62,174 nucleotides of DNA. Source: Octopus bimaculoides. Taxonomy: Eukaryota. Shown piece by piece: positions 1 through 62,174 of the stretch. Under the pieces are notes generated by a model, which saw nothing but the letters and a program-made list of their open reading frames with translations, was not told where the DNA came from and did no database searches. The stretch is taken from the NCBI RefSeq assembly GCF_001194135.2, contig NC_068986.1:101645200-101707373 (forward strand), given 5' to 3'. The translations under genes were made by a program, and so were the position numbers. The first letter of the stretch is position 1; each line of letters starts with the position of its first letter.

Positions 1-60
<60 letters not shown>
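1..60. repeat. (GT)n microsatellite, truncated by window edge
   Basis: Perfect GT repeat from base 1 to 60. Confidence 0.99.
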
Positions 61-64
<4 letters not shown>

Positions 65-943
65 ATATATTCTGAATCGCCAAGATGTATACATATATTG
101 TGTTTTTACAGTTCCATGACATATTCTATATTTTAGCGATGGAATTTATTATATTATGCAAGTATGTAATGTTTATTTATGTCGTTGATAGTTGTAAAAT
201 TTTCCGATGTTTCATGTTTTATTTCCTATACGTGGATGGGTTGCAAAACAATCAGATTTCATTCCCCATGAATAAGTCGAGGTGTCAGTGAGAAGTGTTA
301 TTCAAAACTGCTATTTAATTAATCCCATTGACCGAGCGTAAAGTGAATTAAGGTGCATATTTGCCTATAGTCGTTTGAATCATTTCAGGTATAGTCGATT
401 AATTATATTAGAATAATAGCGTGTAATGATCACGGCATCCTATATCACGAAATAGACATATGCAATATTTGAAATCCGAAGTAAGAGAGATGCTAAATAA
501 CGGCAATTATATTCTAAAGCGTTCATCATTTCGGCAACGGTATGGATTACTTCGTTTTGTGCAAAATGGTAGATTTAAAAGGTAGTACATCAACCAACTT
601 AGTTTCCAAAACATTCACTCAAATCACTAGAAGAAAATAACCTACCAATTCTCTCTCCGTATGCATCAGCAACATACACCTATTCTCCTGAGATAATGTT
701 TTACAAAAGCAAAGTGTAAGCAGATGTATGAAGATTGGTGTTTCTGATTGTCTTGAAACACGGTTTCATTTCTCAGCTAATAGCTTCGAAAATAACAAAC
801 CACACGCAAGTAACAAACTACCCAGGTAGGATTCAAGTAAAGAGATCGTAATACTCAAATGTAACTGATGGTTAACCACTTCTGTCTCATCTATTTGTGT
901 GCATGCGCGCGCACACACAAACACACACGCGCACACATGCCAT

Positions 944-1098
944 GAGCTTTCGGTTTCCGCCTACTAAATCCTTTCATAAGTTTATAGTTGGCCCTTGGCT
1001 AGAGTAAAATATGTTTTCCCAAGGTGTCACGCAGTGGGAGTGAACTCAGTGTCATGTGGTCGGGTGAAAACTTTTTATCACACAACCACACCAACACC
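944..1098 (-). mobile_element. SINE family C, degraded 5' half
   Basis: CTTTCGGTTTCCGCCTACTAAATCC...CCCAAGGTGTCACGCAGTGGGAGTGAACTC...CATGTGG aligns with the copies at 46997-47350 and 58548-58990; CA/CG-rich tract on the expected side. Confidence 0.75.
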
Positions 1099-3080
1099 TA
1101 TCAAAATATTATATCCTACTACTTACTGTACTGACCAAATGGTTTTCGGTCCTCTGAAATGTAAAGATGCATATCAAACTTTCTTAAAGCCAGATTAATT
1201 TACCACCTGTCAACCAACTCTTCTCTTTTAAACTTGCAGTAAGCAATTTCTACAAAGCCTTTCGTTTTCCGTTCAGAACCGCAACGCTTGGCAGAAAAAA
1301 AGAACAAACAATGGAAACAACCTAAGATTTTTCTAGAGACACAATTTTGTTCAAATTACAGTTAAACATCAGTAAACAATAAATAGCGGTTAATTGAATC
1401 AGCCTAAAATTATTATTGGAAATTTAATTCATTAACAAATTCAAACGAAAAGTAAATTTCACAGCTGTTAAATATACATCATTTGTATGACACAAAAGAG
1501 GATGCAACACTCATCTATGGCATTCACAGAATGGTTATTTATAGTCTTTTTCTTATTCAGTGGATCTCCCTGTACCTTTATGCATTAGCCAATGATAACA
1601 CACTGAACTAGCTAAAAGAAGTTTGGATATATATATATATATGTATTTTTTAAATTCATTTTAAACTTTTCAACATGATTTTTTTTACAAAAGTATTGAT
1701 AAGTATAATCGGTACTTATCGAATGGCATTCTGGGTAAACAGATAACATAATGCATTTAATGCAGAGTGCACTTCAAAAATGTTATTTATCGGAAGACAT
1801 CTTACGGCTTAAGTGACACGACTAAAGTATATCTCACAAAGTCAAGTATTGATTCTTGCGTTAAAAAGCACTTCTTGTACGATTTTGGAGAAAAATAAAA
1901 TGCGAAACGAAAAAAACAAAAACTATATATAAATAAATAATCCACATAGCACAAAAAATAAACATACAAAAACATAGACACTATTATTATTACTTCCAAT
2001 ACTACTACTACTTCCACTACTACCACTACTACTAATAATAATAATAAAAATAGTAATCCAATAAAATCGGCTACATATAATAGTAGCATAACAGTAATCG
2101 TAGTGTTAATAATAACATGAATAAAAAAAAAAAATAATGAATGAAAGAATTGAAATGGAAAAAATAGATGTAAAAAGATAATAATGGAACAGCTTGCTAT
2201 CTTTGCAATCTATAAATATGTTATTTTGTATTTTAGTACGATTGCAAAAATACATTCATATATATATATATGCACAGACACATATAAGCATGTACATAGA
2301 CAATTGAATGCGTATGCCTATATATAAGTGTATCTATATGAGCATGTCAGAGGAGGGGGAGGGGAATATAAAATAATACACACACTAAATTTGGTGCATA
2401 CCAAAATGTTTATGAAAAACTAAAATATTTTTCTATTATTTTTCCCATTGTTCTGATGTTTTTGTTAAAGAGGCGATAATGCCATTACAGCTTTATAGTA
2501 TATCTTTGTGTGCTGTGGTTGTTGGTTTTTGCTTGAACTTTTAGCACCAAGCTGTCCCATTTTATATCTATAAGATAATGGGTCTAGTATTAAGCATCAG
2601 AGTAATTCTATACTTAAAAATAAAACGTGAATTAAGAAACTGCTATAAAACAATAATAAACATTGAAAATGTAATTGAAAGCAGTACAGAAAATATAAGG
2701 AGAGAAATCAGAGATAATGAGAAAAAGAAAGGGAAAATGAAGTAGTAAATGAAAGCGTGATAAAGGTTCGAGAAAAATGTGAAGAAGCGCGAATGAGGTG
2801 ATGGAGAAAGAAATATACATGCTGAAATGAGAAGAGAAAGACTAAGAAAATTTTAAAATGATTGAAGAAGTGTTAAGATGAAAGAGGAAATGTTTTTAGG
2901 AAAGTAAAGCTATAAAGAGATTCAAGATGATTAAAGGAATGTAAAATGATGGAATAATGAATAAGTAAATTTTGTGGTAGGAAATGGGTAAGAAGAAGTT
3001 CTGAAAAAGACAAAAGTGAAAGAAGGAAATGGAACGACAACAAGATTATAAGAAATCCAAGAAGAGAACAAGGAAATGAG

Positions 3081-3085
<5 letters not shown>

Positions 3086-3123
<38 letters not shown>
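3086..3123. repeat. (AG)n microsatellite in purine-rich low-complexity tract
   Basis: Direct reading. Confidence 0.95.
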
Positions 3124-3125
<2 letters not shown>

Positions 3126-5196
3126 TGTGGAAAATGTTTTAAGAAAAAAAAACGTGAAAGGACTTAGGAAATTAAATATGATCATACCGAGCAAGGGGTT
3201 GTTACGTGACTGCTTGATCTTTTAGAAACAAAGGTAAAATCTGACATTATACAACAGGTCGTAAAATGTTGTGTTAAAAATATACAGCACTGGCATTATC
3301 AGGTCTGGAACGCTTTGAAAACTGTGTCTTTTAGATGAGAGAAGACCTCGGGTTATGCAACAACACTTAGCCGAATTCACTTTAATATCAAATTGCCTTC
3401 CATGAAAATGGAAGAGAATTAAGCAGATGTTAAACATAAATATGTTGAAGGAAAACTTTCTATGTATTAATCTAATCATATACAAGTAGAAAGACAATGA
3501 AGGATATGTAAACTGACCGTCAGAGAGTGCGAGCGAGAATGACAGGGTGAGTGAATCAGAGTGAGAAAGAGAAAATGAGAATGAGGACGAGCGAGAGAAT
3601 AAGTGAGAGAGATGCCATTTAATGTAATGTGACTAGCCGAATTGCATCGGGTGTTATACAAATTATTTGACTCCGTACATACAATGCAGAATTTAATCAA
3701 CAATATATATAGTTATTAATCCAGAAACAATTTCGTTCGTGCAAAGTGAACGATTTCTGCTTGGTTTCGTTAATTTTTCAGTTTGGCCAGTGTACAGTAC
3801 AAGAGATCTCTTCTGCACTTTGAAAATCCAAACCCCTTTCGCTAACAACTCATCGAAATGCTGACAAATGCATCGATGATATTCCGTAGATAAAACTAGA
3901 GAACAAAAAATCTGGGTTTTTTTGTGTTTTTTTACGAATATAATCTCACCCATGACGCTATTCACATTAAACATACTTATTCCTAGATATGTGCAAGTAG
4001 ATCAAGCGAAAGAAAATACCTACAAATAGGAGACACCGAAATGAACTGGATGTTGGTTGGAATGGAAGGAACGTTTCACAGAAAACTTAGCATAGAAACG
4101 TAGTGGAGGTGATTAGAATATTTTAGATAAAACACTCAAGGAGTGATGAAAGAAAGTTTGAGAAAAAAACATAGGGAAAGGTAAGGCGGAATAAAGATGG
4201 TGAATAAATAAATAAAAATGAATTACCATCGATAAATGTGCTAAAGCAGATAATATATTTATCAAAATTATAATGCAATACTCTAGACGCTGTCTAGACA
4301 ACAATCTTTAAAATATTATCATTAATAATCGACAACGACAGGAACAGATGCAATAAAAAGAAATACCAAGAGCAAAAACTATCCAAAATAACACCCACAA
4401 TAAGAACAAGTATTCGACATTAAGCATATGACAACTAATAATAGTTGTAATAATAATAGATTTTCAGTGGAATAATGAAAGTGAATTGAAAATATGAGCT
4501 CATGCGCAATCGATCGTCTTTATAGCCTATGTAAGTAACATTATTACATACTATTTAATCCATTTTCTGTTGAGAACACATAAATCAAATAATATATGGT
4601 ACTGAACGAAACGTCTTTGAGCTACAGACAACTGAATAACAATCGAAACAATAACGCTTTAGTTATTACTATCGAAAACAATAAAAAGTAACAACGTACT
4701 AGAAGTGATATAACTAGAAATATCAACAAAATATAGGCCGCATTGATAAGGCTCCATTTATATTCCTAATGCAGGTAATATATTTTGCATATAGATATTT
4801 GTCAGGGAAAAATAAATATTACCCGGAGGAAGAAACGAAATCGAACGTTTCGGGCACAAGTCTTCGAACGAAGAAGAGATGAAAGGTTCTGTACAAAATG
4901 CGACATATTTTTCTGCCTAAACACGAGAATTTATTTCATTTACTAAATTATAGTATTTCCTGTTTTGTGATTTTAACCAAATTTTATCAGATTAATTTGT
5001 GCTACATCTAACTTTTTACAACGACCTAATGTTCATGCTTAAATCTACAAAGTAAACTTACGAAAGAACTTATTCGTATAAAACTGTAAACACACCTGTA
5101 CATTTATGAGGTACGGTATAAGAACCACTAGATGCCTTACAATCGTGAAAATATAATTGCATAACACACACGCATGCATGCATATATATCCCTAGG

Positions 5197-5238
5197 GATA
5201 TCTGAAGAAGGAATTTTTATATTCCGAAATATTATATC
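5197..5238 (+). ncRNA. Candidate minimal type I hammerhead ribozyme
   Basis: GATAT-CTGAAGA-A-GGAAT-ttttat-ATTCC-GAAA-TAT-T-ATATC. Stem I 5 bp (5197-5201/5234-5238), core CUGAAGA 5202-5208, extra A, stem II 5 bp (5210-5214/5221-5225), GAAA 5226-5229, loopless palindromic ATAT stem III, AUU triplet. Confidence 0.5.
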
Positions 5239-5395
5239 AGACTATAGGTGATTAAATTACACGAGTTATTGTAGTCCAGTGTTGTTTTAATAGTGCATTG
5301 TTGCGTCGGTCAAAATATATTATTATTTAATTATTTACTATTATTATTGTTTACAAACAATACACAATGCTTCAATCGAACTACAATATTCACTG

Positions 5396-5396
<1 letters not shown>

Positions 5397-5432
<36 letters not shown>
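5397..5432. repeat. (TA)n microsatellite
   Basis: Direct reading. Confidence 0.97.
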
Positions 5433-5435
<3 letters not shown>

Positions 5436-5574
5436 AAAAAAAAGACATCAGAATTTTGGAATAACTTCTTTCATTTATTTTATACATATATTGGCGCTTA
5501 GACGAACGAAAGCGTTAATATATGTATAAAATAAATAAGTTATTCCAAAATTCTGACGACATTTTTTTTCAATA
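5431..5574. repeat. Fold-back inverted repeat (~60 bp arms, 24 nt spacer), MITE-like
   Basis: Arm 5431-5492 is the reverse complement of 5517-5574 apart from 2 substitutions, a 1 nt indel and a 5 nt indel. Confidence 0.9.
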
Positions 5575-7131
5575 TTTACTTCTGTACATCANNNNNNNNN
5601 NNNNNNNNNNNNNNNNNNNNNNNNNNNNNNNNNNNNNNNNNNNNNNNNNNNNNNNNNNNNNNNNNNNNNNNNNNNNNNNNNNNNNNNNNNNNNNNNNNNN
5701 NNNNNNNNNNNNNNNNNNNNNNNNNNNNNNNNNNNNNNNNNNNNNNNNNNNNNNNNNNNNNNNNNNNNNNNNNNNNNNNNNNNNNNNNNNNNNNNNNNNN
5801 NNNNNNNNNNNNNNNNNNNNNNNNNNNCACACACACACCGACACACACACACACATGCTCACGCACCCACATATGTTAACGGTCGGGACTGTTTTGTTAG
5901 TGTATGCAATAAAATAATAATAATAATAATAATAACACCAGTTGCGAGGAAATAGGTGAAATATAATATCGATTATTCCGGCACCCAAAATATGTCAATA
6001 AAATATCTAGAACCGCGTTTTTAATGCGAAGTTTTTGCTTTCAATAGTGACGCGGATAAAACAGGTTTTATGAATGGGGTTACTACGTTCATTCCTACAT
6101 TTATGTGGGATAGCTACGTTTACTAAAGTAAAAGGACTTGTTTAATGCAAGTTGTTTGGAATCAACGAATGTGAATGGCTTCCTGTTTCTAAAATATATT
6201 ATTGCCAGTGAAGAACTAAAATAATGATAGAATCGTCTTTCAAAGAAATATTGACATGTGAAATATCGATTAAGTAAATTTTACTGCAAACGATACAAGA
6301 ATAAGTTCAATAGGTCATACTGGAAGATACATTATTTACTTAAAAAGTAGCGTAAATAGACCCTGTCCCAAATCACACTTTCTGAAAATATGAATCATAG
6401 GAAGGTTGGGAGGAAAGATGTGATGCAAGCATGTTTCTCCCGTTTTGTCTTGACATCCTATGGTCATGACAGGAAGTATATAACTGTGGCTATGCGATAC
6501 AAGACCGTTCGGATGAATTAAAGTTTAACCAGCTGAAATATGAAAACTTACAGTACATACATATTGATTGAGAAATTGCTTCAAAGGTTGTCTCATAGAG
6601 ATATACATGGTATATATGTAGTAAAGTAACCAATCTAGAATAAATAAATAAATGAATAAATAAATTAAAATCTCAGCCGGACGACAAAAGATTATCATCA
6701 TGTTAAGAAGGTCACAGTTCATTTAAATGACAGGGAAAATGGCAAAGTTCACTATAGATTGGTATATTTAAGCGAAATGAATAAAACACTTTCACAGTAA
6801 TGTAAAAATATTAAATGATTGTTTTCTTTTAAATGTTTTAAGTTTAATTTTCTATACTTTACTATCGTGGTAATCAAAGCATGTCACTAGATGCTAAGCA
6901 ATAACATGTTCCGTAACATTCACACAGCATCGGCGCTTCGTTACTTTTTGCATAGATAAGTTGAATATGAATATACGCTGAATATAAATATGAGACAAAC
7001 AGGTTCCATTATTGTGAATTACTTTAAATAATTTGCGAAGAAATGTACAAAATAGTACATTATAAGACACAATATAGATTCTCTCTTCCTGTTACACTAT
7101 GAAGAATACAAAAAAACTAGTTTTATTGATA

Positions 7132-7930
7132 TACACTGAACTACAAAAGAAACGTCGTTCTGTAAAAGATTATTTGTTCCACACACAATATTGAGATTAT
7201 ATGGATTTCTTTCCCATTTCTAGATAATTTAAAAACAGAAAGATGTCACTGATCCACAAAACCACTCTCTGAGGAAAACACAAAGATTGCATGTATGGTT
7301 CGAACTCGCTCGCTTCGTGAACGTGGTAATGCTCGCGAACGTATCTTTATGAAAAGCATGATGCACATGCAAAACGTTGGCTCATTGGGTATAAAAGGCA
7401 TCGACGGTCAACATCCTTGGATCATTGCTAATAACTTGAACTGCAGTATTCGGGCAATTAAGCGATTAAGGGAACGATACAATGCCACAGACAGCACGGA
7501 TGATCGTCTCCGAAGTGACCGACGGAGGGTTACAACGGCACGTCAAAATCGTCACCTACACCGACAGCACTTGAAGCACCGATTCCGGAGGGTAACGGAA
7601 TTAGCTAGGCAGACCATAAGGACTCACCTCAGACCCATTTGTGCAGATACAGTTCGCCGCCGGTTGAGATCCTTCAATTTGTCTTATATATATGATGGAG
7701 GCGATATATGCGTTCGACAGAGACAGCGTTCTATCGGCCTGTTTCTTGATGTAACTTTTAGATATCTGAGCAAACCGTTTAACATAACTGTTTTACAAGG
7801 CTACTTATATCTAAATTACAATGTACAAAACTTGATATGATACACTTGCTCTTCTGACGGAGTACCGACACGATTGGACATGCATTCCGCCAGAATTGTG
7901 CAATAACCTCGCGCTAGTTCATGCGGGCTA
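7132..7930 (+). mobile_element. Degenerate Tc1/mariner DNA transposon with transposase N-terminal HTH remnant, internally deleted
   Basis: 7424-7681 translates IANNLNCSIRAIKRLRERYNATDSTDDRLRSDRRRVTTARQNR...TVRRRLRSFNL, matching the Tc1 pattern (HTH, GRPR-like linker, second HTH ending TVRRRL). Possible C-terminal remnant DWTCIPPELCNNL near 7870-7910 and possible left end TACACTGAAC at 7132. No DDE core or right TIR seen. Confidence 0.8.
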
Positions 7931-10900
7931 ACTAATTTCAACCCATTGAAATCCGATATTGATGAACTTATGTATGTTCATAAAGATACGTGTCGGAAAA
8001 GGATTTTTGCTACATCCATTGACATCATTAGTTCTAAGCCAGATGTTTACTTGTAATGAAGAATAGAAGAGTGCTCTATCGTTTGGGCATATAATGCAAA
8101 CATGGACGATCAAAATAAGTGAGATTCAGAGTTAATGATTGATTTATCAACAGGCTATGGAATGTTGTGACGCCTCTACTTTGGTGCGACTGATTCGACA
8201 CTGAATTCTTCGATATATTTTGTCTGTCTGTCTGTTTGTTTGTGTGTGTGTGTGTCTCTCTCTGACTCTTTACTTTATATGAGTGAATATATTTCTCTTC
8301 TTCTTTCTGTATGAAGTGAAAGAAACAGTTCTTGTCAATTGTATTCAATTAATAAATTCCCACTTCTCCTTCTTCCTCTTTATATTTCTTCGTGCAAGTC
8401 CGTTTTTGCATCCAGCGAAGAAGTTTACTGCTGAATATCCAGTTAGTCGTGCCAATTGACCAGCATCCAAGCAGCTACGCTCATTCATCTCATTCTATAT
8501 CCAACATTATCTACAGACCAAGTCTTCCTTCTGGCGACGTACCCTCGTAATCATAATGGACGCGTATTGATTGACAGTGTTAAGTGTACAGCTGGGACTG
8601 CTCCCCAAATCTTATGGACAAGAATCAAAAAGCCTTTACAATGCAAATGATTTTTGGCCATATCTTCAGAACATATTACCCTGCGGTAATCCTCCTTCAT
8701 TTTAATAATCAAAAATAGCAGATGGTCTCCAGTGTCACTACTTTATTCTGTAATAGACTGGATTTCCATAATAGACATTTGTATATATGTGTGTATGTGT
8801 ATATATCAGTGTTTTTTTTTTAATTAATCTAGAGAGAGAGGGGGGGGGAGACATAGAAAATGTTTTCCCTGCTTTGATTCGCAGAAACTTTAGAATCTGA
8901 GTGATTGATTGACATTTAGACTGATTGCCGAATGTATCGCATTACAAAAATATTTGTTTACATTAATAGATTCTCCATACAGTTTGTATCTAATTTATCA
9001 GTGTACACAATTGATTGAGAGAGAAGGCAAAAGTAACTGGAATGCAAATATTGGACAAAGCAGTTACATACTGATAATGAGATACGCTATTGGATTATGT
9101 GGGCAATCAATCAGCTTAATATGTCTTCCATATTATTTCCAAATAAATTTAAAAAATAATGAATGAAAATAATGAATGAAAATAATAATAATAATAATAA
9201 TAACAACAATATTGACGGAGAAAGTGAAATATGATATTGATCTTGGAATGAAAGGTAAATTAAGAGATAGGTTATTCGGTTAGTTAATCTACTGGTATTC
9301 ATACATCATTTGATCGTATTTACTTATCTACTTTTGGATAGTAATCTATTATCGAATCTTGTTGCACAACCTGTTTGCTGTCAAAGATTTCTATAGTGTT
9401 AGCAAATATGATAGTGTTAAGATAAACGTAAACAAGTTAAATTGTAACCAGTGTTTGTTTCGTATGTAGCCAATGAAAGGCTGTTGTGCTTTCTTTCAAT
9501 TTACTTCATTGCTACCATCTTGTACTGAATACACTTACTAAGTAATCTTCCTTAATTATATTTTGCTGCTAGGAGGTAGTGACATTTTCGAGGCTATATA
9601 CTTCCAGCATTTAAGCATATTGTCCAATGTCTATAATTTCGTGATGTATTCGTGGCAGAAACTGAATTATTTTCTGCTAGCTTTTCAGGCTTGTACATTG
9701 ATATGTGCCAGGTACACGTCTTTGCTCTCAGCTGTGAGAGAATAATTCCATTATTGAGTGGTTCATCGCTATATGGAACAAGCTCTAACACTTTGCAAGT
9801 GGAGTTTATATAATCTACACAATAAAAGCACAAATCACCAACACAGGAAGCCACTATATAGTCACTGTAAATGTTAGTATCAGCAGTCAGTTTAGCTCAG
9901 ATCACACGCTACCATCTTTAAAAAGTAAAGGTAACATGATTGAAAATATACAAGTTACGCCAAAAAACGGGTACATTTTATAAATTTCAAGAGCAAACAT
10001 ACAGTGTGTCTCATCCAAGCTATGATCGTAAGTGAAAAAAAGGTGATGCAAATAGCAGTATTAACATCTATATAAATTTGCATTTATAACACCAATTACC
10101 GTGTCAAATACGGGATAGGGTCGTTTTAGGGCCCTTTTGCACACATGGGACCGGTGCTGCTGAAAACTCATCAACCAGTACTGATCTTCATTGAAGCATT
10201 GAAAACTCTAGTCTTTTAACGAGAGAAAGTATGTTTTCGTTGCCCTTTATCAGATGTAGCCGAATCAACTTGTCTTTCTTGTTTGTATATAATGTGGATT
10301 TACTTCACAAAGGGAAAACGGCATGAAAGAAATCTCGTAGAATTCCACCTAGACGTCTTCTAGATATTGAAAAATTACGTAATTCTCCTTCTGATTATGA
10401 AGCTCTTAGGAAATGGAGATTATATTGAGTAATGTAGTCCTATAAAAATTATGCATGCTCAATTAAAATGGAACAGTCCCGAATGGAAACAATTTGCTCA
10501 GAGGTAGTTTTCATGAGAATTGCCTTCGATTTGTTAAACAAAAATTAACAATGCAAATAGATTACATTTGGACATTTGAACTGCTAAAAATAAGATATCC
10601 TCCCTGAAATCTCATTCCATCATCTGAAATAGGAATGAGGCAGAAGAAAGTGTTGTTTGAGTTTCCTATAAATGAATGCCATGATCTGAATGGCTCTGGT
10701 CACAGATCGTGATTCACTTCAATTACACTCGACTTGTGGCTGCATCATAACAACAACGATATCTGCAGCAGTATCAACTTCAAACAAGTGTGCATTGTTT
10801 GTGCTTATAGGTGTGTGTGTGTATGAGCCAAAGACACAATGGGAGACCCCCTTCGTGGTCGTTCGATACGCAAATAATAGTAGTCAAGTCACCCTTATTT

Positions 10901-11902
10901 AACATGCAACACTCTTAATAAACGATGCATTACATGATATGGTCCTGGGATGCCTTCATACTGTAAAGTATGGGATGATCTTGACTGGAGCGCTTTTGTC
11001 CATAGATGTCATTACTCAATGCTATTCTGAGACTGAACAACAACGAGCGAATATCAAGGCATATAGTCCTGCTAGAAATAGCTGATAAATCTCATTCAAA
11101 TTTCCCTTGCGTATAATAATGAACTCATCCGACAACGTAGCTGTCTATATACACTGAAAATGGAAGGTCACAGTATTTGGAATATCCTTGATCAGAGCTG
11201 ATCGTTGCTGGTGTGTGTATAAACAACAATATCGTTTTTTTTTTTTTTACGAATGCGTGGGCATAACTATTAGGAATATACGAAAAGCAACAAGAACAAA
11301 TAAACAGACAGCAATGTACACAGAAAATTATAAAAAAAATATTTTAAAAGGCAGGCAATAATAAGCTAATAAGAGAACCTCTCTAAACACCCTAGAAACA
11401 GCAGCAAAATTCGTATCACATCACACTATGTCAGAAACAAATAGAAAAGTTAGAAAATATAGAAAATATACACATGTCCAACCAGAAGAAGGAATGATAT
11501 ACTAGCTCAGACCTAAAACGGAGCTAAACATTCTTAAATATTGCGAGTTAGACACGGCTGGAACACCACTAATCATAAGTCTACTCTGCCAGTACAACCA
11601 GTTCAATAAGAACAAGAAGCAAATTACCAACAAGCGAGCTCTATCGTTGTTACTATTAAACATCAGCGGCTGTTAATAGAGATCATACGACTTTCAAGCG
11701 TCTGCTGAATTTCTCCATGCCATCTCTATAAAGGATACGTTGGTTATATACATAGTAGCAAAGCTGGTTATACAAAAATATGCGACAGCCGAACCTCGAT
11801 TACATTGAAAACAAATTGGAAATTCGATGGAAGCTCTCTGGACACCATCACCATAAGTAGCGCTTTGTGTCAAGATGCAGTCTGTGTGTGCACACATTAG
11901 CT

Positions 11903-11959
11903 GCAAGATATAGCAACTAATCGCAAGATATAGCAACTAATCGCAAGATATAGCAACTA
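11903..11959. repeat. 20 bp tandem repeat x3 (GCAAGATATAGCAACTAATC)
   Basis: Direct reading; third copy slightly incomplete. Confidence 0.95.
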
Positions 11960-12901
11960 CATGCATTTATATATTTACATATTTTGCGAATTTATATTGA
12001 AAAAAAAATGCACTTTAGGGAATATTGCAAAATATGTCAACTAGTATTGAAATATAGTTGCAATATATTCTTTGATTATTTATAAAGAAAGATGATTTAT
12101 GGTTGGAATATTTTCGATCTATGATCAAAGATGTTCCAGCCGCAACCGATTCTCGTTTCAGTCAGCTCCATTAAAACTGACCTTGGAAAACAATCAAGAA
12201 TATTAACCAATCATTAAAACCAACTGTATCCCACACGCAGATAAAACAGCCGCAAGAAAAACTATTACTTTAACTACTACTACTACTACTGCTGCAATAG
12301 TCACAGCATTATACATATTACACCAGAAACACATTATCAATAGCATCAAGCAAAGAGCTAAATTACCAGTGACATCTTCATCACTATCAATATAGTCTCA
12401 TTACCAAAAACATCAAAAGCAGTAGTTTTGCAGACGATGTGGAAGATAACAGTTATCGTCATCACCATTTTCGACAGCAACAAATATCAAAGAATTACAG
12501 TTTCTTTCATCTTCGACAACAGCAAACCAAACTTTGTGTGGTCGTTTGAATCGTTTTGATATAATTAGTGGAGACCTCACTAAAATAAAAACAATAAGAA
12601 AATGTTTAAAATAAAAATTTTGAAAAGCATGAGGTGCACTGTATTCTCAAATGAGACGGGATGGGCAAAGCTGGAAAGCATTCGACCTTACGTCAGCTCG
12701 ATGAGGACACAGTGGAACTAAACAACAACGAGACAATAGTAATAGATGTCGTTACAATAGCTTTCGCAATAACAATAGCTACACGGATTTCATTTAGAAA
12801 CTTCGAAATGCTGATATGGAAATACAAGGTATGTGTAAGAAAAAAAAAAAATGAATTATATTTAATAGAAACATTATCATTATTTATGTAGATTCTTTGG
12901 A

Positions 12902-13090
12902 GATGGCGAGCCGGTAGAATGGTTAGTCTGCCAGGCAACATGCTTAACACATTTCGTCCATCATTATGTTCTAAGTTCAAGTTATGCCGGGGTCGATAAC
13001 ATAAGAACCAATAGAGAATACACGGGTCGATGTAATATGTTTAACCCCTCCCCCGAAATTGTTGGCTTTCAGCCAAAATATGAAACGAAT
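12902..13090 (+). mobile_element. SINE family B, degraded and internally deleted
   Basis: GGCGAG...ATGCTTAAC.CATTTCGTC...GTTCAAGTT...GGGGTCGATAA...GGGTCGATGTAAT matches other B copies. Confidence 0.75.
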
Positions 13091-13354
13091 ATTTATATAG
13101 ATTCCTTCTATTAACAAATGTTCACAAATTCCACGGAAGGACAAAGTCAATTTGGCGACACTGGTATCTGACTGGTACTTAATGTAGCGACGCGATTTAG
13201 CTGCTATTGCTAGCAAACAGTGTGACCACATACAGGTTCCGTTTTGACGCCAGGTAGTACTTCTAAGAAGTTCCTAGGACAACGATATTGAGGTATTAAC
13301 TATTCTAGTTGATGCTGTTGTTCAAGTCTTAATGGATCTGACTGTAACTAGCTT

Positions 13355-13650
13355 GTCATGTCTGGAATATCTTTCATCATAGATCAAAGACATTCCAGCC
13401 ATGACCAGGTCGTCTTTATGTATAAGCAGGAACACAATGGAGAATATGGTGTAGTTCTTTTTAACACTAAATAGTATTGATGCTGAAAGAGATGATTATG
13501 TTGAAAAGTATTTCATCGATTTAGCTCTTTTTAGTTAATGCTTATAACCAATGTGCCCTGGATTTCTTGAAAAGACAGGATGATCATGGTTGGAAGTCGT
13601 TCGATCATAGATATCCTGGACAAGAACTAAACCTGGATCTAAGCAACAAC
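13355..13650. repeat. Cluster of three short family-E repeats in alternating orientation
   Basis: 13355-13378 (-) and 13382-13420 (+) are head-to-head; 13572-13650 (-) matches the best E copy at 39864-39939. Confidence 0.75.
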
Positions 13651-13749
13651 GAAATAATAGCAATATACGTAATAGGAACAACTTTAATGAGAACAACCAT
13701 TAGGAAGTGATTTATTTGCTGTTTCTAACAAGGTTGTACACAATAGAGG

Positions 13750-13882
13750 GCAAAACAGCTGTACACCATAGAAAGCAAAACAGCTGGACACCATAGAAGG
13801 CAAAACAGCTGTACACCATAGAAAGCAAAACAGCTGGACACCATAGAAGGCAAAACAGCTGTGCACCATAGAAGGCAAAACG
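13750..13882. repeat. 25 bp minisatellite, five units plus a partial sixth, with A/B alternation
   Basis: A=GCAAAACAGCTGTACACCATAGAAA and B=GCAAAACAGCTGGACACCATAGAAG in order A,B,A,B, hybrid variant, partial. Confidence 0.97.
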
Positions 13883-13947
13883 GCCATATGTGAGATTTGA
13901 AATGGAAAGGATTTAACTAATTTCCATAGTAATTTGGTATTTTCACA

Positions 13948-14075
13948 GATGGGGCGAGTCAGCACATGGTGGAAATGTTTGCTGGCATTTCCTCTAGCTC
14001 TCTGCATTCTGAATTCAAATTCTTCTGAGGTCAGAATTGCGTTTCATCTCTACGGGGTCGATGAAAACAAGTACC
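13948..14075 (+). mobile_element. SINE family B fragment
   Basis: GGGGCGAG...AAATG...GCATTTC...TTCAAATTC...GAGGTC...TTTCATC...CGGGGTCGATGAAAACAAGTACCA. Confidence 0.7.
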
Positions 14076-14278
14076 ATTTAAATGATCACGCCATTGTGAA
14101 CATTTTTACCTTCGATTCAAAGTTGCAGGACCTCAACATTGCAACGGACCGGTGTTCCTTTGAAGGGAATGTTGTTACCTACACGTCACCTACATATCAC
14201 ACAAACCCGCCTTACGAAACCTAATACTAACAAAATAAGATAGAAAAGAGAGAGACAATGTGTGCATGTGTAAGTGAC

Positions 14279-14321
<43 letters not shown>

Positions 14322-14509
14322 AAGAGAGAGAGAGAGCAAGAAAGAAAAAAATATTCGCTGCCCAAAACAAATAATAGTGGTTTCAGACAGACAAGGTCTT
14401 CTACAATTTCACTGGAAGATAGACACAAAACAACTGAGTTATGAAACGTTGTATTAAATCCGATCAATTTTGGTATTGATTTCTAGACAACAAATGTGAG
14501 GAACAATTG

Positions 14510-14626
14510 CAGTCGGTTGTATCGATCCCAGTACTTGTCTAGTACTTTAATTTATCGATTCCGGTAGGATGGAAGCAAAGGTATTTTTGGAGGGATTCTG
14601 TCCGACTTTCTAACGATTCTGCCAAC
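14510..14626 (-). mobile_element. SINE family B fragment
   Basis: Reverse complement shows TGGCAGAATCGTTAG head and TCGATAAATTAAAGTAC...CTGGGATCGAT body. Confidence 0.65.
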
Positions 14627-14720
14627 ACAATAATTTTCTTACTAAAATCATTCATTACTAATTCAGTCTCTCAATCACACATTCAGCGTGTGTGTCTCTT
14701 TCTTATATATATTTAGTATA

Positions 14721-14764
<44 letters not shown>

Positions 14765-15615
14765 NNNNNNNNNNGTGTGTGTGTGTATGTGTGTGTGTGT
14801 GTGTGTTCCAATATGAAATAGAAGCAGCATTAGTGTAACAGACATTATCGACCACATATACTTAACGTATATGCATAGTCTATTTGCCGGTAAGCTATTA
14901 TCTGGCGTGGGAAAGAATACGCTCTCAAAGCACCAGGTGTTAAAATATCTGAAGAACATGGACAGACGAGATAACCCGTCCATCACTCCTAAGTGTGATT
15001 AATGCCGGGATATCTCACCTGCCCATGACTTTCACGTGTTGTAACAACCTGCACTTTGATTGATTATTTTCCGCCAGTCCAAATCTCAGCCTACCGGTAA
15101 ATATATATGCGTTTCCTAATGAGATTATATATATATATACACACACACAAACAAACAGTGGAAGTGACGAATGTGCTTGTGCTTTACAGACAACAAAGTA
15201 ATGTTCAAACGCAGTACAGGAGAGAAAGACTGGGTATTTACCTTTATAATACGCACGAAAATAAGTTGCCAGCTGGTAGCTACGGGAGTCGAACCTGTAC
15301 CCTTCAAATTCCGGTTGAGTGCTCTACTATTAAACTAAACGGCTTCTGACAAAAATGACCATTAATATTAATTCTGCATTACAACTTCCCGAATACAATA
15401 TTTCATAAAGAAATGTTTGAAGCGTCGAATATATCGGTGTCTTACACACAAGGAAGTAAATATCGAACGTAGTATAGATGTAAGAACGACAAAGAAAGAT
15501 TGGGGATTTACCCAAAATAAGACAAAGAAATGTTGCGAAAAGGAATCTACGGGTGTCGAAACCTAACCCTTAGATAACAGGTGATTGCTCTATCATTCAG
15601 CTGCATGTATAAGCA

Positions 15616-15770
15616 ACGGGCTTCTTTCACATTCCGTATATCAAATCCACTCACAAGGTTTTGGTTCGCCCTCCCTTTTAGCAAAAGACATTTGCCAAAG
15701 ATGTTACGCGATGGGACTGATCTCGGAAACATGTGGTTTGGAAGCAAGCTTCCTACCAGAGATCCACTCC
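15616..15770 (-). mobile_element. SINE family C, 5' half
   Basis: ACGGGCTTCTTTCAC.TTCCGT...AAATCCACTCACAAGG...GGGACTGA...CATGTGGTTTGGAAGCAAGCTT matches other C copies. Confidence 0.85.
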
Positions 15771-15796
15771 CCTCTCTTTCACATACATACATACAT

Positions 15797-15828
15797 TTAT
15801 ATATATATATATATATNNNNNNNNNNAC

Positions 15829-15900
<72 letters not shown>
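15797..15900. repeat. Compound (TA)n/(CA)n/(TA)n microsatellite with 10-N gap
   Basis: Direct reading. Confidence 0.95.
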
Positions 15901-15905
<5 letters not shown>

Positions 15906-16540
15906 GGAATACATAAAATGGGACAAGAACTGAAAACATCCAGACAGCTAGATGATACAAAAAAAGAATATGAAAAAAAATGAACAGGTGATTCGAAGTT
16001 ATCTTTCCTCCGTCGAGTTCCAGATTATCTTTGCACTTTCGGCTGTTTCTACTCGAGATTGCTCCAATCTTGCCCGCCCCATGTTAAAACTAATCTAATA
16101 TATTAAACAACATTTGTGCCTAAGGTCTCGTGCAAAAGCAACTATCAAACTACGGTGGCAGCGCAAGTTACACTCTGGTATCAAAGGGCCAATTTTCCTA
16201 ACCCCAAAATACTTTCTTTCACTAATATTTAAGAGAACATACATTTGGTATGTTTCTCTGTGTGCATCTTCATATGTATACCAAACTAGTTGAGACATAG
16301 GTACAAAGTTAATTGCAGAATAAAACCGTTAGGTCATCGAATCAAAAAGCCGTAGCCTACCAATGACCACAGATAAGATGTACAACATAGACCACAAAAC
16401 CAAATTAGTAAAAGGAAGTTAAAATTTTTAAACATAAGAATAAAAATCGATTAAAAATACAATAGAATAATATAAATAAATAAACTGCGATTAAAAAGTT
16501 GATTAAAATATTAGAGACCGGTACAAATACAGTAGAATAA

Positions 16541-16576
<36 letters not shown>

Positions 16577-16580
16577 AAAA

Positions 16581-16643
16581 TATAGAGAAAAAAATAATAC
16601 ATATGGGAACGTAGCACAACAGTTCATTCGCTGAGGCCAATAG
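16581..16643 (-). repeat. Left arm of inverted repeat pair (partner 19274-19337)
   Basis: Reverse complement CTATTGGCCTCAGCGAATGAACTGTTGTGCTACGTTCCCATATGTATTA...CTCTATA differs from the partner by 3 substitutions and 1 indel; (TA)n lies just outside. Confidence 0.92.
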
Positions 16644-18900
16644 GGAAGACCTCGAGAGCTTCGTTGCCAGGCTGCCACGCCTATCGGGGCCGGATGCGGA
16701 GGCTTGTGAGGGACCGATCACGACTAAGGAGATAATCGAGGCGTTGGCGAAATGTGGGAGGGACAAATCGCCGGGACTCAATGGCCTACCCTATGGGTAG
16801 GACCATCCAGGATAATCTCCACCTTATACGCTATACCATAGAGAGGTTTGGGGCTAAGACTGACATAGGGAGGGGGGGCTTTGGTGCATTTAGACCAAGC
16901 TAAGGCTTTCGATAGGGTCGACCAGCGATACCTGGTGAGTGTTCTTGCGGGGTTTGGCTTGCGCCTCGGTTTCTTCAGATGGATCATTCAGTTGTACCAT
17001 AACATCGACTCGATAGTTGGGGTGAACGGTTTTCTTTCTAAGCCGTTCTGCATCAAGCGTTCGGTTCGTCAAGGGTCTCCACTCTCTCCGCTTTTGTACG
17101 TGGTGGCTCTCGACCCGCTGCTGAGAAAGCTGAGAGAGATCCCGAGAGCGCCGGGCTTGGAGGAGTTTGTTACAGCGTATGCGGACGACATCACCATCAG
17201 CGTGACCTCAACGACACGCTTGCGTAAAGTAGAAGAGGTTGTTGAGGAGTACGACACGGTGGCAGGAGCAAAGATTAATCGGGATAAGTCAGTCGGCTAG
17301 CAACTCGGCACCTGGAGGGGCAAATCGATGCCTTCGGATAGCGTCGTAGGACGCTGGACGGAGGTACCGGTTAAGTTGCTGGGGGTTTGGTTCGGTCCAG
17401 ACCTCCAGGTGGAGAAGAACTGGGCAGAGGTATCGAGCAAGATAGCCAGCATAGCCAAGAGATGGTCTTGGCGAAGGCTATCATTGAAAGGGAGGGCGGA
17501 GGTAGCCAATGTGTTTATCGCATCGGTGATTACCTACCGCCTGACCGTCGTGCCCTGCCCTGATTCGTGCTTGACCAAGTTGGAAAGACAGCTCTTTCAC
17601 TTTTTGTGGAGGGGTTCGAAGCCACTTGTTAGACGCTCTATCAGTTGTCAGAAAGCGTTAAAAGGAGGTTTAGGGATGCCTTGNNNNNNNNNNNNNNNNN
17701 NNNNNNNNNNNNNNNNNNNNNNNNNNNNNNNNNNNNNNNNNNNNNNNNNNNNNNNNNNNNNNNNNNNNNNNNNNNNNNNNNNNNNNNNNNNNNNNNNNNN
17801 NNNNNNNNNNNNNNNNNNNNNNNNNNNNNNNNNNNNNNNNNNNNNNNNNNNNNNNNNNNNNNNNNNNNNNNNNNNNNNNNNNNNNNNNNNNNNNNNNNNN
17901 NNNNNNNNNNNNNNNNNNNNNNNNNNNNNNNNNNNNNNNNNNNNNNNNNNNNNNNNNNNNNNNNNNNNNNNNNNNNNNNNNNNNNNNNNNNNNNNNNNNN
18001 NNNNNNNNNNNNNNNNNNNNNNNNNNNNNNNNNNNNNNNNNNNNNNNNNNNNNNNNNNNNNNNNNNNNNNNNNNNNNNNNNNNNNNNNNNNNNNNNNNNN
18101 NNNNNNNNNNNNNNNNNNNNNNNNNNNNNNNNNNNNNNNNNNNNNNNNNNNNNNNNNNNNNNNNNNNNNNNNNNNNNNNNNNNNNNNNNNNNNNNNNNNN
18201 NNNNNNNNNNNNNNNNNNNNNNNNNNNNNNNNNNNNNNNNNNNNNNNNNNNNNNNNNNNNNNNNNNNNNNNNNNNNNNNNNNNNNNNNNNNNNNNNNNNN
18301 NNNNNNNNNNNNNNNNNNNNNNNNNNNNNNNNNNNNNNNNNNNNNNNNNNNNNNNNNNNGCCGAGTCAATCATAAAAATTGACCCGCCAAGTTTGTTATC
18401 AAACGAAGGTAAGAAATGTTTCCTCGTTACATTACAATAGCAGTAGCGAAAGAGGTAGTGTGGAAGACTAGAACGGAAGAAATCAAGACAGTCACTTTTA
18501 TCTCCAGCCAAAACATGGTAAGATATTTTTCTTTTCATTTGAAAAGAAAGATACGGCTGGAGAGAAAGTGTTTGTCGGAGAAAGTGTTTCGATCTAGATG
18601 GAAACATGTCACACGAGAGTTTCGAGTGAAAGAGAGCAATTGAATACGCCATAAGTGTCTTCAAAAGTGTCAGTGGTGGGATGGAGCTCGTGGGGTCGGA
18701 GCGAAACCCAGTCCCCCAATTCATTGTTCTATGTGCGTTTTTGTTTTTGTATACCATTCGATTTAAACCGATTTTCATTGTAATTTTTTATTGCTAAATT
18801 TTTTATTTTACGTCGATTTTATTGTGTAACCATATTTTTATTTGACCCCAAATCAGATGTATTGTCCCTTCTATGTTTCGCCCCTTGTGGGTAATAAAGA
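16644..18900 (+). mobile_element. 5'-truncated L1-superclade (Tx1-like) non-LTR retrotransposon: disrupted ORF2 RT and C-terminus plus 3' UTR
   Basis: Motifs EGPITTKEIIEAL..CGRDKSPGLNGLPY, GRTIQDNLHLIRY, LDQAKAFDRVD, VRQGSPLSPLLY, AYADD, LLGVWFG, GGLGMP. Lesions: deletion junction at 16795/16796, +1 frameshift in the G7 run near 16872, TAG at 17298-17300, frameshift near 18430. 676-N gap at 17684-18359. ORF ends TGA 18641-18643; tail ends GTAATAAAGA at 18900. Tx1 subclade is from recalled motif style and less certain than L1-like RT. Confidence 0.9.
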
Positions 18901-18944
18901 GATCAATTTTTTTGACTAGTGACTTCGCTGATGTGTGTCTTTTT

Positions 18945-19027
18945 TATCCTGAAGAAGTGGTTATCACTAATTAGTGCTCTATTGTGCCCTAAATACGGTG
19001 ATATACCCCCGAATAGGCCATAGGTGT
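18945..19027 (+). ncRNA. Degraded hammerhead-like motif
   Basis: CTGAAGA (18949-18955)-AGT-GGTTATCAC ... GTGATA(T)ACC-CCC-GAA-TAGGCCATA. Long stem II is present, but GAAA lacks one A and stem I is weak (TATC/GGTG with two wobbles). Confidence 0.3.
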
Positions 19028-19273
19028 TCTGTGTTTGTATTCCACCTATAATTGTAATCCACTGTAAATGATGTTTATGGTTTGACTTTACTGATGTTAC
19101 CCGCGGAATGGCGAAATATAGATTTTACTTTGCCACACATTGGATGTTCTGTTGTTGTTTTGTCCCGTGCACTTCGGTATTCCTGTTTATGAAATTGGAT
19201 TTTACCTACTAAATTTGGTCATGAGGGAGATAGTTGAACTTTCGTACTATTTATCTTGAACTTCTTTTATTGG

Positions 19274-19337
19274 CTATTGGCTTCAGCGAATGAACTGTTG
19301 TGCTACGTTTCCCTATGTATTATTCTTTTTCTCTATA
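19274..19337 (+). repeat. Right arm of inverted repeat pair (partner 16581-16643)
   Basis: See partner; followed by (TA)n and a 700-N gap (19357-20056). Confidence 0.92.
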
Positions 19338-20056
19338 CTTATATATATATATATATNNNNNNNNNNNNNNNNNNNNNNNNNNNNNNNNNNNNNNNNNNNN
19401 NNNNNNNNNNNNNNNNNNNNNNNNNNNNNNNNNNNNNNNNNNNNNNNNNNNNNNNNNNNNNNNNNNNNNNNNNNNNNNNNNNNNNNNNNNNNNNNNNNNN
19501 NNNNNNNNNNNNNNNNNNNNNNNNNNNNNNNNNNNNNNNNNNNNNNNNNNNNNNNNNNNNNNNNNNNNNNNNNNNNNNNNNNNNNNNNNNNNNNNNNNNN
19601 NNNNNNNNNNNNNNNNNNNNNNNNNNNNNNNNNNNNNNNNNNNNNNNNNNNNNNNNNNNNNNNNNNNNNNNNNNNNNNNNNNNNNNNNNNNNNNNNNNNN
19701 NNNNNNNNNNNNNNNNNNNNNNNNNNNNNNNNNNNNNNNNNNNNNNNNNNNNNNNNNNNNNNNNNNNNNNNNNNNNNNNNNNNNNNNNNNNNNNNNNNNN
19801 NNNNNNNNNNNNNNNNNNNNNNNNNNNNNNNNNNNNNNNNNNNNNNNNNNNNNNNNNNNNNNNNNNNNNNNNNNNNNNNNNNNNNNNNNNNNNNNNNNNN
19901 NNNNNNNNNNNNNNNNNNNNNNNNNNNNNNNNNNNNNNNNNNNNNNNNNNNNNNNNNNNNNNNNNNNNNNNNNNNNNNNNNNNNNNNNNNNNNNNNNNNN
20001 NNNNNNNNNNNNNNNNNNNNNNNNNNNNNNNNNNNNNNNNNNNNNNNNNNNNNNNN

Positions 20057-20096
<40 letters not shown>

Positions 20097-20560
20097 TCTT
20101 TGAGCGGATTGGTATGTATAATTCTACGAGTGGATTTTCCTAAAGGAGGCTTAATTTCTGGAATGCTTTACATTACACTAAGATTCATAAATTACCTGTA
20201 ATTAATATTTCTTAATTCAGAGTGACATTTTTGTTTCTCTAAGTTCAGTTTCTCACGATCACTACAGAGTGAATTAGTAACACATCAAACTGCATATCGC
20301 CAGAATTGACTATAAAATGTATCGTCATTGTTACAATTAAGACACTGACTCAAATACTTAGCAAATAGGACAACGTCTTTAGCGGTATTACTTCCGTTTC
20401 TCAAATACCTACGAAGCTAAATTTACCTCTAAAATGTGTGCCATTTAAGGAGTTAAATCACTGTAATTGATATATCTCTTACAATTTCAAGAAGTGTGCC
20501 AAAATGCTTAACTATTATTAATCATACTTTTCTATTATCATCATTATCATTATTATTTGA

Positions 20561-20816
20561 AAGCGGCGAGCTAGCAGAATTGCGAGCACACCAGGCAAAA
20601 TGCTTAGCTGCATTTCACTCGTCCTTAGGTTGTAGGTTCAAATTCCGCCCAGGACGAGTTTGCTTTTCATCCTATCGGAGTCGGTTCAATAAATAACATT
20701 GAAGCACTGGGGACGATGAAATAAATACCACTGAAACACTGAGGTCGATGTAATCGACTGGTCCCCCACACCTCAAATTTCAGGCCTTGTGCCTTAAATA
20801 GAAAGGATTATTATTA
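20561..20816 (+). mobile_element. SINE family B, near full length, with internal duplication
   Basis: tRNA-like head with A-box-like TAGCAGAATTG and B-box-like GTTCAAATTCC; duplicated CACTG(G/A)GG(A/T)CGATG module; tail CAGGCCTTGTGCC...GAAAGGATTATTATT; ATT/ATC-rich flanks on both sides. Confidence 0.88.
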
Positions 20817-23267
20817 CTATCATTATTATAACTCGTAATTGCTCTCTAATAGTGGGCAGTACCAGTAATAAAACAGGCTTTGATCCACTTCTAATTAATT
20901 ACGGATTTTCAAACGAAGTAAAAAGAAATCATTTAAAGAAAAACTGCCGTAAGAATCATAAAATAAATGAAGCATGACTAAAAGAAATTTAGATTATTTT
21001 CTTTTATTTTTCATCTTGGAAGAAAATGGAAGAAAGTGCAATTAGTAAATTGCAAAGTGAACGAATATAGTCAAGAAATTTGTCGTGTAGCAGTCGACAT
21101 CAACATTGAAAGGTTAAGTACTTGCCTCCGAAAATGGAATTATTCAATTAGTAAATGACAAGAAGAGTCGGTAGAAGCAGGATCCTCAGAGTATGTGATG
21201 AATGCGTATAAATAAGGTTATGGCAGCGAGAGAAGGTTTGAAGTTTTGATGTTAGAACAATATTGATAATGTTAGAATACTTTATGTATTTGATTAAGAA
21301 GAGAAATAACCCCTGCAAGGAAACGGTCCAAATACACATCAGCATCCCATACTAGAACGAGTACGAAACTTATAAATATGATGAAAATATTTTGGGGAAA
21401 AGATAATGACGAGCTCTTTACAGATAACCGGATTTCATAGCCACAGTTTAAAAAATAGGGCAAATATAATCACTACATATAAAATATGTAGACAAATGTA
21501 AAGCTTAAAAACGAAAACAAAAAGTCAGGAAGAATAGTATCTAACATAGAATAAGGGGAAAATATCAGAGTTCTTGTAACGATTAAACACAGTATCATCA
21601 GGTTTATAGTTTACTTTTACGATATCATCACGTCTTTTGGACTACAGATGTTCATGTCTGAGATCATTGTCTATCTTGTGACACCCCCCCACACACACAC
21701 ATTGTTATTCAACTATATGTAGGCGATGCATGCTTTCTCCTTAGGGTCAACTTACCTACTCCTATCATGTTATTTGACACCGATATGACAACAGGATCCA
21801 CGGACGCGCTTCAAAGTTTACTAGTGAGGAGATACTGTGGACGTGCTATGATGTGACATTGAAAGATTCTTTATGCTGATATCAATCATATTCCCTCTTG
21901 TTTTTGTTTTTTAGATCAGATTTCAAAAACATTGGCTTCAATTTTATCTAGTGTCAAAATAAGGATCATAAATGTACAAGATTTAATATGCAGATGGCTC
22001 CAAAAACCTTATTTTTAAATTCTAGTATGAAATTTACCGGTTACTTCTTTTATATAACATGTGTTGTCATAGGACATATTTTCATCTGTGCTTCATGAAT
22101 GGCAGAACGATAGTTGATATTGGAAAATACAATTGTAGCTAAGTAAACATGCAGAGTTTTCCTGTTTATAATCAGGTAGAAATATTTTATCGTACATTCC
22201 GATCTACTTTGAGAATGTCATAAATACATTCTTATATATATACTTTCAGAATGTCGTAACCAGATGAAGATACATTTCTGAACCGTTCATAGCCTTGAAG
22301 TATATTTTAAGGCTGATCACAGGGAAACTGTCTTGGGTTTTTATATCTATTTTTATGTGTCATAAACAATGAAACAAAGATAAGAGTGCCTGTATAATTC
22401 AGATATCTTCTCACAGTTCATTACAAAAACAAAGACATCATAATTACATGTGATATCAAATCTTAGGATGGTATCCCGTCACGAGGCCAGATTATATTTA
22501 GTGCCAATTATTGTTTCTGGAATTCACTAAACTGAAATGTCTGTAACATACACTAGTAGGAAACAGAACCGAGGTCTTCATTTAATCCAGTCAAACTTGT
22601 AACCAGATTCTTTTCATGCCGTCACAAATTTGAAGTTTTATTGATTACGTATTGCTTAGCACATCCCAACCTCATTCGTCTCTGGTTCCTTATTCGGGTA
22701 ACAGAACATTGTTAATAGCTCTGAGATCGTAGATGAATAGTTTGTGATAAATAGTACAGAATGTATCTATGAATTTCTCACCAGAATATCGTAGTATGCT
22801 TGTATCTAGTATGTTTGAGTGTGCGCACGCACGTACACACATATGCGCACACGCATACATACACGTATACATACATGCATACATATTGACAGACAGACTG
22901 TTAGATAGATAGATAGATAGAAAAATAGATAGAAACAGGAGAGAGAGAGAAAAAAAAATAAGGTATAAAAATGCTATACATGCAAGCCAATTGTTCAAAC
23001 CATCAACGTTTAGAAAAAAGTAGGAAAACAAAATACAGAGAGGTAAATAAAGTAAGATATAAATAGTCACCAAACCAGATTTGGAGAGGTCAAACAACTA
23101 TATACATATATACTAAGGCAGATAAGATCCGCCAGAATCGATCAGTTGTTTAGATAGAAGGATGGAAATGTATAAGAGGGAAATGTAGATACAGATATCT
23201 AGATTAGAGTGTAGCTGTATGACTAGATAGCAAGATACGGAGACGAATGTATATCGATAAATATTTA

Positions 23268-23308
<41 letters not shown>

Positions 23309-24133
23309 TTATGGATAGAGAGACGGATGTATGGGTGGATAAATAGATAAAGAGATTGACAGCTAATGGAACAACAAAATGATAAAACCGATAGACAAAT
23401 ATCTTAGTAGACTAAATAGATAGGTAGATGCTTTTTGGTGGGGAGATGAAGAGACAAAAAGAGAGATGGAGTTATGAATATGAAATGCTAAAATTCAAAA
23501 TGTTAACACATTAACAGAATCCGAGGGATAAAAAATATGGAGAGGACAGCGATGTGAATAGATTTGGGTCATGATTGGCAGCGATTCACTGGTTAGTTAG
23601 TTGCTTGAATTATCTTCGGAGAATGTGACCGAATTCTTCGTTTGGTTGCTTTACAGAGGAAGAAAAAAAAAAAAAAACGGAACGGCGACTAGAGAATATC
23701 AGCAGGGGCTGTGTGTTGCAGGGCATGTTGTCGTATAGTATGAGTAGTATGGTCTGATAATGTGTAGTTTGATGAAGTATGCTTTGATAAGGATTACTGA
23801 GGCACTGCGAAGACAGATGATACTATAAAGCAAGTCATATCATAACTGCTTGTAATATCTACTAGACAAGATGTAAACAGAAAGCGTACAGCCTTTCTAT
23901 AGCAACGAGAAATCTATGCATATCGACAAACACGGGTACAACTCAAACATGTGTTTTATTTATCTATTTGTTTACAGGAATTTATAAGTACGTGTATATA
24001 TGTTTTTTGTGTTGTTGCATTTCAGTACCAGATTAATTCCGATTGAGGAGACTTACAATTAAAGACAGTCCGGTTACGACCATCCTCCTTAATGCTGTTC
24101 TAAATCTCCTAGGTTTCCTTTCATTTTAACAAC

Positions 24134-24195
24134 GAATATGATTTGAGGGAGATTTAACTGGCATTGCTAGCAGGTCCAGTGACTACGTAACGGCC
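24134..24195 (+). repeat. Short dispersed repeat family F (~60 bp)
   Basis: GATTTGAGGGAGATTT..CTG...T.CTAGCAGGTC.AGTGAC.ACGTA; similar copies near 11062 (-), 13193, 29722, 41649, 42632, 50048 and 55535. Confidence 0.7.
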
Positions 24196-24942
24196 TTTAT
24201 ATGTTACTCTTATTTTTTTCTTTAGCTCCAGGACAGGACTGGCCGAGGAGTACTTTACTAAAAAGAGATAGGCTATCCAGTCATGACTTACCACTTAATG
24301 TTAAAGCAAGCAAAGTGTATGTTATTCAACTAGACCGCTTTGAAGACAAAATAATCAAAATAAATTAAGGGGTGTCCTCCTCTCTTTCTCTCTCTCGCTC
24401 TCACTTGTTTCTATCTCTGGAAAATAAAAATAAAACGTTGTTTTTTTAAGTTAATATTCTACAAACTTGCGAGTTTAAGTGTTTCACTGTCTGAGAATTT
24501 ATGGTTCATTTTTTTTTTTTTTTTGTATATATGTGAATAGATTCTTCTGTTTTAAATGAATTTTCTTCAACAGAAACACCTAAGTATTAAATAAAAGCAT
24601 CAAAAACAGAAACACCTAAGGGATAAGAGATCCAGTTACCAATAAAGTAGGTGATTGTTCATTATAAAAGTACAAGTGAACGAGTGAGTGTTTCCGCTAC
24701 GCAGGCCCATGTGCTTGTGGGCTGACACGTTATTTACCACCATGAAATCATAGTTCTTAAATTCAATGGAAAAGAAAAAGATTGATATTTTGTGAAATCA
24801 GTCAACACACATATCGTGAAAATAAGGTGTGGGTTCGATTCTCACACGTGCTAATGCATTTTCCCCCCGTTACTTATATGCTAATATTAGACTATTTCCT
24901 AAAGTCGATATATAGTGTTAACTCATAATTCTGTTTACAATA

Positions 24943-24943
<1 letters not shown>

Positions 24944-25008
<65 letters not shown>
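24944..25008. repeat. (TA)n microsatellite
   Basis: Direct reading. Confidence 0.98.
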
Positions 25009-25010
<2 letters not shown>

Positions 25011-26543
25011 AAGAAAATACTTGATTAGTATTAGATGCGCGACTGGCGATTATAATTATTTTACTCCTTCTGTCATCGATTGGTATTGATTAGCTTTATT
25101 TCTAGAACACTCGTTTCGTTTATTTATTTATTTTGCTAAGCAGGCCGTTTAGATATTGGTGAAGGAGAAATGTAACAGCCCAATGTATAGGCTTTCACAG
25201 AGATGTCATCGACAAAATTTCGTTGAAATGTCTACCTGTCTATCTGTACGTAATGATGTAACTAACGTAATTATACGCCCTAAAGACCCTTTCCTAGCCA
25301 AATAATAATAGGAACTGAATACTCATTTAAAGAACGTGCACCTAACGCACAGCAGTTACCAGATATTCTGAACTAAATTCAAATCATAAAACGAATCATA
25401 AACGTCGTTGTTTTGTTGTTCATGAGTTTCATTTCCAGATTAGATTTAATTAACTAAATATAAAAACAATGACATTCATGCAGTTATCATTCTGTACATC
25501 TTTTATTGATTTTGGCATATCTTGAACTACATTAATATATGCTACGCCCCCCCCCTTTCCCCGGTTTTCAGATAATTACGTGTCTGATATTAGGTAAATT
25601 TTTAGATAATATTTTAGGAGGTCGAGTTACTGCATATAAGCTTTATCAGGGACTCGTACATGTTGAGTCAATGAGATTTTTCGAAGAACAAGCCCCTTCG
25701 TAATGGGGTATTAGTTACAAACAGTATTGTGAGCGAATATTGAATTTCGATTGATAGAGCACAATCAATATGCTTTTTTTGGGTGGAGAAAAAAGTGATG
25801 ATACAATCATTTTGGGATTGTGCAGCTACTAGAAGAATGGTTAGGTATTAGACACCTTCTACAAAATATCGTGATTTGTAGAACTTTAATAGAAGTAAAT
25901 CCAAAAATAAAATATAAGCATACAATCGTATCATTATTGAGATAAAACTCACAGTTATGTTCTTACCATTTTCTTTTCGAGAACTGTGCTCCTAAAACTA
26001 CATCGACCAGTGTATTTTCACATTATAAAAAGTTAGGATGGGACTAGGAGATTTACCCGCTTATTTTAAGCAAACTCAGAGGCCGTATTCTCTTGAATAT
26101 ACGACAGTATGTGTTTCCGATGATCTGGAGAGAAAATGAGTGCATTTTAATTATTTGATCACGGTTAACATAAATCGATCTCTTCAAAGACTTAACATAC
26201 TGTTATGCATTTTACGGAGTTAAACTGATCCAAGTGTTCTTTTTATTGAAAATGCTAACGAATATAGTACGGAACGAGTTTGTGATGCAATTACGAAAAG
26301 ATCAGATGAGCACTTACAAGCGCCTTCGTCTGCTCACTTTAGATTAGTTCCGGAATATCGACATAGTCAGATCACATAGCTATTCTGCAGCCACCCACAT
26401 AAGTGATTAGGAGCATACATACATACATACCCGTTAGGCGCATGAAGAGAATCAATTCTCTTATGACTATAAGCGCAGCGTACCTACGAACTAATAATAC
26501 ACATACTTTGTGCATGTGTGTTTGATATTTTTTTATGCGTGTG

Positions 26544-26584
<41 letters not shown>

Positions 26585-26779
26585 TCACATATTTCAGAAA
26601 GTGCCTATCTCTGCCTCTCTCCCTTTCTCTCCGTAACTGCCTCTCTCACTCTTTCTCTCCCTATTTNNNNNNNNNNTGGGCCACCTCATGTCATCTGTGG
26701 TTGAAGTATTTTTCCTTTGGATCTACTTCGTTGTAAAAAATAAAGAGTAATAAAAATTCCATCTTCTGTTTACTTGATC

Positions 26780-26820
<41 letters not shown>

Positions 26821-27485
26821 TCACATATTTCAGAAAGTGCCTATCTCTGCCTCTCTCCCTTTCTCTCCGTAACTGCCTCTCTCACTCTTTCTCTCCCTAT
26901 TTCTCTGTGCATGTATGTTAAAGGATATGTAATTAGGAATGAGGTACGTAACTTCTTTTTGCGCTACTGAATGAGTACTAGCGTGAATGCTAGGTTTTCT
27001 GTGTATACGTATCTATGGCTGCATCAGCTAGCGGATGAACGTACGCATTGACGAGTGAGCGAATGCCGGCATGCACGCTAGTGTTTACGCATACGTGTAC
27101 ACATGCATGTGCATTGCATACGGGCAAGTGTGAATTCAGTCAATGTGCATTTCTGTTCGTGTTCATGCACAAGTGTGTACAAATGTATTAATTATTATTG
27201 TATAGAAATATACATATGTACTTATGTAGAAAGCGTTTGTGTAAATGTTGGTATGCAATAATAAACGTGTGTGTGTGTTCTATTCATGAACTTTTATAGG
27301 CATGTACGTTTCAGTGATTATATATAAAGACTCGTACGTGCGCTCGCACGCATTCGTATACTTAACCTACGTGTATATAAAATTAACTGAGGAAAATAAT
27401 GTATGATAGTGTGTAGAAATGACAGGTATATGAACGTGTATCATATGTAAAATTATTTATTCCAAATAGCAGATGTTACTAAAGC

Positions 27486-27525
<40 letters not shown>

Positions 27526-27909
27526 ATTAACTACGACCATCACCGCTAATGCCAACATCATCCCTCCTATTCCCTCTGCACTTATATACTGATTTTATCG
27601 ATTTTTAACTCGATGTGTGTCTCTCTCTCTCTCTCGAAACACAGATAGTTAGAGCTAACTGGCTCACATTCTTCTCTCACACGCTTCTTTCGTCTGGTTT
27701 CATCTTACTCAGCGCTTTGACTCATTCCCACTGTACCCGCGCTCCTCTCTTGTACTGTTTATCATTCACAGTATCACACTCTGCACCGTTGAGTGGATTA
27801 AACACTCTCCTAGCGTTTTACTCAGCCTCTATCTAATATCAGTCTGTTCTGCACGTATCTGTGTCACACTTCTATAATTGTTTGTTATACATATTTTAAA
27901 GGGAGGGGG

Positions 27910-27963
<54 letters not shown>

Positions 27964-28659
27964 TATAAAAATGTGTTTCGGATTGCATTAATCCACTTAG
28001 CATTTTCTTATTAGAGACGTATATCTAGTGGAGGCAAACTATAGAAAGAAAAGGAAGATAAAGAGATATCAAAAGACGGTGGGGGTAAGCTAATTAGATA
28101 AAGAGACAAACAGATGAAAAGCTAGGTAGATAAGCATGTAGAGAGTTGGCAAACACACCACCTCCTCGCTAGCTTCTATTTCAAGCGACTTCATTCGTTT
28201 CTTTGTTGATGTATATACACTGCTTCCTCATAAAATATTTTAAATAAATAGATATCTTCCTTTGTGTTGTACTTGTGTCTCTGTAACAGCACTTATCAAA
28301 ATCTTCGAAGAGAGATTATTCTAGCCGTGACCATCTCGCCATTGCTCCAAACTCAGGAATCTAAATTCAAATTCTTAAATGTTTCGCTTTTAAAGACGAT
28401 GGTCCAGCAGATCGAGCGACCACACAGATGTTCCTTCATTGGTTCCCTTTTAAATAATCACATGTTTAAATGAATGGAGTTAATGAGAAGTGAAATCGAT
28501 GCCCTTCCCAAGTACATTAGCCATTATAGGTGAAATAACTAACTCTAATAAACGTCGTTAACGATCGCTTTATTCAATCCGTCCACATCATTCAATCTAC
28601 TTCTCCACGCTAAGCTATCTGCCCATCCTTATATTCTATTATATATATATTTCTATTAC

Positions 28660-28718
<59 letters not shown>

Positions 28719-31670
28719 ATATATACATTGTATTATAACAAAATACAAATATAAATTGTATTATAATATTTATATATATATATGAAATATAATATAGACA
28801 CACACATCATATAGAAGATTATAAAAGTGGGTCATGGTAGGGGTGCAATTTTGATAAATGCTATGCAAGCCCCCACCTCCCTTTTGAGTCTCTTTTATAA
28901 CTTTCTGCCAACATGTGCGCTCGTCTGCGTGTGCGGGCATGCGTGTGTATGCGTGGGCATTCTGATTCTTATGTTTATACAAACGTACACTCTCATAAAC
29001 AACATGAACATATTGCTATAAAGTTGCTACATGATATCAAATTTAACAACACCCTTGCGAGCTTTAGAGGAATTCACGAGTTGGTACCATTCGAATTAGA
29101 CCGAAGTACCATTCACCTCAATGTAACTAGATTTGTAGAGTCTGCTCGGTAACTAAAGCTTGCTTTGTTTTACCTGCTTTCATTAACTGTTACAAACATG
29201 GCACGTTAATACTCCCAACTGTCGAAGCTTTAACACCATTCTATTTAAAAATGTACCTATAAATACATATACGTGCATATCTCTCTGATAACTGAAGCAT
29301 GTCGATGTTATGTTATCTCTTTGCTTGCCTACCCGCCTATCAACGCAAACATGCACGCATAAACACATCACAGCATGTTGTATTTCAAGTGTAGTAAATC
29401 TACAGCAAGTCAACGGCTACATTTCTCTCGTCAATGAAGAAGTAATTTAATACTTTAACCGTTTGTATATATGACAGTAATACGCATCTTCTCAACATAC
29501 ACATGTAGTAAATGTTGCCTTTTTTTTACCCCAGAAAAATTCTGATCGGAAACCTATGATGAAATCTATTACATTCGGGTTCATTTAAAAAAAAAAAAAA
29601 TTCAGTTCTGAAGTGGTGGCCATGCTGGAGTACCACTAGTCAGATTCTTTTTTCTCACGCTCTATCTTGGGCATCATCATTCATTGTATCTACCACGCCG
29701 TTTCATATTTTGTAGACATTGTTTGATTTAAGCGGAATTTAGCTGCGGTTTCTAGGAGATTGAGTGACAAGATAGAGGTTCTTTTCCAGTACCTGATAGG
29801 TGTATTGTGATTCCATTGAACAGTTTTAAATGTGTGCAGTTAAAATATGAAGTAACTCCAACGCACATGCCAATATATAATTATGTAATTTAAACAATAC
29901 GAACGAACAAGTTCTAATAAAAACAACGCCCTGTATTCTCACTCAACGCCTTAGATAAGATTACAATTCTTGGTTGTTGTTATATCATGCTTATTGCAAC
30001 GCTTGCATTTCTGACTAAGATATATGCATATGTACCACTAACTCAAATTATTTTGTACTTATGAATCATAAAATATAACGCATCATTTCTATGCCACTAA
30101 GAAGGAAGGTTAGCTAGCTCTATGCATTCTTTGAAAGACTGTCATAAATGTTAGCATGTGCCAGGACCGGAAACGGATATGATTTCAAAAACAAGAAAAC
30201 ACGTGTGAAGACATATCGAAAGATGAGAGGAAGAGAAACAACTGACGTATCCTGCGACTTGTTGCTTGCTCACATTGTAGAAACCACGTTCTTATCATTT
30301 CTCTCATAATATCAGTTATACAAAGTGTAATACGCACTTCTAATGTCTGTCGTGCGCATGGTGGTATCGGCAAACAAAAACAAGTACAAACATGTGTGAC
30401 TGTGTGCGCGCGCTTATGCATATCTTTGTGTACGTAACCATATGCATGTCTAGACAGATATTAAAAGTCAAGGTTATATTTGAATATAATAGCTGACTTA
30501 AGTTTTGTAAATACTGAAATGTATGTCATTAAATGAATGAATACACTCACGAATGAATTCAATTATGTGGCCTAAACATTTTGTAGTCTTAACATTAAAA
30601 TCTTTGATATTTGATAACATTGTTGTATTTCGGGATTTTTTTCTTTAATTCTTTAAAGTTTTTTCAGCTTTAAAGCTATGGTCATGCTGGGATAGCATTA
30701 CTCTCTGACTCTCTTTTTTTTTTTTTGCCAAATAAACAGGCACTATGTATTCGTTCTTCACTCATGTATGACTACTTATTTTAGCACATGTCAATTATCC
30801 GAAAATCTTTCGTCACACATGTGACCTCTTCAACGATACTTTCCACCCTCATGTGTGCTTCTGCTCTTCTTAGTCAGTTATGAAAATGTATTTCTGGACA
30901 ATGAACCTAAGTTAAAATAAAAACAGTACTAAACGAGTGAAGAACTAATATATGACCATCCCGAAATACAACGATATATGTTTCAACACACGGTTTCACA
31001 TCAGGAATCTTGCCACACAAATTTATATTTAATAACATTCTTCCATAAAATTCTTTTATTTTCTGCTATATTTCTAATGATAAGCAATTAGGAAATTATA
31101 TTTTAAATTCTTTATCCCATTTTGGTTGAGTTCATATTCGTTCGAGGACACATTTTTCAGTTATGTTTCCTACAAAGAAAAAGGTATGTCAGATCTCCTT
31201 CAAATAACACCATAGTGTTTTGAATTAAGGAGCATGCATTTAACAATGCTGTTCATGATATATACAAATATACAAAATAACTGGGACTACAAAACATTTG
31301 AATAAATGCAGGTGTACTGGATCAAGGATCGCGTGGTTTGTAACAACTTTAACGAGGATAACAACAGAAACCAACTGAGCCAAAAACCTAATTTCCTCCT
31401 GAAGTCAGTGACACAAACTGTCACAAATCAATCCCTTCTAGTCGCCATTCATTTGTTAAGCAGATAAGAACAAAAAGATGGGGTGGGAGGTATATGGTAT
31501 AGAGCCTACAGTTTTGAAAAGCTTTACATAATATAAGAAAAGCATCTGAGATAGTTCTTCTGCATACATTCTGTTCTCTCGCTTGCAAGTACGTTATGTA
31601 GACCAGATATACAACCATACTCCAGTAATCCATACAAAAACTATTTATTATCAAAATACGTATAGATTGA

Positions 31671-32009
31671 GTGGAGGCGCAATGACCCAGTTGTTAGGGC
31701 AGCAGACTCGCAGTCATAGGATCGCGGTTTCGATTCCCAGACCGGGCATTGTGAGTGTTTAGTGAGTGAAAACACCTAAAGCTCCACGAGGCTCCGGCAG
31801 GGGGTGGTGGCTAACCCTGCTGTACTCATTCACCACAACTTTCTCTCACTCTTCCTGTTTCTGTTGTGCCTGTAATTCAAAGGGTCAGCCTTGTCACGCT
31901 GAATATGCTCGAGAACTATGTTAAGGTTACACGTGTCTGTGGAGTGCTCAGCCACTTTCACGTTAATTTCACGAGTAGGCTGTTCGTAAGCGACGGAGTG
32001 CCAACAACA
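31671..32009 (+). mobile_element. SINE family A (tRNA-derived head, (CAA)n tail) with two internal deletions
   Basis: Head GGAGGCGCAATGACCCAGTTGTTAGGGCAGCAGACTCGCAGTCATAGGATCGCGGTTTCGATTCCCAG with A and B boxes; body matches 51308-51682 and 56333-56721; degraded 13 bp TSD ACGTATAGATTGA (31658-31670) / ACGTGTAGAATGA (32010-32022). Confidence 0.93.
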
Positions 32010-33066
32010 ACGTGTAGAATGAAGCTGGTAGAATAATTAGAACGTCAATCAGAATTAAATGTTTAGTGGCATTTCTTCGGGAATTATTTCTGCAACAAAC
32101 AAGTCAATAAGTCACATACGGTCTGGGGCCAAAAGTGGAACCTTGATCTCACATTAGATCTAGAGTTATAACTAAATTCACAAGAATTTGTTAATATGTA
32201 CATGACTTCTTTATAAAATGTGGACACCCAAGAATTTGGAAACGTCTTTCAAAATTTTTGAATGGTGAGGCAAAAAGAAAAAGAAAAAAACTAACACACA
32301 AACACTTGTAAGAGATTGTCTTTAATAGGAGAAAGAGTTTGATATGTTTATGTACTGAGGTTACCTCAAGAAAAAACGCGTCAATATTAGAGACACATTA
32401 TTCAGTACATACGAAGCTGTAAAGACGTTTGGAATAGAAGAGAAATCCAAATGTACTCTTACAGGACGTCACTAAATAACAGCGAACACAGTTTCAATAA
32501 GCAATTAAAAAGCAAATAAAGTACGAGTAACTAAACTGAAGCAGGGAAAGCCTGATCCACATATATAACACTGATATTATAATGAAAACGAATTCCTCCA
32601 CTATCTGTTATCTTGGAGACAAACATAGACCAATTTATTGAACTCTCGTCAACCGTATGCACCATTCACTGGCAACATCATTATTATAGTGAGTGGAATC
32701 TCGTGCAAGCATTTTCTGCTTATTCCAAAACCTAAATATCAATATTAACATTTATTTTTGCATGTTAACACTGTAAAAACATTTTTATGTACTTGGGTTA
32801 AATTGCCATACCTGCCTTCTTCTAATTAGTGGCCTAGTGCCAATATATTAAATCATTATCATCATCATTATTACTACTATCATCATTATTATTAACAGTG
32901 GTAATCGTTAACGCGTCTGATAAAATGGTCAGTCGTATTTCTTAGACAGTTTTCAAATCATATGAAGACCAAATTTGTCTATCGTCCATTCATCGTCAAT
33001 AAGATATGAACAAGTACTGTGCCGAAATTTTAAACTATAATTATTAGTAGTATTAATATTATTATT

Positions 33067-33272
33067 GGGGCGGCGAGTTGGCAAAATGCTTAGCGGTATT
33101 TCGTCCGTCTGTACATTCTGAGTTCTAAATCCGCCGAGGTATACTTTCCCCTTCAGCCTTTCAGAGTGGATAAATTAAGTACCAGTGAAACACTGGTGTC
33201 GATGTAATCGACTAGTCCTCTCCTCTCAAATTGCAGACCCTGTGCAATAATGCTTTAGCAGAAAGCATTATT
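33067..33272 (+). mobile_element. SINE family B with a short deletion in the head
   Basis: GGGGCGGCGAGTTGGCA|AAATGCTTAGCGGTATTTCGTCCG...AATTAAGTACCAGTGAAACACTGGTGTCGATGTAATCGACTAG; ATT-rich flanks. Confidence 0.9.
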
Positions 33273-34082
33273 GTTATTCCATCTCTTGTTACAGGAAAGT
33301 AGTCCTTTGATTACGACTGTGCTACACTCATGGGAATATTTGTTCACTCTCTCCGGTTATTTAATTTATCTCAAAGTGAACTTTGGTTAAGAAGAAATAT
33401 CACCTTGCAAATGACAGGAGTAAACTCTTATTCGACTAAAACCTGCCGGAACACATGGCAACTGAATAGGTGCATTAAGTTATTGAGCAGGAATCTGAGC
33501 AAGACATGATCTACTTAAAATGTTTGAAGAAAAGAGAATTGGATATTAAAAATCCTACGGCAAATTGAGTGCAGATCAAAGCGCGAGAAAAAGAGGAGAT
33601 AGAATGCTGTAATCTTCGGAATTATCTTGTTCCTGAATGCTATTATAGGATAACAGGTAAGGGCAAATAAGATGGATAGATAGATAGATAGATAGATAGA
33701 TAGGCACAGTGGTGTCCTTTGTAGTCACTTCCAGTTGTATGGCCCGATCGCATAGAAATTTGCTTTCACTGAGGTCAAAAGATAAATGTAACAGATGAAC
33801 AAAGATAACAGAGATAAAAAACAATAGAAGAATATATTGTTCAATGTATGAAATAAATTTGGTCGCAGATATTTGTAGAGCCGCCATTTGTTCGAAATGG
33901 TGACTTTAACATATTGGGCTAAATGTCGGCTAATCAAGCGAATAGCTCGTGTAAAGAATAGAATTTTATTTTTGAGATATTTCAGTCAATCTGAACATTA
34001 ATCAGAAACGCGAGAGATATTAATTGTAATGCATCGCGTGAGTGAGAAGTTGAAGGGGGGGGGGCAGCGCATACGAGGAGTA

Positions 34083-34320
34083 TACACGGTGGCCCAAAAG
34101 TAAGTTTACAGTTATCACGTAGTCACTTTAAATTTCTTCTAAAACATTTTATTACATTTAAATTATCTTACAAACTGGAAAGTGATCTTGACTAAATTAA
34201 CTAAATTAGCATAGAATAATGGTTTCATATTTTTTTTTATAATTAAGTTTTAAACTGTTAATATATAAATGCGAAAGAGATAGTTGTATAACTGTAAACC
34301 TACTGTTGGGCCACCCTTCA
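34083..34320. mobile_element. Non-autonomous TIR element (MITE), Tc1/mariner-like
   Basis: Left TACACGGTGGCCCAAAAGTAAGTTTACAGTTAT (34083-34115); right ATAACTGTAAACCTACTGTTGGGCCACCCT (34288-34317) is its reverse complement with 3 mismatches over 30 bp; AT-rich non-coding interior; TA at the left end, right end decayed. Confidence 0.85.
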
Positions 34321-34619
34321 TATGAAGAAGCAAATTAGTTTCCAAGTTCAACTGGTGTTTAAAACCGAATTATATAACTGGAGGCACAAAGTTATTCAGA
34401 GCTATAGAAACATGTCAAAGTCGTTAGGACAAGAATGGATCCTTATCTGTCTTGAAATGTGTCAGTAATGAACCTAAATTAAATTTTTTATGAGATGCTG
34501 TTTGGCGAGCTTAAGTGTTATTCAACGAAAAATATACACAAGTATCAGCAGTCATTTAGATGAGTGGATTACCAGTAAACTACTCACAGCTCAACTTGAA
34601 AGGTTATAATCAATATTTC

Positions 34620-34825
34620 ACTGGCACAATTGTCAGAGTGCCGAACAGAATGTCCTGCAGTATTTAGTTACAGCTCTTTATGCTTTGACTTCAAACCCCT
34701 TCGAAGTTAACTTTGTCTTTTATCTCTCTGGAGTAGATAAAATAAAGTACCAGTGAAATGTTCGGATCAATATATTCCATCGATCCTGTCCTCTCGAAAA
34801 TTGTTGGCTTTGTGCTTATGTACAA
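34620..34825 (+). mobile_element. SINE family B, old and diverged
   Basis: CTGGCACAATTGTCAGAG...TTCAAACCC...AACTTTGTCTTTTATC...GATAAAATAAAGTACCAGTGAAA. Confidence 0.65.
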
Positions 34826-35649
34826 TTGGGAACAGGCAGAATAAAGCGTCGGGAGAGTTTGTTATAGCTATCATGTTAATCCTCAATGTACTGTTTCTTG
34901 ATTCGCATTAGGTAAATTACCCCTTACTGGGACGCCCCGTTTAGTATTGTTCATACGCTGTCAATTAACAAAAGTGTTTTTTTTCTCTCCCGTTCTTTCT
35001 ATAAATTGCCCTTGTGGGGTTCACCTGTTACCCTTTTTGGGTGACTGGTAATGCAATATTGGGACACATTACATCACCAGAAACTTTTCTGTAGTGTTAT
35101 ATGGTTGACTGGTAGATTGCTAGAATGTTAATGTTTCGGAAAAATGCCTACCGGGATTTTTTCAGCTCTTAAATTGTCTTCCAAACCCTGTTGTGATATA
35201 GTTTGCTTTTCAACCCTTCGGGGTCTATAAAAGAAAAAGGACCAGTCAAAAAGTGAGGTCGGTAATATCGGCCCCTAAACTGCTCACTCAAAATTACTGG
35301 CTTCGAGCTTAAATGCAAATGCCATTGTACGGTGCCGAAATAGCAGAATCGTTTAAGCGCTGGAGAAAAAAAAAAATCTTTACGTCCTGACTTCAAATCC
35401 TGCTGTGGTTAACTTTCAAATACATCACTGCAGAGTCTATTAAGTACAAATCGTGTACTTTAAATAATGATATCAGCTAAATCCCTCCCTAAATCAGAAA
35501 CAAATACTATCATCAGAACCAGTATTCTTAATATCAGTACTGGTTGAAAATTTTGACACCAGGCCAGTAATTTCAGAAGAGGAGGTAGGGCCATTAGATT
35601 GGTCCCAGCGCTCATCTAGAACTTGTTTCATTGACCAGAAAGAATAAAA

Positions 35650-35750
35650 TGCGAAGTCGACCACAGCAAAATTGAACTCAGATCGTAAACACGAGCGAAA
35701 TACCATTAAGCATTTTGCTTGCTGTGTTGGCGATTCTGCTATCTCACCGG
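35650..35750 (-). mobile_element. SINE family B, 5' part
   Basis: Reverse complement GGTGAGATAGCAGAATCGCC...AAAATGCTTAATGGTATTTCG...CTGAGTTCAATTTTGCTGTGGTCGACTTCGC. Confidence 0.75.
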
Positions 35751-37854
35751 CTTAATAGCATCATTAATACTGAGTTGAGAAACTAGCAGTGTGACGGACA
35801 AAGTGTGTCAGTTATATAGTTGCGTCACGTTCTGAGTGCAAGACACCGACAGGATCATCTTTGTACTTCCTTTGCACATTGACATCGATTCAACAGATTT
35901 TGATTTGTACAGTCATGCCTAAGGGTCGTCTGCGGTAGGTGGGGTCGTGCCTGGTGATGCCCGTCCTGAACTGCTGCGAGCTGATGATTGTACTCTAAAT
36001 GTTTAGGCAGGGATGAAATTCCTACTGGACTAACGTGGTGAGAAGAAAAATCTCTGAATACAATTATTAAAGTTGTTGTGTTTCGTGTAAAACGTGGTGG
36101 AGATGTAATCAATTAGAGTGATGTGTAGAATAGAGGTGTCAGAGATGGGATGGTCGTAATAGACTTAAGAGGGCAAATTAGTTGAAAGGAGAAGAAACCA
36201 GTACGATAAGAGTAGAAATGCAAAGAGAAAAAGATAGTACGGTTATTGTGTCTTCATATCAGTCAGTTGGTCAAGCATTAGTTATTTCATTGTGCTACTT
36301 CCCAAGAGACGTGTGTTTACAATAGGAATCATCACACACACGAAGACAGAGAGCGTGCTTACGATCTTCAAACGAGATTTGAACGCGAAGGTATGAGATG
36401 CTACAATATATTGCTAATATTGCCAGGTTGTCAATGCATCTTTTCTCAACCAATTTTCTATTGCTTAAAATAGAGAACAAAATGCAAAGGTGTCACTCCT
36501 TCCATTCGTTCGTTAGCATGCTTTGCCGTCCCACACTTTTAGATTCGTTTCTGAAGACCCCCCCCCCTGCTGCTGAAAAACATAGCACATGTGCTTTTGA
36601 AAATAACAGAATACACACATGTACGCCTGAGCACACTTACACGCACATAGTTAACATGATTATACATATATGTGTGTGTGTGTGTGTGTGTGTTTGTGTT
36701 TGTGTTTGNNNNNNNNNNNNNNNNNNNNNNNNNNNNNNNNNNNNNNNNNNNNNNNNNNNNNNNNNNNNNNNNNNNNNNNNNNNNNNNNNNNNNNNNNNNN
36801 NNNNNNNNNNNNNNNNNNNNNNNNNNNNNNNNNNNNNNNNNNNNNNNNNNNNNGTGTGTGTGTGTATACATACATACGTGGGGTGGGATGAGGGCCAGAG
36901 ACGGTGAGAGAAAAGAAATGAAAGCAGTTATGTCAAAGTTAAAGTTTTGTATTTCCTATGATTTTTTTTTTTTTTTTAACAAAAGCAACAATTAGCAGAT
37001 TTTCGAAACCCCTTACTAATATAAACCTGATTAACTTTAGTAGCGAAATGTGGAGTGTAGAAACGGCGTTCATACAACTTTGGTTACAGAATATGCGGTT
37101 ATAGAAAAGAAAGAGACACATAATAGTAGCGACACACACGTGTTTGGTGTTTACTTGGTACGTGTGTACGTCTCAATCGTTCTATATATTTTACAACGAA
37201 AATAATGAACCCATCACGAGAATAAAAAAGGTTATATAATTGGCATACTTAATGAGTTTATAAAATTGTTATTAATACTTCCATTATAACTTCAAAACAA
37301 TCACTCGATCCTCAGAGTTTAAATCTTTCTGTTAAATTACGAAGCTTTAAGTAACTTTATGCAAAATCTATGGCCGGTGTGTTTGTGTGTGTGTGCATGC
37401 GTGTATTTGTGTATATATAAAGAAAGAGAGAGAGAGAGAGTCAATGAATAAAACAAATGGATGTGCTTCAAAATCGATCCCTCACCTCTGAGCATTAAAC
37501 AACAGTCACTTATTCTAAATTAATTATCGCAGTGTTCTTTTAATAACATTCATCTACCGTTCTCATCTACATGTACGCTTTAACATGCGTGTACACACAC
37601 ACACACACACATACATATATATATATGTCTCAAATTCACCCAGTATTTAGTAGTAATACGAATAAGTTGACAGCTTTAATAGTTAGGTATAGAGGTATAC
37701 ATATACCATTACTTGTGTGTTTTTGATATATACAAGGTATTGATCGGTAAAAAATAAATAAAACTGCAATGTATAGACAATACAGTTTGGAAACGCGCAA
37801 CTATAGCTCTCACACAAGCACACACATACATACGTTCGTGCATGCATGTATACA

Positions 37855-37895
<41 letters not shown>

Positions 37896-39863
37896 TTGGT
37901 TTTTTTGTCTGGTTGTAATAACGGGGAAAATATTATTCGTTGCAGAATTTAACAAAACAGCGATGAGTCACGAGAAACGTGACAATATTTATATGTATAG
38001 CTTCAATTGTATACGATACTTTTGTCCATAATACACATCCAATATATCTGTGCATGTGTGTGTGTGTTTATGGAAAGCGTGTAACAATAAAATTACAGAC
38101 ACGAAGTACTAAGAAAATAATAGACAAAAATAATTCAAAAGCAAATATATAAATATATAGTTTTCAGATTTTTTTTTTGTTTTTTTTTTGGTAAATTCAA
38201 ATACTTACAGATGGCCCCGAGTGCCAACATCCATAGTCCAAGACAGGAAAGTACAGGACAGCGCCGCACATGAATAGGTCTCATTCCACAGCAACCCTCG
38301 GGCGGTAGGAACACCCCTCCGCACGCCAGTCGGCACATATAGCAGGCAGCTCCACGCTCCACGTCGGTGCCGGCTTCACTTCCAAGAAAACTCTAGTGCC
38401 CAATACACCAGAAAATATCGGTAACTCCTTGGCTAGCCACGCTGCCAGATCATGAATATTTTTCATATGTTTTCCTTCTTGTGTGTGTTTTCTTATATAT
38501 GTATATATACTTTATAAATAACAATTATTTTAGACTTCCATTTCTGTTTCAAATCCTATCGTTTCACTTTTTCCTCGATGGTCTGGAGTACCACGAACTC
38601 AATATTTTTTTACATTTATATCTTTCGATAGGATATTCGTAGCATTTGTGCACATGTGTGTGTAATGTGTATATATTTCTGTATATATGTAAATAAATGG
38701 TTTGTATGTTTACAGGATAGAGAGACAAAGTGAGATCGATAACAAGATTACTAACGGATAAAGAAACGAATATACGCTACGAAAGGCCAAGACTGATTTT
38801 ATGTAATTGTGCTTGTGTATGTACGTGTTTTATATATGTATATATACTTTATAAATAACAATTATTTTAGACTTCCATTTCTGTTNNNNNNNNNNATATA
38901 TATATATATAGAGAGAGAGGAAGCAAATAACAAATTTAACCTTTTTGATTAAACTCGTATTTTTAATCAACAATTAAACGCAGCGGAAATAAAATTGCGA
39001 GGAGTCCGTACATAAAAAAATGTTGAATAGAAAAATATATCTCTCCAGGTTAGCTTCTCGTCAAAATATACTTATATGTACTTAGGAATATACAACCAAT
39101 CTAACTATAATTGGATATATTAATCCTAAATCAATAGTGTGTGTGTGTGTGTGTGTGTATGCATATATATAAATATATATGTGCGTCTATATAAATGTGG
39201 TTATGTGTGTTTGTAGCAATGGCAGTATGAATAAATGTTGTATTCAAATGTGAATGTTCTAACAATATCCAATATTAATCTACTGAGCGACATATAAATA
39301 AAAACATTAACTAAAAAAGAACGTGTGTAGACAAACCAAGAAGAAACATTTATAAAGGTCGTGAATCCGTTGTTAGCTGTACCATTTACCTCTTATTTGT
39401 TATATTATTTGTTAAACTTTAACTTATGCGGGCTTCACAGACACGTTTGCAATACTTGTTTCATATTGTTTTTAGAAGAAGACACGATTATACCGGCTGT
39501 TAAGCGTGCGATAAATTCCATAATGATAATAATTGTATCGAGGGCATCACGTTGCTGAGTGTTAGGGTGGTGGTTAAGGTGGTGGTGTTGCTTGAGTTGT
39601 TAGTGCTGATTGGTTCTCGTTGTGCTGATGATGGTGATGTTAGTGGTGGTGGAGGTGGTAGTAGTTAGTAAAGCGAGGGAATGTGTGTATATAACTGCTG
39701 TTGCTCTTGTTATTAATAATATAAGTGGAACGAATGAGAGTTTTGTTTGTTGTTCATATTTGTGGATTTTACTGAAGACAAACCACATAAAGTTTTTATT
39801 ACAGTTGCTGCTGATTACATAGCTATTTGTTGTCTGTAGCAGTTGATATCTTTGTAGTAGTTC

Positions 39864-39939
39864 GTTAGCCTCTGGTCAGCCCTGATCGAGCAGAGCCATG
39901 ATCAAAGATAATCCAGTCGTGACCATTCCATCTCTTTTT
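39864..39939 (+). repeat. Short dispersed repeat family E (~75 bp), best copy
   Basis: GTTAGCCTCTGGTCAGCCCTGATCGAGCAGAGCCATGATCAAAGATAATCCAGTCGTGACCATTCCATCTCTTTT; related copies near 3295 (-), 12115, 13382, 13572 (-) and 42470. Confidence 0.75.
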
Positions 39940-41353
39940 CGTCAGACACTGGTTAACAGGACTCTGTGTGTGTGTGTGTGTGTGTGTTTGAAGCCTCAGG
40001 GGGCAATTCGTGTCTAAGAGTGAAATTCAGCTGTTATTTCGAGTAAGTCGGACCACCAGGGAGACGATTCGCTGGTACCCGTTAACTTTGTTGACGTTGG
40101 CTCGTCACGGTAACCATGAAAGGAGCGCGAAAATGAGTGAGAGAAAAATACAGTGAAAGAAGGAAGGTGTAAGAGAATCAGACAGATAGACGGTTAGGGA
40201 GGGGGAGAGAGAGGTAAGAGGAGTGGTGAGAGGAGGATTGCATAACTAAACGTTACACACGAGATAAGGTGCGAGAGGGTGCAGAAGAAAAGAAAGGGGA
40301 TTACACACCTACTTTTGCTAGTAATAAGTATTCATTTGGACGAATTCGTCATAACTGTTGGTGTTGTTCTCCTTACCCTTGTAATAGAAGCAATATGTAA
40401 GTAGCTGTGCAGTTGTAGCATTTAAAAATGATTGCAGTGTTGTCATTTAACCTGAAGTCAACTCTGGTGGAATTGACTTATGACGAGTGGCATTGTTTCC
40501 AATCGAAAAGAGCCTGTATATATTTATAATTATAATTTCTTTTTTAATTTTCAGGCAGTTTATTTATACCCAGGACATTTAATATATTATTATTTAGCCA
40601 TCTCGTTTTTAGAACAGAAGCATGTAGTTTGTAAAAGATTTGGCTGCTCGTTCTAGCGACTGAGTAGACTCATTTGTTGCATTCGTGAATACCCCAAAGT
40701 GTGTTTATATTTTTGTTCGTTTCTCTTATTTCTCTCTCTTCCTCGCTTTTCTGCACGACTAGGCAATCACTATTGAGTCTAAAGCTCCGATGCACGCACG
40801 CATAGACATCTCCGACTAAGAAGTGGTTGCGAACGACTGAAAAGATGATCGTGTTTCTTGTTACCGTCTGCACACATGCCTATTAATGCAGCATATATAT
40901 ATATATATATATATATAGATAGATAGATATAGATATAGATATATTGTGCGTGTATGTGTGATGTTCAGTCTTTCTTTCTCGCTTACTTAACGACTTGTTT
41001 TTATATACATACATATACAATAATACATTCAAACTTGTGTATATTCATATGTATATGAACAGTTTAAACATTCCACGCATCAGGGAAATTTGCCTGACTT
41101 GAAAGATTCCTATTGCATGTCCTATACAGACGAATAGAAAATAATAATAATAATAATAACAATAATAATAATAATATAAAAGAAGAAACAGCCGAAAGAC
41201 AGACGGCTAAATTAGTAATGAGCAGGAAAATATGAAATAGATGGAACGATAGACATACAAATTAAGCGATTGAAAGATAGCTAAAAGAATATGCTTAATT
41301 AGCAATCAACCTCTCTCTTTCTCTCTCTCCGTATATGTCTGCGTGTGCGCTTG

Positions 41354-41384
<31 letters not shown>

Positions 41385-42089
41385 TATCGTTCTATGTTAA
41401 GCGTGTATATGTCTTAAGCGGGTGCGTTTGCATTAGATATTTTCATAAATATCGTGAGTGTTGTTAATGGTATTTCAATTATTGTTGTTGCTCTTTTTTA
41501 GCTCCAAGGCACCCCTAAACGTGCATAGTTATGTGGAAACGCACATAGACCAAAAAAAAAAAAAAAAAAAAAAAAATTAGCAGAGACGTCCGCTTACAGG
41601 TATCGAACGTTACATTATCCAACGTGTTCGTTTCTCTCCTGAGGCAGTGGAATGCGATTTGTGGGAGATTTGGTTCTTATATCTAGCAAGTGGACCAGCA
41701 TTGTAAAGGCTCCATCATAGGGTGTTTCCGTTTGGCGTATGAAATTCCAATCTCTATACAATGTTTTCCCTTTGCTTTCTTCTTCTATTTCTATTTTCTA
41801 TTTGTCTTCGCCTCGTTTTTCGTTTTTTTCCTTTCTTCCTTCCTTCCTTCCTTCAGCTCTTTTGCATCAGAAACATTCCAAGCATTTTTTCGCATGCGAA
41901 AAAAAAAACAAAAGATCAACAAATAATAATAATAATTATAATAATGATAGTAATTATAACACTACCCATAATTTTGAAAGAAAGAATAACGAAACATTAA
42001 AATAAATTATCAAATAATAAATAATAAAAATAAATAAAACACTACCGAGGCCCTCCTTAACCCGGCGCTCGGTTGTATTAGCAGCAATG

Positions 42090-42269
42090 CCTACAGTAAC
42101 GGTAATAGTAACAGTAGTGGTAGTAATAGCAGTAGTAGTAGTATTTGTTGTTGTTTATCAGTAGAGTAATGGGCGGCGTAATAGCTGCAAAGTTGTAGTT
42201 GACGCAGCAGTAATAGTAACAAAGGCGGTATTGATGTTGATGATAGTAGTGGTGGTGGTGGTGGTGGTG

Positions 42270-42305
<36 letters not shown>

Positions 42306-42310
42306 GTTCT
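42090..42310. repeat. Compound trinucleotide tract (AGT/GGT/AGC)
   Basis: Direct reading; includes (GGT)n and (AGT)n runs. Confidence 0.9.
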
Positions 42311-43492
42311 CGCAATGTCAGCAGTAGCAGCGATAGTACACGCAGATCACAGTCGACCTTGTATCGCGTTTCATGTAGGAATGCGTGCTAAATGTTTTAC
42401 GCTTGTTACAAGTGTACGATGTTGTTGTTGTTATTGTCATTGTGGTCTTCCTTCCTTAATTGTAATTATTTAACCCCAGGTCAGTCGTGATAGAATTGAA
42501 CTGTAATGAATGACATTCCATTTGTGAACATCTCGCCTATTGAAATAGATTTCTTTGTTTTGTTGTTGTTGTTGTTGTTGGTATTCTTTTAATTATATTA
42601 TCTTTCTTCGATTAATACAATAGGATATAAGTTAGAATGGATTTGGCTGTTTTTTTCCAGGAAGTCAAACGACCACATGTTCGGAAATATCATTTTCGTC
42701 TGCATTTCATAATTATTGCTGATATTAGTTGTATTATTGGTATTGTTATTTTAATTATCATTGCAAATAGAGTTGATTAGCAACTCTACTTTAGACTGAT
42801 TAAGCAGACGTGCGATTTCAGCGCTCCAGACACGACCCTCTCATCTTCGATTGATCCAATCTACCCGGAATTATGTATTTCATCAAATGTGTGTATAGAT
42901 ATTTTAAAATTATAAGTTGCGTTACAAAAATGGAACCAGGCACATGTTCATCATTTTCGTCAACATATTTTTCATCAACTCCATCATCATCATCATCACC
43001 TCCGTCATCATTATTAACATCATCTTGTCATCATCAACATCATCATCATCTTTACCACCACAACCGTCATCATCATCATCATCATCATTAGCCGTTATCA
43101 GCAGCAAGATGCAAACTGCCGATGTCGTTGGCGACATTACTATCAAATAGCGCCGCTTCATTCGTCACCGACCTCGTAATCACCATAACTAACCATTACC
43201 ATCAGCCATAGCATCATGTGTCATTGTTGACATTCAGAACGATGTGATAACATTTATTTTTCGTGCAACATTGCATCGTGCAGTTGATAATGTTTTGAAA
43301 CGCTGCCCGCGCGACATATAAAAGAAACAGCAGCGGCAGAGGTGGTTGTGGTGGCGGCGGTTGCAGCGGTGGCAGCGAAAATGGCGTTGTTCGTCATAGT
43401 AGAAGTCGGGCAGCCTTCAATTGTAAACTGATCCGTGCAAATGTAACGTAATGTACGTCAATATATATATATATATGTCTGTGTGTGTGTGT

Positions 43493-43531
<39 letters not shown>

Positions 43532-43941
43532 TGCAAACGCATATACACCCATACATTCATGCTGTCCTATTGTGCCATTGTTCCTGTATATTGCTGATGT
43601 TGCTAGTGGAGTTCAACCACAGGTCAGCCATAGCATCAGCACACCTTATCTTTCAATGGTATTTCTGTCCTGGTCCATTACGTTCCAGTTAGAGATAACA
43701 AAGTAATTCTCCAATGAATTATTTTTACTTGGACAAGGGTTTTACTTGACTGAAAATTCTGTTCCTATTTCTAATGATTTATAAAGGCAGACGGATTTAT
43801 CTCTTAATTTGTTAACAGTTATCACCCACTATACGTATATATATGGAAGCATGGGTGCGTATGTGTAAGAAAAAATGTGTGTGTGATTGTGTGTGTATGA
43901 ATTTAAAGAAACGATGTGAGAAATTAAATCAAGTTCATTGG

Positions 43942-44318
43942 TAGGCGCAGGCGTGACTATGTGAGGAGGCACAAAGGCAATTGAGTGGTAAGAAACTTGG
44001 TTCCAAACCACATGGTTCCGGGTTCGCTCCCACTGCGTGGAACCTCGTGAGTGGATTTCGTTGATGGAACCTTAAGGAAACCCGTCAAATATATATGTGT
44101 GTGTATGTGTCTTTGTATAAGTCTTTGTTCTCCACCACCGGTTGACATCCTATGTTGCTGTGTTTACGTTCCCGTAAAATATCATTTCGGCAAAAGAAAC
44201 GATAGAATTAGTTTCGGGCTTAAAAACTGAAGTACTGTGGGCGATAAATTCCGCAAGAAATTCTTCAAGGCTGTGCCCCAGCATGGCCGTAATCAGATGA
44301 CTGAAACAAGTAAAAAGA
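43942..44318 (+). mobile_element. SINE family C, near full length with internal deletion
   Basis: TAGGCGCAGGCGTG...GTGGTAAGAAACTTG...CCACATGGTTCCGGGTTCGCTCCCACTGCGTGG...GTGAGTGGATTT...central (TA)/(GT) tract...CCAGCATGGCCG...ATGACTGAAACAAGTAAAAAGA. Confidence 0.9.
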
Positions 44319-45091
44319 TGCAAGATTTTCTGCTGCAAATTAAATCTAAGTAATTATGCATCTCATAATAGTCTATTTGGTGCATAATTCCTGTTTCTTT
44401 GTCATGATTTTAATTTCCTATTTACACTCTCCACTCACCTAACGCTATATCCTGAAGCATATATATATATATATATANNNNNNNNNNNNNNNNNNNNNNN
44501 NNNNNNNNNNNNNNNNNNNNNNNNNNNNNNNNNNNNNNNNNNNNNNNNNNNNNNNNNNNNNNNNNNNNNNNNNNNNNNNNNNNNNNNNNNNNNNNNNNNN
44601 NNNNNNNNNNNNNNNNNNNNNNNATTCTCTAAATTATGTATTAACAGTAACTGCACGATACAGTGAAGTATATTGCCACTTAAATGTGGCTGACCCCTAG
44701 GGGTGGATGTTACTGTTGCTTTTAGCCCCAGGAGGACATCTCCTCCAGCTGGCTTATCGACACACTTCTGTGCCCTGTTTGTTTTGCCAAGGGAAGTTAT
44801 CCCTCCCATCATCGTGATCTGTAGCACGAACGGACCCGGGTTTCAGGGTTATTTCCCTTCGACAGCGTCCGATAGCCACCGATATATATATATATATTGA
44901 GGACTAACGAGTTCTAATACCATGTAAAATATTTACGCGCGCGGCGCGCACACACACATACGTATGTGTGATTTTGTGGTTAAGAATCCAGCTTTGCATC
45001 CACGTTGTTTCAGGTTAAGTCCTGTTATGTGGCACATTAGAGATGTGTTCTGTACTATAGCACTGCCCCGACCAATGTCACCCGAAAACGA

Positions 45092-45128
45092 AAGCATGAC
45101 GTGGAAGCATGACGTGGAAGCATGGCGT
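45092..45128. repeat. 13 bp tandem repeat (AAGCATGACGTGG), two full copies plus a partial third
   Basis: Direct reading. Confidence 0.9.
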
Positions 45129-45239
45129 AAATGTGTGTGTTTGGTATATGTACGCGTGTATTCGGTGCTAAAATTCATACCGATTTTAACGAGGAGATAC
45201 ATGCCATAGTTACTACAATACGCATCCCTAAATGTGTTA

Positions 45240-45287
<48 letters not shown>

Positions 45288-46996
45288 ACAAAATGAATGT
45301 GTATATTTAGGTAAAAATCGGCAGTTGTACACTTTGTTTTACGAAACATCTGTTTGTAGACGCATTGTGTTAAATATGAAAAAAAAAAACAATATAATTT
45401 AGTGCTAGACATATGAAATGAGAGATAAGTATTTCACCGTTGTTTCGGCTTATCATTCCCACTTACACATGTCACTTCCGAAGCAAAAACCTAGTCTGAA
45501 GTACACTACTGATAGTGTTTAAACTATTCATTGATTTGCAAAGGCATCGCAAGAACAAAGCAAATTCGAATTATGCAATGGAAGCAGTTTTATGGTTAAA
45601 TATCTATCGATAGTTGAGTACGTTTAAAAAGAGTAAAACTTGTTTTCTTCAGGGAAAATTTCCTGTCTTCAGGAAAATTTCCCTTCACAAAAGACAATGA
45701 GCTTCAGAGCTCTGAAGTATATCATATTTTCACGATTAAAAAGGAAAGGAAAAAAAAAGGAATTCGGGCGTTTTAAGATCTTACACGAGGCAAATTGCTA
45801 AGTACAATACTTAGTGACGTTACTTGTTCCTATAACTCAAACTAAGATATTATTAGAAATCCGATCATAGCTAACCTGAATTAAGATTAATTAATTAAGA
45901 TTAATTAACTAAATACATGGATTATATTTTAAAATTTCACTTCCCCATTTATTGCTTTTTCCTATGTATTAGCTCTAAGAACCTCGTTTCCAACCATATT
46001 GAATTTCAACCTAATTTCCAACCGTTGCTTATATTTCTCACAAATATAATAACGTGATGTATCCTTTCTGTAGAATATATTTCATATATACAATTCTTAG
46101 AATATATTCTTTTGAATAAATTGTATTTAATGCAATTTTATTCAAAGTCCGCAAAACAGAATCTCACTGATATTACAAATAGGCTATGGGGTTACTGCGT
46201 ATTTTGGGGGTTTTGATGCGGTGATTTGTACTTTAAGACCTCACTGAGATATTAAATTTGACATTAAACTGTCAACTGCGTTTATTTTCTTCATGTACAT
46301 ATCAATTTAGCCCAGTCTGACAAAGATTTATATTTGAAATTATATAGAGAGCAAAAAACTATGTGAAGAAATTTGATATATCTCTACTTTCAGCTATAAA
46401 TCCTCAGTATCTTGAATGGAGCATGAAATGAAATACATACTTTAAGAGCTTTAGGAAGTATAGTTCGTGAAAATAACCGATGAATTAAAAGAACAATTAA
46501 AACTTCAAACCGTTGTGTATCATAGATTCAGATCGTTGATTAATATGAAACATGCGAAAACAAATAAAAAAAACAACTTCATGTAGGGGCGTAGACAGTT
46601 TCTAAATTTAGTGGAAATGAGCACGTAAAAAAGGCGACGTGATGCATACCAAACAATTTTCACCTCATTCATTTTATAAAAGGCATCTTTTTTTTTTCAA
46701 ATGTGCTCGCAGGGAACGGTCACCCCCCACCCTGATATACTATTAGCTACGCTATTGATTGGTTGACCATAGTTCATCATTCTTTATTTCTTTGCTGATA
46801 CACACCTGGATTAATTCACGCAAATACGAATTAATGATAGGATTCGGATTTGCACCTATCACCTTTCCCTCGGATTAACAACCTATACGGATTAGTATAA
46901 TATTGACTGGACATTTTGTTAGCGTTTACGGGGCTATTATTCTGGATTTATTAAATCCTCTACTATTTACACACAAACAGACTCACACAGATTTCA

Positions 46997-47350
46997 TCTT
47001 TCACTTGTTTCACTCATTGGACTGCAGCCATGCTGGAGCACTGCCTTACAATATTTTAGTCGAACAAATCAACTCAGTGCCTATTTCTAAAGTAGTTATT
47101 CTGGTGGTCATTCTATCACTCTCTTTTGCCGAACAGTTAAGTTATGGAGACATACAAACCATCACCTGCACGCACGCACACACACGCACACACATTTCTT
47201 TTAGTCTCCGTCTATCAAATCCACTCACAAGGCTTTGGTTGGCCCGAGGCTATAGTAGAAGACACCTGGACAAGGTGCCACGCAGTGGGACTGAACCCGG
47301 AACCATGTGGTTCGTAAGCAAGCTACTTACCACACAATCACTCCTACGCG
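46997..47350 (-). mobile_element. SINE family C, near full length
   Basis: Reverse complement of 43942-44318; well-preserved CTATAGTAGAAGACACCTGGACAAGGTGCCACGCAGTGGGACTGAACCCGGAACCATGTGG; the minus-strand CCTTGTCCAGGTGTCTTCT segment is CORE-like. Confidence 0.92.
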
Positions 47351-47553
47351 TATATGTATGAATTATGTTAATGCAACGTAGAACTACAATGAAACGATTG
47401 GATGCAAAGTGCACATTATACTTTGTTGAAGTTCATCCAAAATCGGTTGATTCTGGACAGATCCCCGTTATACTTAGTAGCGAAAATTTGATAGTTTTAA
47501 ATAAGAAATATAATCTACTGAAATATTTATTTGCTGTAGAATACATGTGTGGA

Positions 47554-47584
<31 letters not shown>

Positions 47585-50569
47585 AATCAGGAAGTTGAAA
47601 GAGAAGGAGATGAAAACAAAAAGAAGGAAAAAAAGAAGCAATACACCTTCTCCCCGACATACGACCATCTGCACTTACGACCACAAAACATTATAAATAA
47701 AGAAATGAATAAATGAATATATTTTCGGATGTCGGGCAGCTGCGTGTATGGTGACTATGGCAGCATTTGTCAATGCAGGCCACTCATAGACTGCCACTGT
47801 CTCTCACTCAGTCGTTTTCAAGCATCGATTTCATGATTGAAAATAGTGTTAAAAAGAATAAAGCCGTCATACCAACAGATCGACTTACGACCTGTCAGTT
47901 AGTCGTAAGTCATGTCAAAGAAACATTTACAGTAGAGCAAGTGGTGTTTGTTTGGGTTGTACATGATTGTGTGTGGAAGGATACTACAGCCGTCTATCAA
48001 GACTGTATGTAACTTTTGAAGTAGGTTATTTAACAAATGTAATCTTTCGCATTTACTAATTACGCTTTAATTATTTGAAAAGTAATGTTAAGTAGGTTAA
48101 GTTCTGCCTATGTGAACTTATAAAACTATATTAAGAAAAGGTTAAAAATGAAACTTAAAATTGAAACAGTATACTTGAAGTACAATGTAGGTCTTATTCT
48201 TATTATTAGAAAAAGAACATTATATAGATATATGAGTACAAATACAATGAGATCTGCATGCATTTATAAGAATGTCATTGGGAATATAAGTAGATTTAAT
48301 GGTGACTAAGTAATACGTATCTTAAGGAAAACGCCCCAAGCTAACCTCTACTTATGTGCTTAAAATTACACGGTTACTGTTCCAAGTGTATTGAAAGATC
48401 AATAATCTCGAATGGTATTGAGTTTATATGTATGCATGTATACAAAAATATTAGTGTATAGATGCCCAAATTAGGATTACATCAATTGTTATATATATAT
48501 ATATATATATATATATATNNNNNNNNNNNNNNNNNNNNNNNNNNNNNNNNNNNNNNNNNNNNNNNNNNNNNNNNNNNNNNNNNNNNNNNNNNNNNNNNNN
48601 NNNNNNNNNNNNNNNNATATAGATGTTAAAACCATTTCGAATATTCATGCCACTACATCGACAAATAAAGAGGAGCTAAAATCATTGTGATATCCAGCAG
48701 GCAACTGATGCTGGTCATATCTATTTGATATAATTTTTGGTGAATATTTTATATTTTGGAGTCTTACTATTCCGAGTTGTGCTTCATTCATGGTTTATGG
48801 TGAGTACATTTATTGATATTGCTTGACTGAATCCATGGATAATCATATTAGGCAAAGATTATTGTTAATGAATGCTTCCTAGTTAAATATACATATCGGC
48901 TATCTCAATATGTATGCAAATGCATACATCGATCGAAGTAAACAACTATACACACGCTTGTCCATAATTGCATATACAAAACTCACGTCATATATACACA
49001 TACATGAATATACGCTTATTGTAAAATAATCAATTTACCAACTGGAAGAATTTCTATGAAAATCAAATCATCGTTCGCGCCATCATAGATGCCATAAGCA
49101 CTTCAAAGTACACAATATTGCAGCATTTTAAGATTCATTGTCCAATAAGAACAGAAACCGAAATTACAGATAACATGTGAAGAGTAGCTTGACAGGAAAT
49201 GTTTCTGTACAATATTATTCCATATATAAAATCGTTGTTATACTTCAGCAACCAAATCGGAGGCGCACGACTATCTATCATTACACCGACATTTCGAATT
49301 GATTAAAGTTTTGCAAGACAAAACATGTTATCTTCCTACTGAAATGTTATGTCGAGCATTGGTTGCACGACCAGATGGTAAAAACGATGAACATACAGTA
49401 GTTACCGCAAACGAATTCAAGCAATATTACTGCTGACGTGTAGTAAAGAAGGACAGTTTACCTGAAATTGATTCATTTGAAGAAAATACACACGCGCGCG
49501 TGCGTACACTCAAGCAGACACTTTAATTACTATAGTCACATTTAGTACGTGCAGTGGTAACGCCTGATCGCTAAATGAAAATGATGAACGAAATAACGAT
49601 TACTCACACACGTGTATGCCTGTCTCTTTGTGTGTATGTATGTACGTATGTATGTATGTGTGTATATATGTATGTATGCGCACGCTTTTTCATTGAAACA
49701 GACGCACATAGAAGCAAACATGCATTTGACAACTCATTCCCAGATGTCGAAATTGCTGCAAGTTTCTCAAGCAGCTTCTGCACAAACACTCGATGAGATC
49801 AACTACAACATGTGTACTGCTGGTGGTGGTGGTATTGCTGCAACTAACACTGATAATAATCTCAGAAGAGGCTGAGATAGTATTGGTTACGCTCGTTTTT
49901 TTTTTTTTTCGTAGTTTTCATTTTTTAGCACCACTTCAAATCTGAAGAAGCAAACTTAAAAAATACTCCTGATGTGACCATCAGGCCTTCATATATGCAG
50001 AGAACAGACGATCACATTATTCAAAGTGGTCTTTGATAATATTTTTTGAATGCGATTTGAGGGAGATTTCTCCGCAGTTCCTGACGCTTCGAGTGATTAC
50101 GATGAAGAATCCTCACCATTCCGTTCAGTTCTAGTGGTCATAATATAATTAAGAGATGTAGTTATGTTTGCCGGTATAGTTGTAGTATTAGACGTAATAC
50201 TCGCAAATATCCCTCTCATTGCGAGAGATATTTTTGTCGTTCTTTATTTTGGCCACAGTAGAGCTTCTCTTAAAATCATTCCAGTCATATGAACCTCGAT
50301 TTTTCAAGAGTATGATGGACTACTTTTTGCCATTTATTCTATCTTTACAAAAGCCGGTACCATGTGATTGAAGGAAAATTTGCCTGTTATTACCAGCAAA
50401 TCAACTGACCCCGTAGACTTCCATAGAAGGGATTAGATTACTGGAGGGGCTGCAGTGCATTAAACTCTCCAAAATACGAGGTGACTGAGGGCGTGCAAAT
50501 GTAAGTTGAGCAGAATGCTTGATTAAATGCTATACTGTGTTCCAAACTACATAAAAAAGAAATAAATAC

Positions 50570-50814
50570 GCCCTTTTAAATCCTGACCAGGCTCGTGGGA
50601 CCGGTTTCCCGGTCTCAATGGCGTATGTCTTCCCCAGCTGGATGGGACACCAGTCCATCGCAGCGTTCCTCATGTTTGCCAGCTGAGTGGACTGGAGCAA
50701 CGTGAAATGAAGTGTTTTGCTCAAGAATACAACGCGTCGCCCGGTCCAGGAATCGAAACCACAATCTTACATTCATGGTGCTGACACCATAACCATTAGG
50801 CCACGATTCTCCAC
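50570..50814 (-). mobile_element. SINE family D (tRNA head, CORE-like segment, distinct tail)
   Basis: Minus strand GTGGCCTAATGGTT (A box) ... GGTTTCGATTCC (B box) ... TTCTTGAGCAAAACACTTCATTTCAC (CORE-like) ... GCGATGGACTGGTGTCCCATCCAG; degraded relatives near 57100-57285 and 58320-58490. Confidence 0.85.
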
Positions 50815-51307
50815 AGCAAAGTACATACTCCACCTATATATGATTTTATTATTTGAAATCTCGGTTCTGATGGAATTCACTTTCACTCTTTTGAGGTCGA
50901 TGTAACAAAGTACTTGTAATATATGGCGGTTAGGCAGCTGTATCTTGGTGTTTTAATTCAGTATAACTACCACCAGTGATATGGTTTGACTGGCGCCAAG
51001 TTGCTTATCTCTCTATTTGATGTCGTGTCTTTTTTCCTTTGCTACAAGAACGTACTGGATAAACCATTATAGCGATAAATATCTGGCCATTATTCTTGTC
51101 AGACACAGGGCACCTCCTACGACACTCAACGAGTGTGCCTTTATTTGTTTTTTAATGCTTGTGAAAAAAAAAGTGGGTTAGTTACGACTAGAATGCATTT
51201 TATAAGACTTTTGAATGCAGTTGAACAAGGGAGAAAGCAACAACAAAGAGAGGCACACAAAAATATTTCTTCTCTTTAGCCCCAAAAGTTTTGTTGGAGC
51301 CAATATG

Positions 51308-51682
51308 GTTGGCACTCCATTGGTTACCACGACGAGTTGATCCGATCAACGGAACAGCCTGCTCGTGAAATTAATGTTCAATGGGCTGAGCACTCCACAG
51401 ACACGTGTACCCATAACGTAGTTCTCGGGGAGATTCAGCGTGGCATAGTGTGTGACAAGGCTGGTACTTTGAAATACAGGTACAACAGAAACAGGAAGAA
51501 AGAGTGAGAGTATGTTGTGGTGAAAGAGTACAGCAGGGTTCGCCACCATCCCCCGCCGGAGCCTCGTGGAACTTTAAGTATTGTCGCTCAATAGACACTC
51601 ACAACACCCGGTCTGAGAATCGAAACCACGATCCTTCAACTTCGAGTCCGCTGCCTTAAGCACTGGGCCATTGCGCCTCCAC
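51308..51682 (-). mobile_element. SINE family A, full length
   Basis: Aligns with other A copies; perfect 13 bp TSD GTTGGAGCCAATA at 51293-51305 and 51683-51695. Confidence 0.95.
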
Positions 51683-51856
51683 GTTGGAGCCAATACGCAA
51701 ATGGTAATTTTTGCTTTTGTTTTTTTACCAAAACGCTATACATATATTACTGAAATTTAATGAACAAAGAGCTGTATTAAAAGTACTATCAGCTTATTCT
51801 TAACTTATTCTATGAAATTATTCTGAACATATGTCGCCTAAATAGAGGTTCTTTTC

Positions 51857-51891
51857 GATGATGGAACAGATGATGGAACAGATGATGGAAC
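51857..51891. repeat. 12 bp tandem repeat x3 (GATGATGGAACA)
   Basis: Direct reading. Confidence 0.92.
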
Positions 51892-52276
51892 CTAGATATC
51901 TAGGTTTGAGTCTGCAAGGTGTTTCGCTATACGCTATTCAGCTCGCATCAAGAACTGTTTTGCTGATTTTTATATTCAAGAACTCATGCACTTGTTAGCT
52001 TCAATGGTCCCACGGTGTACGTTTAAGCAAGAAAACAGAGAACATAGTTGAAACATCGGGATGTATCGAAATCCCTTTACACGGGTGAATCTCAAGCACA
52101 CATCGTTTAAGTAGAAGTGTTCTATGTGGACGGAAAACAGCAGCGATTAATATACACGTTCGAATCTGCCATGTTCTGCAAACAAAACATGGCAGATTCG
52201 AATGTGTATATTGAACGTACCAAAAATGAAGATACGTTATTTTTACATTCTCGCTGCTTTGAAATCATTCTACAAA

Positions 52277-52452
52277 TTATTCTTTGTTACTCTAGGCACA
52301 TTTCGGGGGAAGGAGCCAGTCGATTACATCGACCCCAGTCTTCAATTTATCGAGCCCGGAAGGATCAAAGCAAAGTCGACTTCGGCGGAATTTGAACTCA
52401 GAACGTAAAGACAGACGAAATATCGCTAAGCATTTCGCCCGGTGTGCTAATG
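52277..52452 (-). mobile_element. SINE family B lacking its first ~19 nt (recipient copy)
   Basis: Minus strand starts CATTAGCACACCGGGCGAAATGCTTAGCGATATTTCGTC directly after the tail of the upper copy and ends in the normal B tail. Confidence 0.88.
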
Positions 52453-52693
52453 TTTCTTATTTCTTTATTACCCACAAGGGGCTAAACATAGAGGGGACAA
52501 ACAAGGACAGACAAAGAGATTAAGCCAATTACATCGACCCCAGTGCGTAACTGGTACTTAATTTATCGACCCCGAAAGGATGAAAAGCAAAGTCGACCTC
52601 GGCGGAATTTCAACTCAGAACAGTTCAAACACAGACAAAATGCAGCTAAGCATTGCGTCCGGCCTGCTAACGTTTCTGCAAGCTCGCCGCCTT
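52453..52693 (-). mobile_element. SINE family B variant with a Tx1-LINE-derived 3' tail
   Basis: Minus strand: B head and body to CTGGGGTCGATGTAATT, a linker, then TTGTCCCCTCTATGTTTAGCCCCTTGTGGGTAATAAAGA (52500-52462; 37/39 identical to LINE end 18862-18900) and AATAAGAAA. Confidence 0.9.
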
Positions 52694-53171
52694 CATTCGG
52701 CAAATTATTAACTTTCGATTTAGCTCCGTTTCATCTCACAAGGTTGAGCAAGGAAATTACACGTCTTTATTCAAGCTACCCTGCACTAAAATGCAAGGAT
52801 CATTCAAATTATTCTTTCCGCAAGAAATCCAATAAGCTCGTAACATTTCCGAGATTATCATCTCTCTTACGTGACAATGCATTCTATATTTACATGATGT
52901 CATTTAATTAAAATGTTGAGAGTGTTTCGGGCTGCATATTTTTGTTATTAGAATTTCGAGTGAAGGAAATAACTCTACTCGTTACAACAGTGAAAATCTT
53001 TTATTTACTTTCGTTCAGTGCGTTAAATGCGTTAACAATATTTTACTGTTGTTTAGATAAAATATGAACATTGTGTCTATTTTTTCCGTGATTTTCTCGT
53101 TGATAATATTAGAGAGAGTTTACACACACGCACACACATATATACACGCATAAACCCCCTCTCAAACACAA

Positions 53172-53205
<34 letters not shown>

Positions 53206-53729
53206 GCACACATATATCTAGACAGCATTACTACGTATCGTCGTGGAACAAGAGGTTTCTTTGATGAAGTATTAGTCATTTAAAAACTATTACTTCACGA
53301 TCTTAGGAATTTTAATTAAAATTCCAATTTCTGTTAATTAATAAAAAAAAATTCTTGGCTTACTGCTTACTGTACCAAGTATCCTAGGACCCATTTAAAT
53401 ATTTTCAAACACTTAGATTAATTCAAATACTTGTAGCTACCGGCTTGGGTTACCAAAAAATGTTATATACTTGAAACTGATAATACAGCCATTTGATAAA
53501 CAAATGAACCGGTCAGTCCCTTGGACATTGGTTGGCATTAATCCCTAATCCCTGGTTATGTCACGAAGGTTGCATAATACGATTACCGTTTATTATACTA
53601 CAAGCTGTAACACTGTTTTACTATAAAATTACGTAAGTTAAATTCTAAAGTTCTGTGCCTGCGGTTTCACCGATAGTGCTTATAATCATTTTAACAGTTG
53701 CAGTGGTAGAACAACTGTAGCTTACGCTA

Positions 53730-54295
53730 GAGCAGCAGCAGTAGCAGTAGTAGAAGTCACTGTAGTAGCAATAGTTTGCGGTGGGGGCGGGTGGTAGCAG
53801 AAGTGGTAGTGTTGCTGTTAGTAGTAGTAGTATTAGTAGTACGGTGGTAGTAATAGTGGAGGTGTTCGCCGTCGTAGTATTATGGTGGAAGCGATGTGGT
53901 AGTGGTAGTGGTAGTAGTAAAAGTAAGCAGTCCGCCTATTGACTATTTTACTCCGTTTCTTACCGCTCGTAGACGCACTAACACACTCTTCTTCTTTCTT
54001 ATTTAATCCGTCTCTCTTTTCCTCCTCCTCCTCCACAATCTTCTTCTTCTTCTTCTTCTTCTTCTTCTTCTTCTTCTTCTTCTTCTTCTTCCAGTCTCAA
54101 TCTCTCTCTCTCTCTCTCTCTATCTCAGCCAGTCCTGGATTATGATGCATCGCTGCTGCTTTTGCTGATGCTCAACAACAACAACAACAAAACTATCAAT
54201 GCTATAACCGGTTATACTACTAAGGCTATCACCACCACTACCACCACACTGACACCACAACGCCACCACCACCACCACCAATACTACTGTCACAT

Positions 54296-54326
<31 letters not shown>

Positions 54327-54483
54327 CACAACTGCAGCAGCAGTTGCTACTACTGCGACTAATATCAATAATAATGCTAACCTACTGCAGTTGTTACTGC
54401 TTCTGCAACTACCACTACTACTACTACTAATACTACTAATTATAATAATAATAATAATAATAATTATAATAATAATAATAATC

Positions 54484-54519
<36 letters not shown>

Positions 54520-54680
54520 CTAACCTACTACAGCTGTTACTGCTGCTGCTGCTGCTACTAATACTACTACAACAACTACTACTTCCTCCATTGCTGCAGC
54601 AGCAGCAGATGCTGCTGCTACTAGTGACAATAAAAATAACTTTACTACCGGAACAGCTGCAGCGGCTACTACTACTACTG

Positions 54681-54735
<55 letters not shown>

Positions 54736-54760
54736 GACTACTACTACTACTACTACTGTT
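53730..54760. repeat. ~1 kb compound trinucleotide domain: TAG/GTG, (CTT)n at 54039-54091, (CT)n, CAC, CTA, AAT, CTG
   Basis: Direct reading. Confidence 0.93.
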
Positions 54761-55144
54761 CTTTAATTAAACATCTGGTGCAGCAAGTATTCCTGATGTC
54801 CATACTTATTGTATTGTTGTCAATGATGTTAGTGCTCCAGTTATAAGTGGTACTTCAGCTGTTACCGTTTAGCCCTTGGCCATAGAACAGTTTGAGCGTA
54901 ATTGTTATAAACGGCATCGAAGGCATCACCTGCCTATGAATATCATTTTCTTTTTATCTATTAATGAAATCCGAGAATGCATTATTATCACGTGCGCCAT
55001 CCTTCCCATGTCAAATAAATTAATAAATACTTAAAAACATAAAGAAACGGAAAGGAAAGAGAAAACAAAGACGGTTGGATCAAATTTGTGGGATGCTTGT
55101 TACCATTTCTAGAAGGTCGAACGGCAGAATAAACCTTTGTGCTA

Positions 55145-55290
55145 TAGGCTCAAAGCCTGAAATTTGCGGGTAAAGGGTAAGTCGATCACATCCACCCACC
55201 ATATTTGACTTGTACTTAATTGAACGACTCCAAAAGGATGGAAAGCAAAGTCGACCACGGTGGATTTTCAAATCAGAACGCAAAGGCGGC
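55145..55290 (-). mobile_element. SINE family B fragment
   Basis: GCCTGAAATTTG...GTCGATCACATC...GTACTTAATT...AAAGGATGGAAAGCAAAGTCGACC. Confidence 0.75.
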
Positions 55291-55743
55291 CGAACGAGCG
55301 ACAGAATAATGGCTCATTCGTTTGCTTCCAAGCCTTCTTTATATTGTTATTATAACTGTAATTGTCTGTACATATTCTAGTCGGATTGCTCATGTTGTTT
55401 GAATTGTTTAGCAAGAGATCATCCTTGATTCAGTAATGCCAGGAATATTACATTTATTTCTGTTTTCTTAACGGTATGGTATATCTATGATTGTATTAAA
55501 TACTTGTTTATGAATCATGCGAAAGACAAGTGGTTGAGATCTTAGTGGGATTTGGCAGCTATTCCTAGCCAGCCAATTATCTGCATAAATGCTTCCTCGT
55601 CATTTTGATCTCCATTGTTGTCATTTTTGTTCTTGTTGTTCTTTAGCCACAGATCACCTGTACTGGTCAAAACGGTTTTTCATCGCTATGAAATGGCCTT
55701 ACAAGGACCATTTTATTTAGTAGAAAGGATTATAAATGTTGCT

Positions 55744-56182
55744 GATGGGGTAAACTGGCAAAATGATTGCAGCAACGGACAAAAGGCTTAGTGGTGTTTA
55801 TTCCGGTTTTACATTCTGTGCTCAATTCTGCAAAGGTCGATTTCGCTTTACATCCTTTCGAAGCCGATAAAATAAGTGTCCGTTCACTGATATCCTTCCC
55901 CACGTTTTTCTGGCGCTGACTTGACTGATATCCTTGCCAACATTTTTCTGGCCTTGTGTCAACAGAACAAAGGATAATTAAGGATGTTGAGGGTAGTGGG
56001 CGAAATTCTTTGCGGCATTTCCTCTGGCTTTATGCCCTGAGTACAGTCTCTGCGTGGTCGACTTTGACATACATCTTTTAGGGGTCGATGAAATAAGTAC
56101 CAGTGGAACTCCGAGGTTGTTATAATAGATTAGCCCCGCCTTCCTCAATGTATCGAATCCTGTGCGTATGATAGAAAGGATT
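55744..56182 (+). mobile_element. Two head-to-tail degraded SINE family B copies
   Basis: 55744-55978 and 55985-56182 each contain GGTCGA(T/C)TT...CATC.TTT...GATAAAATAAGT or GATGAAATAAGT and end in AAAGGAT(A/T)AT; the first has an internal ~29 bp duplication. Confidence 0.7.
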
Positions 56183-56332
56183 ATTGTGCTACAGCATATT
56201 TTCCCTTGCTTAATGTCAGGCCCAGTTAATAGAATTTATTGTATTTGTTTGTTGAATAAGTTTCTATTCGAACAGCAAGTATTCATTATTCAGTATAAAC
56301 AGTGTCGCTACCTACCAGAGAACCACAAGGGT

Positions 56333-56721
56333 TTGTTGTTGTTGGCACTCCGTCGCTTACGACGTCGAGGGTTCCAGTTGATTCGATCAGCGGAAGAGCC
56401 TGCTCGTGAAATTAACGTGCAAGTGGTTGAGCACTCCACATACACGTGTACCCTCAACGTATTTCTCGGGGAGATTCGGCGTGACACAGTGTGACAAGGC
56501 TGACCCTTTGAATTACAGACACAACAGAAACAGGAAGTAAGAGTGAGAGAAAGTTGTGGTGAAAGAGTACAGCAGGGTTCACCACCACACCCTGTCGGAG
56601 CCTCGTGGGGCTTTAGGTTTTTCCGCTCAATAAACACTCAAAACCCCCAGTCTGGGAATCGAAACCGCGATCCCATGACCGCGAATCCGCTTCCCTAACC
56701 ATTGGACCATTACACCTCCAC
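56333..56721 (-). mobile_element. SINE family A, full length
   Basis: Aligns with other A copies; (CAA)n tail; 11 bp TSD with 1 mismatch, ACCACAAGGGT (56322-56332) / ACCACAAAGGT (56722-56732). Confidence 0.95.
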
Positions 56722-57099
56722 ACCACAAAGGTACGTCTAAAATAAGACTTCTCAATTCTTTCAGTATTTCATAGCATTATTTTATGCTTTGCTTAGAGAT
56801 TTACTCTCCACTACATTCTATATTTAATTAATATTGATATATTTAAATTCACGTTTGACTAAATTCTGTCGTTTTCATAAAGACTTTAAGTCGTTAGCCA
56901 GGATTCGTCGCCAAGGCGTCGCTTGCAAAGGAGTGTGACTTAGTATCTATCACAGTGTCCTTGCTAATTTTTGAGGTGCCTGTTAATAGCGAACAGATGT
57001 GAATATGACTTGGTTTCAAGCACCACGTTGTTGTTAACTTTTCAGGTTTATATATAGACCCTCTCTAACCACTTTAAACTGTGACCAGCGGAATATTAA

Positions 57100-57285
57100 A
57101 GATGTGACAACTGGAGGGAGAGAGGAAGATGAACCAGCACTTGTTTGGCATTAATTTTACATTGAGTACATCAGGTGACGTGAAATGTGTACCTTACTTA
57201 GAGAACGTGAGGTCGTACATAGGATTCGAAGCTATGGCATTTTGACTGCGAGCCCAACATCGGAACGACTAGGCCACGTCCCTTT
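57100..57285 (-). mobile_element. Degraded tRNA-headed SINE, family D-like
   Basis: Minus strand GTGGCCTAGTCGTT...GCTTCGAATCC...GTAAGGTACACATTTCACGTCACC resembles the D head and CORE-like segment. Confidence 0.5.
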
Positions 57286-58319
57286 GATGCATGTATTGAA
57301 GAATGATGAAATTTAATTCTTGACCAACTGCATGAAATAGGTCTGACACAAAGTTTCAAATAGTTTTTCATTCGGTAGTCGTCCCGGAATACTCTTTTTT
57401 CAGCTATCCAATTTGGATAATCTATATTATCCAAAATATTTCGATCGGCGAGTCTAAATGGAATTATCTCCCTTCATTTTGTATTTTCACTTTAAAGCGC
57501 GCGCAGGAAGGGTTTTTGTCTTCTAACTTCTTGGATGATCTCATTGGTCAACGGTTTCCATATCACTAAAATATTTGTCAAACCCTGCGTACTGTATTTC
57601 TGTGAAATAGTTTATAGGCTGACATTATTTCTTTCTTCATCGACGTTTGCCATATTTTGATTATTGCATTGAGAGAAATATTTGATATTATTTATTAGCA
57701 CAAGATCTAAGAGGGCCCAGTTAAAAAGCGTCGTAGTTGGGAACAACTCGGCAATTTTTCTTTTTTATATTTCTGGATATGGATATCCTGGCCTATTACA
57801 CACAGATTCTCTCTTCTAGCCTCTAATATTAGTTTTATATTAATCAGTCAATTTGTGCATTTTCTGGATGTGCCATGTGACAACAATTCACCATTGCACA
57901 CCTCTCACAAATTCTATGATTCGAAAATGTTAATTTTCTGGATACTTTGTATTTAGCGTTATAATTTCATTCATAAAGGCCATCAGCTGACACAAACATT
58001 AGTGCATTAGGATAATACTAAGCGACTTTTCTTCAGGCTCTTTACGACCTAAGTTCAAATTTCATCCGGTTTGACCACGCCATTCATCCCTTCCAGGTAG
58101 ATAAACTAAATACCATTTGAGCACTAAGTCGATGAAGTTGACTTTTCTCCCCTCAATATTGCTGGCCTACAATAAAAGTATAAAAAAATTGTAACTTCAT
58201 TCATATTTTGAGATTATTTATATATATAGTGAATCCAATGGGAATTTCTGTACTGTTTTGCGTCCTAGGACTTATCGGTTCGATTATCCTGTTTTCATGG
58301 CGTATAAGTGAATGAGATG

Positions 58320-58490
58320 GCAAGATTTCCTCTGATGGGACGCCTGTCCATGATACCATTAATCGTTAACAGCTGAGCAGATTGGAGCAACATTTTGTTT
58401 CACCACAACGCATCGCACGGTATGTGAGTCAAAACTACAATTTTCTGATCGCTAGTGCAAAACCATTCCACTTGGCAACGCACTTTCACC
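58320..58490 (-). mobile_element. Degraded SINE family D
   Basis: GATGGGACGCCTGTCCAT and CAGCTGAGCAGATTGGAGCAAC match 50640-50702. Confidence 0.65.
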
Positions 58491-58547
58491 GAATTATATA
58501 TATCGTAATAAGAAATTAGGACAGTGTGAGATTGGTACATTACTTTC

Positions 58548-58755
58548 TTTTACTGTTTTACTTATTTCAGTCATTTGACTGCGGCCATGCTACAGCACCG
58601 CCGTTAGTCGAGCAAATCGACCCAGTACGTATTGTTTGTAATCCTAGTACTTATTCTATCCGTCTCTTTGGCCGATCCGCTAAGTTATGGGGACGTAAAC
58701 ACAACAACATCGGTTGTCAAGCGATGTTAGTGTGGGGTCAAACACAGACACACAA

Positions 58756-58791
<36 letters not shown>

Positions 58792-58798
58792 CCCCCAC

Positions 58799-58833
<35 letters not shown>

Positions 58834-58990
58834 TATATACGACGGGTTTCTTTCAGTTTCCGTCCACCAAATCCACTCAATGCTTTGGTCGGCCAGAGGC
58901 TATAGTAGAAGACACTTGCCCAAAGTGCCACCCTGTGGGACTGAAACCAGAACCATGTGGCTACGTACCACACATCCACTCCTACGCCTA
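58548..58990 (-). mobile_element. SINE family C, full length, with expanded central (CA)n/(TA)n
   Basis: All C modules present, including GTCGAGCAAATCGACCC and CCGTCCACCAAATCCACTCA...GGCTATAGTAGAAGACACTTGCCC; central microsatellite about 58746-58838. Confidence 0.93.
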
Positions 58991-59507
58991 GTTCATTTCT
59001 CCAGAAGTATAAAAGGCAGAATTAAATTCGAGGTGATTTGAACACGGAATAGAAAGGCATGTGACTAAATATTGCAAGACATTTCTCCACATGTTATAAA
59101 ACCCAGCAACGAACCACAAATATACACGCTGTTGTTGTAAATGTTCATCCTGGCATTATACGTTTATTTAGAAACAATATATAATAGATGCAGTTATAAT
59201 AATTTATTATGTGATCCTAATTACTACTCCCTAAATGTTTCTAATTATATTTCAATTTATTTAAGTGTTTTAGACAATGTCGATATTATAGTATTTGTGT
59301 TATAACTTCGGCAGTTGAGGTTTGTGTTATTTCTGCCGCTATACTTCATGGCTATGTATTTGGCCTTGCTGTTTTAATTGTTTCTGCTGCTATTGCTAAA
59401 GATATTGATGCGCTTTTACTCACTGTTGTTTCAAATACTTCTTAAAATGGTTTATTGCCGTTCTACATGTTTACATTAGTAGGGATAATGCTATTATTTA
59501 TTTACTG

Positions 59508-59640
59508 GAAGGTTGGTGATCCGGCAGAATTGTTAAGCACAGCGGGCAAAATGCTTGGCGGCATTCCTCGCAGTACGTTCTGATTTCAAATACGACCGGA
59601 ATCGACTTTGCCTTTCATATTTTCGCGGTCAATAAAGCAG
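59508..59640 (+). mobile_element. SINE family B, 5' part
   Basis: CCGGCAGAATTGTTAAGCACAGCGGGCAAAATGCTTGGCGGCATT...TTCAAAT...TCGACTTTGCCTTTCAT. Confidence 0.8.
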
Positions 59641-59905
59641 AGCTCCCGACGACTCAACGGTGGATTTATGCGAAAACGTTAGATCATTACCAGTATTTTG
59701 GAAGTCTATCACTACATTTGTCATACCTTCGGATTGATGTAATACTTGTATGTATTAATTTACTTCTTTTACCGAGAAGACCTCAGGGTCACAAACTTCC
59801 ATTCAAAGTTAATCGCTTAAACAAATACTAGTGCTCTGAGTAGAACATGCTAGACGTTCAAAGGTCGGATGCCGGCAAAGTACGGAAGGAATATTGTGGG
59901 TCAAA

Positions 59906-59906
<1 letters not shown>

Positions 59907-59961
<55 letters not shown>

Positions 59962-60079
59962 ACACACACACACACACGCACACAAACGCACCCATTCACA
60001 CAGTGTCATGAATGTGCGCGCACACACACACACACATATACATACAAATATGTCATCTAGAATGGGATATATATATATA

Positions 60080-60115
<36 letters not shown>
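59907..60115. repeat. Compound (CA)n / (TA)n / (GT)n microsatellite
   Basis: Direct reading. Confidence 0.95.
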
Positions 60116-60117
<2 letters not shown>

Positions 60118-60289
60118 AGTATAATTTAAAATATTGTAACCTCCAATGTGTCGTGTGGAGGTGTAGTGGAAGATGTTATTGGGGACTTTCTGTGTCACAG
60201 TAAAACATTGGAAAAAGAATCACCACAAACACAAGCGTATTGGATGAAACTGTCCTCGTCTTTTTATATTTGAGAGAGCAGACATCCAG

Positions 60290-60900
60290 ACTCTGCTGGA
60301 GGCCGAAATTTGAGAGTTCAAATCCAAGTAACTTATCATTCTTGGCCGAATGGTATTACAGTAATATTCAAATCTCTAAGTACGGCCTATCTCTTTGGAT
60401 TGAGATTGCAAATTTCCGGGCAAGAACCCGTCGTTGTGCCACGGGGATATAACGGTCGGATTTCTTCAATGTATAGATGCTTTCTAGGAAATGTACAATT
60501 ATTGTTGGTGGGACACTGGAATCAAAGTGTTATCCAATAAAACGTTAAAGACATTTCCAACTATCTTAGAAATACGGATCGGATTGCCTTAATGCATCAC
60601 AGTGGTAATATGCAAACTACAGAGTCATCCAGAGCTAAGTTATTAGGTGAGCAATTATAAATAGAGAAGCATGGTCACAATTGCCCCTGGCCGACTGCAA
60701 TGACGTCAATTTTGTAATCTTCACATTCTGTTGAACAAATTTGCAAGCACCTGAATACTGGTTGCTGATTCTTTTGCCATCGATTCAGAAAAAAACTGCG
60801 GTGACTGAATAATCAAATAACTTGTCAATTGAAGTTAATTAACAACAAATAGTCTTCTATTTGAGTTCAGGTATTTCGGTGCTCTTTTCAGCGGAACTTT
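60290..60900 (-). mobile_element. Possible ancient LINE reverse-transcriptase remnant (RTE/CR1-like), heavily decayed
   Basis: Minus-strand peptides in RT order but different frames: IQVLANLFNRM (60756-60724), SKIVGNVF (60570-60547), GFLPG (60429-60415), KLLGFELSNFG. Spacing only roughly right; many stops. Confidence 0.3.
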
Positions 60901-61384
60901 CTCCTTTTCTTTATGGGTACCAGTGCAATCTAGCGACAGCGGACATTAGTGCCAGCTTGTCTTCAGCTCTTGGCAATATTACACATTTGCAAACATAAAG
61001 GATAGAGCGAAATTACACGGGCAGCAGTTAGAGTATGACCACTCTGTTTAGCTGTACCCTGATTGGATATCTTTCCTGTGTTAGTTTAGGGATGCATGCA
61101 GAACTTTATCACTTCTATCAGCTACATGATAGCCAACTCGCAGGCTAACAACTCACAGGCTAACAATATTCTCCCTTGTGTTAGCCAAGAAGTGGTGTCT
61201 AATGGATACTAAGATACATCGATAATTTCCCGCTTACATTTGGTTATATACATATATAATAACTTTTAACTAGGAAATAAAATTGCAAGAACTACGTATT
61301 CCTTATTATTGCTGCTAGCTCTTGGCAGAAACAAATGTTTTGAAGTCCCTAATGATGAAGATGTAATTATAAACCTACGGCGCA

Positions 61385-61920
61385 GAAAAAAGATAGGCAT
61401 ATGCTTAGATACCTCATAAGTTCTCAGTAACATTTACAAATATATCTGTCATGGATTCTCATATTACCAACATTATTTCTTTTCAGTCTTAACGAAATTG
61501 AGTAATATGCGAATTTAGATCACCATGATCTGAAAGAAATAACTAAGTGTAGCAAGTGGCATGTATTTAAACAACAAATACAGGTCCTTTAAATACCATA
61601 CAACAAATATTCCTGAATTAAGAAAAGTATGTCCGACTAATAATTAGTAAATGGCAATTATGGCCATTTCCAACTGAGCAAGGTACATGATCTGAATATT
61701 CAAGAAATCTTCAGTTAACACGTGAGCGTCATTTCATTTAGCTCACTTTTGCTTAGAGGTTACGCAAATTACTTACGCTATAGCTGTGTCTTATTCCATT
61801 TTGTATTCGACTAACGTCTCTGGCTAACGGTATGGATTCAAAATATTATAGAGCTGATGAAGGCTCTTGCGCCGGAAACATGTATTAGCGTCTATTCTCT
61901 TGTCTCTGAACAATAAACTA
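61385..61920 (+). mobile_element. Possible Penelope-like element 3' remnant (GIY-YIG fragment plus terminal region)
   Basis: KKIG...SNIYKYICHGFSYY (SNIY starts 61426) resembles the PLE GIY-YIG start (S-N-V-V-Y-K-x-x-C); DLNIQE at 61689 resembles its C-terminal P-x-L-N-x-Q; followed by a hammerhead-like core at 61854 and AATAAA near 61912. Confidence 0.4.
61852..61886 (+). ncRNA. Hammerhead-ribozyme-like core, stem I decayed
   Basis: CTGATGA (61854-61860)-A-GGC-tcttgc-GCC-G-GAAA-CATGT-A: palindromic ACATGT stem III and GUA triplet; stem I only G.U plus A-U. Confidence 0.4.
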
Positions 61921-62174
61921 TAAATCTCTCCTTTCACGTAACAGCAAATCTACACAATTCACAAATTATGAGTTTATTTAACTTTTTCAAGTGGAGCTCC
62001 GCTTAATTGCCAATTGACAATTGCGATACACTCTGCAGAGGCAGATAAAATCTCTGAAATAAGGAATTTCCGTTTTATTTACCATAAACAGTGTTTCACG
62101 TTCTTCTTCAAATATGACACTGGACAATCGGAGTTATTCTTCAAGCACATTTTGGCTTATATATATATATATAT

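What the first reader, a model, noticed from the sequence alone, without database searches (positions are those of the whole stretch)
52277..52693. SINE carrying the 3' tail of the window's own Tx1-like LINE, inserted inside the head of its own family
Seen: on the minus strand, a family-B SINE ends not in the usual B tail but in 39 nt that are 37/39 identical to the last 39 nt of the LINE (18862-18900), plus AATAAGAAA. It is joined directly to a second B body starting CATTAGCAC, the position where the B head normally reads GCAGAAA|CGTTAGC; there is only one 5' head for two bodies, and the tail end AGAAA matches the target. Established: SINEs that share a 3' end with a LINE are mobilised by it, and many Tx1-clade LINEs are sequence-specific for multicopy small-RNA or repeat targets. 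Inference: a B-derived passenger that uses Tx1 machinery to insert at a fixed site in family-B heads would generate head-to-tail arrays and act as a parasite of a parasite. Caveat: the LINE copy here is itself not flanked by B sequence.
Basis: partly seen in the sequence, partly recalled or inferred. Interest (0 to 1): 0.8.

Follow-up and report, generated by a model that had tools for sequence, protein, structure and literature searches.

The report
SINE dimer with a LINE-derived tail
Two copies of a common short retrotransposon sit head-to-tail inside one insertion, and the first has swapped its usual 3' end for that of a LINE found elsewhere in the window; this is an ordinary by-product of LINE-driven retrotransposition, and nothing here shows it targets its own family.

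Summary
On the minus strand a full-length family-B SINE (52692-52516) loses the usual B tail at about B position 184. It ends instead in about 56 nt derived from the 3' end of the window's LINE: 37/39 identical to 18862-18900, or 43/46 with one gap to 18855-18903, and including a 10-nt tandem duplication. It abuts a second B copy that lacks the first 15-20 nt, across a 6-nt microhomology (AGAAAC).

The site-specific "parasite of a parasite" reading has no support:
- The whole dimer is bracketed by a single 17-nt target-site duplication (15/17).
- The only LINE copy is not in a B head.
- None of about 18 other B copies has such an insertion or tail.
- Two other B-B head-to-tail abutments in the window have ordinary B tails (3 abutments seen, 0.02-0.06 expected).

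Best reading: a B SINE with a LINE-derived 3' module (a subfamily member or a one-off chimera), concatenated with a 5'-truncated B by RT template jumping or tail/homology-directed insertion. The genome-wide count that would separate a family from a one-off could not be run, because no searchable collection holds this genome. This is a known kind of thing and of low interest.

The parts
52693..52709 (-). 5' copy of the target-site duplication, AATAATTTGCCGAATGA, immediately upstream of the single B head
   Evidence: It matches the 3' copy at 15/17. It was the best ungapped match between the 40-nt and 61-nt flanks; 0.3% of 1000 shuffles scored as high.
52516..52692 (-). Unit 1: family-B SINE head and body, B consensus positions 1 to about 184, 87% identical to the window consensus
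   Evidence: (nhmmer E = 9e-37).
52495..52514 (-). 10-nt tandem duplication (TTGTCTGTCC TTGTTTGTCC) at the B/LINE-module boundary. The second copy is part of the LINE match.
   Evidence: TRF: period 10, 2 copies, 90% matches.
52459..52503 (-). LINE-derived 3' module of unit 1, replacing the last ~34 nt of the canonical B tail
52453..52458 (-). Junction microhomology AAGAAA(C). It can be read either as the A-rich end of unit 1's tail or as B head positions 15-20 of unit 2.
52282..52452 (-). Unit 2: 5'-truncated B SINE starting at consensus position 15-21. It has a canonical B tail with an internal ~10-nt deletion and is 82% identical to the consensus.
   Evidence: (E = 2.5e-33).
52265..52281 (-). 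3' copy of the target-site duplication, AATAATTTGTAGAATGA. Its first bases overlap what could be the end of unit 2's tail.
16600..18903 (+). Degenerate, 5'-truncated L1/Tx1-type LINE copy: RT with frameshifts, stops, an internal deletion and a 676-N gap. Its 3' end (18855-18903) is the source type of unit 1's tail.
   Evidence: (RVT_1 homologues, best 49-66% aa). A related LINE 3' end in L135 stops at a similar GGG(C/T)AAT(G/A)AA motif.

Best explanation
The locus is a two-unit, head-to-tail concatemer of family-B SINEs lying within a single target-site duplication. B has a weakly tRNA-like head. Unit 1 is a full-length B whose last ~34 nt were replaced by the terminal ~46 nt of an L1/Tx1-type LINE, plus a 10-nt duplication. 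That is a B variant carrying the 3' recognition end of that LINE, and it arose by RT template switching or recombination between LINE and B RNAs or copies. Unit 2 is an ordinary B truncated 15-20 nt into its head. The two were joined by a process that is not site-specific. One option is a single retrotransposition in which the RT, copying a canonical B RNA, jumped at a 6-nt microhomology (AGAAAC) onto the A-rich 3' end of a B-with-LINE-tail RNA. The other is one B inserting at or into another, with priming or resolution helped by tail or head homology.

Shown: the anatomy, the tail identity, the single TSD pair, the microhomology, and the excess of B-B abutments. Inferred: the order of events, and that unit 1's tail made it a substrate of this LINE.
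For: Tail identity 37/39 and 43/46, found at only two sites in the window. B identity of both units. TSD 15/17 exactly bracketing the composite; 0.3% of shuffles scored as high. Other B copies have TSDs of similar size, for example 12898: TTTATGTAGATTCTTT against TTTATATAGATTCCTT. The junction shares AGAAAC with the head. Three same-orientation abutments (gap 5 nt or less) occur among 20 B copies, against 0.02 expected; none of 20000 random placements reached 3. The other two (35138-35328/35332-35490 and 55745-55978/55983-56184) have canonical tails on the upstream unit. Exchange of modules between SINEs and LINEs by RT template switching or recombination is described as a standard route of SINE diversification (PMC4758252; PMC4494074). 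Octopus genomes, if this is one, carry hundreds of SINE families and recently active L1-Tx1 families (PMC13282606).
Against: Only one B-plus-LINE-tail copy is visible. So it is unknown whether unit 1 represents an amplifying subfamily or a one-off chimera, and whether the LINE ever mobilised it. A single locus cannot separate template jump, tail-targeted insertion and homology-resolved nested insertion. The downstream unit of a second pair (55983-) may start at a similar head position (somewhere in 16-30; the alignment is unreliable there). That is a weak hint of a preferred breakpoint.
Confidence: 0.72

Rival explanations
1. A B-derived passenger with the LINE tail is inserted by sequence-specific Tx1-type machinery at a fixed site (GCAGAAA|CGTTAGC) in B heads. 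The head here belongs to unit 2, and the inserted element is headless.
For: The tail is shared with the LINE. AGAAA is present at both sides of the putative insertion. Many Tx1-clade LINEs are target-specific, and Tx1-mobilised SINEs that insert specifically into another transposon are known: SINEU/Tx1-Mar into Mariner-N4_AMi (PMC4494074). A second pair may break in a similar head region.
Against: The LINE copy is not in B sequence. None of the other B heads in the window is occupied. The inserted element would have to be 5'-truncated at exactly the base where it inserted. Head-to-tail B pairs form without the LINE tail. Tx1 clade membership is untested. The sample size is one.
Confidence: 0.06
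2. There is no chimeric SINE RNA. A severely 5'-truncated copy of the LINE itself (its last ~56 nt) inserted into the tail of the upstream unit of a pre-existing B-B concatemer, and the remaining ~34 nt of that tail were deleted.
For: LINE insertions are commonly heavily 5'-truncated and can delete target DNA (general knowledge of L1-type TPRT). B-B concatemers with canonical tails exist nearby.
Against: There is no TSD around the 56-nt segment. It also requires a deletion ending exactly at the start of unit 2, so it needs more events than a tail-swapped SINE.
Confidence: 0.1
3. A DNA-level rearrangement after insertion, or an assembly artefact of this gapped draft. The rearrangement could be unequal crossing-over, non-allelic recombination or gene conversion among the dense local B copies.
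For: B copies are dense: about 20 in 62 kb, in clusters. The assembly has 10 N-gaps. One B copy (20563-20812) has an internal duplication.
Against: The two units are only ~78-84% identical to each other, so this is not a recent local duplication. The junctions share at most 6 nt, too little for a k-mer assembly chimera. Recombination does not explain the LINE tail.
Confidence: 0.08

Closest known systems
SINE/LINE pairs with a common 3' tail (Ohshima and Okada model; Kajikawa and Okada 2002, as cited in PMC4494074 and PMC4758252)
   Same: A SINE with a Pol III-type head whose last ~46 nt match the 3' end of a LINE in the same genome (43/46), and which is flanked by TSDs.
   Different: Only one tail-bearing copy is seen. 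The rest of the family uses a different tail. Mobilisation by this LINE is inferred, not shown.
Modular 'jigsaw' SINEs of molluscs and HCD-SINEs with multiple LINE partners (PMC4758252; PMC11481361)
   Same: The same head and body combined with alternative 3' modules. [quoted passage not shown]
   Different: Those are defined as families from many copies. Here the variant is a single copy in 62 kb.
Chimeric retrocopies made by RT template switching (Buzdin et al. 2002; Garcia-Perez et al. 2007, as cited in PMC4494074)
   Same: Two RNA-derived parts in the same orientation, a 5'-truncated 3' part, no TSD between them, one TSD pair around the whole, and microhomology at the joint.
   Different: Both parts here are SINEs of one family rather than snRNA plus L1/Alu. 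A sequential-insertion origin is not excluded.
SINEU / Tx1-Mar in crocodilians, and Tx1L in Tx1D (PMC4494074)
   Different: In SINEU-3, 77 of 88 copies are flanked by the target at least on one side, and the partner LINEs share that target. Here the LINE copy is not in the proposed target and there is a single junction.

Membership tests
LINE-dependent SINE sharing its partner's 3' tail | The 3' end is near-identical to the 3' end of a LINE in the same genome | tested here: met
   37/39 and 43/46 to 18855-18903. Only two occurrences in the window, 0 expected.
LINE-dependent SINE sharing its partner's 3' tail | Pol III-type (tRNA-derived) head with A and B boxes | tested here: inconclusive
   ARAGORN finds a weak tRNA-like fold at consensus positions 11-90, but only at a relaxed threshold. 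Rfam tRNA does not hit the copies. A B-box-like GTTCAAATTCC is visible by eye.
LINE-dependent SINE sharing its partner's 3' tail | Flanked by target-site duplications | tested here: met
   A 17-nt TSD, 15/17, but around the two-unit composite rather than around unit 1 alone.
LINE-dependent SINE sharing its partner's 3' tail | Many dispersed copies with the same body/tail junction (a family, not a one-off) | not testable with these tools
   One copy in the window. The metagenome, prokaryote-genome and viral collections hold no true copy. The protein collection lacks this LINE family and has no B-derived ORFs.
Target-specific Tx1-clade LINE/SINE system | RT falls in the Tx1 clade in a phylogeny with reference elements | not testable with these tools
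   Only RVT_1 homology is shown, with endonuclease and zf-RVT in relatives. No labelled reference set was available.
Target-specific Tx1-clade LINE/SINE system | A large fraction of copies (more than 20% in Kojima 2015) are flanked by the same target sequence at the same position | tested here: not met
   The single LINE copy has non-B flanks. One of two tail-bearing sequences abuts B. None of about 18 other B heads is occupied. The sample is very small.
Template-switch chimeric retrocopy / SINE concatemer | Same-orientation parts, a 5'-truncated downstream part, no internal TSD, and a single outer TSD | tested here: met
CORE-SINE superfamily | Central domain homologous to the CORE (MIR-type) domain | tested here: inconclusive
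   A local resemblance (TTTCATCC…GGGGTCGATAAAATAAGTACC against MIR TTTCCTCATC…GGGGATAATAATAGTACC) was seen using a MIR consensus recalled from memory. The alignment score was not above shuffles (p = 0.38).

The most novel reading that the evidence does not exclude
A B-derived subfamily carrying this LINE's tail integrates preferentially at the acceptor/D-arm junction of B heads (position ~15-21), or at B tails. It is guided by the LINE endonuclease or by annealing of its A-rich 3' end to AGAA(A/T)C. It therefore builds head-to-tail B arrays, a SINE that parasitises its own family.
Probability: 0.06. Interest if true: 0.6.

Novelty: new member of a known kind. Interest (0 to 1): 0.2.

Why it matters
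As it stands, this is a textbook illustration of how SINEs change LINE partners and how RT template jumps or tail-directed insertion make SINE concatemers. It is useful for annotating this genome's repeats but not surprising. It would matter only if a genome-wide survey showed recurrent, position-specific insertion of tail-bearing B elements into B heads. That would add a self-targeting SINE to the short list of target-specific SINE/LINE systems. The significant excess of head-to-tail B abutments is a modest lead on the partner LINE's target or priming preference. It is also cheap to test.

Tried and rejected
1. Exact-pattern scans for the LINE tail in metagenome and viral contigs found nothing.
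2. Scans for the B core 18-mer in metagenome and prokaryote-genome contigs gave 131 loci. None aligns to B beyond the seed, so all are chance hits.
3. Protein route to related DNA. The RT fragment finds only relatives at 66% aa or less. The C-terminal fragment finds one relative at 52%. A B-antisense ORF peptide finds no candidate. Window ORFs are not in the collection. The contigs fetched (L001, L002, L003, L135) contain no B SINE. So this genome and close relatives are not in the searchable collections.
4. Idea that the canonical B tail (GGCCTTGTGCC) and the LINE tail (CCCCTTGTGGG) are homologous hairpins. The alignment score is not above shuffles (p = 0.22). The predicted folds are no more stable than shuffles (z = -0.05 to -0.5). 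Dropped.
5. CORE-SINE membership by alignment to a remembered MIR consensus was not significant.
6. Rfam at permissive E-value on the locus gave no tRNA or other credible hit.
7. Relative age of the units from identity to the consensus (87% against 82%): the difference is within sampling error, so it does not order the events.
8. No TSD was found for the LINE copy.

Full report
**What is at the coordinates**

Read on the minus strand, the region consists of the following, in order:
- a flank ending in AATAATTTGCCGAATGA (52709-52693);
- a B-family head, GGCGGCGAGCTTGCAGAAACGTTAGC (52691-52666);
- a B body down to …GGGGTCGATGTAATTGGCTTAATCTC (52516);
- then TTTGTCTGTCCTTGTTTGTCCCCTCTATGTTTAGCCCCTTGTGGGTAATAAAGAAATAAGAAA (to 52453);
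- directly afterwards CATTAGCACACCGGGCGAAATGC…, a second B body, ending in a shortened canonical B tail (…CCCCCGAAATGTGCCTAGAGTAACAAAG, 52282);
- then AATAATTTGTAGAATGA (52281-52265).

**The B family in the window**

I collected B copies by BLASTN and nhmmer and built a 218-nt working consensus. About 20 copies or fragments are present in 62 kb.
- Unit 1 aligns to consensus positions 1-174 (about 184 by eye) at 87% identity.
- Unit 2 aligns to positions 15-213 at 82%.
- The canonical tail is …CCCCTCCCCCAAAATTGCTGGCCTTGTGCCTAAATTAGAAAGGATTATT. It is present or recognisable in the other assessable copies.
- ARAGORN at a relaxed threshold finds a weak tRNA-like fold at consensus positions 11-90. 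Rfam does not call the copies as tRNA.

**The LINE tail**

- With one gap the match is 43/46, 52503-52459 against 18855-18903.
- The 29-nt core is found only at these two sites, with 0 expected.
- The ~12 nt between the B body and the match is not foreign. TRF reports a 10-nt tandem duplication at 52495-52514, which reads TTGTCTGTCC/TTGTTTGTCC on the minus strand and duplicates the LINE-derived TTGTCC motif.

So unit 1 is B(1 to ~184) plus the terminal ~46 nt of the LINE, with a small duplication. It replaces the last ~34 nt of the B tail.

**The LINE**

- The copy at about 16600-18903 (+) is 5'-truncated and degenerate. It has frameshifts, stops, an internal deletion and a 676-N gap.
- Its RT finds RVT_1 proteins. 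The best full-length hits are ~49% identical, short fragments reach 66%, and the best named hit is a cuttlefish protein.
- Relatives have an Exo_endo_phos endonuclease upstream and a zf-RVT domain. This is an L1/Tx1-type architecture.
- Clade assignment to Tx1 could not be tested.
- A related LINE 3' end (L135, from a Logan contig) stops being alignable at a similar GGG(C/T)AAT(G/A)AA motif. That gives modest support for 18900±3 as the true 3' terminus.
- The LINE's flanks are not B sequence, and no TSD is evident.

**The junction and the flanks**

- The tail end AAGAAAC is identical to head positions 15-20 (GCAGAAAC). The unit 1/unit 2 boundary is therefore ambiguous over 6 nt, which is a microhomology.
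- The composite is bracketed exactly by a 17-nt direct repeat with two adjacent mismatches. It was the best ungapped match between the two flanks, and 0.3% of 1000 shuffles scored as high.
- TSDs of similar size flank other B copies, for example at 12898.

The whole dimer therefore sits within one retrotransposition footprint.

B copies abut head-to-tail far more often than chance. Three same-orientation pairs have gaps of 5 nt or less, against 0.02 expected. None of 20000 random placements reached three. The other two pairs are:
- 35138-35328 / 35332-35490, where the downstream unit is full-length;
- 55745-55978 / 55983-56184, where the downstream unit is 5'-truncated somewhere in positions 16-30. 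This pair is preceded by a tail-only B fragment at 55691-55734.

Both have canonical B tails on the upstream unit. Concatenation is therefore a property of the B family or its partner machinery in general, and not of the LINE-tail variant.

**Interpretation**

'One head, two bodies' is the normal appearance of a full-length unit followed by a 5'-truncated unit. Three routes give exactly this structure without any site specificity:
1. The RT copies a canonical B RNA and jumps, at the AGAAAC microhomology, onto the 3' end of a B-with-LINE-tail RNA. The result is a single TSD pair.
2. One B inserts into or next to another, with homology-assisted priming or resolution.
3. A 5'-truncated B inserts into the A-rich tail of unit 1. 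The sequence after unit 2 (GTAACAAAGAATAA) resembles both the canonical tail end and unit 1's tail end, so this cannot be excluded.

A single locus cannot separate these three routes.

The window offers no support for any of them.
- The LINE copy is not in B sequence.
- None of about 18 other B heads is occupied.
- There are no other tail-bearing copies.

**Comparison with known systems**

- Shared 3' tails between SINEs and partner LINEs are standard, as is module exchange by RT template switching or recombination (PMC4758252; PMC4494074; PMC11481361).
- Target-specific Tx1 LINEs and a Tx1-mobilised SINE inserting specifically into another transposon are already described: SINEU/Tx1-Mar into Mariner-N4_AMi, and Tx1L into Tx1D.
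- If the window is from an octopus, which is not proven, such genomes are reported to hold 11.6% SINEs. Among recently active elements, about 900 SINE families and 13 L1-Tx1 families are listed (PMC13282606). One more tail variant is then unremarkable.

**What could not be done**

The decisive count, B-attached against LINE-attached tails and their 3' flanks genome-wide, needs the source genome. All accessible collections were negative or irrelevant.

Ideas tested and dropped:
- homology between the canonical B tail and the LINE tail (p = 0.22);
- a conserved stable 3' hairpin (z about 0);
- CORE-SINE membership (p = 0.38, using a remembered reference).

**Verdict**

- The 'site-specific insertion into its own family's head' part is not supported. 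My estimate for it is about 6%.
- This is a new member of a known kind, and of low interest.

Noticed in passing
window 35138-35490 (+), 55691-56184 (+), 52282-52692 (-): Family-B SINEs abut head-to-tail much more often than chance: 3 pairs with a gap of 5 nt or less against 0.02 expected. The 55.7-kb array is a tail-only fragment, then a full unit, then a 5'-truncated unit. This suggests RT template jumping between B RNAs, or insertion directed at B tails.
   Followed up: partly
window 20563-20812 (+): This B copy has an internal duplication of consensus positions ~116-161.
   Followed up: no
window 15578-15913 (+), 46879-47358 (+), 58520-59038 (+): A second repeat family recurs next to (AC)n/(TA)n microsatellites. 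It shares the translated signature …SNPLTR.W…RRHL.K…GT…MW. It is probably another SINE family.
   Followed up: no
window 15274-15344 (-): The only Rfam hit at gathering threshold is tRNA (31.7 bits), and ARAGORN does not call it. It may be a tRNA pseudogene or the head of another SINE.
   Followed up: no
window 7253-7837 (+): A 195-aa open frame rich in basic residues (…RAIKRLRERYNATDSTDDRLRSDRRRVTTARQNRHL…) resembles the N-terminal HTH region of a Tc1/mariner transposase. This is by eye only.
   Followed up: no
L135 2400-2452 (Logan SRR11869385) against window 18868-18903: A related LINE (52% aa in the C-terminal region) ends in …GGCGGTCCCTAGAGGGCAATGAAAAC. The short CCC-NNNN-GGG plus AAT(A/G)AA arrangement matches that of the window LINE, but the fold is not significant.
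   Followed up: partly
P0085 (protein collection): One of the closer relatives of this animal LINE (63% aa) is deposited as a 'zinc-binding domain-containing protein' of a Herbaspirillum MAG on a 1.8-kb contig. This is probably host DNA contaminating a bacterial bin.
   Followed up: no
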